From Luteimonas sp. (GTDB taxonomy: Bacteria > Pseudomonadota > Gammaproteobacteria > Xanthomonadales > Xanthomonadaceae): DNA of 40,777 nucleotides. The position numbers and the translations under genes are program-made. The stretch is taken from contig DATJDY010000072.1 in assembly GCA_035497155.1 (NCBI GenBank), forward strand, positions 1 through 40,777, given 5' to 3'. A model generated the notes under the pieces. It searched no databases, was not told the DNA's origin, and saw nothing but the letters and a program-made list of their open reading frames with translations. Below, piece after piece: positions 1-40,777 of this stretch; within the stretch, counting starts at the first letter, position 1; each line of letters opens with the position of its first letter.

Positions 1-132
1 GAGCAGTCCGAACGCTCGCTGCTGCCCAACGGCGTGCATGCGCGGGTGATGCTCAACGAGGACGACGCGCTGGTCCCGGACCTCGAGCTGGTCGAGCGGA
101 TGATCGGCGAGAGCCTGCAGCGCGCCGCCTGA
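1..132 (+). CDS. 3' end of a probable CheW-like chemosensory protein (ChpC-like), partial
   Basis: Frame 1 is open from base 1: EQSERSLLPNGVHARVMLNEDDALVPDLELVERMIGESLQRAA*. The 'ALVPDL' end resembles ChpC, and pil-chp clusters are recalled to abut rsmE-bioA in Xanthomonadales. Confidence 0.5.
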   Translation, partial: EQSERSLLPNGVHARVMLNEDDALVPDLELVERMIGESLQRAA

Positions 133-166
133 CGCGAGCGAGCGCGCCGGCTTCAGCCCGCGTCGT

Positions 167-898
167 TCAACCCAGGTCGCCGAAGCGGGCCTGCAACGCC
201 GCGATCGCGGCGATCCCCGCGGTTTCCGTGCGCAGGATGCGCGGCCCCAGGCGCAGGCCGGCGAAGTCCGCGGCCTCCAGCTGCGCGCGATCGCGAGGCG
301 ACCAGCCGCCTTCCGGGCCGACCGCGAGCACGCACGCGTCGCCGGGCGGCGGCATCGACGCGATGGAAGCATTGGCTTCTGGATCGAGCAGGAAGCGCGC
401 ATCGGGCAGGCCCGGAACGCCGAGCGCGTCGGCCAGCGGCTGCGGCGCGGCCACCGGCGGCAGCATGCCGCGCCCGCTCTGGCCGCAGGCCGAGGCGACG
501 ATCCCGCGCCAGTGCGCCAGGCGCTTCTCCGCGCGCGCCGCGTCGAGGCGCACTTCGCTGCGCTCGCTCGACACCGGGACGATGCCCGAGACGCCGAGTT
601 CGGTGGCCTTCTGCAGGATCCAGTCCATCTTCTCGCCGCGGGCGATGCCCTGCAGCAGGACGATGCGCAGCGGGGATTCGGCGGCGGCGGCGGGCCGCAC
701 CGAAACGACTTCGGCCTCGTGACCGCGCTTGCCGGCCGCGAGCAGTCGCGCCTCGTAATCGTTGCCGTCGCCGTTGAACAGCACGCAAGGGTCGCCAGGC
801 TGCAGGCGCAGCACGCGCTGCAGGTGCGTGGCGGCATCTTCGGGCAGCGCCACGCGCGCGCCGGGCGCCAGCGGTGCTTCGACGTGGACGCGGGTCAT
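167..898 (-). CDS. rsmE: 16S rRNA m3U1498 methyltransferase RsmE
   Basis: Motifs HLQRVLRL, KMDWILQKATELGV, VGPEGGWS, LGPRILRTETA. ATG at 898 overlaps the bioA stop (ATGA); an alternative ATG lies at 904. Confidence 0.95.
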   Translation of the reverse strand: MTRVHVEAPLAPGARVALPEDAATHLQRVLRLQPGDPCVLFNGDGNDYEARLLAAGKRGHEAEVVSVRPAAAAESPLRIVLLQGIARGEKMDWILQKATELGVSGIVPVSSERSEVRLDAARAEKRLAHWRGIVASACGQSGRGMLPPVAAPQPLADALGVPGLPDARFLLDPEANASIASMPPPGDACVLAVGPEGGWSPRDRAQLEAADFAGLRLGPRILRTETAGIAAIAALQARFGDLG

Positions 899-2370
899 GC
901 GCATGCGGTGGCCTCCGCGATGGCCTCGGCGGTGACGCGCGCAAGCAGCGCGAGCTGCGCGTCGTCGACGCAGTAGGGCGGCATCCAGTACACGATGTCG
1001 CCGAGCGGGCGCAGGACCACGCCGCGCTCGAGCGCGGCGCGATACGCGCGCAGGCCGACGCGCAGCGACGGATCGAAAGGCCTGCCTGCGGGCGGCGTGG
1101 AGCGGCGGCCGTCGCGCGCCAGTTCGAACGCCACGATCATGCCCGCCTGGCGCACGTCGGCGACGTGCGGGAGCGTCGCCAGCGGCGCGGCCAGTGCCGC
1201 CATCTTCGCCGCGGTGGCGCGATTGCGCTCGACCACGCGGTCGTCCTCGAGGATCGACAGCGACGCCAGCGCGGCCGCGCAGGCGAGCGGATTTCCCGTG
1301 TAGCTGTGCGAATGCAGGAAGGCGCGCTCGCGCGAATCGTCGAGGAAACCATCGTAGATGGATTGCGTCGCCAGCACCGCGGCCAGCGGCAGGAAGCCGC
1401 CGGTCAGGCCCTTGGACAGGCACAGCAGGTCGGGCTGGATGCCCGGCGCGCCGCCGGCCTGCGCGGGCGGGGCCTGCTCGCAGGCGAACAGGGTGCCGGT
1501 GCGCCCGAAGCCCACCGCGATCTCGTCGGCGATGAGCATCACGCCGTGGCGATCGCACAGTTCGCGCGCCAGCCGCAGGTACAGCGGGTGGTGCATGCGC
1601 ATGCCGCCGGCGCACTGCACCAGCGGCTCGAGGATGAAGGCGCAGACCTCGCCGGCGTGGCGCTCGAGCAGGTCACCGAGCGCGGCGGCGGCGCGGCGCG
1701 CGCAATCCTCGGCCGATTCGCGTGGCGCGGCGTACCAGGCGTCGGGGCTCGGCGCGAACAGGCATTCGGCCAGCAGCGGCGCGTACACCCGGCGGTACAG
1801 CGGCACGTCGCCGACCGCGAGCGCGCCGAGCGTTTCGCCGTGGTAGCCGTTCTCCAGCGCGACGAATTTCGTGCGCCGCAGCTCGCCGCGATTGCGGAAC
1901 CAGTGGAAGGCCATCTTCAACGCGACTTCGACCCCGGCCGAACCGTTGTCCGCGTAGAACACCTTGGCCAGCGGCGCCCGGCCCGCTTCACGGGGCGCGA
2001 TGGCGAGCAGCCGCTCGGCCAGCTCCACCGCCGGTGCGTGCGAGAAGCCGGCGAGGATCACTTGTTCGAGCTTGCCCGCCTGGGCCGCGATCGCGGCCCC
2101 GATGCGCGGTTCGGCGTGGCCGAAGAGGTTGGTCCACCAGCTGGAGACCGCATCGAGGTAGCGGCGGCCATCGCGCCCCACCAGCCAGGCGCCTTCGCCG
2201 CGCTCGATCGGCACCAGCGGCAAGGTCGGGCCGGCATCTCCCGGCACCGTCGCCGACAGATGTTCGCGCATCTGCGTGCAGGGGTGCCACAACACCGCGA
2301 GGTCGCGTTCGCGCCAGCGCCCGCCATCGCCAGCGCTTATCATGTCCGGATGGATCGCATCGTCCGCCAT
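895..2370 (-). CDS. bioA: Adenosylmethionine-8-amino-7-oxononanoate aminotransferase (class III PLP)
   Basis: Motifs WHPCTQM, DAVSSWW, GSAGVEVALKMA, YHGET, LIADEIAVGFGRTG, SKGLTGG, HSHSYTGNPLAC. Confidence 0.95.
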   Translation of the reverse strand: MADDAIHPDMISAGDGGRWRERDLAVLWHPCTQMREHLSATVPGDAGPTLPLVPIERGEGAWLVGRDGRRYLDAVSSWWTNLFGHAEPRIGAAIAAQAGKLEQVILAGFSHAPAVELAERLLAIAPREAGRAPLAKVFYADNGSAGVEVALKMAFHWFRNRGELRRTKFVALENGYHGETLGALAVGDVPLYRRVYAPLLAECLFAPSPDAWYAAPRESAEDCARRAAAALGDLLERHAGEVCAFILEPLVQCAGGMRMHHPLYLRLARELCDRHGVMLIADEIAVGFGRTGTLFACEQAPPAQAGGAPGIQPDLLCLSKGLTGGFLPLAAVLATQSIYDGFLDDSRERAFLHSHSYTGNPLACAAALASLSILEDDRVVERNRATAAKMAALAAPLATLPHVADVRQAGMIVAFELARDGRRSTPPAGRPFDPSLRVGLRAYRAALERGVVLRPLGDIVYWMPPYCVDDAQLALLARVTAEAIAEATACA

Positions 2371-2414
2371 CCGTCCATTATCGCGCTTTCGGCGCCGGCA
2401 CCGGCGGGCCCGCG

Positions 2415-2969
2415 ATGAGCGGACGCCGCCTGCCCACGATCCATGGCGTGACCGCCGACGATGCCGGCGGCCCGTACCGCGTCGAGCACGTCGACCTGGA
2501 ATTCTCCAACGGCGAGCGCCGCCAGTTCCGGCGCCTGCATGGCCGCGGCCATGGCGCGGTGTACGTGGTGCCGCTGCTCGACGACGACACCGTGTTGCTG
2601 GTGCGCGAATACGCCGCCGGCCTGCACCGCTACGAGCTGGGCCTGGTGTCCGGCCGCATCGATCCGGGCGAGACGGCCCTGGAAGCCGCCAATCGCGAGC
2701 TGCAGGAAGAGGCCGGTTACGGCGCGCGCGACCTGCACCTGCTGCGCCGCCTGTCACTGTCGCCGCGCTACATGAGCCAGGAAGCGGACATCGTGCTCGC
2801 GCGCGACCTGTATCCGCAGCGCTTGCCCGGCGACGAACCCGAGGAACTGGAAGTCGTGCCGTGGAAGCTCGACGCGCTGCACGAACTGGTGCTGCGCGAG
2901 GATTTTTCCGAAGGCCGCGCGGTCGCCGCGCTGTTCATGGCGCGGGAGTGGCTGCGGCATGCGCGCTGA
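2415..2969 (+). CDS. nudE: ADP-compounds Nudix hydrolase NudE
   Basis: Nudix box GRIDPGETALEAANRELQEEAGY, plus DLEFSNG and GDEPEELEV; sits upstream of cysQ as expected. Confidence 0.9.
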   Translation: MSGRRLPTIHGVTADDAGGPYRVEHVDLEFSNGERRQFRRLHGRGHGAVYVVPLLDDDTVLLVREYAAGLHRYELGLVSGRIDPGETALEAANRELQEEAGYGARDLHLLRRLSLSPRYMSQEADIVLARDLYPQRLPGDEPEELEVVPWKLDALHELVLREDFSEGRAVAALFMAREWLRHAR

Positions 2970-3762
2970 GCAGCTGGATGCGCTGCGCGAGGGCATCATC
3001 GCGCTGGCGCGGGAAGCCGCCGCCGAGATCCTGCGCGTGTACGAAGGCGAGTTCGACGTGCAGCGCAAGGACGACGATTCGCCGCTGACCGCGGCCGACC
3101 TCGCGGCGCACCGCTGCATCGTCGAGGGCCTGGAGCGGCTGTCGCCGGGCATCCCCGTGTTGTCCAAGGAATCGGCGCAGGACGTGCCGGCGCTGCTGCG
3201 CCGGCAGTGGCCGCGCATGTGGCTGGTCGATCCGCTGGACGGCACGCGCGAATTCGTGAAGCGCAACGGCGAGTTCACCGTCAACATCGCGCTCATCGAC
3301 GAGGGCGAGGCCGTGCTCGGCGTCGTGCAGGCACCGGTGACCGGCGCGCTCTGGCACGGCCAGCGCGGCCGCGGTGCGTTCCGCCGCGAAGGCGACCGTG
3401 ATGTTCCGGTGCGTACGCGCACGCCGGCGACCGCGCCGCTGCGCGTCGCCGCGAGCCGCTCGCACCGCGATCCGCGCACCGAGGCGGTGCTGGCGCGGAT
3501 GGGCGAAGTCGAGGCGATCGGCGTCGGCTCCTCGCTCAAGTTCTGCCGCCTCGCCGAGGGCACGATGGACGCGTATCCGCGCTTCGGCCCGACCAGCGAG
3601 TGGGATACCGCCGCTGGCCAGTGCGTGCTGGAAGCCGCGGGCGGCGCGGTGCTCGACCCGCGCGGCCGCCCGCTGCGCTACAACCAGCGCGACACCATCC
3701 TCAACGGCGACTTCATCGCCCTCGGCGACCCGTCGCTGCCCTGGCGCGAGTGGCTGGCATGA
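2959..3762 (+). CDS. cysQ: 3'(2'),5'-bisphosphate nucleotidase CysQ (inositol monophosphatase family)
   Basis: Motifs KDDDSPLTAAD, WLVDPLDGTREF, GSSLKFC, EWDTAAGQ. Has SKE where SEE is usual. Confidence 0.92.
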   Translation: MRAEQLDALREGIIALAREAAAEILRVYEGEFDVQRKDDDSPLTAADLAAHRCIVEGLERLSPGIPVLSKESAQDVPALLRRQWPRMWLVDPLDGTREFVKRNGEFTVNIALIDEGEAVLGVVQAPVTGALWHGQRGRGAFRREGDRDVPVRTRTPATAPLRVAASRSHRDPRTEAVLARMGEVEAIGVGSSLKFCRLAEGTMDAYPRFGPTSEWDTAAGQCVLEAAGGAVLDPRGRPLRYNQRDTILNGDFIALGDPSLPWREWLA

Positions 3763-4586
3763 AGGCGGCAAACGGGGATATCGGGGGGTTGCTGGAGATC
3801 ATGGCGCGGCTGCGCCAGCCGGAGGACGGCTGCCCGTGGGACGTGGCGCAGACGTTCGCGACCATCGCGCCGTACACGATCGAGGAAGCCTACGAGGTCG
3901 CCGACGCGATCGACCGCGGCGACATGGCCGACCTGCGCGACGAACTCGGCGACCTGCTGCTGCAGGTGGTCTTCCATGCGCGCATGGCGGAAGAGCAGGG
4001 CGCGTTCGATTTCGCCGGCGTCGTCGACGCGATCGTCGACAAGATGGTGCGCCGCCACCCGCACGTGTTCGCCGGCGCCGGCCGCGAGGCGGATGCCGAG
4101 GCGCAGCTGCGCGAGTGGGAAGCGCTCAAGCGCGGCGAACGCGAGGCTGCCGGCGACGGCGACGCGTCCGCGCTCGCCGGCATCGCGCGCGGCCTCCCGG
4201 AGTGGCAGCGCGCGATCAAGCTGCAGAAGCGCGCCGCGACCGTCGGCTTCGACTGGCCCGGTCCCGAACCAGTGGTCGCCAAGCTGCACGAGGAGATCGA
4301 CGAGGCGCGCGCGGAATTCGCCGCCGTGGCCGCCGACCCGGGCGATGCCGCCGCGCAGGACCGGCTGGAGGACGAGATCGGCGACCTGCTGTTCGTCTGC
4401 GCCAACCTGGCCAGGCACGCACGCGTCGACCCCGGCGCGGCCCTGCGGCGCGCAAACGCCAAGTTCGAGCGCCGCTTCCGGGCGATGGAGGCGCTGGCCG
4501 CGGCCGAAGGCGTGCACCTGAAGGACCTGTCGCTCGACGCGCAGGAGGCATACTGGGTCCGGGCCAAGCTCGCCGAGCGCGCCTGA
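3759..4586 (+). CDS. mazG: Nucleoside triphosphate pyrophosphohydrolase MazG
   Basis: Motifs GCPWD, IEEAYEVADAI, ELGDLLLQVVFH, RRHPHVF, GFDW, EIGDLLF, ANAKFERRF. ATGA overlap with cysQ. Confidence 0.95.
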   Translation: MKAANGDIGGLLEIMARLRQPEDGCPWDVAQTFATIAPYTIEEAYEVADAIDRGDMADLRDELGDLLLQVVFHARMAEEQGAFDFAGVVDAIVDKMVRRHPHVFAGAGREADAEAQLREWEALKRGEREAAGDGDASALAGIARGLPEWQRAIKLQKRAATVGFDWPGPEPVVAKLHEEIDEARAEFAAVAADPGDAAAQDRLEDEIGDLLFVCANLARHARVDPGAALRRANAKFERRFRAMEALAAAEGVHLKDLSLDAQEAYWVRAKLAERA

Positions 4587-4630
4587 CGGGGCGCGCGCTT
4601 CGGCGGCAGCCCATGCCGAGGGGACATCGC

Positions 4631-4933
4631 ATGCGTCGTTTCGCCAGCTTCCGCGAGTTCTATCCGTTCTACCTGTCCGAGCACGCCAACCGCGCCTCGC
4701 GCAGGCTGCATTTCTTCGGCAGCTGCGGCGTGCTCGGCCTCGTCGCGGGCGCGATCGCCACGCGCAACGCCTGGTGGTTGCTCGCCGCGCTCGCCTGCGG
4801 CTACGGCTTCGCCTGGATCGGCCACTTCTTCTTCGAGAAGAACCGTCCCGCGACGTTCCGCCATCCGTTCTATTCGTTCGCGGGCGACTGGGTGATGTTC
4901 GCCGACGTCCTGCGCGGCCGCGTCAGGCTTTGA
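4631..4933 (+). CDS. DUF962/Mpo1-like small membrane protein
   Basis: FYPFYLSEH...RRLHFFG...GYGFAWIGHFFFEKNRPATF pattern; RBS-like GAGGGG upstream. Confidence 0.85.
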   Translation: MRRFASFREFYPFYLSEHANRASRRLHFFGSCGVLGLVAGAIATRNAWWLLAALACGYGFAWIGHFFFEKNRPATFRHPFYSFAGDWVMFADVLRGRVRL

Positions 4934-4943
4934 TGCCTTCGGC

Positions 4944-5294
4944 TCACTCCAGGAAGATGAGCCACGCCGCCACCGCGATCAGCGCGAATCCCGCCCAGTG
5001 GTTCCACTTCAGCGGCTGGCCGAGGTACCACGCGGAGAACGCGGCGAACACGACCAGCGTGATCACTTCCTGCATGCCCTTGAGTTGCGGCGCGCTGTAC
5101 ACCGCGCTGCCGAGGCGGTTGGCCGGCACCTGCAGCGTGTATTCGAAGAACGCGATGCCCCAGCTGGCCAGGATCGCGAAGACCAGCGGCGTCGACTTGT
5201 ACTTCAGGTGCCCGTACCAGGCGAAGGTCATGAAGACGTTGGATCCCAGCAGCAGGAGCACGGGCAGGAAGCGGTCGAGGAGGGCGGCGGGCAT
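4944..5294 (-). CDS. DMT-family small membrane protein (DUF486-like)
   Basis: SNVFMTFAWYGHLK...SWGIAFFEY.LQVPANRLG...QLKGMQEVITL; four hydrophobic segments. Confidence 0.85.
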   Translation of the reverse strand: MPAALLDRFLPVLLLLGSNVFMTFAWYGHLKYKSTPLVFAILASWGIAFFEYTLQVPANRLGSAVYSAPQLKGMQEVITLVVFAAFSAWYLGQPLKWNHWAGFALIAVAAWLIFLE

Positions 5295-5410
5295 GGGCGG
5301 GGGCCTTGGAACAGGGGTCCTGGGGGCGCCAGCCTAGCGCCTTCACATGGATTCCACCCCCGGACGGGCACCTTTCACAAAGCTGAAGAACCCCACCCAA
5401 GGAGCATTCC

Positions 5411-6127
5411 ATGACGCGCACCGCCCAAGACCCCGCTGGCCTGGTCCTGATCGTCGAGGACAACCGCAATATTTCCGAGATGGTGGGCGAGTACCTCGAG
5501 GGGCGTGGCTTCGAGGTCGATTACGCCTCCGACGGCCTCGACGGCTACCGGCTCGCTTCCGAGAACAGCTACGACGTGGTCGTGCTGGACCTGATGCTGC
5601 CGCGCCTGGACGGCGTCGAGGTGTGCAAGCGCCTGCGCGAGGAAGCGCGCAAGTCCACGCCCGTGCTGATGCTCACCGCGCGCGACACGCTCGACGAGAA
5701 GCTCACGGGGTTGTCGGTCGGTGCCGACGACTACCTGACCAAGCCGTTCGCGATCCAGGAACTCGAGGCGCGCCTGCGCGCGCTGATCCGCCGCGAGCGT
5801 CGCCAGGTCGGTTCCGAGGTCCTCAAGGTCGCCGACCTGGTGCTCGATCCGGCCAGCCTGCGCGCCACCCGCGGCGGCGTCGAACTGCAGCTCTCGCCGA
5901 TCGGGCTGAAGCTGCTGACCATCCTGATGCGCGAATCGCCGCGCGTGGTCAGCCGCCAGGAGATCGAGCGCGAGATCTGGGGCAACGGCCTGCCGGATTC
6001 GGACACGCTGCGCAGCCACCTGTACAACCTGCGCAAGACCATCGACAAGCCGTACGACAAGCCGTTGCTGCACACGGTGCAGAGCGCGGGTTATCGTATC
6101 GCCGACATCGAACAGCCGCCGGCCTGA
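5411..6127 (+). CDS. OmpR/PhoB-family response regulator (ColR-like)
   Basis: Receiver motifs VED, LDLMLP, LTARD, GADDYLTKPF; winged-helix LRSHLYNLRK...TVQSAGY; RBS AAGGAG. Confidence 0.93.
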   Translation: MTRTAQDPAGLVLIVEDNRNISEMVGEYLEGRGFEVDYASDGLDGYRLASENSYDVVVLDLMLPRLDGVEVCKRLREEARKSTPVLMLTARDTLDEKLTGLSVGADDYLTKPFAIQELEARLRALIRRERRQVGSEVLKVADLVLDPASLRATRGGVELQLSPIGLKLLTILMRESPRVVSRQEIEREIWGNGLPDSDTLRSHLYNLRKTIDKPYDKPLLHTVQSAGYRIADIEQPPA

Positions 6128-6155
6128 GCCGGAGGCATCCGGGGGCGGGGGAATC

Positions 6156-7430
6156 ATGGCGGAGGGGTTGCCGCGCAGGCTGCGGTTGGCGTTCATGCTC
6201 CAGGTCGCGATCGCCAGCCTGGTGATCGTGTCCGGGACGTGGGTGACGGTGATCCTGGCGCGGCAGGAGATCGCGCGGCACGCCTTGCAGGAGGAGGTCG
6301 ACTTCTTCTGGCAGCGACGCGCGACGGACCCGGCCTGGCAACCGCCCTTCGAGTCGCGCCTGCGCGGCTATGTCGCCGCCGGCAGCGACGATTCCCCGAT
6401 CCCGCAAGGCCTGCGCGCGTTGCCGCCGGGCATGCACCTGCTCGAGCACCAGATCGCGATGGTGGACGTGCGCGGCGACACGCGCCTGGTGCTGTCCTAC
6501 CCGCGCAGCGAAGCGAACCTGCGCTCGGCGCAGATGGTCGCGGCGCCCGTGCTGCTGGCGCTGCTGGCGCTGGCCGCGAGCGCGTTGTTCACCTATCGCA
6601 ACGCCAAGCGCATCGTCGCGCCACTGGACTGGATCGCGCGCGCGGTCCGCGAGTGGGACCCGATGGATCCGGATCCGACCGTGCTCGGCCCGGATCGCCT
6701 GCCGCCGGACGCAGGCCCCGAGGCGCGCCACCTCGCTGGCGCGCTGCAGCGCATGGCCGAGCGCATGCGCGCCTTCGTGCGCCGCGAGCGCGACTTCACC
6801 CGCGATGCCAGCCACGAGCTGCGCACCCCGCTCACCGTGATCCGCGTCGCCAGCGACCTGCTCGAGGGCGATTCCGACCTGCCCGAGCGCGCGCGCCGCT
6901 CGCTGGCGCGGATCCAGCGTTCGGGTCGCGACATGGAATCGGTGATCGACGCCTTCCTGATCCTCGCCCGCGAGGCCGACGTCGAACCGCAGCGCGAGGA
7001 ATTCGCGGTCCGCGACGTCGTCGCCGAGGAGGTCGCCAACGCCCGTGCGCTGCTCGGCGACAAGCCGGTGGAACTGGTGGTCGCGGAACTGGCCTCGCCA
7101 TCGCTGTACGCGGCGCCGCGCGTGTTCGCGGTGATGCTGCGCAACCTGCTGGCCAACGCCTGCACCTTCACCGAGCGCGGCCGCGTCGAGGTCCGGATCG
7201 AGGAGGATCGCGTGGTCGTCGCCGACACCGGCATCGGCATGTCCGCCGATGCGCTGCAGCGCGCGTTCGATCCGTTCTACCGCGCCGAGCCCGACCGGAT
7301 CACCGGCAAGGGCATGGGCCTGTCGATCGTGCGCCGGCTCGGTGATCGCTTCGGCTGGCCGGTGATCCTCGACAGCCAGCCGGGACGCGGGACGGTCGCG
7401 ACGATCCGCTTCGGGAAACCTCGCGGCTGA
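6156..7430 (+). CDS. Sensor histidine kinase (ColS-like, two TM helices, HAMP)
   Basis: H-box DASHELRTPL, N-box RNLLANA, G1 DTGIG, F-box FDPF, G2 GMGLSIV. Confidence 0.93.
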   Translation: MAEGLPRRLRLAFMLQVAIASLVIVSGTWVTVILARQEIARHALQEEVDFFWQRRATDPAWQPPFESRLRGYVAAGSDDSPIPQGLRALPPGMHLLEHQIAMVDVRGDTRLVLSYPRSEANLRSAQMVAAPVLLALLALAASALFTYRNAKRIVAPLDWIARAVREWDPMDPDPTVLGPDRLPPDAGPEARHLAGALQRMAERMRAFVRRERDFTRDASHELRTPLTVIRVASDLLEGDSDLPERARRSLARIQRSGRDMESVIDAFLILAREADVEPQREEFAVRDVVAEEVANARALLGDKPVELVVAELASPSLYAAPRVFAVMLRNLLANACTFTERGRVEVRIEEDRVVVADTGIGMSADALQRAFDPFYRAEPDRITGKGMGLSIVRRLGDRFGWPVILDSQPGRGTVATIRFGKPRG

Positions 7431-7520
7431 AGCCCGCCGGACCGTGGACTGCGCCACGGTCAACCGGCTGCGTCCGCGCGCGTTAGGCTTGGCGACTCCC
7501 CCGCACGGATCCATCCGACC

Positions 7521-9053
7521 ATGTCCACCCGTCGTCCCGCTGCCGGCAAGCCCGGTCCGCGTCGAGCCATCGCCATCGTCGTCGCCTGCGTGCTCGTGCT
7601 GGCGGCCGGCTGGTGGTGGATGCACCGCAAGGCCGACGACGCCGGCGGCTATCGGACCACGGCCGTGGAGCGCGGCGACATCCGCGTGGCGATTTCCGCC
7701 ACCGGCACGCTGAGCGCGATCTCCACCGTCACCGTCGGCAGCCAGGTGTCCGGCCAGGTGACCGACGTGCTGGCGGACTTCAACGACAAGGTGACCAAGG
7801 GCCAGGTGATCGCGAAGATCGATCCCAGCACCTACGAGGCGCAGATCGAGCAGGGCAACGCGCAGGTCGCCAGCGCGCAGGCGCAGCTGCGGCAGGCGCA
7901 GGCGTCGCTGCGGAACGCGAAGCTCGACTACGACCGCAAGGCCTCGCTCGGCGGCCAGCAGCTCGTCGCGAAGAGCGACGTGGACCTGGCGCGTGCGGCG
8001 CTCGAGCAGGCACAAGCGCAGGTCAATGCCGCGCAGGCGCAGATCCGCCAGCAGACGGCTTCGACCCAGACCACGCGGGTGAACCTCAACCGCACCGTGA
8101 TCCGCTCGCCCGTGGACGGCGTGATCCTGACCCGCACGATCGAGCCCGGCCAGACGGTCGCGGCCAGCCTGCAGGCGCCCGAACTGTTCACGATCGCCGA
8201 AGACCTGTCGAAGATGAAGATCGAGCTGGCCGTGGACGAATCGGACATCGGCCAGGTCCGCAACGGCCAGGTGGTGACGTTCACCGCCGATGCGTTCCCG
8301 AACCGGCAGTTCCGCGGCATCGTCGACCAGGTGCGGATGTCGGCGACCACGACGAGCAACGTCGTCACCTATCCGGTGGTCGTCACCGTCGACAACAGCG
8401 ACGGCACGCTGCTGCCCGGCCTCACCGTCAATGCGGAGATCGAGGTCAGCAAGCGCGCCGACGTGCTGAAGGTGGCCAACGCCGCGCTGCGCTACAAGCC
8501 GGCCAACGAGGACGACAGTGCGGCGGCCGGCGCGCCGCAGGCCGGGCCGCGCGGTGGTGGCGGTTCGGGCGTGATCGATGACCTCGCGCGCACGGCGACC
8601 GGGCTCGGCCTCGACGCGAAGCAGCAGGCGGCGTTCGACGCGGCCGCCGAGGCGATCAAGCAGCGCCAGGCCGCGCGCCAGGCCGCGCCGCGCCCGCAGG
8701 GCAACGCGCTGTTCGGTGGAGGCCGCGGTTTCGGCGGCGGTGGTGGCGGCGGCGGGCAGATGCAGGCGCAGATGCGCCAGCGCATGATGGATCGCTTCCA
8801 GCAGGATTTCGCGCAGTTCCGCGCCAGCCTCACCGATGCGCAGCGCGCGCAGTGGGATTCGGCGGTCTCCGCGCTCGTCGGCGCCACGCGCGCCGCCGTG
8901 TACAAGCTCGTCGACGGCAAGCCGCAGAAGACGATGGTGCGCATCGGCGCCAGCGACGGCACCGACACCGAGATTTCCGGCGACGTGAAGGCCGGCGATC
9001 AGCTGGTCACCGGCGAGCGCGCGGCGGGTCCGGCAGCGGCGCCGGCGCAATGA
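7521..9053 (+). CDS. MacA-like periplasmic adaptor (membrane fusion protein) with a large C-terminal insertion
   Basis: N-terminal TM, VGSQVSGQV, coiled-coil hairpin, IRSPVDGVI, VDESDIG. Confidence 0.9.
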   Translation: MSTRRPAAGKPGPRRAIAIVVACVLVLAAGWWWMHRKADDAGGYRTTAVERGDIRVAISATGTLSAISTVTVGSQVSGQVTDVLADFNDKVTKGQVIAKIDPSTYEAQIEQGNAQVASAQAQLRQAQASLRNAKLDYDRKASLGGQQLVAKSDVDLARAALEQAQAQVNAAQAQIRQQTASTQTTRVNLNRTVIRSPVDGVILTRTIEPGQTVAASLQAPELFTIAEDLSKMKIELAVDESDIGQVRNGQVVTFTADAFPNRQFRGIVDQVRMSATTTSNVVTYPVVVTVDNSDGTLLPGLTVNAEIEVSKRADVLKVANAALRYKPANEDDSAAAGAPQAGPRGGGGSGVIDDLARTATGLGLDAKQQAAFDAAAEAIKQRQAARQAAPRPQGNALFGGGRGFGGGGGGGGQMQAQMRQRMMDRFQQDFAQFRASLTDAQRAQWDSAVSALVGATRAAVYKLVDGKPQKTMVRIGASDGTDTEISGDVKAGDQLVTGERAAGPAAAPAQ

Positions 9054-9781
9054 GCGCCACGTCCACGCCCGTCGTCCGCACCAGCGGGCTGGGCAAGGTC
9101 TACGCCGAGGGCACGCCGGCCGAGGTCGTTGCGCTGCGCGGCGTCGACCTCGAAGTGCGGCGCGGCGAGTTCATCGCGATCATGGGGCCGTCGGGTTCCG
9201 GCAAGTCGACGCTGATGAACCTGATCGGCTGCCTCGACACGGCCACCAGCGGCACCTACGAATGCGATGGCGTCGATGTCGCGACCCTCGACAAGGAAGC
9301 GCTGGCCGCGCTTCGCCGGGACAAGATCGGTTTCGTGTTCCAGGGTTTCAACCTGCTGCCGCGGATGGACGCGCTGCACAACGTGGCGATGCCGCTGGGC
9401 TATGCGCGCGTCCCGCACGCGGACCGCCTCGACATGGCGCGCGAAGCGCTGGCGGCCGTCGGCCTGGGCGATCGCACCGGCCATCGCCCGAGCGAGATGT
9501 CCGGCGGCCAGCAGCAGCGCGTCGCGATCGCGCGCGCGCTGATCAACCGCCCGCCGATCCTGCTCGCGGACGAGCCGACCGGCGCGCTCGATTCGAAAAC
9601 CGGCGAGGAGATCCTCGCGCTGTTCAAGCGCCTGCGCGACGAGGACCACACGGTCGTGCTGATCACCCACGACGCCGAGGTCGCCGCGCACGCCGACCGC
9701 ACCTACGTGATGCACGATGGCATGCTGCACGAAGGCCGGCTGCAGGAAGGCAAGCCGCACGCCCAGGGAACCGCGCCATGA
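9050..9781 (+). CDS. MacB/LolD-type ABC transporter ATP-binding protein
   Basis: Walker A GPSGSGKST, signature MSGGQQQRVAIARAL, Walker B/D-loop LLADEPTGALD, ITHD. Confidence 0.93.
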   Translation: MSATSTPVVRTSGLGKVYAEGTPAEVVALRGVDLEVRRGEFIAIMGPSGSGKSTLMNLIGCLDTATSGTYECDGVDVATLDKEALAALRRDKIGFVFQGFNLLPRMDALHNVAMPLGYARVPHADRLDMAREALAAVGLGDRTGHRPSEMSGGQQQRVAIARALINRPPILLADEPTGALDSKTGEEILALFKRLRDEDHTVVLITHDAEVAAHADRTYVMHDGMLHEGRLQEGKPHAQGTAP

Positions 9782-11013
9782 CGCTGATCGATATCCTGCG
9801 CACCGCGGTGTTCGCGCTGCGCGGCAACTGGATGCGCAGCGCGCTGACCTCGCTCGGCGTGATCATCGGCATCGCCGCCGTCATCGTGATGGTCTCGGTG
9901 GGGCAGGGTACGCAGCGCGAGATCGACAAGCTCGTGTCGGGCCTGGGCTCGCAGCGCCTCGACGTTTCGCCCGGCTCGCGCCGGGGCCCGGGCGGCGCGC
10001 GCATGAGTTCGAGCAGCTTCTTCACCCTCACCGAAGGCGATGTCGGCGCGATCCGCAACGAGATCCCGGAAGTGCAGTACGTCGCCGGCTCGCTGCGCGG
10101 CAACACCCAGGTCGTGTACGCCGAGAACAACGCCTCCACCAGCTGGCAGGGCGTGGAGCCCGACTGGTTCGCGATCAACGACTGGAAGATCGCCCAGGGC
10201 GCCGCCTTCGACGCGCAGGCCTACGGCAGCGCAGCCAAGGAAGTGGTGATCGGCGACACCGTGCGGCGCACGCTGTTCGGCGACGACAGCGGCGTCGGGC
10301 AAACGATCCGGCTCGGGCGCGTGCCGTTCACCGTGGTCGGCACGCTCGAGGCGAAGGGCCAGGGCGGCTTCGGCCAGGACCAGGACGACGTGGTGATGGT
10401 GCCGATGGAAACCGGCCGCCGCCGCCTGCTTGGCGCCATGGGCCTGCCGCCCGGCGCGGTGATGCAGATCGCGCTCACCGTCGGCGACGCGCGCGACCTG
10501 ACCTACGCGCAGACCGAAGTCGAGGGCCTGCTGCGCCAACGCCACAAGATCAAGCCCGGCGCGGACGACGACTTCACCGTGCGCAACATCAGCGAGATCG
10601 TGGCCACCCGCACCGCGACCACCAACCTGATGTCCAAGCTGCTCGGCGCGGTTGCGACCATCTGCCTGGTGATCGGGGGCATCGGCATCATGAACATCAT
10701 GCTGGTGTCGGTCACCGAGCGCATCCGCGAGATCGGCCTGCGCATGGCCGTGGGCGCGGGCCCGAAGGACGTGCGCCGGCAGTTCCTCGCCGAGGCGATG
10801 CTGATCTCGCTGATCGGCGGCGTCATCGGCATCGCGATCGGCGTGGTCGGCGCGTTGCTGGTCGGCAAGTTCAGCGAACTGCCGGTGGCCCTGAACGGCC
10901 AGGTCGTCGGGCTCGCCGCGGCGTTCTCGATCGCGACCGGCCTGTTCTTCGGCTACTACCCCGCGCGCAAGGCCTCCCAGCTCGACCCCATCGAAGCCCT
11001 TCGCCAGTCCTGA
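9778..11013 (+). CDS. MacB/FtsX-type ABC permease
   Basis: RSALTSLGVIIGIAAVI, GGIGIMNIMLVSVTERIREIGLRMAVGA, GYYPARKASQLDPIEALR. Confidence 0.93.
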   Translation: MTLIDILRTAVFALRGNWMRSALTSLGVIIGIAAVIVMVSVGQGTQREIDKLVSGLGSQRLDVSPGSRRGPGGARMSSSSFFTLTEGDVGAIRNEIPEVQYVAGSLRGNTQVVYAENNASTSWQGVEPDWFAINDWKIAQGAAFDAQAYGSAAKEVVIGDTVRRTLFGDDSGVGQTIRLGRVPFTVVGTLEAKGQGGFGQDQDDVVMVPMETGRRRLLGAMGLPPGAVMQIALTVGDARDLTYAQTEVEGLLRQRHKIKPGADDDFTVRNISEIVATRTATTNLMSKLLGAVATICLVIGGIGIMNIMLVSVTERIREIGLRMAVGAGPKDVRRQFLAEAMLISLIGGVIGIAIGVVGALLVGKFSELPVALNGQVVGLAAAFSIATGLFFGYYPARKASQLDPIEALRQS

Positions 11014-11071
11014 CGCAGTGTTTCAGTCGCTTCGGCGCTGGCAGACGGAAGCGGTGATCGCCTCCGGGGCT

Positions 11072-11186
11072 GGGCGACGCGACGACGTGCGTGTGGTCCG
11101 CCGCGTCGACGAGTCGTCCAGGACTCACTCCGCGGGCGCGGGCCATCCATGGCCCGCTCGGCCCACACACACGCCGTCACGCCGCC
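11072..11186. repeat. Palindromic extragenic element 1 (imperfect ~28-bp terminal inverted repeats, inner GCCATCCATGGC hairpin)
   Basis: ggcgacgcgacgacgtgcgtgtggtccg pairs with cggcccacacacacgccgtcacgccgcc (5 mismatches, 4 of them G-U on the minus strand); inner hairpin gcgggccatccatggcccgc at 11138-11157. Confidence 0.7.
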
Positions 11187-11243
11187 GCGCCAAGCTTGGC
11201 TCCCCGCTTCTTTCAGTTCAGAGCGAGAATCGGCAGCGTGCAG

Positions 11244-11359
11244 GGGCGGTGAGCGCGGGTGGGGACTTCCGGGGGCGTCGGCGCCATGGATGGCGCCGAA
11301 GAGCCTGCATGGACGTATTCACGGCGTCCCCCGGAAGTCCCTGCCCGCGCTCACCGCCC
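11244..11359. repeat. Palindromic extragenic element 2 (Xanthomonadaceae REP/MITE-like)
   Basis: 32-bp arms at 11244-11275 and 11328-11359 (30/32 complementary, both mismatches G-U on the plus strand). Inner hairpin tcggcgccatggatggcgccga. The core reads GGACGCCGTGAATACGTCCATG on the minus strand, recalled from Xanthomonas/Stenotrophomonas dispersed repeats. Confidence 0.8.
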
Positions 11360-11376
11360 AGCCCCGAAGGCGATGC

Positions 11377-12846
11377 TCAAGCGGCGGAGGCGGCGTGGGT
11401 GCGGGCGAGGCGGCGGAGGAGCGGGAGCAGCAGGATCGCCAGCAGCGCCGCCCCGCAGGCCGCGTAGCCCAGGTGCAGGAACAACCCCGTGTAGATCGGC
11501 AACGTCGCCACCGGATCCGTCACGCCGTCCGGCACGCTCGCGTAATTCGCCACCACGCTGCCCAGGTACTGCGACACGCCGACGCCGACGTAATAGGCGC
11601 CCATCATGAAGCCGCCCATCCGCGCCGGCACGTAGCGCGCCATCACGGCGAGCCCGAGCCCGCTGACCAGCAATTCCCCGAGCGCGAGCAACGCGTAGCC
11701 CCACACCATGTACCAGGACGAGACGCGGCCCTCGACGGCGCTGGCGCCGCTGAAGGCGAACACGAAGAAGCCCGCGGCGACGATCGCGAAGCCGAGCGCG
11801 AACTTCGACGCGATCGACGGGTCGCGCCCGCTGCGGCCCAGCCGCGTGTACAGCGTCGCCAGCAGCGGCCCGAGGATGAAGATCCAGATCGGATCCAGCA
11901 CCTGGTACTGCGCCGGGATCCAGGTGAACAGGTGGATGCCGAACAGCGACTGCTGCCAGTCGACGTTGCGCAGCGCGAACAGCGTCAGCGATGTCGTCAT
12001 CTGCTGGTAGAAGATGAAATACAGCACCACCTGCAGCGTCAGCACCAGGGCTGCGACGAGGCCGGCACGCTCGGACGGCAGGCCGCGCGCGATCAGCCAG
12101 GCGAAGATGGCGAGCACCGCGATGCAGGCTGCGTACACCAGCGCGACGGCGACTTCGCGGTGCTGCAGTACCGCCGCCACCACGAACACGAGCAGGACCG
12201 CGCCCGCGAGCACGGCGGCGAGCGCCTTCCAGCGAACCGGCTGCTCGTCGGGCGTCGAGCCGACGCCGTGGAGCGTGCGCCGCAGCAGCGCATAGTTCGC
12301 CAGGCCCAGCAACAGCCCGATCGAGCACACCGCGAACGCCGCGTGCCAGCCGTACCGCGCGCCGATCCACGGCGTGAGCAGCTGCGACATCGTCGAGCCG
12401 ACGTTGACCGCGATGTAGTACCAGGTGAACGCCGCATCGATGCGCGCGCTGTCGCCTTCGTAGATGCGGCGGACCATGTTCGCCGAGTTCGCCTTGAACA
12501 AGCCGTTGCCGACGACCACCGTGCCCAGCGCGATGTACAGCATCGCGTCGCGCGGCACCGCCATCAGCGCGTAGCCCAGGGCCAGCGCGGCAGTGCCCAG
12601 CAGCAGCGTGCGGCGCGTGCCCAGGATCCGGTCGCCGACCCAGCCGCCGATCGCCGGCATGGCATAGACCAGCGCGGCGAAGGCGCCCCAGGTCAGGTTG
12701 GCGCGGGCGTCGTCGAAACCGAGCCTCTGGACCATGAAAAGGACCAGCAGCGCCGCCATGCCGTAGTAGCCGAAGCGCTCCCACAGCTCGATCAGGAAGA
12801 TGGTCCGGAAGGCCTTCGAGCGGGCCTGTGGCTGGCTGGCGTCCAT
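11377..12846 (-). CDS. Proton-dependent oligopeptide transporter (POT/PTR family)
   Basis: ExxERFxYY motif (ELWERFGYYGM), GGWVGDRILG, GNGLFKAN, multiple TM helices. Confidence 0.93.
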   Translation of the reverse strand: MDASQPQARSKAFRTIFLIELWERFGYYGMAALLVLFMVQRLGFDDARANLTWGAFAALVYAMPAIGGWVGDRILGTRRTLLLGTAALALGYALMAVPRDAMLYIALGTVVVGNGLFKANSANMVRRIYEGDSARIDAAFTWYYIAVNVGSTMSQLLTPWIGARYGWHAAFAVCSIGLLLGLANYALLRRTLHGVGSTPDEQPVRWKALAAVLAGAVLLVFVVAAVLQHREVAVALVYAACIAVLAIFAWLIARGLPSERAGLVAALVLTLQVVLYFIFYQQMTTSLTLFALRNVDWQQSLFGIHLFTWIPAQYQVLDPIWIFILGPLLATLYTRLGRSGRDPSIASKFALGFAIVAAGFFVFAFSGASAVEGRVSSWYMVWGYALLALGELLVSGLGLAVMARYVPARMGGFMMGAYYVGVGVSQYLGSVVANYASVPDGVTDPVATLPIYTGLFLHLGYAACGAALLAILLLPLLRRLARTHAASAA

Positions 12847-12885
12847 GGTGTCGCTCCCCTGCGCCCCAAGCGGGCCCCGGTCCCC

Positions 12886-12915
12886 ATTGTGACAAAACCG
12901 ATTGTGGCAAAATCG
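12886..12915. promoter_or_regulatory. 15-bp tandem direct repeat in the divergent POT/dgkA promoter region; candidate operator
   Basis: attgtgacaaaaccg followed directly by attgtggcaaaatcg (13/15 identical); AT-rich against a GC-rich background. Confidence 0.45.
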
Positions 12916-12996
12916 GGGGATGCCGACTCCCCCGCCGACATTGGCCCAGAACGCCCTCCCGCGCCATCGCGTCGTGGTTTCCGCGGGGCGGGGCTG

Positions 12997-13377
12997 ATGG
13001 CCGACGAAATCGGGCACCTGCCGCGGCGTCCCGGCCGCATCCTGCTGGCGACCAAGTGGTCGCTGCAAGGCCTGCGCGCCGCCTGGCTGCACGAGTCCTC
13101 GTTCCGGCTCGAGGTCTACCTGCTGGTCGTGCTGGGGCCGATGGCACTGGTCCTGGGCGCCAACGGCGTCGAGCGCGCGCTGCTGCTGGGCAGCTGCCTG
13201 CTGGTGCTGGCGATCGAGTTGCTGAATTCCGCCATCGAGGCGGTGATCGAGCGCTACGGCGCCGAACACCACGAACTGGCCGGCCGCGCCAAGGACATGG
13301 GCTCGGCCGCCGTGTTCGTGCTGATGATCAACGTCATCGCCACCTGGGCCCTCGTACTCTGGCCGCGCTTCGCCTGA
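12997..13377 (+). CDS. dgkA: Diacylglycerol kinase
   Basis: HESSFRLE, ELLNSAIEAVIE, AGRAKDMGSAAV. Confidence 0.93.
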   Translation: MADEIGHLPRRPGRILLATKWSLQGLRAAWLHESSFRLEVYLLVVLGPMALVLGANGVERALLLGSCLLVLAIELLNSAIEAVIERYGAEHHELAGRAKDMGSAAVFVLMINVIATWALVLWPRFA

Positions 13378-13417
13378 TGCCCGCGACACCACCCCCAATC
13401 CCCGGATACGCCGTTCG

Positions 13418-14158
13418 ATGACCCTCGCGATGCTTGCCGACCCGCAGACCTGGATCCTGCTGGTCACCCTCAGCTCGATCGAGATCGTCCTCGGCATCGA
13501 CAACCTGGTGTTCATCTCGATCGCGGTGAGCAAGCTGCCGCTGTCCGAGCGCGAGCGCGCGCGCCGCTTCGGCATCGCCGCCGCCTGCGTCACCCGCGTC
13601 GCGCTGCTGTTGACGCTCGCCTACCTGGCGCACATGAAGGCCGACCTGTTCACGCTGTTCGGCAGGGGCTTTTCGGTGCGCGACCTGGTGCTGCTGCTCG
13701 GCGGCATCTTCCTGGTCTTCAAGGGCGTGATGGAGATCCGCGACCAGCTCGCGGGCGAGCCCGAGGCCGAGGACGTACATGCGCGCCCGGCGACCTCCTT
13801 CATGGCGGTGATCGCGCAGATCGCGGTGATCGACATCGTGTTCTCGCTGGATTCGGTGATCGCCGCGGTCGGCATGGCCGACCAGTACGTGCCGGTGATG
13901 GTCGCGGCGATCCTGCTCGCGGTCGCGGTGATGCTGCTGGCCGCCGCGCCGCTGGGCCGCTTCATCGACAACAACCCGACGATCAAGATGCTGGCGCTGG
14001 CCTTCATCGTGCTGATCGGCGCCTACCTCGTGGTCGAGGGCCTCGAGATCCACGTGCCGAAGGGCTACATCTACGGCTCGATGGGCTTCTCGGCGGCGGT
14101 CGAGGGCCTGAACCTCTGGGCCAAGCGCCGCGCGCGCCGGCGGATCGGCGACGGCTGA
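13418..14158 (+). CDS. TerC-family membrane protein
   Basis: EIVLGIDNLVFI, DIVFSLDSVIAAVG, PKGYIYGSMGFS. Confidence 0.92.
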   Translation: MTLAMLADPQTWILLVTLSSIEIVLGIDNLVFISIAVSKLPLSERERARRFGIAAACVTRVALLLTLAYLAHMKADLFTLFGRGFSVRDLVLLLGGIFLVFKGVMEIRDQLAGEPEAEDVHARPATSFMAVIAQIAVIDIVFSLDSVIAAVGMADQYVPVMVAAILLAVAVMLLAAAPLGRFIDNNPTIKMLALAFIVLIGAYLVVEGLEIHVPKGYIYGSMGFSAAVEGLNLWAKRRARRRIGDG

Positions 14159-14246
14159 CGCGACGCGCGGGCCGTTGCGCCGGCTTCGCGCCGGTGCTGC
14201 AATGGTGGCGACCTCCCCGCGCCCGCGGGGCTCAACGGAGTCCGCC

Positions 14247-14912
14247 ATGCGCATCCTGCTGGTCCTCTTGCTCGCCGCCTTCCTGAGCGGCTGCGGTTAC
14301 AACCAGATCCAGTCCAAGGACGAGGCCGTGACCGCGGCCTGGTCGCAGGTCATCAACGTCTACAAGCGCCGCGCCGACCTGGTGCCGAACCTGGTGGCGA
14401 CGGTGAAGGGCTACGCCAGCCACGAGGAGCGCGTCTTCACCGAGGTGACGAATGCGCGCGCGAAGGTCGGCAGCATCAACGTCAATGCCGACGATCCGGC
14501 GTCGCTGCAGCAGTTCCAGCAGGCGCAGGGCGAACTGCAGGGCGCGATCGGCCGGCTGCTCGTCGTCAGCGAGAACTATCCGCAGCTGAAGGCCGACCAG
14601 AACTTCCTGCAACTCCAGGCGCAGCTGGAAGGCACCGAGAACCGGATCACGGTGGAGCGCCAGCGCTACATCGCCGCGGTGCAGGACTACAACACCTACA
14701 TCCGGCGCTTCCCGGTGAACCTCACCGCGAAGATGTTCGGATATGCGGTGAAGCCGAACTTCGGCGTGGAAAACGAGGCCGCGATCCAGCAGGCGCCGAC
14801 CGTGGACTTCGGCGCGCCGCCGGCACCGCCCTCCGTCCCGGCAGCGCCCGCTGCCACGCCAGCGGCGGCGCCGTCCGCGCCCGCAGCGCCGCAACCCGTG
14901 CCAGCGGGCTGA
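14247..14912 (+). CDS. LemA-family lipoprotein
   Basis: Lipobox LSGC, RRADLVPNLV, ENYPQLKA, QLEGTENRI; Pro/Ala-rich tail; RBS GGAG. Confidence 0.92.
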   Translation: MRILLVLLLAAFLSGCGYNQIQSKDEAVTAAWSQVINVYKRRADLVPNLVATVKGYASHEERVFTEVTNARAKVGSINVNADDPASLQQFQQAQGELQGAIGRLLVVSENYPQLKADQNFLQLQAQLEGTENRITVERQRYIAAVQDYNTYIRRFPVNLTAKMFGYAVKPNFGVENEAAIQQAPTVDFGAPPAPPSVPAAPAATPAAAPSAPAAPQPVPAG

Positions 14913-14915
14913 CGC

Positions 14916-15812
14916 TTGCTGCGGTTCGCGCGAGCAGTCCTGCTCGCCGTTGCGCTCTGCGCAGCGGCATGGCCGGCGTTCGCGCAACAGCTGGCGCCGA
15001 TCCCGGCGCTTGATTCGCCGGTCGTCGACACCACCGGCACGCTGTCGCAACCGCAACGCGAGCAGCTCGTCCGGCAGGCGCTGGACCTGCAGCAGCGCAA
15101 GGGCAGCCAGCTGCAGGTGCTGGTCGTGCCGACGACGCAGCCGGAAGACATCGCGCAGTACGCGCAGCGCGCCTACGACCAGTGGAAGCTCGGTCGCAAG
15201 GGCGTGGACGACGGCCTGCTGGTACTGGTCGCGAAGGACGACCGCCGCGCGCGCATCCAGCCCGGCTACGGCCTCGAGGGCGCGATCCCGGACGCGACCG
15301 CCGCGCGCGTCATCCAGGAGTACATGGCGCCGAAATTCCGCGCCGGCGACTACGGCGGCGGGCTCGTCGATGCCACCGGCGTGCTGGTGAAGCTCATCGA
15401 CGGCGAGGCGCTGCCCGCGCCCGTGGCCGACAACCGCCCCGAGGGCGGGGGCTCCGGCGGCGACTGGATCTTCGCGCTGTTGGTCGCGTTCATCGTCGCG
15501 CAGTTCGCGCGCGGAATCTTCTCGCGTGCGCCGGCACCGCTGCGCGCGATCGTCGGCGCGGGCGCGGCCGGCGGTGTCGCCTTCCTCATCGCGCAGGCCG
15601 TGCTGGTCGGCGGGGCGGGCGCGGTGATCGGTCTCCTGCTCGGCCTGGCCCACGCGCCCAGCGGCCGCTTTGCGAAGCACGGCGGCTGGGGCGGCTTCGG
15701 TGGCGGAGGCTGGGGTGGCGGCGGTTTCGGCGGCGGTGGCTTCGGCGGAGGCGGCGGCTGGTCGGGCGGCGGTGGCATGAGCGGGGGCGGTGGCGCCTCC
15801 GGAGGCTGGTGA
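14916..15812 (+). CDS. TPM-domain protein (YgcG-like) with a Gly-rich C-terminus
   Basis: Signal peptide, VVDTTGTL, WKLGRKGVDDG, GYGLEGAIPD, tail ending GGGGASGGW. TTG start is uncertain. Confidence 0.88.
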   Translation: MLRFARAVLLAVALCAAAWPAFAQQLAPIPALDSPVVDTTGTLSQPQREQLVRQALDLQQRKGSQLQVLVVPTTQPEDIAQYAQRAYDQWKLGRKGVDDGLLVLVAKDDRRARIQPGYGLEGAIPDATAARVIQEYMAPKFRAGDYGGGLVDATGVLVKLIDGEALPAPVADNRPEGGGSGGDWIFALLVAFIVAQFARGIFSRAPAPLRAIVGAGAAGGVAFLIAQAVLVGGAGAVIGLLLGLAHAPSGRFAKHGGWGGFGGGGWGGGGFGGGGFGGGGGWSGGGGMSGGGGASGGW

Positions 15813-15814
15813 GC

Positions 15815-16324
15815 ATGGACCTGCCGAGCATGGCCTCGCGCCTGTTGCGCCACCTGTTTGCGCCGTCGGCCGCGCGCCGTTTCCCGGAAGATTCGCTGCA
15901 GCGCATCGCCGCGGCGGTCGCCGCGGGCGAGGCGCGCCATCGCGGCGAAGTGTGCTTCGCGGTGGACGCCGCATTGCCCTGGCGCGCGCTGCTCGCCGGC
16001 GGCGATGCGCGTTCCGGCGCGCAGGCCGCGTTCGCGCGCCTGCGGGTGTGGGACACTGCCGCGAACAACGGCGTGCTGCTGTACCTGCTGCTCGCCGACC
16101 GCCGCATCGAAATCGTCGCCGACCGCGGGCTCGCCGGTCTCGCCAGCGACGAGCAGTGGCGCGGCATCTGCGCGCTGATGGAAGAGCGCCTGCGCGCGGG
16201 CGACGCCGAGGGCGCCGCGGTCGCCGGCATCGCCGCGGCCTCGGACCTGCTGGCGCGCCATTTCCCGCGCCAGCCCGGCGACATCGACGAGAACGAGCTG
16301 CCGGACCTGCCGCACCTGTCCTGA
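15815..16324 (+). CDS. TPM-domain protein (second gene of the LemA-TPM cluster)
   Basis: [33 protein letters not shown]. Confidence 0.85.
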
Positions 16325-16367
16325 CCCTTGCGGCACAATAGGGCGGTCCTTCACCGCGGAGCCGCCG

Positions 16368-17264
16368 ATGGCGCCCTGGCTGCACCGGCTCGACCCGATC
16401 GCCCTGCAATTCCCGGAATTCACCGTGTTCGGGGCGACCCTGCATCCGGCGGTGCACTGGTACGGGATCATGTACCTGCTCGCCTTCGCCACCGCCTGGT
16501 GGCTCGGGCGCCTGCGCATCCGCGCCGGCCGCCTGCCGGGCGTCGACGAGGCCGCGTTCGGCGACCTGATGTTCTACGGCATGCTCGGGGTCATCCTCGG
16601 CGGGCGCCTGGGCTACATCCTGTTCTACGACCTGCCGGTCTACCTGCACGATCCGCTGCAGGCGCTGAAGATCTGGGAAGGCGGCATGAGCTTCCACGGC
16701 GGCCTGGTCGGCGTGTGCGTCGCGACGTGGATGTGGGCGCGCCGGCAGAAGCTGCATTTCTTCGACGTGGGCGACTTCATCGCACCGCTGGTGCCGCCCG
16801 GCCTGTTCTTCGGCCGCATGGGCAATTTCATCAATGGCGAACTGTGGGGCAAGTACACCGGCGGCGACTGGGGCGTGATCTTCCCCGGCGCCGAACCGCA
16901 GCTGGCGAACCTGCCCGCGGCGCAGCTGCAGGCGTTGCACGCCAGCGGCGCACTGGACCGTTTCGCGCGCCATCCCTCGCCGCTGTACGAAGCGGCGCTG
17001 GAAGGCCTGGTGATGTTCGCGGTGCTGTGGTGGTACTCGCGCAAGCCGCGGCCGCGCTACGCGGTGGCCGGCCTGTTCGCGCTGATGTACGGGGTTTTCC
17101 GTTTCGCCGTGGAATTCGTGCGCGTGCCCGACATGCAGCTCGACTACCTGGCGCTGGGCTGGGTGACGATGGGCCAGCTGCTGAGCCTGCCGCTCATCGC
17201 GCTCGGCCTGTTCTGGCTGTGGCTGTCGCGGCGTTCGCCGACGCTGGCCCCCGCGGCCCCATGA
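16368..17264 (+). CDS. lgt: Prolipoprotein diacylglyceryl transferase
   Basis: [48 protein letters not shown]. Confidence 0.96.
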
Positions 17265-18055
17265 AGCAATACCTCGAACTCCTGCAGCATGTCCTCGAGC
17301 ACGGCACGGAGAAGTCCGACCGCACCGGTACCGGCACGCGCAGCGTGTTCGGCTGGCAGATGCGCTTCGACCTGGGCGAAGGCTTCCCGTTGGTCACGAC
17401 CAAGAAGCTGCACCTGCGCTCGATCGTGCACGAGCTGCTGTGGTTCCTGAAGGGCGAGACCAACATCGCCTACCTGCGCGACAACAAGGTGTCGATCTGG
17501 GACGAGTGGGCCGACGACGCCGGCGAACTCGGCCCGGTCTACGGCAAGCAGTGGCGGCGCTGGGTCGGCACCGACGGCAGCGAGATCGACCAGGTGCGAT
17601 GGGTCGTCGACGAGATCCGGCGCAACCCGGATTCGCGGCGGCTGATCGTGAGCGCCTGGAACGTCGCCGACCTGCCGAAGATGGCGCTGATGCCGTGCCA
17701 CGCGCTGTTCCAGTTCTACGTCGCCGACGGCAAGCTGAGCTGCCAGCTGTACCAGCGCAGCGGCGACATCTTCCTCGGCGTGCCGTTCAACATCGCCAGC
17801 TACGCGCTGCTCACGCACATGGTGGCGCAGGTGTGCGGGCTCGGCGTCGGCGATTTCGTGCACACGCTCGGCGACGCGCACCTGTATTCGAACCACTTCG
17901 AGCAGGCGCGCGAGCAGCTGTCGCGCACGCCGCGGCCGCTGCCTTCGCTGCGCCTGAACCCCGCGGTGGCCTCGCTCGAGGATTTCACGTACGACGACAT
18001 CGCGATCGAGGGCTACGACCCGCTGCCCGCGATCAAGGCGCCGGTGGCGGTGTGA
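17261..18055 (+). CDS. thyA: Thymidylate synthase
   Basis: [37 protein letters not shown]. Confidence 0.97.
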
Positions 18056-18549
18056 TCGCGCTGTCGCTGGTCGCCGCGCTGGATCGCGGCTATGCCATCG
18101 GCAAGGACAATGCGCTGCCGTGGCACCTTCCCGACGACCTCAAGCGATTCAAGGCGCTCACCCTCGGCAAGCCGGTATTGATGGGCCGCCGCACCGCCGA
18201 ATCGCTGGGCCGCGCACTGCCCGGACGCCGCAATCTCGTGCTGACGCGCAGCGGCCGCGCACCGTTCGAGGGAATGGAAGCGTTTGCGACGCTGGCGCAG
18301 GCGCTCGATGCCGTGCGCGACGCGCCGGAGGCCTGCGTGATCGGCGGCGGCGCCGTGTTCGCCGAAACCCTGCCGCTGGCCGCGCGGATGCACCTGACCT
18401 GGGTCGATACGGAGGTGCAGGGCGCCGATGCCTGGTTCCCGCGATTCGATGCGTCGCAGTGGCGCGCCGACGCCCGCGAAGCACATGCGCCCGATGCCAG
18501 GCACGGGTTCGGGTTCGAGTTCGTCGACTACCACCGCCGCGCAGGCTGA
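18052..18549 (+). CDS. folA: Dihydrofolate reductase
   Basis: [48 protein letters not shown] start overlaps the thyA stop. Confidence 0.95.
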
Positions 18550-18574
18550 ATGCGCGCAGGTTTTTCCCTATAAT
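18546..18574 (+). promoter_or_regulatory. Putative sigma70 promoter for the peptide/acyltransferase operon
   Basis: Perfect TATAAT at 18569-18574 (rare at this GC content); weak -35 CTGAAT at 18546-18551 with a 17-bp spacer. Confidence 0.55.
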
Positions 18575-18682
18575 CACGACATGCACCAGCCGAAGTTGGC
18601 CGGCTGGTCGCCAGGGGATCCGGGAATTTTCCGGATGGCCGCACCCAGGAGGGTGGGTCCTTACAACAGGAGTAACAACACG

Positions 18683-18850
18683 ATGCAAGCATTGACCCAT
18701 ATGCTCGAGGCCGGGCTGCTGGACCACAACGTCCACGCCGGCGTGCTGGACTCGTTCCACCACGCGCTGGGCAACCTCAGCCTCGCCGAGATCGGCAGCG
18801 ACTGCTGCAGCAGCAACAACTACCCGACGCCGCCGCAGCCGCCGCAGTGA
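18683..18850 (+). CDS. 55-aa small peptide, candidate RiPP precursor (MQALTHMLEAGLLDHNVHAGVLDSFHHALGNLSLAEIGSDCCSSNNYPTPPQPPQ)
   Basis: Strong RBS AGGAG at 18668-18672 in an A-rich context; third codon positions mostly G/C; stop overlaps the next GTG (GTGA). The ORF track shows it only as the tail of 18428..18850. Confidence 0.75.
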   Translation: MQALTHMLEAGLLDHNVHAGVLDSFHHALGNLSLAEIGSDCCSSNNYPTPPQPPQ

Positions 18851-19566
18851 CGGTCGTGCCGGAGGGAAGCCTGGCTTCCCTCCGGCGCTTTCCCATTGCC
18901 ATGGATTGGCAACCGATGCCGGAAACGCTCGAATCGTTGCTGCGGATGGCGCTGGCAGGGCCCGAAGCGCCAACACATCCGACCGCATTCGTCCTGCCCA
19001 CCACCGAACGCGTGCTGGACAGGGTCGTCGCCGCTGCGTCGGCGGGCGACCTCTGGGTGGCGGGCGCGGAAGTCGCGGGTGCCGCGGCGCCGGCGGCGAT
19101 CCTGGCCCGGCTGCGGGAAGGCGCCCGGCCTCGCGTGATCGTGCTGTTCGAAGACCAGCTTGCCGGACCGGCGCATGCAACGCTGCTGGTGCGGTGCGCG
19201 GAGCGCGATCTCCACGTCTCGCCGGCCGGTTTCATCCTCGCCGACGGATACGGTTATCGGCTTGCGGTCTGGGGCAGCGAACGCAATCGCCTCCTCGAGG
19301 GCGCCGAGTCCATCGAAGCCGTCGCCGGCGCGCTGGTGGCCCACCTGGACAGTTGCCGCCGACTGGGCGAGGACTGGTCCTGGCGGCATGCGCAATCGCA
19401 ACGCGAACCCGCATTCCGCGCGAACGCAGCAATGCGGAAGCTCCGCTACCTGCGGTCCTGCGTCGCGGACGTCTTCGCGGCGCAACCGGACAGCGCCGAG
19501 TGCGGCGACTTCATGGCGAGGATCGCAGCGCTCGAAGCGCGCATCCCGCGGGCGTGCGCATCGTGA
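18847..19566 (+). CDS. Hypothetical 239-aa protein, degenerate LpxL/LPLAT-like fold
   Basis: GTGA overlaps at both ends. ARLREG..VIVLFEDQ and C-terminal GEDWSWRH echo the LpxL-family blocks LKxGxxVxxxPDQ and PEQWxWxH; no recognisable catalytic His block. Confidence 0.6.
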   Translation: MTVVPEGSLASLRRFPIAMDWQPMPETLESLLRMALAGPEAPTHPTAFVLPTTERVLDRVVAAASAGDLWVAGAEVAGAAAPAAILARLREGARPRVIVLFEDQLAGPAHATLLVRCAERDLHVSPAGFILADGYGYRLAVWGSERNRLLEGAESIEAVAGALVAHLDSCRRLGEDWSWRHAQSQREPAFRANAAMRKLRYLRSCVADVFAAQPDSAECGDFMARIAALEARIPRACAS

Positions 19567-20561
19567 GCCGGCCGCACCTGCTGGCCGCGCTTGCCGCGCC
19601 GTTGAAGCTGCTGTCGGCGCGCTCCCGGCGCGTCGAGGACTGGCTCCACCTGCCGCTCACGGACGAGGACGCGCGCCTGCTGCGGGAGGCCTGCGCCGCC
19701 AGCGGCGCGCGCTTCGGACACTACTACCATTGGTACCTGCAGAAATCGCTGGTGGCCGGCGCGGTGCGCGGACTCGACGCAGGGAAGGCGGCCCGCCTCC
19801 TTGCGGCCTCCGACCGGACGGACTACGCGGCCGCAGCCGCCATCGCGGCCTCCGACACCGGCGTGCTGGTGGCGATCCCGCACCACGGGCATTACATCCT
19901 GGCGATGACCGCGCTCGCCCACGTCGTGGCCAGGCACCGCAAGGTGCTGGTGTTCTACGGCCAGCCCGCGACGCACAAGGGCAACGAAGCCTTCGACAAC
20001 CTCCACCGCATGCTCTGCTGCGACAGCGCCGCCGGGATCGAGGTCATCCACGACACGCGCCAGGGCCTGGCCCGTGCGATCCGGGCGCTCAAGGCGGGCG
20101 AGGTGGTCTTCATCATGCCGGACGCGTTCCGCGACGAGGACGCGACGATGATGGTGCCGTTCTGCGGGAAGCTGACCAACGTGATGCTCGGCACCGCGGT
20201 CCTGGCACGCAAGACCGGCGCGTGGATCCTGCCGGCGGTCGCCACGCCCGGCGGGCACCTCGGATTCAGGACCTGCTTCGGTGCGCGCATCGATCATCCC
20301 TGGCCCCATGCCGGCGTCGCGTCGGCAGAGGCGACGAAAGTCATGGATTACGCAGTGACGCGGGCGATCTTCGTCGCTTTCGAAAAGTGCATGTCGGGCC
20401 AGCTGCTCTACTGGCAACACGTGCGCCAGCACCTCGCGGTCGGCGCGACGGCGCGCCTGGCCGGCGCCGGCGAGCTGGAAACGCTGGTCGGCGCGATCGA
20501 AAGGGATCCTTCCCTGGGCGCCCCCGGCCATGTCGTCGACCTGCGGGTGGCGGCTCGATGA
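19563..20561 (+). CDS. LpxL/HtrB-like lysophospholipid acyltransferase superfamily protein (332 aa), divergent
   Basis: GVLVAIPHHGHY (block I), IRALKAGEVVFIMPD (block III), VPFCG...GTAVLARKTGAWILP (block IV). GTG start overlaps the upstream stop. Confidence 0.8.
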   Translation: MSRPHLLAALAAPLKLLSARSRRVEDWLHLPLTDEDARLLREACAASGARFGHYYHWYLQKSLVAGAVRGLDAGKAARLLAASDRTDYAAAAAIAASDTGVLVAIPHHGHYILAMTALAHVVARHRKVLVFYGQPATHKGNEAFDNLHRMLCCDSAAGIEVIHDTRQGLARAIRALKAGEVVFIMPDAFRDEDATMMVPFCGKLTNVMLGTAVLARKTGAWILPAVATPGGHLGFRTCFGARIDHPWPHAGVASAEATKVMDYAVTRAIFVAFEKCMSGQLLYWQHVRQHLAVGATARLAGAGELETLVGAIERDPSLGAPGHVVDLRVAAR

Positions 20562-20562
20562 C

Positions 20563-21129
20563 TCAGCCGTCGCAACGATAGCGTTCCATCGATTTGCGGA
20601 TCGCGGCCTCGCTGTTCGGCGACCGCCGGAGCGCGCTGCGCAGTTCGCCGCAGGCGCGCGCCTGCGCCATCCGTTGCAGCGTGCCCGCGAGCGAGCGGTC
20701 CGCGATCGCGAAGTGGATGCGTTCCGGACGATCCAGCGCGTCGCGATCCGCCCGGCGCAGCGGATCGTCGGGGATGCGGATGGCCGTCGCCGGCAGGTCC
20801 AGTTGCAATGGGTGCCCGGTGTCCACGGCGTCTTCCGCGGCCCGGCGCGATGGCAGAGTGGGCGCAGGCGCCGGCGCGCCGTCAGCCACCCTGGCGGGCG
20901 CCGGACGGCGCCGGCGGTGGCGCGCATCGGCGCTTGCCGGCGGCGGCGCGGCTTCCTTCGCCTTCTCGATGAAGTCGACCACGACGACCTGCTCCGCCGC
21001 GTCGGGTCCGCCGCGTTGCGCCGGATTCGACAGCAGGGCGAGCGCGACGCAGCCGTGGAACAGCACGACCGCGGCCACGCCGGCCAGGCGGGCGGGCGCG
21101 CCTTCCCGTGCATCGCGGCGCGCGACCAT
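20563..21129 (-). CDS. Hypothetical membrane-anchored protein with a TonB-like N-terminus
   Basis: One N-terminal TM containing His (VAAVVLFHGCVALALL), then VVVVDFIE, a Pro/Ala/Arg linker and a small C-terminal domain with two Cys. ATG overlaps the upstream stop (TGATG). Confidence 0.65.
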   Translation of the reverse strand: MVARRDAREGAPARLAGVAAVVLFHGCVALALLSNPAQRGGPDAAEQVVVVDFIEKAKEAAPPPASADARHRRRRPAPARVADGAPAPAPTLPSRRAAEDAVDTGHPLQLDLPATAIRIPDDPLRRADRDALDRPERIHFAIADRSLAGTLQRMAQARACGELRSALRRSPNSEAAIRKSMERYRCDG

Positions 21130-22151
21130 CAGGGGGCCTCGATGCTGTATCCCTTCGCGCGCAGCGCCGCAAGGTAGCTGTCCGGGCCGGCCAGGTTTTC
21201 CATCGGGACGAAGGCGACGGTGGTTTCATTGTCGCGCAGCGCCGCTTCCGCCTCCTTGAGCCAGAGGCCCGCAATGCTCGCGTTGATGTTGGGGAGCCCG
21301 TACTTCTTCGCGAAGTCGGCGTCGGTGAGCGCGTCCGCGCACAGCCTGGTGCGCGTGGCCAGCCGTTCGAAATCGATCCGGTCGGTGGCGCCCGTGGCCC
21401 ATGCATTGGCGTTGGTGATCATGCGCGGGATGTCGCGTTCGATGGCGTCCAGCGTCGCGGCGAGGCATTGCGCGTCGTTCAGCCGGATGCGGCGCACGTC
21501 GGCCAGCGCCGCCTTCGCGGCGTCGCTGGAGACCTTCACCTCGAACTGCGGGAAGTTGCTTCGCACGCCGTTCGACTTGATGGTCTCCTCGAGCGCCGGG
21601 TAGACGACCGGATCGCGCGACAGGCGCGCCTTGCGGATCGCGGCCTCGAGCAGCGCATCGGCGGCGACGACGGGACGCTTGCGCTCGATCGACCGGTCGC
21701 CGGGCAGGTAACGCGACTTCGCCGCCACCCAGCGCGCGTAGAGCGCAGGGTCCAGCACGTCGCGCAGCGTGGCGCCGTCGGGATTGTCCTTGGCCCGGTA
21801 CATGCGGTAGCCGAGCAGCGCCATCTGGAACAGGTTGGCATCGACATCGACGCTGTAGCCCGGCGCCCAGAGTACTTCCTGCGAATCGGCGACGAGATCC
21901 CTGACGCTCGCCGAGTCCCATTCCATGTCCTTGGGCAGGGGCGACAGCGTGGCCATGATCCAGAGGCTGTGGTCTTCGTCCCTGTACACGCGCCACAGGC
22001 CGGGGCCCGACACCTTGCCCGAAACGACCACCGTGTCGAGCGTGCGGAGGGGAGCGTTGCCGGAAACGTTTGCAGGCTGCGCCTGCGCCAGGCAATCAGG
22101 GGAAAGACAGGCGGCGACCAGCAGCGCCGCCGCAAGGCGAATGCTTTTCAA
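21129..22151 (-). CDS. Secreted TraB/GumN-family protein
   Basis: Signal peptide ending AQA, PGLWRV...LWIMATLSPLPKDM, ANAWATG, C-terminal YLAALRAKGYSIEAP. TTG start. Confidence 0.8.
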   Translation of the reverse strand: MKSIRLAAALLVAACLSPDCLAQAQPANVSGNAPLRTLDTVVVSGKVSGPGLWRVYRDEDHSLWIMATLSPLPKDMEWDSASVRDLVADSQEVLWAPGYSVDVDANLFQMALLGYRMYRAKDNPDGATLRDVLDPALYARWVAAKSRYLPGDRSIERKRPVVAADALLEAAIRKARLSRDPVVYPALEETIKSNGVRSNFPQFEVKVSSDAAKAALADVRRIRLNDAQCLAATLDAIERDIPRMITNANAWATGATDRIDFERLATRTRLCADALTDADFAKKYGLPNINASIAGLWLKEAEAALRDNETTVAFVPMENLAGPDSYLAALRAKGYSIEAP

Positions 22152-22212
22152 GTGGAATGACCGTTGCGTCCATGCGACGGCCGGATTGTAGCAGCGCGTG
22201 CCGCGTGCGCGG

Positions 22213-23058
22213 CTAGCGGCGGCCGGGCGGGTTCGCGGGCACGTCGCGCCCGGCGACCTGCACGATGCGCAATTCGTCGGTATCGAGCTGCAGCGCGGTG
22301 AGCTTGCCGCCCCAGACCGCGCCGGTGTCGATCGCGTGCACGCCGTGGCCGATGAACAATCCCAGCGCCGACCAGTGGCCGCACACGATCTTCAGGTCGC
22401 GCGTCGCGCGCCCCGGCACCGCGTACCACGGGTACAGGCCCGGTTGCTGCGTGCCCGGCGTGCCTTTCTCGTCGAAGGCGATGCGGCCGCGCGGCGTGCA
22501 GTAGCGCAGGCGCGTGAACACGTTGATGATCGCGCGGTCGCGTTCCATGCCGGTGAGGCCGGGCGACCACGCCGGTTTGTCGCCGTACATGTTCTTCAGC
22601 AGCTTGCGGTAGCCATCGCCGCGCAGCTTCTGCTCGATTTCGCCCGCATGCTTCAGCGCCAGCGTGGTGGTCCACTTCGGCGCGAGGCCGGCATGCACCA
22701 TCATCCAGCCCAGGTCGCGGTCGGCGTGGACCAGGGGCTGCGCGCGCAACCAGTCGACCAGCTCGCGCGCGTCGGGCGCGAACAGCACGCCCTGCAGGTC
22801 CGGGTTGACCTTGCGCTGGTCGTCGGGGCTGCGTTCGGCGATGGCCAGCAGCGACAGGTCATGGTTGCCGAGCACGCTCACGCACTGGCCGCGCAGCGAA
22901 TGCACCAGGCGCAGCGTTTCCAGCGACTCGCCGCCACGGTTCACCAGGTCGCCGCAGAACCAGAGCCGGTCGGACGCCGGGTCGAAGCGGATCTTTTCCA
23001 GCAGGCGCTGCGTGGGGCCGTAACAGCCCTGCAGGTCGCCGATCGCCCAGGTCGCCAT
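22213..23058 (-). CDS. apaH: Symmetrical bis(5'-nucleosyl)-tetraphosphatase
   Basis: IGDLQGC, GDLVNRG, LGNHD, VHAG, GHWSALG, DTGAVWGG. Confidence 0.96.
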   Translation of the reverse strand: MATWAIGDLQGCYGPTQRLLEKIRFDPASDRLWFCGDLVNRGGESLETLRLVHSLRGQCVSVLGNHDLSLLAIAERSPDDQRKVNPDLQGVLFAPDARELVDWLRAQPLVHADRDLGWMMVHAGLAPKWTTTLALKHAGEIEQKLRGDGYRKLLKNMYGDKPAWSPGLTGMERDRAIINVFTRLRYCTPRGRIAFDEKGTPGTQQPGLYPWYAVPGRATRDLKIVCGHWSALGLFIGHGVHAIDTGAVWGGKLTALQLDTDELRIVQVAGRDVPANPPGRR

Positions 23059-23071
23059 GCGCGCGCCGGCC

Positions 23072-23461
23072 TCAGTGCAGCGTGCGCGGCACGGACAGGA
23101 CGAACGCCGGGATCACCGCTTCGAAGCGCGTGCCGTCGTCGGCCACCAGCGCGTAGCTGCCCTGCATCGTGCCCTGCTGCGTTTCCAGCACCGCGCCCGA
23201 GGTGTAGGTGAAGTCGTCGCCTGGCCGCAGCCACGGCTGCTCGCCGACCACGCCTTCGCCTTCGACTTCCTCGACCTTGCCGTTGGCGTCGGTGATCACC
23301 CAGTGCCGCCCGAGCAGGCGCGCCGGCACCGCGCCGGTGTTGCGGATGTGGATGGTGTACGCGAAGACGTAACGGTCGCGCTCCGGCTCCGACTGGTCGT
23401 CGAGGTAGCGGGTGGCGACGTCGATGCCCAGGGCGTACTCGTCGTCTCGATCATGTTCCAT
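23072..23461 (-). CDS. apaG: ApaG protein
   Basis: [43 protein letters not shown]. Confidence 0.95.
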
Positions 23462-23493
23462 GGGCACAGTGTAAGCGCCCGGCGTGAACGCGA

Positions 23494-24399
23494 CTAACCC
23501 GATGGCGACAACCCGGTAGCGGGCAGGTTCGCCAGCCGCACGAAGCCGTCCACCGGCACCTGTTCGGCGCGCGCGTCGGGGGGCAGGCCGGCGGCTTCGA
23601 TGGCGGCGGCGTCCATCAGGCTGCCGAGCGCGTTGCGCAGGGTCTTGCGGCGCTGGCCGAAGGCGGCGCGCACCACCGCGGCGAAGCGTGCGCGATCGAC
23701 GATGCCGGCTTCGCCCGCGGGGCGCGGCACCAGCCGCACCACCGCCGAATCCACCTTCGGCGCGGGCCGGAACGCACCGGGCGCGACCTTGAACAACGGG
23801 GTCACCGCGCATTCCGCCTGCAGCATCACGCTGAGCCGGCCGTAGACCTTGCTGCCGGGGCCGGCGGCCATGCGGTCGACGACTTCCTTCTGCAGCATGA
23901 AGTGCATGTCGCGGATCGCGGCGGCGTGGTCGAGCGCATGGAACAGGATCGGCGACGACAGGTTGTAGGGCAGGTTGCCGACCAGGCGCAGCCTGTGGTC
24001 GGCGCGATCGCCGGGATCGCCGGGATCGCCGTCGCCCGCGGCCGCGAGCGCGGTGAAATCCACGTCCAGCACGTCGGCGTGCACCAGCGTGAGAGTGCCG
24101 TGGGATTGCGCGGCCGCGGCGAGCGGCTCGAGCAGGTCGCGGTCGAATTCGATCGCGGTGAGCGCGCCGTGGCGGTCCAGCATCGGCAGGGTGAGCGCGC
24201 CCTGGCCGGGGCCGATCTCGACGATGCGGTCGCCGGGCTTCGGATCGACGGCCAGCAGGATCTTCTCGATCACGCCGCGTTCGTGCAGGAAGTTCTGGCC
24301 GAGCGACTTCTTGGCGTCGCGGCGGAAGCCGCCGGCGTCGCGGTCGTCGCCGCGACCGCGGCTGGGCGCGTGGTGGCCGTCGCGCGGCGCGCGGCTCAC
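23494..24399 (-). CDS. rsmA: 16S rRNA m6,2A1518/A1519 dimethyltransferase KsgA
   Basis: [51 protein letters not shown] start overlapping the pdxA stop is assumed. Confidence 0.95.
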
Positions 24400-25370
24400 G
24401 CGCGCCTCCGCGCCGCTGCGAGGCGCGTGCATTGCGCGATCGCCGCGAACAGGCTCGAAGGATCGGCCGCGCCCGTGCCGGCGATGTCCAGCGCGGTGCC
24501 GTGGTCCACGGCGACGCGCGGGTAGGGCAGGCCGAGGGTGAGGTTCACCGCCTGCTCGAAGCCGCAGTACTTGAGCACGGGCAGGCCCTGGTCGTGGTAC
24601 ATCGCCAGCACCGCGTCGACTTCGGCCAGCTTCGCGGGCAGGAATGCCGTGTCGGCGGGCACCGGGCCGGCGAGGTCCATGCCTTCGGCGCGTGCCAGCG
24701 CCAGCGCCGGGATGATGGTGTCGAGCTCCTCGCGGCCGAGGTGCCCGTCCTCGCCGGCGTGCGGGTTCAGGCCGAGCACCGCGATGCGCGGCGCCGCGAT
24801 GCCGAAGTCGTCGCGCAGCGATGCGTGGAGGATGCGCAGCGTGCGCAGCAGGCCGTCGCGGGTGAGCGCATCGGGCACGTCGCGCAGCGGCAGGTGGGTG
24901 GTGGCGAGCGCGACGCGCACGATGTCGTTGGCGAGCATCATCACCACCTCGCGCCCCGCCTGCGCCGCGAGCAGGCCGGTGGTGCCGGTGTAGGCGATGC
25001 CGCCGTCGTTGATCGCGGCCTTGTGCACCGGTCCGGTGACTAGGCCGTCGAGTTCGCCGTCCAGGCAGGCGCGGCCGGCGCGTTCGAGCGCGGCGATGGT
25101 GCTGGCGGCGTTGGCCGCGTCGGGATGCCCGAACGCGGTGGCGCGCGGCGCGGCGATGTCGACGATCGGCAGCACGCCGGGCGAGGCGACGGTGCCGGGG
25201 CTGGCGAGGGCCAGCGGCAGGGCGAGCGCATCGGCCGCGGCGCGCAGGCTGCGCGCGTCGCCGAAGGCGACGAGGTCGGCGTCCCACGCGCGCTGCGCGG
25301 CGCGGACGCACAGTTCCGGGCCGACGCCGGCCGGCTCGCCCGGAACCAGCGCCAGCCGCGGTCGCGGCAT
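24396..25370 (-). CDS. pdxA: 4-hydroxythreonine-4-phosphate dehydrogenase
   Basis: [46 protein letters not shown]. Confidence 0.95.
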
Positions 25371-25371
25371 C

Positions 25372-26742
25372 TCAGCCGCCGCTGGCGGGTGCCGCGGGCT
25401 GCGGCGCGGGAGCGACAGGGGCCACAGGCGCTGCGGCAGGCGCCGTGTTCGCGTTGTCGCCGAGCCGGATGTCGACGTAGGCTTCGCCGCGCAGTTCGCG
25501 CAGGAAGCGATCCCACTGTTCCTCCAGCTTGCGCTGGCCGATCGCCTCGCGCACCTGCTGGCGGCGCGTGTCGTCGGCGGCCACGGCCTGGCGCGAGCCT
25601 TCGCGCTGCACGATTTCCCAGCCCGCTTCGGTCTTGAACGGTGCGGACACCTGGCCGTCCTGCAGCGCCGCGACCTGCGCGCCGAAATCGACGCCGTGCG
25701 CGTCGCGCGCGAACCAGCCGAGTTCGCCGCCGCTGATCTTCGTGGCCGTGTCGTCCGAATTCTCGCGCGCGACCGTCGCGAAATCGGCGCCGCCGGCGAT
25801 GCGCGCGCGCAGCGTCTCGAGCTTCGCCTTGGCCGCGGCCTCGTCGCCCTTGACCAGGATGTGGCGCGCCTTCAGTTCGGTGACGGTACCCGTGGCGGCG
25901 TCCGCGGCGCGCGTTTCCACCAGTTCCAGCAGCTGGAAGCCGCTCGGGCCGCGGATCGGGCCGACGACCTGGCCGGGCTGCATGCCGGTGATGACCTGGC
26001 CGAACGAAGGCGGCACCTCGTCGAGGCTGCGCCAGCCCAGGTCACCGCCGTCGAGTGCGTTGGGGCTGTCCGAATAGCGCACCGCGGCCGCGGCGAAGTC
26101 GATCTCGTGGCGATCGAGCGAATCCTTGATGCCCTGCACCTTCGTCTGCGCCGACGCGATCTGGTCGGCGGTGGCGCCGTCGGGCACGCCGACGAGGATG
26201 TGCGCCAGGTGGTACTGGGTGGCCCCGGCCTGGCTCGACAGCGACGCGTCGACTTCGCCCTCGCTGACCGTGATGCGGCCCTGCGCGAAGGTCTGGCGCA
26301 GGCGCTGCGAGGTGATTTCGTCCCGCACCGATGCGCGCAGGTCCGCCATCGTCATGCCGTCGTGGGCGAGCTGCGCACCGAGCTGGTCCAGCGTCATGTG
26401 GTTCTGCTGGGCGATGCCGCCGATGGCGCTGTCGAGTTCGGAGTCGCCGGCGGTGATGCCCATGGTCCCGGCGCGCGCGACCTGCAGGCGCTGCAGCACC
26501 AGGCGCTCCAGCACCTGCCGCTCGAGGATGTCGCGCGGCGGCAGCTGCTCGCTGCGGCCGGCGTACTGCCGGTCGATGTTGTTCAGGGCACGGTCGAGTT
26601 CCGAACGCAGGATCACGTCCTCGTCGACGACCGCGACGATGCGGTCCAGCGGTTGCAGTTGCTGTGCGGCGGCGGGCTGGGTGCCGGCGAGCGCGGCGAA
26701 GCCGGCGACGGCGGCGAGGAGGCAGGCAGCGAGTCGGGTCAT
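25372..26742 (-). CDS. surA: Periplasmic chaperone/parvulin PPIase SurA
   Basis: Signal peptide, LDRIVAVV, two parvulin domains (HIL...GGDLGW; ARHIL...GGELGW); lies between lptD and pdxA. Confidence 0.93.
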   Translation of the reverse strand: MTRLAACLLAAVAGFAALAGTQPAAAQQLQPLDRIVAVVDEDVILRSELDRALNNIDRQYAGRSEQLPPRDILERQVLERLVLQRLQVARAGTMGITAGDSELDSAIGGIAQQNHMTLDQLGAQLAHDGMTMADLRASVRDEITSQRLRQTFAQGRITVSEGEVDASLSSQAGATQYHLAHILVGVPDGATADQIASAQTKVQGIKDSLDRHEIDFAAAAVRYSDSPNALDGGDLGWRSLDEVPPSFGQVITGMQPGQVVGPIRGPSGFQLLELVETRAADAATGTVTELKARHILVKGDEAAAKAKLETLRARIAGGADFATVARENSDDTATKISGGELGWFARDAHGVDFGAQVAALQDGQVSAPFKTEAGWEIVQREGSRQAVAADDTRRQQVREAIGQRKLEEQWDRFLRELRGEAYVDIRLGDNANTAPAAAPVAPVAPAPQPAAPASGG

Positions 26743-29090
26743 GGGAGCGGGTCGGGGGAGATTTCGGCGCCACCCGCGTCGGGCGGCGGAACGAGGTAGA
26801 GGTCCTCGCGGTAGTACCCGAGGATAGCACGGCGCAAGCGGCTCTCCGTGTCCGGGCCCGCCGAGCCGAGGCCCTTGAGTTCGACTTCGACCTGCAGCGA
26901 ATTGCCGAGTTCCCCGAGGCGGTTGTGCAGGTACCGCCGGCCGACCAGGCGCACGGCCATGCAGCAGCTGTCCCACTGCACGCCGGCGATCCCTTCCAGC
27001 AGCTGGCTGTCCCTGGTCGAGTAGTAATAGCGGCCGACCAGGCTCCAGGCGGGGGAAATCGGGTACAGGAAATTGAAATCCACCTGCTCGAGCAGGTCGC
27101 GGCGGTAGCGGTAACCGAAGTTGACGATGCCTTCGTCGCCGATGAGGTAGCGGGTGCGGAGGCTGGCGAGGTCCTTGCGGCGGTATTTCGGGTCCCACTG
27201 GTAGGAGCCGCCGATGCTCCAGCGGTCGTTCACGGCGTAGCTCGCATCGGCGACCCAGGCCGACTTGCCCTCGGCCACCGGCGTCTCGCCCGGCACCGTG
27301 ACCTTCGATTCGGAGAAGTACCGGATCTGGCCGAGGCTCACCGACAGCTTCTCGCGCCCGTCGCTCTGGCGCAGCAGGCGCGTGGACACCGCCAGGGTCA
27401 GCTGGTTGGCATCGGTCTGGCGGTCGGCGCCGGTGTAGCGGTTGTCGCGGAACAGCTGGCCCCAGCTGAAGGTCATCGGCCGCGTGTCGAACAGCGGCAG
27501 GCCGGCCTGGTCGCGGTACGGCACGCGCAGGTAGTAGGCGCGCGGTTCCAGCGTCTGCAGGAACGGCGTGCCACCGATGCTCGTGCTGCGGTCGAAGTAC
27601 AGGCCGGCGTCGATCGAGCCGATCGGCAGGCTGCGAGAAGGCTTGTCCTCGCCGAGCTGCGCGGCGAGCGCCTTGTCGAGGTCGTAGCCGGTGTAGCGCC
27701 AGGCGATCTTCGGCGTGAGGAACCAGCTCGCGCCGCCCAGCGGCAGGCTCGCGTACGGCTCCAGGTCGATGCGGCTGCCGCCCGGCTTGTCCGGGTGCTG
27801 GAAGCGCACCGCCTCGGCGTACACGCCCGCCTGCAGCCACGGCTGCAGCGGCTTGTCCCAGTGCAGCCAGGCGCGCGGCAGGCGGTCGTGCGGCAGCACG
27901 TCGTCGGTGAGCGTGTAGTCGGAGAGCTGCTGGTGGTCGGCCATGACCCCGGCGTCCCAGTCCGCGCCATGGCCGTAGATGCCGATGTCGCTGTAGATCG
28001 CGAACGGCGCCAGCCCGTCGATGTTGTTGCTGAAGTCCTCGAGGTAGCGCGGGTCGCTGATCCAGTTGAGGTTGGCGCGCGCCTGCCAGTGCGCGGCCAG
28101 GTCCTGCACGCCCTCGAAGTGGAAGCGCCCGCGGTCGCTGGCGCGCCGGTTCTCGAACGAGTAGCCGCTGGCGAGGAACTCCGCGTCCTCGTCGGCGCGC
28201 TCGCGCTTCGTGAGCCGGTCGGACGGCAGCACTTCGAGCTCGACGGTGCCGCGACCCGTGTCGGTGAGGTAGCGGAACTGGCCGCCGAGCTGGACGCCGC
28301 GCGAGGTCATCAGCCGCGGCGTGATCGTGGCGTCGTAGTTCGGCGCGAGGTTGAGGTAGATCGACTGGCGGTAATCGAAACCGTTGCGGCTCGACGAGCC
28401 GATGCCCGGATACAGCAGCCCGGTGCGGCGGCGGTCGTCGATCGGGAATGCGAACCACGGCACGTACAGCACCGGCACCTTGCCCACGCGCAGGGTCGCG
28501 TCGTGGGCCACGCCCATGCCGGTGTCGGTGTTCACGTCGATGCGCTGCGCGCGCAATTCCCAGCTGCGCGCATCGGGTGGGCAGGTGGAATACGTCGCGC
28601 CGTACAGCACGCCTTCGGCACCGTGCATCTCGATGTGGCTTGCGCCGCCGTTGCCGCGGCGCGAGACGAGCTGGTAGTGCACGTTGCTGATGTCGTGCGT
28701 GTCGCTTTCCTGGTTGCCCTCGGCCTTGTCGGCGACGAGGCGCATGCCGGAGTCCTGGTAACGGACGCGGCCGATGGCGACGTAATGGCCGGTCTCGTTG
28801 TCGTAGGTGAGCTTGTCGGTGCCCAGGAACTGGTCGCCGCGGCGCAACGCGACGTTGCCCTCGAACTGGCGGCTGTCCTCGGTGCCGCTGAGCGTGTCGC
28901 CCTCGATGTCGGTGGGCTGCTCGATGCGGGCGCTGGCCGGCACGGTCGACTTCTGGGCGTCGCTGAACGCGGGCACGGCGTCCTGGACGGGGCAGAGCTT
29001 CCAGGTCTGGGGGCGCTCGTCGGCCGCATGGGCCGCCAGGGAGAAGGCGATGCAGGCCGGCAGTGGCAGCAGTCTAAGGGCTTTGCGCAC
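26739..29090 (-). CDS. lptD: LPS-assembly outer membrane protein LptD
   Basis: YSTCPP, DDRRRTGLL, YLNLAPNYDAT, QTLEPR, QWDSCC, ELKGLG. GTG start (VRKALRLLPLP) chosen by recalled similarity to Xanthomonas LptD. Confidence 0.94.
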   Translation of the reverse strand: MRKALRLLPLPACIAFSLAAHAADERPQTWKLCPVQDAVPAFSDAQKSTVPASARIEQPTDIEGDTLSGTEDSRQFEGNVALRRGDQFLGTDKLTYDNETGHYVAIGRVRYQDSGMRLVADKAEGNQESDTHDISNVHYQLVSRRGNGGASHIEMHGAEGVLYGATYSTCPPDARSWELRAQRIDVNTDTGMGVAHDATLRVGKVPVLYVPWFAFPIDDRRRTGLLYPGIGSSSRNGFDYRQSIYLNLAPNYDATITPRLMTSRGVQLGGQFRYLTDTGRGTVELEVLPSDRLTKRERADEDAEFLASGYSFENRRASDRGRFHFEGVQDLAAHWQARANLNWISDPRYLEDFSNNIDGLAPFAIYSDIGIYGHGADWDAGVMADHQQLSDYTLTDDVLPHDRLPRAWLHWDKPLQPWLQAGVYAEAVRFQHPDKPGGSRIDLEPYASLPLGGASWFLTPKIAWRYTGYDLDKALAAQLGEDKPSRSLPIGSIDAGLYFDRSTSIGGTPFLQTLEPRAYYLRVPYRDQAGLPLFDTRPMTFSWGQLFRDNRYTGADRQTDANQLTLAVSTRLLRQSDGREKLSVSLGQIRYFSESKVTVPGETPVAEGKSAWVADASYAVNDRWSIGGSYQWDPKYRRKDLASLRTRYLIGDEGIVNFGYRYRRDLLEQVDFNFLYPISPAWSLVGRYYYSTRDSQLLEGIAGVQWDSCCMAVRLVGRRYLHNRLGELGNSLQVEVELKGLGSAGPDTESRLRRAILGYYREDLYLVPPPDAGGAEISPDPLP

Positions 29091-29195
29091 TCGGGCGTCC
29101 GGATCAGTCGAAACGACGGCTAGATTGCCGCAACGCCCGTGCAGCGGCAATGCAAGGCGGTCGTGGGGTTCAGGCAACCGGAGCGGATAACGCGG

Positions 29196-29780
29196 TCAGG
29201 CGGCGCCCTGGGGCTCGTTGTGCCGGGCGCCCTTGCGGCGCTCGTGGCGCCAGGTGACCTCGCCGTGGCCGCTGGCGCGCGCCAGGACCCGTGAGAGCAC
29301 GAACAGCAGGTCCGACAGGCGGTTGAGGTAGCGGACCGGCTGCGGACGGACCGTTTCCGCGCGGGACAGCGCCACCGTCTCGCGCTCGGCGCGGCGGACG
29401 ATGGTGCGGGCGAGGTGGCAGCGCGCCGCGGCGTCGCCGCCGCCCGGCAGGATGAATTCGCGCAAGGGCGGCAGTGGCGCGTTGTGCGCGTCCAGGGCCT
29501 GTTCGAGCGCGTCGATGTCGGCGTCGTGGATCGCGGCGTGGCCGGGGATGCACAGTTCGCCGCCAAGATCGAACAACTGGTGCTGCACGGTCGTCAGCAG
29601 CTCGCGCATGTCGTCGGGCACCTCGGACGCGAGCAGCAGGCCGATCGCGCAATTGGCTTCGTCGACGGTGCCGTAGGCGGCGACCCGAAGCGAATCCTTG
29701 CCGACGCGGGTGCCATCGCCGAGGCCGGTGCTGCCGTCGTCGCCGGTACGGGTGTAGATCTTCGAAAGGCGGTTACCCAC
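29196..29780 (-). CDS. pduO: PduO-type ATP:cob(I)alamin adenosyltransferase
   Basis: KIYTRTGDDG.T, YGTVDEAN, FILPGG, RTIVRRAER, YLNRLSDLLF. Confidence 0.92.
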   Translation of the reverse strand: MGNRLSKIYTRTGDDGSTGLGDGTRVGKDSLRVAAYGTVDEANCAIGLLLASEVPDDMRELLTTVQHQLFDLGGELCIPGHAAIHDADIDALEQALDAHNAPLPPLREFILPGGGDAAARCHLARTIVRRAERETVALSRAETVRPQPVRYLNRLSDLLFVLSRVLARASGHGEVTWRHERRKGARHNEPQGAA

Positions 29781-29806
29781 CGCGCGGCGGTCCTGTGTGG
29801 TGCCGC

Positions 29807-30382
29807 TCAGGCCGTCTGCGCGCGCAGTGCCGGCACGCGCCGGCGCAGCAGGGCGAAGCCGCCGAACAGGATCGCGGCGTACGCCAGCGTGCCCAGCACC
29901 GTCCACTGGAAGAACGGGATGCCGGCGACATAGGCGGCGCCGAGGCCGGCCGCGGTCTGCGGATAGAACGGCGAGGCCAGCCAGGCGCCGAAGTTGGTCG
30001 CGACGAAGAACAGCACCGATCCGGCCAGCGAATAGCCGAGCAGGCGCGTGCCCCCGACCTTGCCGCGCAGGCCGAAGCCGAGCACGGTGGAGAGCGCGAT
30101 GCAGGCATAGACCGACCAGAAGCTGATGCCGCCGATGTAGCCCGCGTAACTGCTGCCGAGCATGCCCGCGAGCACCAGGTCCGAGACCAGCATCGCCGCC
30201 AGCGGCACCAGCAGCGCCCAGGCGCGCGAGGCGAAATACGCGCCGCCGAACAACGCGATCGCTTCCACCGGCGAGAAGTTCGGCGGATGCGGCAGCAGCC
30301 GCGAGAGCGCGGCGAGCAGGATCATCACGGCCAGCACCAGCGGGCCCGGGGCGAGGATGGTGTCGGTGGCGGGACGGTTCAT
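29807..30382 (-). CDS. DUF6580-like membrane protein, putative vitamin transporter
   Basis: RLLPHPPNFSPVEAIALFGG, FFVATNFGAW, YVAGIPFF; about six TM helices. Confidence 0.75.
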   Translation of the reverse strand: MNRPATDTILAPGPLVLAVMILLAALSRLLPHPPNFSPVEAIALFGGAYFASRAWALLVPLAAMLVSDLVLAGMLGSSYAGYIGGISFWSVYACIALSTVLGFGLRGKVGGTRLLGYSLAGSVLFFVATNFGAWLASPFYPQTAAGLGAAYVAGIPFFQWTVLGTLAYAAILFGGFALLRRRVPALRAQTA

Positions 30383-30429
30383 CTGCAGGCAGCGTGGGGT
30401 TCGGGCGGAACCGGTAGCATAGCGCAGGC

Positions 30430-31758
30430 ATGGAGACCGACGCGAAAACATCCTCCGGGCAGGCCGCCGCCACGCGTGAAGCCCGCGCGGGGCATGGTTC
30501 GGCTGGCGATGCCGCCTCGCGGCCTGCGCTCGCGTGCCACGATGTCGTGATTATCGGTGGCGGCCTGGTCGGCGCGAGCCTCGCGATCGCCCTCGAGCGC
30601 GTCGGCGTGGACGTGGCGATGGTCGAGGCCGCGCCGGCGGGTTCGCTGCCGGCGGTATTCGACGAGCGCAACCTGAGTTTCGCCGAGGCCACGGTCAACG
30701 CCCTGTCGGCGCTCGGCGTGATGCAGCGCCTGCGCCTGCCGCCTGCGCCGATCCGCCGCATCCACGCCAGCCGCAACGCGGACTTCGGCCGGGTCGTGCT
30801 GGAGGCGGCCGACTACGGCCGCGATTGCTTCGGGCAGGTGGTGGTCGCCAGCGACTTCGGGCAGGCGCTGGAATCGCGCCTTGCGGAATTGCGCGGCTTC
30901 ACCCGTTATCGGCCGGCGCGTTTCCTCGGCTTCGATGGCATGGGCGTGGACGGCACGCAGGGCGATGCGCGCGCGTTGCGCATCGCCGATGCCGACGGCG
31001 AGCGGTGCATCGCCGCGCGCCTCGTGGTCGCCGCCGATGGCACGCGCAGCGGCGTGCGCGCGGCGCTGGGCATCGACGTGCGCGAACACGATTACGGGCA
31101 GGCGTTGTTCGTCGCCCGCCTGCGCGCCGCGCGCGCGCCGGACGGCACCGCCTGGGAGCGTTTCGGCGCGCACGGGCCGACCGCGCTGCTGCCGCGCGGC
31201 GACGGACATTACGGCGTGGTGCACGGCGTCGCGAGCGACGAGGCCGGGGCGGTCGCGGCGCTCGACGACGCGGCGTGGCTGTCGCGATTGCAGCGCGCGT
31301 TCGGCTGGCGCGCGGGCGCGTTCCTCGCGATCGGCCCGCGCAGCGCGCATCCGGCCTTGCGCGTGGTCGCCGACCGCTGCATCGCCCCGCGCGCGGTGCT
31401 GGTCGGCAACGCCGCGCAGACGCTGCATCCGGTCGGCGCGCAGGGTTTCAACCTGGGATTGCGCGATGCGCTGACGCTGGCGGAATTGATCGGCGACGGT
31501 GCAGGCGGCGATCCCGGCGCCGATGCGCTGCTGCAGGCCCATGCGCTGCGGCGTGCTCCGGATCGCGAGCGGACGCTCGCGTTTTCCGATGGCCTGGCGC
31601 GTATCACCGCGGGCGAGGAGCCGCTGCTGCGACCGCTGCGCAGCCTCGGGTTGGCGGCCGTGCAGCGCTTGCCCACGCTGCAGGCGCGGCTGGTCGGCGG
31701 CGCGATGGGATATCGCGGCGACGTGCCGCGCCTGTGCCGCGGGGGAGCCGGCGCATGA
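30430..31758 (+). CDS. ubiH: 2-octaprenyl-6-methoxyphenol hydroxylase UbiH
   Basis: GGGLVG, FDERNL, AADGTRS, GNAAQTLHPVGAQGFNLGLRD (GNAAQ is typical of UbiH). Start is uncertain. Confidence 0.88.
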   Translation: METDAKTSSGQAAATREARAGHGSAGDAASRPALACHDVVIIGGGLVGASLAIALERVGVDVAMVEAAPAGSLPAVFDERNLSFAEATVNALSALGVMQRLRLPPAPIRRIHASRNADFGRVVLEAADYGRDCFGQVVVASDFGQALESRLAELRGFTRYRPARFLGFDGMGVDGTQGDARALRIADADGERCIAARLVVAADGTRSGVRAALGIDVREHDYGQALFVARLRAARAPDGTAWERFGAHGPTALLPRGDGHYGVVHGVASDEAGAVAALDDAAWLSRLQRAFGWRAGAFLAIGPRSAHPALRVVADRCIAPRAVLVGNAAQTLHPVGAQGFNLGLRDALTLAELIGDGAGGDPGADALLQAHALRRAPDRERTLAFSDGLARITAGEEPLLRPLRSLGLAAVQRLPTLQARLVGGAMGYRGDVPRLCRGGAGA

Positions 31759-32936
31759 GCCGGCGCGGCATGGTCGACGCGATCGTGTCCGGCGGCGGCG
31801 TGGTCGGCGCCGCGTGTGCGCTCGCGCTGGCGCGGCGCGGCCTCGAGGTCGCGCTGGTCGAAGGCGCAGCGCCGACGCCGTGGCGCGCGGAAGCGCCCGA
31901 CCTGCGCGTGTATGCGTTCGCCGCGGACAACGCCGCGCTGTTCGAACGCCTCGGCGCGTGGGCGGCGGTGCGCGATGCGCGCGTCCAGCCTTACCGCCGC
32001 ATGCGTGTCTGGGATGCGGCCGGCGGCGGCGAACTCGGTTTCGACGCCGATGCGTTCGGTCGGCGCGAGCTGGGCTGGATCGTCGAGCACGGCTTGCTGC
32101 TGGACCGCCTGTGGTCGCTGCTGCCGGGGGCCGGCGTGCGCGTCCATTGCCCGGCGCGCGTGGCCGCGCTGGAGGACGAAGGCGACGACGGTGTCGCCGT
32201 CGCGCTCGATGATGGCAGCCGCCTGCGCGCGCGCGTCGCGATCGCCGCGGACGGCGCGCGTTCGACGCTGCGCGAGCTCGCGGGCATCGAAGTGGCGCGC
32301 GAGGCTTACGGGCAGCGTGGCGTCGTCGGTTACGTGTCGACGGCGCTGCCGCACGAGGACACCGCGTGGCAGCGGTTCCTGCCCGGCGGGCCGCTGGCGC
32401 TGCTGCCCTTCGCCGATGGCCGGTGCTCGATCGTGTGGACGCTGCCGGAGGACGAAGCCGCGCGCGTCCTCGCGCTGGACGACGACATGTTCGGCCGCGA
32501 ACTCACCCGCGCATCGGACGCGCGCCTGGGCGAACTGCGCGCGGCATCGCCGCGTGCCGCGTTCCCGCTGCAGCGCCAGCTCGCGAGCGACTACCTCCGC
32601 GGGCGCGTGCTCATGCTCGGGGATGCGGCGCACGTGGTGCATCCGCTGGCCGGGCAGGGCGTGAACCTGGGGTTGCGCGACGTCGCGGCGCTGGAGCAAT
32701 CGGTGACGGCGGCGATGGCAACCCGGGCCGACTGGGCATCGCCATCGCGCCTCGCGCGCTGGGCGCGGGCGCGGCGCAGCGAGGACACGCTCGCGGCGCA
32801 CGCGTTCGACGGCATCAACCGCCTGTACACCAGCGATTCGATGGCGGCGGTCCTGCTGCGCGGCCCGCTGCTCGGGGTCGCGGGACGCCTGCCACCCTTG
32901 CCGCGACTGCTCTGGAAGCACGCCGCGGGCATTTGA
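31755..32936 (+). CDS. UbiH/UbiF/UbiI-family FAD-dependent ubiquinone hydroxylase
   Basis: GGGVVG, AADGARS, GDAAHVVHPLAGQGVNLGLRD; ATGA overlap with ubiH. Confidence 0.88.
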   Translation: MSRRGMVDAIVSGGGVVGAACALALARRGLEVALVEGAAPTPWRAEAPDLRVYAFAADNAALFERLGAWAAVRDARVQPYRRMRVWDAAGGGELGFDADAFGRRELGWIVEHGLLLDRLWSLLPGAGVRVHCPARVAALEDEGDDGVAVALDDGSRLRARVAIAADGARSTLRELAGIEVAREAYGQRGVVGYVSTALPHEDTAWQRFLPGGPLALLPFADGRCSIVWTLPEDEAARVLALDDDMFGRELTRASDARLGELRAASPRAAFPLQRQLASDYLRGRVLMLGDAAHVVHPLAGQGVNLGLRDVAALEQSVTAAMATRADWASPSRLARWARARRSEDTLAAHAFDGINRLYTSDSMAAVLLRGPLLGVAGRLPPLPRLLWKHAAGI

Positions 32937-32965
32937 AGCGCTGCGCTGCGCGAATCGCGCGGGCG

Positions 32966-34054
32966 TCAATCCGCCGTCGATCCCCGCGCGCCAGGCTGAA
33001 CGGCCGCGAACACCGTGATTTCCTCGCGGTCGTGGTACAGCTGGCGCGCGCGCAGCACGAGCGGCTTGCCCGCATCGGCCGCGAACTGGTCCAGGCACAA
33101 CCTCGTCTCCAGCCAGCGCTTCTTCATCGGCAGCTTCAGGTTGAAGATCGCGCGCTCGCACCAGCCGTTCGCGAACCACTCGGCCATGCGCGCAGCGACG
33201 CGGCGCGGCTGCTCGACCATGTCGCAGACCATCCAGTCCAGCGGCCGCGAGGGTTGCCAGGCGAAGCCGTCGGCGCGCAGGTGTTCGACCAGGCCGGTGT
33301 CCATCACGTTCTGGCGCAGCGGGCCGTTGTCGATCGCGATGACGCGCAAACCCTGCCGCGCCAGCACCCAGGTCCAGCCGCCGGGCGCGGCGCCGAGGTC
33401 GGCGGCGCGCATGCCGGCGCGCAGCATCCGCGCGCGTTCGCGGTCGTCGAGCAGCGTGAGCAACGCCTCCTCGAGCTTGAGCGCCGAACGCGATGGCGCG
33501 TCCGCATGCATCTTCAGGCGCGGGATGCCGAGCGGCCAGGGCGCGCTGTCGCCGGGATCGGCGCGTGCGGCGATCAGCGCGTCGCCGCCGAGGAAACAGA
33601 TGTGCAGGCGCGGGCGTCGATCGTCCGTCGCTTCCACCAGCAATCCGGCCTTGCGCAGCGCCGGGCGCAAGGCGTTGCCGAAGCTGCGCGCGAGCCCCGA
33701 CAGCGGACGCCCCATGTCCGAGTCGGGATGCTCGACGACGAGGTCGCCGTAGGGCAGGTCGTCGGCGGGCGCGACAGCGAGCGCATCGAGCAGCGGCGCG
33801 AGCCGGTCGCGCGGATCCAGGCCGCGCAGTTCGGCGATGACGCGCAGCTTCTGCCGGGCGAACACCAGCGAACGCCACGGCAACGCCGCGTCGAGCGCCG
33901 CCGCTTCGCTGGTTTCGCAACCGAACAGCACGAAGCCGTCGCCGCGCGAGGCGCGCGCGAACCCCGCGATGCCGGCTTCCGCCGCGCGCTCGCCCAGTTC
34001 GGCCGCCAGCTCGGGCTCGAAGCCCGCGCGGCAGTAACCCAGCAATCCGGCCAT
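32966..34054 (-). CDS. rlmM: 23S rRNA C2498 2'-O-methyltransferase
   Basis: YCRAGFE, APSRSALKLEEA, DLGAAPGGWT, CDMVEQP, FNLKLPMKKR, QLYHDREE. Confidence 0.95.
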   Translation of the reverse strand: MAGLLGYCRAGFEPELAAELGERAAEAGIAGFARASRGDGFVLFGCETSEAAALDAALPWRSLVFARQKLRVIAELRGLDPRDRLAPLLDALAVAPADDLPYGDLVVEHPDSDMGRPLSGLARSFGNALRPALRKAGLLVEATDDRRPRLHICFLGGDALIAARADPGDSAPWPLGIPRLKMHADAPSRSALKLEEALLTLLDDRERARMLRAGMRAADLGAAPGGWTWVLARQGLRVIAIDNGPLRQNVMDTGLVEHLRADGFAWQPSRPLDWMVCDMVEQPRRVAARMAEWFANGWCERAIFNLKLPMKKRWLETRLCLDQFAADAGKPLVLRARQLYHDREEITVFAAVQPGARGSTAD

Positions 34055-34105
34055 CCCCGCCCCCAGGCCCCACGCGCGCCAGGCGCGTCGCGACGCACGT
34101 TCGAA

Positions 34106-34666
34106 TCAGTAGAAGGTGCCGCCCTGTTCGCCGTAGGACTGCAGCACGGCGCAGGCATCGTCGCGCAGGATGTCGCGCGCAACGGCAATGCCGCGCCGCT
34201 CCAGTTCGCCGGTCCAGTCCGCGGGCAGCGGGCCTTCGTCGAACTCGGTGAGTCGCATCACGTCCTCGCTGCGCGCGCCGACCAGCAACCGGTCCACGCC
34301 CGCCCACACGGTGGCACCGTAGCACTGGCAGCAGGGCTGCGCGGACGTCGCGATCGTGAATGCGCCATCCGGCACGTTCAGGCGCGAACGCTGCAGGCGC
34401 TGCTGGGCGAGCATGTAGGCCATGTTCTCGGCGTGCGCGACGGAGCAGGACTGCGGCAGCACGCGGTTCACGCCGATGCTGACGATGCGGTCGTTGCGGT
34501 CGAAGATGGCTGCGCCGAACGGGCCGCCGCTGCGCGCTTCGACGTTGCGGCGCGACAGGTCGATGGCGAGCGCGACCTTGGCTTCGTCGCCCGGATAGGA
34601 GGCGGCGAGCGCGAGGTCGTGGACCCAGACCGGAAGGGTGAGGTGCAGTTGCAGTGGCGGCAGCAT
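34106..34666 (-). CDS. Zinc-dependent nucleoside/nucleobase deaminase (CDA fold)
   Basis: GGPFGA, AHAE, PCCQC, FDEGP. Alternative GTG start at 34675. Confidence 0.88.
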   Translation of the reverse strand: MLPPLQLHLTLPVWVHDLALAASYPGDEAKVALAIDLSRRNVEARSGGPFGAAIFDRNDRIVSIGVNRVLPQSCSVAHAENMAYMLAQQRLQRSRLNVPDGAFTIATSAQPCCQCYGATVWAGVDRLLVGARSEDVMRLTEFDEGPLPADWTGELERRGIAVARDILRDDACAVLQSYGEQGGTFY

Positions 34667-34679
34667 GGTCGACACGGCG

Positions 34680-36412
<1,733 letters not shown>

Positions 36413-36416
<4 letters not shown>

Positions 36417-36829
36417 CGGTGGTACTCCCCCGCCGCTTCCGGCTGGTAGCGCACGCCGAGCACGACCAGGCGCGTGCTGCGGCCGCCGGGCACCGGCCAT
36501 TCGATCGACTGGCCGGCACGCAGGCCGAGCAGGGCGCTGCCGACCGGCGCGAGGATCGAGATCTTGTCGGGGCTGCCGTCGGCGTCGCGCGGGTAGACGA
36601 GGGTCAGCTCGCGCTCCTCGCCGTTCGACTCGTCGCGGAAGCGCGCCGTCGAGTTCATGGTGATCGCGTCCGACGGCATGTCGCGCGGCTCGCGCAGCTC
36701 GGCGCGCGCGAGTTCGTCGCGCAGGGCGTCGAAAGCCGGGCCGGACTGCGCGGGCTGCTCGAGCAGGGTCTCCAGCCGCTCGCAGTCGAGGCGGGAAAGC
36801 ACCAGGGCGGGCTTGGTGTCGTGGGACAT
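36413..36829 (-). CDS. rnk: Regulator of nucleoside diphosphate kinase (GreA/GreB-like)
   Basis: [32 protein letters not shown]. Confidence 0.92.
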
Positions 36830-36902
36830 GGCGGGGCTCCAAAAGCAATGCGGGCGGAGCGTCAGGCGCCCCGCCCACCGGACAACGAAAGATGCAGCCA
36901 AG

Positions 36903-37868
36903 TTAACCCGCGGCCGCGGTGCGATCAACCTTCCCGGCGGTTTCGCGGGACGTCGCCGGGCCTTCGGCGGCGAGCAGCCCGGGCGGGAGGGCGCGGAAGA
37001 CCTCGGCCAGCGCCGGCAGGAAGCTCCCCATCGCCGAACTCCTGCGCCAGGCCATCGCGATCCGGCGGCTGGGCCGGTCCTTGCCGGCGAACGGCAACAG
37101 CGCGATGTCCGGCGAAACCGGCACCGGCGGCTGCACCGCCAGGGCCGGCAGCAGGGTCACGCCGACGTTGGCGGCGACCATCTGGCGCAGGGTTTCCAGG
37201 CTGGTGGCGCGGAATTCGGCCTTCTCGCCGGCGCCGGCCATGCGGCAGACATCCAGCGCCTGGTCGCGCAGGCAGTGGCCGTCCTCGAGCAGCAGCAGGC
37301 GCTCGTCGGCGAGGTCGCCGATCGCGAGCGGATGCTTGCCCGCGAGGCGATGCTGCGCCGGCACCGCGAGCAGGAACGGTTCCTCGAACAGGAACTCGAC
37401 GTGCAGCTGGTCGTCGTGCAGCGGCAGCGCCAGCAGCGCGGCGTCGAGCTTGCCCGCGTGCAGGCGCTCGAGCAGCACCGGCGTCTTCTCCTCGACCAGC
37501 AGCAATTCCAGCCGCGGGAAGCGCTCGCGCACCGCGGCGACGACGTGCGGCAGCAGGTACGGCCCCAGCGTCGGGAAGATGCCCAGGCGCACGCTGCCGG
37601 CTTCCGGGTCCTGGCTGCGGCGCGCGCCTTCCTTCATCTGCGCGACTTCGGCGAGCACGCGCCGCGCGCGCTCGGCCACTTCGCGCCCGGCGGGCGTGAG
37701 CATCACCTTGCGAGGTGCGCGTTCGACCAGGGCCACGCCCAGTTCTTCCTCCAGCTTGCGGATCTGGGTGGAGAGCGTGGGCTGGCTGACGAAGCTCGCG
37801 GCGGCCGCGCGGCCGAAATGGCGATGGTCGGCCAGCGCCACGAGGTACTGGAGGTCGCGCAGGTTCAT
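36903..37868 (-). CDS. oxyR: H2O2-sensing LysR regulator OxyR
   Basis: MNLRDLQY...HFGRAA...SQPTLS; redox cysteines in EDGHCLRDQALDVC; ATSLETLRQMV; downstream of ahpF. Confidence 0.96.
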   Translation of the reverse strand: MNLRDLQYLVALADHRHFGRAAAASFVSQPTLSTQIRKLEEELGVALVERAPRKVMLTPAGREVAERARRVLAEVAQMKEGARRSQDPEAGSVRLGIFPTLGPYLLPHVVAAVRERFPRLELLLVEEKTPVLLERLHAGKLDAALLALPLHDDQLHVEFLFEEPFLLAVPAQHRLAGKHPLAIGDLADERLLLLEDGHCLRDQALDVCRMAGAGEKAEFRATSLETLRQMVAANVGVTLLPALAVQPPVPVSPDIALLPFAGKDRPSRRIAMAWRRSSAMGSFLPALAEVFRALPPGLLAAEGPATSRETAGKVDRTAAAG

Positions 37869-37917
37869 GCGTGCGATGCCGGGCGCGCGCCGTCGGTCGG
37901 AGGCGCGCGCACGTCCG

Positions 37918-39507
37918 TCAGGCCGCCCTGGCCACGTCCGCGTCCGGTGCCGACGAGCGGATCAGGTGGTCGAACGCGCTCAGCGCGGCGGTGCAGCCCG
38001 CGCCCATCGCGATCACGATCTGCTTGTACGGCACGGTCGTGGCGTCGCCCGCCGCGAAGACGCCCGGCAAGCTGGTCGCGCCGCGGTCGTCGATCACGAT
38101 CTCGCCGCGCGGGCTCAGCTCGATCGCGCCCTTCAGCCACTCGGTGTTGGGCAGCAGGCCGATCTGCACGAAGATGCCCGCGAGCTCGACCGTGCGGCTT
38201 TCCCCGCTGTTGCGGTCCTTGTAGACCAAGCCAGTGACCTTCTGTCCGTCGCCCAGCACTTCGGTGGTCTGCGCGCTCACCAGCACGTCCACGTTCGGCA
38301 GGCTGCGCAGCTTGCGCTGCAGGACTTCGTCGGCGCGCAGCTTCGAGTCGAACTCGAGCAGCGTCACGTGCTCGACGATGCCGGCCAGGTCGATCGCCGC
38401 CTCGACACCCGAGTTGCCGCCGCCGACCACCGCCACGCGCTTGCCCTTGAACAGCGGGCCGTCGCAGTGCGGGCAATAGGCCACGCCCTTGTTGCGGTAC
38501 TGGTCCTCGCCGGGCACGCCCATCTGCCGCCAGCGCGCGCCGGTCGAGAGCACGACCGACTTCGCGTGCAGCGATGCGCCGCTTTCCAGTTGCACTTCGA
38601 CCAGGCCGCCGGGTTGCTTCGCGGGGACGAGCTTCGCCGCGCGCTGCAGGTTCATCACGTCCACGTCGTACTCGCGCACGTGCTGCTCCAGCGCGACGCC
38701 GAGCTTCGGGCCCTCGGTGTACTGCACGGAGATGAAGTTCTCGATGGCCATCGTGTCCAGCACCTGGCCGCCGAAGCGCTCGGCGGCGACGCCGGTGCGG
38801 ATGCCCTTGCGCGCGGCGTAGATCGCCGCGGCGGAGCCGGCGGGGCCGCCGCCGACCACCAGCACGTCGAACGGCGCCTTTTCCGCGATGCGGGCGGCGG
38901 CGCGCGAGGCGGCGCCGGTGTCGAGCTTCGCGACGACCTGCTCGATCGTCATGCGGCCCTGGTCGAAGGGCTGGCCGTTGAGGAATACCGTCGGCACGCT
39001 CATCACTTCGCGCGCTTCGACTTCGGCCTGGTACAGCGCGCCGTCGATGGCGACGTGGCGGATGTTCGAATTGAGCACGCTCATCGCGTTGAGCGCCTGC
39101 ACGGTGTCCGGGCAGCTCTGGCAGGAGAGCGACATGTAGGTCTCGAACACGAATTCGCCTTCCAGGTCGCGGACCTGGTTGGCGAGTTCCTCTTCGATCT
39201 TCACCGGGTGGCCGCCGACCTGCAGCAGCGCCAGCACCAGCGAGGTGAATTCGTGGCCCATCGGGATCGCGGCGAAGCGCACCGACACGTCGGTGCCCGT
39301 GCGGACGATCGCGAACGAGGGCCTGCGCGCACCGGCGTCGTCGTCGGCGCGCACGCTGATCTTTGCGGAGGTCTCCGCGATGTCGCGCAACAGCGCCTCG
39401 AGCTCGCGCGAGGCGTCGCTGTCGTCGAGCGCGGCGACCAGTTCGATCGGCTGCACCAGGCGTTCCATGTAGGCGGCCAGCTGGGCCTTGAGGTCTGCGT
39501 CGAGCAT
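37918..39507 (-). CDS. ahpF: Alkyl hydroperoxide reductase subunit F
   Basis: [42 protein letters not shown]. Confidence 0.97.
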
Positions 39508-39538
39508 GGCTTCGCTCCTGTGAAGTCGGCTCCGGGGG

Positions 39539-39654
39539 CGCATCCGGAAACGCCCGGATGCGGGGGAACAGGTGTCCCGGGCGCGAACGCCCGGGACGAT
39601 GCGACCGGTCGGGGGAACCGGCCGCGCTTGCAGCTGGCCGCGCCTGGCGCGGCC
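39539..39654. repeat. Cluster of GC-rich hairpins in the ahpC-ahpF spacer
   Basis: cgcatccgg/ccggatgcg (39539-39562); gtcccgggcg/cgcccgggac (39574-39597, UUCG loop on the transcribed strand); ggccgcgc/gcgcggcc (39636-39654). Confidence 0.6.
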
Positions 39655-39664
39655 TCGAGGCGGC

Positions 39665-40228
39665 CTAGATCTTGCCGACCAGGTCCAGCGACGGCTTCAG
39701 CGTCTTCTCGCCTTCCTTCCACTTCGCCGGGCACACCTCGCCCGGATGGCTGGCGACGTACTGCGCGGCCTTGACCTTGCGCAGCAGTTCCGACGCGTCG
39801 CGGCCGATGCCGTTGTCGTGGATCTCGCACAGCTTGATCTGGCCTTCCGGGTTGATCACGAAAGTGCCGCGCAGGGCCAGGCCTTCTTCCTCGATCATCA
39901 CGTCGAAGTTGCGGGTGATCGCGCCGGTCGGGTCGCCGATCATCGTGTAGCTGACCTTCTTGATGGCGTCCGAGGTGTCGTGCCAGGCCTTGTGGGCGAA
40001 GTGGGTGTCGGTGGAGACGCTGTAGATCTCGACACCGAGCTTCTTGAACTCCTCGTACTTGTCGGCCAGGTCCTCGAGCTCGGTCGGGCAGACGAAGGTG
40101 AAGTCGGCCGGGTAGAACACCACGACGGACCACTTGCCCTTCAGGCTGGCCTCGGTGACTTCGACGAACTTGCCGTCCTTCAGGGCCTGGGCCTTGAACG
40201 GCTTGATCTGGGTGTTGATCAGGGACAT
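39665..40228 (-). CDS. ahpC: Alkyl hydroperoxide reductase subunit C (2-Cys peroxiredoxin)
   Basis: [31 protein letters not shown]. Confidence 0.98.
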
Positions 40229-40281
40229 GGAGCGGGTCCTCGCGGGTGGGTGGAAAGGGTCGGATCAGGGGAACACGGGCC

Positions 40282-40310
40282 ATGTTAGGCCGGTGAATCC
40301 GAATCATCAA
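40282..40310 (-). promoter_or_regulatory. ahpC sigma70 promoter
   Basis: Minus-strand -35 TTGATG (40310-40305), 17-bp spacer, -10 TAACAT (40287-40282), directly abutting the OxyR box. Confidence 0.75.
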
Positions 40311-40347
40311 ATTGATTGATGACATGAATACGATAGATTTTATCTAT
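40311..40347 (-). promoter_or_regulatory. OxyR binding site
   Basis: Minus strand reads ATAG-ataaaat-CTAT-cgtattc-ATGT-catcaat-CAAT, matching the ATAG-N7-CTAT-N7-ATAG-N7-CTAT consensus. Confidence 0.88.
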
Positions 40348-40385
40348 CATTCAGGCGGCAAACCGGACCCGTAAGACGCCCTCGT

Positions 40386-40777
40386 TCAGTCCGCGGCGCT
40401 GGCCTCGTCCGTCGCAGCCGAAATGGCTGCTTGCGCTGCCGCCTGCACGAGCGCGGAGAAGTCGAACGGATCGGATTCGCGCAGCAGCGCCCGCCGGAAC
40501 ATGCGCTCGTCGTCCGCGGACAGCGTCGCGAGCGTCTGGAATTCGCCGGCGACGAGCGCCGCCTGCGCGATGCCGTCGCGGTAGAGCACGCGCGCGCCGG
40601 GCAGGCGCGGCACCTTCGCGCCCGGCAGTACCGTGCCGGCGAGGTTGAGCGGATCGTTCGCCGACACCACCAGCGCCTCGCCGTCGTTGGCCCGCCGCCG
40701 CACCTGGCGCAGCGCGGCCACGGCCTCGGGCAGCGCGAACTGCTCGCCGCTCAGCCCGGCGACGAAGCGCCCGCCGC
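40386..40777 (-). CDS. C-terminal part of an Lhr-like DEAD/DEAH helicase (partial, runs off the window)
   Basis: GGRFVAGLSGEQFALPEAVAALR...SANDPLNLAG resembles the Lhr C-terminal domain. Confidence 0.75.
   Translation of the reverse strand, partial: GGRFVAGLSGEQFALPEAVAALRQVRRRANDGEALVVSANDPLNLAGTVLPGAKVPRLPGARVLYRDGIAQAALVAGEFQTLATLSADDERMFRRALLRESDPFDFSALVQAAAQAAISAATDEASAAD

Follow-up and report, generated by a model that had tools for sequence, protein, structure and literature searches.

A gene for a 55-residue peptide followed by two genes for acyltransferase-like proteins raises the question of whether an enzyme of the lipid-A type has been turned to the acylation of a ribosomal peptide. 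The genes lie in a 40,777-nucleotide stretch of Luteimonas sp. DNA (contig DATJDY010000072.1), the whole of which was analysed and is called the window here. We report a computational analysis of this cassette, its relatives, and the modelled products of its genes. The reading that fits best is a hitherto undescribed class of RiPP, whose core would be acylated by an LPLAT enzyme, with Cys as the likely acceptor.

The insert and its genomic setting

A preliminary description placed a compact three-ORF operon between folA (18052-18549, forward strand, positions from DNA matches) and apaH (22213-23058, reverse strand). The three ORFs are in place, but the unit is larger, a five-gene insert at 18550-22212. 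In same-genus genomes, folA and apaH are about 200 bases or less apart with no cassette gene between them (11 of 11 loci compared), so the insert also takes in a convergent TraB/GumN gene and the gene for a 188-aa membrane protein. Carriers of the cassette are environmental Xanthomonadales, Stenotrophomonas and Xanthomonas strains; Lysobacter sp. 2RAF19 and Montanilutibacter psychrotolerans ZS60 are examples that are cultured and non-pathogenic.

A perfect match to the −10 hexamer, TATAAT (18569-18574, forward strand), likely marks the promoter of the peptide gene. It is the sole copy in the 40.8-kb window, counting both strands, and the 2.27-Mb genome holds 24. The operon had been credited with its own TATAAT; the hexamer is present and unique in the window, but the −35 hexamer is weak, and for that reason a consensus promoter scan returned no site at its threshold. 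The ribosome-binding site noted earlier, AGGAG, can be read from the sequence ahead of the peptide gene at 18668-18672 (forward strand). A 14-pair stem-loop lies 3′ of the gene at 18856-18886 (forward strand). In RNA folding, the hairpin region reached −34.7 kcal/mol over a 60-base stretch (z −5.5), and a counterpart with z ≤ −2 occurs in 27 of the 33 precursor loci folded; it is likely an attenuating or mRNA-stabilising element. Four sequencing runs, all as contigs, were compared with the locus; the single run recorded as RNA holds short pieces over ORF2 and the TraB gene and none over the peptide gene.

The 188-aa protein (20563-21129, reverse strand) has an N-terminal membrane anchor, whose hydrophobic stretch starts at residue 15, a Pro-rich linker, and a C-terminal domain with two Cys, a layout that we take to be TonB-like. 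It has no Pfam match and a weak match to GltJ (E 0.049), and its C-terminal domain occurs in 18 of 43 loci. The adjoining gene (21129-22151, reverse strand), present in 32 of 43 loci, encodes a TraB/GumN (TIKI-family) protein with a signal peptide (PF01963, E 3.5e-20). The motif histidines of TIKI/TraB proteins are metal ligands. Here the motifs read ATLSP and VPMENL, with both histidines absent, and those of two ordinary paralogues in the same genome read GSFH/GSLH and GTAH/GAGH; judged by its motifs, the protein is probably not an active protease. The subfamily was found in 223 of 299 family genomes (a tally that includes the unpublished genomes G084, G171, G197, and G248) and is thus common without the cassette, which was absent beside 6 of 6 close relatives examined. 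The gene is also missing from four complete cassettes (L008, L009, L012, and L015). A role as leader peptidase was ruled out, as the protein has no His pair, is secreted, is absent from several cassettes, and is common elsewhere. The operon had been described as encoding no protease or exporter; none is present in the window cassette, where the TraB protein lacks its His pair. A literature search on Tiki/TraB/GumN found no paper.

The precursor peptide and its linkage to the enzymes

The peptide ORF (18683-18850, forward strand) encodes 55 residues and no Lys, as described. A leader of about residues 1-38 is followed by the core S39-D40-C41-C42-S-S-N-N-Y (18797-18823) and a Pro-rich tail. S39, D40, C41, and C42 are invariant in 23 of 23 aligned precursors, and E9, S44, and N45 nearly so. 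Relatives use both AGY and TCN codons for Ser, both Asp codons, and both Cys codons in the core; since these changes are synonymous only, selection acts on the peptide, and the gene is under selection as a peptide. A constant leader and a variable C-terminus had been expected. The SDCC subfamily has the reverse, with a constant core and a leader that varies. Among the profile matches listed, SDCC occurs in 120 of 120 (a count limited in meaning by a profile that itself selects for SDCC) and Lys in 0 of 120 SDCC cores. Most SDCC cores have just two Cys, which are adjacent; an extra outer Cys pair occurs with both positions together (50 and 50 of the 120 listed).

At least two Cys lie within the C-terminal 45% in 36 of 36 precursors, and that part holds 97 Cys in 879 residues versus 2 in 1,041 for the remainder. 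Core types differ by enzyme clade in a quick tree (SDCC, CxxCxCxW, CC[EQ][DN]YTC, and CTC), and Cys is the sole residue common to all of them: the Ser ahead of the first Cys is not conserved outside the SDCC type, and the Asp ahead of the Cys is missing from the non-SDCC types. The window peptide has no hydrophobic signal stretch (highest 19-residue hydropathy, 0.67) and no signal peptide with a lipobox, the residue before its Cys pair being Asp. None of the Pfam and NCBIfam models tried against the precursors matched, carrier-protein families included, nor did daptide precursor models; the precursor C-termini vary.

Strong relatives of ORF3 (E ≤ 7e-59; next match, 1e-36) were found in 15 of 299 family genomes, a tally that includes the same four unpublished genomes and in which G073 is unscored. 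All 15 have a Cys-rich small ORF upstream, a count made without selecting on the peptide; among 12 control housekeeping acyltransferase loci, 0 have a precursor and 0 have ORF2. A pattern scan gave 34 of 43 loci with a Cys-rich small ORF upstream, and the other nine comprise six with fewer than 700 bases upstream, two with a 5′-truncated enzyme gene, and one ordinary LpxL. The preliminary description had named relatives that usually lack the small ORF as the pattern that would count against it; both surveys show the opposite, and the peptide travels with the enzymes. Samples of the order and the phylum added four loci, three with precursors and one cut by a contig end, and one locus carries two precursor copies. 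At 1e-40, the phylum sample gave one match in 400 genomes, and none came from 350 genomes sampled in the family to which the Ideonella genome belongs; few candidates were scored per genome, so both counts are floors. A plasmid search gave no match, and a scan of genome contigs gave matches when based on an alignment and none when based on a single sequence.

In a second architecture, that of distant relatives, an RRE-bearing site-2 protease, which is a RiPP hallmark, occurs in 8 of 8 loci (one being the query). It matches NF041824 under the cut-off (E 1e-14 to 1e-26). The leaders there bear an ELExR[FL]EM-type motif, and the residues past it are variable; daptide leaders carry an ELExMEAP motif according to the available part of the daptide report (PMC10036551). 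Nine proteins (Duganella, Massilia) are fusions of the RRE-site-2 protease to the acyltransferase, and in one of them residues 1-90 resemble PqqD in structure (TM 0.60-0.67). An alpha/beta-hydrolase gene is present in four second-architecture loci. Together, the linkage of precursor to enzyme and this protease support the RiPP-like reading first given to the window.

The same data bear on a different role for the peptide. Acyl carrier proteins are acidic, and the window peptide is too, with a net charge of −5. This charge, a Cys motif that stays constant behind a changing N-terminus, as could suit a carrier, and the normal action of the LPLAT fold on lipids would agree with a cofactor, that is, a Cys acyl shuttle or a regulatory subunit of an ORF2-ORF3 pair with lipid A or a different envelope lipid as its acyl acceptor. 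We regard this as decidedly improbable: no carrier-protein family matched, and a processed product fits better with the RRE-bearing leader proteases and daptide-like leader motifs of the sister architecture, the tandem precursor copies, the clade-wise core variation, and the hairpin 3′ of the peptide gene.

The acyltransferase, its His-less predicted partner, and the leader

ORF3 (19563-20561, forward strand; 332 aa) was described as having LpxL/HtrB acyltransferase blocks, and the family and fold agree. Its match to PF03279 passes the curated cut-off (E 9.6e-7), and its model (pLDDT 90) has the LpxL/LpxM/PatA (LPLAT) fold, with structural matches to LpxM (Z 18.1) and PatA (Z 18.0). It keeps the catalytic His at the PH block and the conserved PD block; His107 (19881-19883, forward strand) and Asp187 (20121-20123, forward strand) are the sole invariant columns among 78 diverse relatives. 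In place of HX4D/E it has PHH[AG]HYI, with Ile or Val at the acid position in 56 of 56. According to the accessible parts of two reports, VexE is active without this acid and uses an Asp equivalent to PatA Glu200 (PMC9597891; PMC8519569), so its loss does not mean loss of activity; from an alignment, Asp187 would be the equivalent residue in ORF3. In the acyltransferase tree, made by a quick method with long branches and no bootstrap, ORF3 relatives form a clade apart from the housekeeping controls, and an FYxxPxxNxxN motif is specific to that clade and was not seen in the controls. The source genome carries three further LPLAT genes.

Pfam and NCBIfam name lipid acyltransferases exclusively for ORF3, as would suit an accessory lipid A or phospholipid acyltransferase beside an unrelated or untranslated small ORF. 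Such an arrangement is very hard to credit given the linkage (15 of 15 versus 0 of 12 controls), a core that varies synonymously only, and a genome already provided with three other LPLAT genes. All NCBIfam scores are also far below their cut-offs, the best lipid A acyltransferase score being 33.6 bits against 177 to 540.

ORF2 (18847-19566, forward strand; 239 aa from GTG) is a putative degenerate LPLAT-fold protein with a C-terminal helical hairpin. Of the GTGA overlaps said to join each ORF to the next, the one between ORF2 and ORF3 is supported; the one between the peptide gene and ORF2 exists but is probably not the true start. That start probably lies at 18901, past the stem-loop, because the stem-loop intervenes, residues 1-20 of the model are weak (pLDDT about 50, versus 89 overall), and database relatives start later, at positions that correspond to 18901 or 18916. 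ORF2 had no match in Pfam or NCBIfam, and its profile-profile comparison with ORF3 was not significant (E 0.27). The acyltransferase remnants reported earlier are supported by the best structural matches of the model, PatA (Z 8.3) and LpxM (Z 7.5), with 158 aligned and an rmsd of 4.0; these Z values are borderline, the two are the top of 48,161 chains, and the best Foldseek E was 0.023. The catalytic His is absent, LPTT replacing the PH block, and the FxDQ block is retained; across 24 ORF2 sequences the PH-block position reads P-[TS]-T with no conserved His. Close homologues number just three, a search of Atlas gave no usable match, and four proteins resemble ORF2-ORF3 fusions, one by the ORF2 profile (E 1.7e-4) and three by motif. 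At the Stenotrophomonas locus L006, the peptide and ORF3 are kept and most of ORF2 is lost, which may be decay or a sign that ORF2 is dispensable.

The predicted complex of the peptide, ORF2, and ORF3 scored 0.64, versus 0.00 for the best of three controls and 0.00 with ORF3 replaced. The score mark is reached by 116 of 157 solved complexes versus 2 of 215 mismatched pairs, counts that are approximate here, where our own alignments and three chains were used. At least 62% of contacts recur between runs, and the peptide pLDDT is 52 or higher. In the model, leader residues 2-29 contact ORF2 helices 81-87 and 126-134 and the ORF3 tail (307-323); the core is not confidently placed anywhere, so the model is silent on the acceptor residue. 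Similarity between leaders rises with similarity between their ORF3 proteins (partial r 0.29, 1 of 2,000 permutations). With ORF3 held fixed, the value for ORF2 is 0.06 (440 of 2,000 permutations), and conservation at the modelled ORF2 interface does not clearly exceed that elsewhere in the protein (p 0.10); these results weaken ORF2 as the main leader-binder. No RRE was seen in the window ORF2 and ORF3 models. ORF2, which lacks the catalytic His, would more likely serve in leader binding than as another enzyme.

Proposed pathway and known systems

The peptide is very probably the substrate of the enzyme, and the chemistry is likely to be acylation. The pathway that we propose, in which the ORF2-ORF3 pair grips the leader and a fatty acid is placed on the SDCC core, most likely on a Cys thiol, has close to an even chance as a whole. 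Leader residues 2-29 are predicted to dock on ORF2 and the ORF3 tail, with ORF2 replacing the RRE of other RiPPs. His107, aided by Asp187, would activate the core nucleophile, which would attack the thioester of host acyl-ACP or acyl-CoA. Leader removal would fall to a host protease in the window architecture and, in the second architecture, to the RRE-site-2 protease. The product would reach the cell envelope, since cores with the extra Cys pair co-occur with a DsbA-like gene (5 of 7 distinct loci, those five on three branches). In the weakest steps, binding, presentation, or uptake of the lipopeptide might be the task of the secreted His-less TraB protein and the TonB-like protein, and the lipopeptide might serve as a signal anchored at the surface or in antagonism.

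Whether the acyl group goes to Cys is a nearly balanced call. Features of the cores that would favour it are a Cys common to all types, the adjacent pair, the joint gain of the outer pair, and the pattern of the DsbA-like gene. That gene is present in 0 of 13 distinct two- or three-Cys SDCC loci scanned (four being short contigs), so the invariant CC is unlike an ordinary exported disulfide. Unlikely, in our view, is the same pathway with O-acylation of Ser39 or of a Ser/Thr close to it, or with acylation of a freed N-terminal amine, and with Cys serving for disulfides or metal binding. The invariance of Ser39 equals that of the Cys pair, and LPLAT enzymes such as PatA, LpxM, and VexE perform O-acylation, with lipids or sugars as acceptors, in the accessible parts of the reports (PMC9597891; PMC8519569); the Ser before the first Cys, however, is not kept in other core types. 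Acylation of the amine would resemble that of lipolanthines, goadvionins, and lipoavitides, which occurs at the N-terminus once the leader is removed, as the available part of PMC13647313 has it, and the fusion of acyltransferase to leader protease fits such an order of cutting and acylation. The window architecture has no protease, though, and the sequence past the leader motif of the second architecture varies, which tells against either acceptor. Disulfides are disfavoured by the adjacent Cys of two-Cys cores, which come without a DsbA-like gene.

The peptide could also be the substrate of another acyl transfer, giving an internal thioester or thiolactone that joins Cys to Asp40 or to the backbone, a cross-link, or a peptide transferred onto a lipid. 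No acyl-supply genes were seen in the cassette or in the loci inspected, the HX4D/E acid is replaced across an ORF3 clade that has its own FYxxPxxNxxN motif, and Asp40 is invariant beside the Cys pair. We nevertheless think this improbable, because the Asp is missing from other core types, the fold and the His/Asp pair fit thioester-using acyltransferases, and the hydrolase gene of the four second-architecture loci fits an ester or thioester product.

Fatty acylation of Cys leads to a wider claim, tentative and on balance doubtful, of a new RiPP class in which a lipid-A-type enzyme has become a peptide Cys S-acyltransferase, and an inactive copy of that fold has turned into a non-RRE leader-recognition subunit. 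If true, the modification of a ribosomal peptide by an LPLAT enzyme would be new and would define a class, and substrate recognition through a pseudo-enzyme paralogue that receives the leader would be a new strategy, one missed by RRE-based genome mining. Bacterial peptides would undergo enzymatic S-acylation; DsbA-like, hydrolase, TraB-like, and TonB-like proteins would serve as accessories in the folding, removal, and perception of a lipopeptide displayed at the surface, and the pair would provide a two-protein, leader-guided tool for lipidating Lys-free peptides. Cassette-type proteins are deposited as hypothetical proteins or lauroyl acyltransferases, so the class is hidden by annotation.

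Among known systems, the TIKI/TraB/PrgY/GumN metalloproteases share the PF01963 match and signal peptide of the window protein, which differs in its missing motif histidines and in a subfamily widespread without the cassette. Fatty-acylated RiPPs other than selidamides mostly carry lanthionine or avionin rings. Selidamides, lipolanthines, goadvionins, lipoavitides, and aphotorhaptins likewise combine a precursor and an acyltransferase in a compact cluster; by the available part of an October 2026 source, the enzymes of fatty-acylated RiPPs are of the GNAT type and act on Lys/Orn side chains or the N-terminus, and selidamides rely on host acyl donors (PMC13647313). The window cassette differs in its LPLAT fold and Lys-free SDCC cores, and no cyclase or dehydratase genes were seen in the loci inspected. 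The literature searched, with most subscription journals outside its scope, held no LPLAT-type RiPP enzyme.

The second architecture shares a related RRE-protease and a similar leader motif with daptides (MpaP/DapP). The cassette differs in having no C-terminal Thr chemistry, with no decarboxylase, aminotransferase, or methyltransferase seen, and the window's own cassette has no RRE-site-2 protease; PF03279 and lauroyl acyltransferases are absent from the five readable supplementary files, of six, of the daptide paper (PMC10036551). DAG-RiPPs, which the accessible part of their report describes as MNIO-modified peptides lipidated by the lipoprotein pathway (PMC13056109), have in common with the proposed system a lipid on a ribosomal-peptide Cys and a membrane-bound product. 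They use a signal peptide and host Lgt/Lsp/Lnt, whereas the window precursor has no signal stretch and its cassette has its own acyltransferase and no MNIO. With LpxL/LpxM, PatA, and VexE, ORF3 shares the fold (Z 18), the PH-block His, and the PD block, and with VexE, in the part of the report available, a replaced HX4D/E acid (PMC9597891). It differs from these enzymes in its 16-18% identity and separate clade and, with a patchy presence in 15 of 299 family genomes, from lipid A acyltransferases, which are housekeeping. Unlike all of them, ORF3 is linked to a Cys-rich peptide, is paired with or fused to a His-less paralogue, and has sister members fused to an RRE-site-2 protease.

Organization of the insert

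Five genes lie between folA (18052 to 18549) and apaH (22213 to 23058): on the forward strand a 55-aa ORF (the peptide; 18683 to 18850), ORF2 (18847 to 19566), and ORF3 (19563 to 20561), and on the reverse strand genes for a TraB/GumN protein and a 188-aa membrane protein. They are read as one insert because at 11 of 11 same-genus loci folA lies about 200 bases or less from the end of apaH, with the cassette genes absent. The cassettes of relatives occupy other chromosomal sites. Two genes upstream, outside the insert, 16368 to 17264 is presumably lgt (prolipoprotein diacylglyceryl transferase-like), part of the usual lgt-thyA-folA block.

The preliminary description gave the operon its own TATAAT; that at 18569 is the sole occurrence in the window, and a promoter scan found no −35 match for it. 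A hairpin of 14 pairs (z, −5.5) lies 3′ of the peptide gene, and z was −2 or lower at this position in 27 of 33 precursor loci folded. Given this hairpin, the low confidence of ORF2 model residues 1 to 20, and the shorter database versions of ORF2, its start is likelier at 18901 or 18916, which would displace the GTGA stop/start overlap proposed to join the peptide ORF to ORF2.

Precursors, linkage, and companion genes

An alignment of 56 ORF3 relatives, used in pattern scans, yielded 43 loci, many of them near-duplicates. A small ORF with an SDCC core lies upstream of the enzyme gene in 33, and one further locus has a similar leader and the core SCQVSKCTW; the others comprise six with fewer than 700 bases upstream, two with a 5′-truncated enzyme gene, and one ordinary LpxL. 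Across 23 distinct aligned precursors (mean identity, 35%), S39, D40, C41, and C42 are invariant and E9, S44, and N45 nearly so, a pattern other than the constant leader and variable C terminus that had been expected. Each of the 36 compiled precursors carries two or more Cys within its C-terminal 45% (97 Cys in 879 residues there versus 2 in 1,041 elsewhere). Among the Ser codons both the AGY and TCN types occur, and Asp and Cys are each encoded by both of their codons; therefore, selection acts on the peptide. A precursor profile search gave 130 matches, including named Stenotrophomonas hypothetical proteins, with one cluster on 248 contigs. SDCC is present in all 120 matches listed (partly by construction), none of which has Lys in the core, and the two Cys of an outer pair occur in 50 and 50 of them. 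No Pfam or NCBIfam model matched the precursors.

Linkage was assessed without bias from the peptide, by running a 78-sequence enzyme profile over 300 genomes of the family (299 scored apart from the window's own). Fifteen matches at E values of ≤7e−59 were followed by a gap, with housekeeping enzymes from 1e−36. Eleven of the 15 have the window's architecture of precursor, ORF2, and ORF3 (seven of these genomes overlap the first 15 loci of the pattern scans), with the additional cores TCEICRCTW, TCDICRCDW, and ICVCHF. A second architecture, in 4 of the 15, comprises a precursor whose leader is of the ELExR[FL]EM type, an HExxH membrane protease, an ORF2-like gene, and an ORF3-like gene. Precursors thus accompany 15 of 15 strong relatives, whereas the 12 control acyltransferase loci inspected have neither precursor nor ORF2, although kin are not independent and the counts therefore overstate the number of events. 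The usual lack of an upstream small ORF, named earlier as grounds for abandoning the system, is the opposite of what was found, and together with the codon usage these counts make it highly improbable that the small ORF is a chance neighbor.

Apparent decay was seen at L006:4554-6005, a peptide locus with most of ORF2 deleted; at L040 and L041, with a 5′-truncated enzyme gene, no precursor, and TraB kept; and at L076:4436-5347, where the enzyme gene has stops in its 5′ part. Locus L007, in a record titled Nocardiopsis yanglingensis, is near-identical to Stenotrophomonas loci L005 and L027, and its assembly is likely mislabelled or contaminated.

Of the 43 loci, 32 have a TraB/GumN gene, which lies upstream or downstream or is convergent. 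The subfamily is found in 223 of 299 family genomes, frequently by itself, and no cassette accompanies the six close relatives examined; we regard it as a common companion and not as a defining part. Unlike two ordinary paralogues encoded in the same genome, the window's protein lacks both motif histidines, and judging from its sequence it is probably without protease activity. The LDTVVVSG stretch after its signal peptide we take to be TonB-box-like, and the 188-aa protein, with a membrane anchor and Pro-rich linker, presumably resembles TonB. The His-less subfamily (in the window at 21129 to 22151, next to the 188-aa gene at 20563 to 21129) was also seen at L093 and L095 to L100; an ORF of >1300 aa (L096:2-4213) adjoining a close TraB relative looks like an Rhs/YD-repeat protein. 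A DsbA-like CPxC gene tracks the outer Cys pair, occurring in five of seven distinct loci with such a core (L001, L010, L011, L022, and L031) versus none of 13 distinct two- or three-Cys SDCC loci scanned. This distribution suggests a product that is delivered to the periplasm and, for the invariant CC, a role other than in a disulfide formed by DsbA.

Enzyme folds, leader docking, and proposed acylation

The ORF3 model (pLDDT, 90) matches LpxM (Z, 18.1) and PatA (Z, 18.0), with a Foldseek E value of 6e−10, in agreement with its earlier assignment as LpxL-type. The LpxM catalytic-block His aligns with His107, and Ile or Val replaces the acid five positions further along in all 56 sequences aligned; His107 and Asp187 are the sole invariant columns in 78 diverse relatives. 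VexE is an active LPLAT that lacks the same acid and uses an Asp equivalent to PatA Glu200 (PMC9597891, PMC8519569); by analogy, Asp187 may serve likewise. For ORF2 (pLDDT, 89), PatA (Z, 8.3) and LpxM (Z, 7.5) are the two best of 48,161 chains (158 aligned; rmsd, 4.0), and Foldseek places PatA in its first eight rows (best E, 0.023), a borderline but consistent modelled likeness. ORF2 retains the FxDQ block, with PTT at the position expected of the catalytic His, in keeping with the acyltransferase remnants first noticed there.

For complex prediction, ORF3, ORF2, and the peptide were supplied as alignments in three runs with three controls, one replacing ORF3. The peptide scored 0.64 (runs, 0.62 to 0.65) versus 0.00 for the best control; 116 of 157 solved complexes reach the score mark, as do 2 of 215 mismatched pairs, figures that apply only approximately to this prediction. 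The runs share at least 62% of contacts, with peptide pLDDT of at least 52. An ORF2-ORF3 heterodimer is predicted, with leader residues 2 to 29 docked confidently on ORF2 (81 to 87, 109 to 113, 126 to 134, 156, and 194 to 201) and ORF3 (307 to 323); the modelling proposed earlier thus placed the leader and gave the SDCC core no confident position. Over 20 loci, leader similarity goes with ORF3 (partial r, 0.29) but not with ORF2 (0.06), and conservation at the modelled ORF2 interface does not clearly exceed that of the rest (P = 0.10); both results count against docking on ORF2, as may the loss of most of ORF2 at L006.

The peptide is very probably the substrate; that it is instead a cofactor of a lipid acyltransferase we consider improbable. 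Acylation at some site is likely. We infer the donor and acceptor, as we do export and function: with a host acyl thioester as donor, the ORF2-ORF3 pair would acylate the core, Cys being the likeliest site, a full reading that we hold at close to even chances. The core also contains an invariant Ser, and Ser or N-terminal acylation is a rather unlikely alternative; a different acyl-transfer chemistry is less likely again.

Second architecture and comparison with known systems

A wide enzyme search gave 335 matches at E values of ≤0.001, and at least 13 long proteins are among the 150 listed. Among those listed, nine fuse an HExxH membrane protease to a following acyltransferase (P0130, P0131, P0133, P0151, P0154, P0157, P0160, P0171, and P0207; two are from Duganella violaceipulchra and Massilia sp. 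H6), and four have an ORF2-like N-terminal half. The fused protease is related to the leader peptidases of daptide and epipeptide systems, at scores under the cutoffs. The first 90 residues of one such fusion match PqqD by structure (TM, 0.60 to 0.67); the nine were read as three-part, with an RRE-like domain, a site-2 protease, and an acyltransferase.

Loci L072 to L075 and L087 to L090 have the second architecture, with an RRE-like HExxH membrane protease. Four such loci add a lipoprotein-like alpha/beta-hydrolase, and others have secreted proteins of the PDZ or TPR kind; the hydrolase, which we take to resemble eukaryotic ABHD17 depalmitoylases, could act in deacylation. Of the second-architecture loci, four come from the order (250) and phylum (400) genome samples; these have an alpha/beta-hydrolase gene, and three show precursors (one in two copies), the fourth being cut by a contig end. 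A quick tree (48 rows) separates three groups: the window's architecture (26 rows; support, 97), the second architecture together with the fusion proteins (14 rows; support, 86), and the controls (support, 99). Core types mostly agree with the branching.

We class the system as RiPP-type, its enzyme family being new. As the preliminary description had supposed, no RiPP enzyme of LPLAT, LpxL, or PF03279 type is described in the literature searched, which included S-acylation and site-2 proteases, with subscription journals and preprint supplements outside its scope. Acylated RiPP classes are listed as GNAT-made in an October 2026 paper (PMC13647313), and the comparison also took in lipoavitides (bioRxiv 10.1101/2023.10.25.564083) and DAG-RiPPs (PMC13056109). 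LPLAT-type terms were not found in the daptide supplementary files covered (five of six; PMC10036551); that paper describes precursors with an ELExMEAP leader motif and an RRE-fused site-2 protease. The second architecture has its ELExR[FL]EM-type leader where daptides have ELExMEAP, both beside a membrane protease, whereas in the window's architecture a His-less paralogue, ORF2, would stand where RRE-based systems have the RRE.
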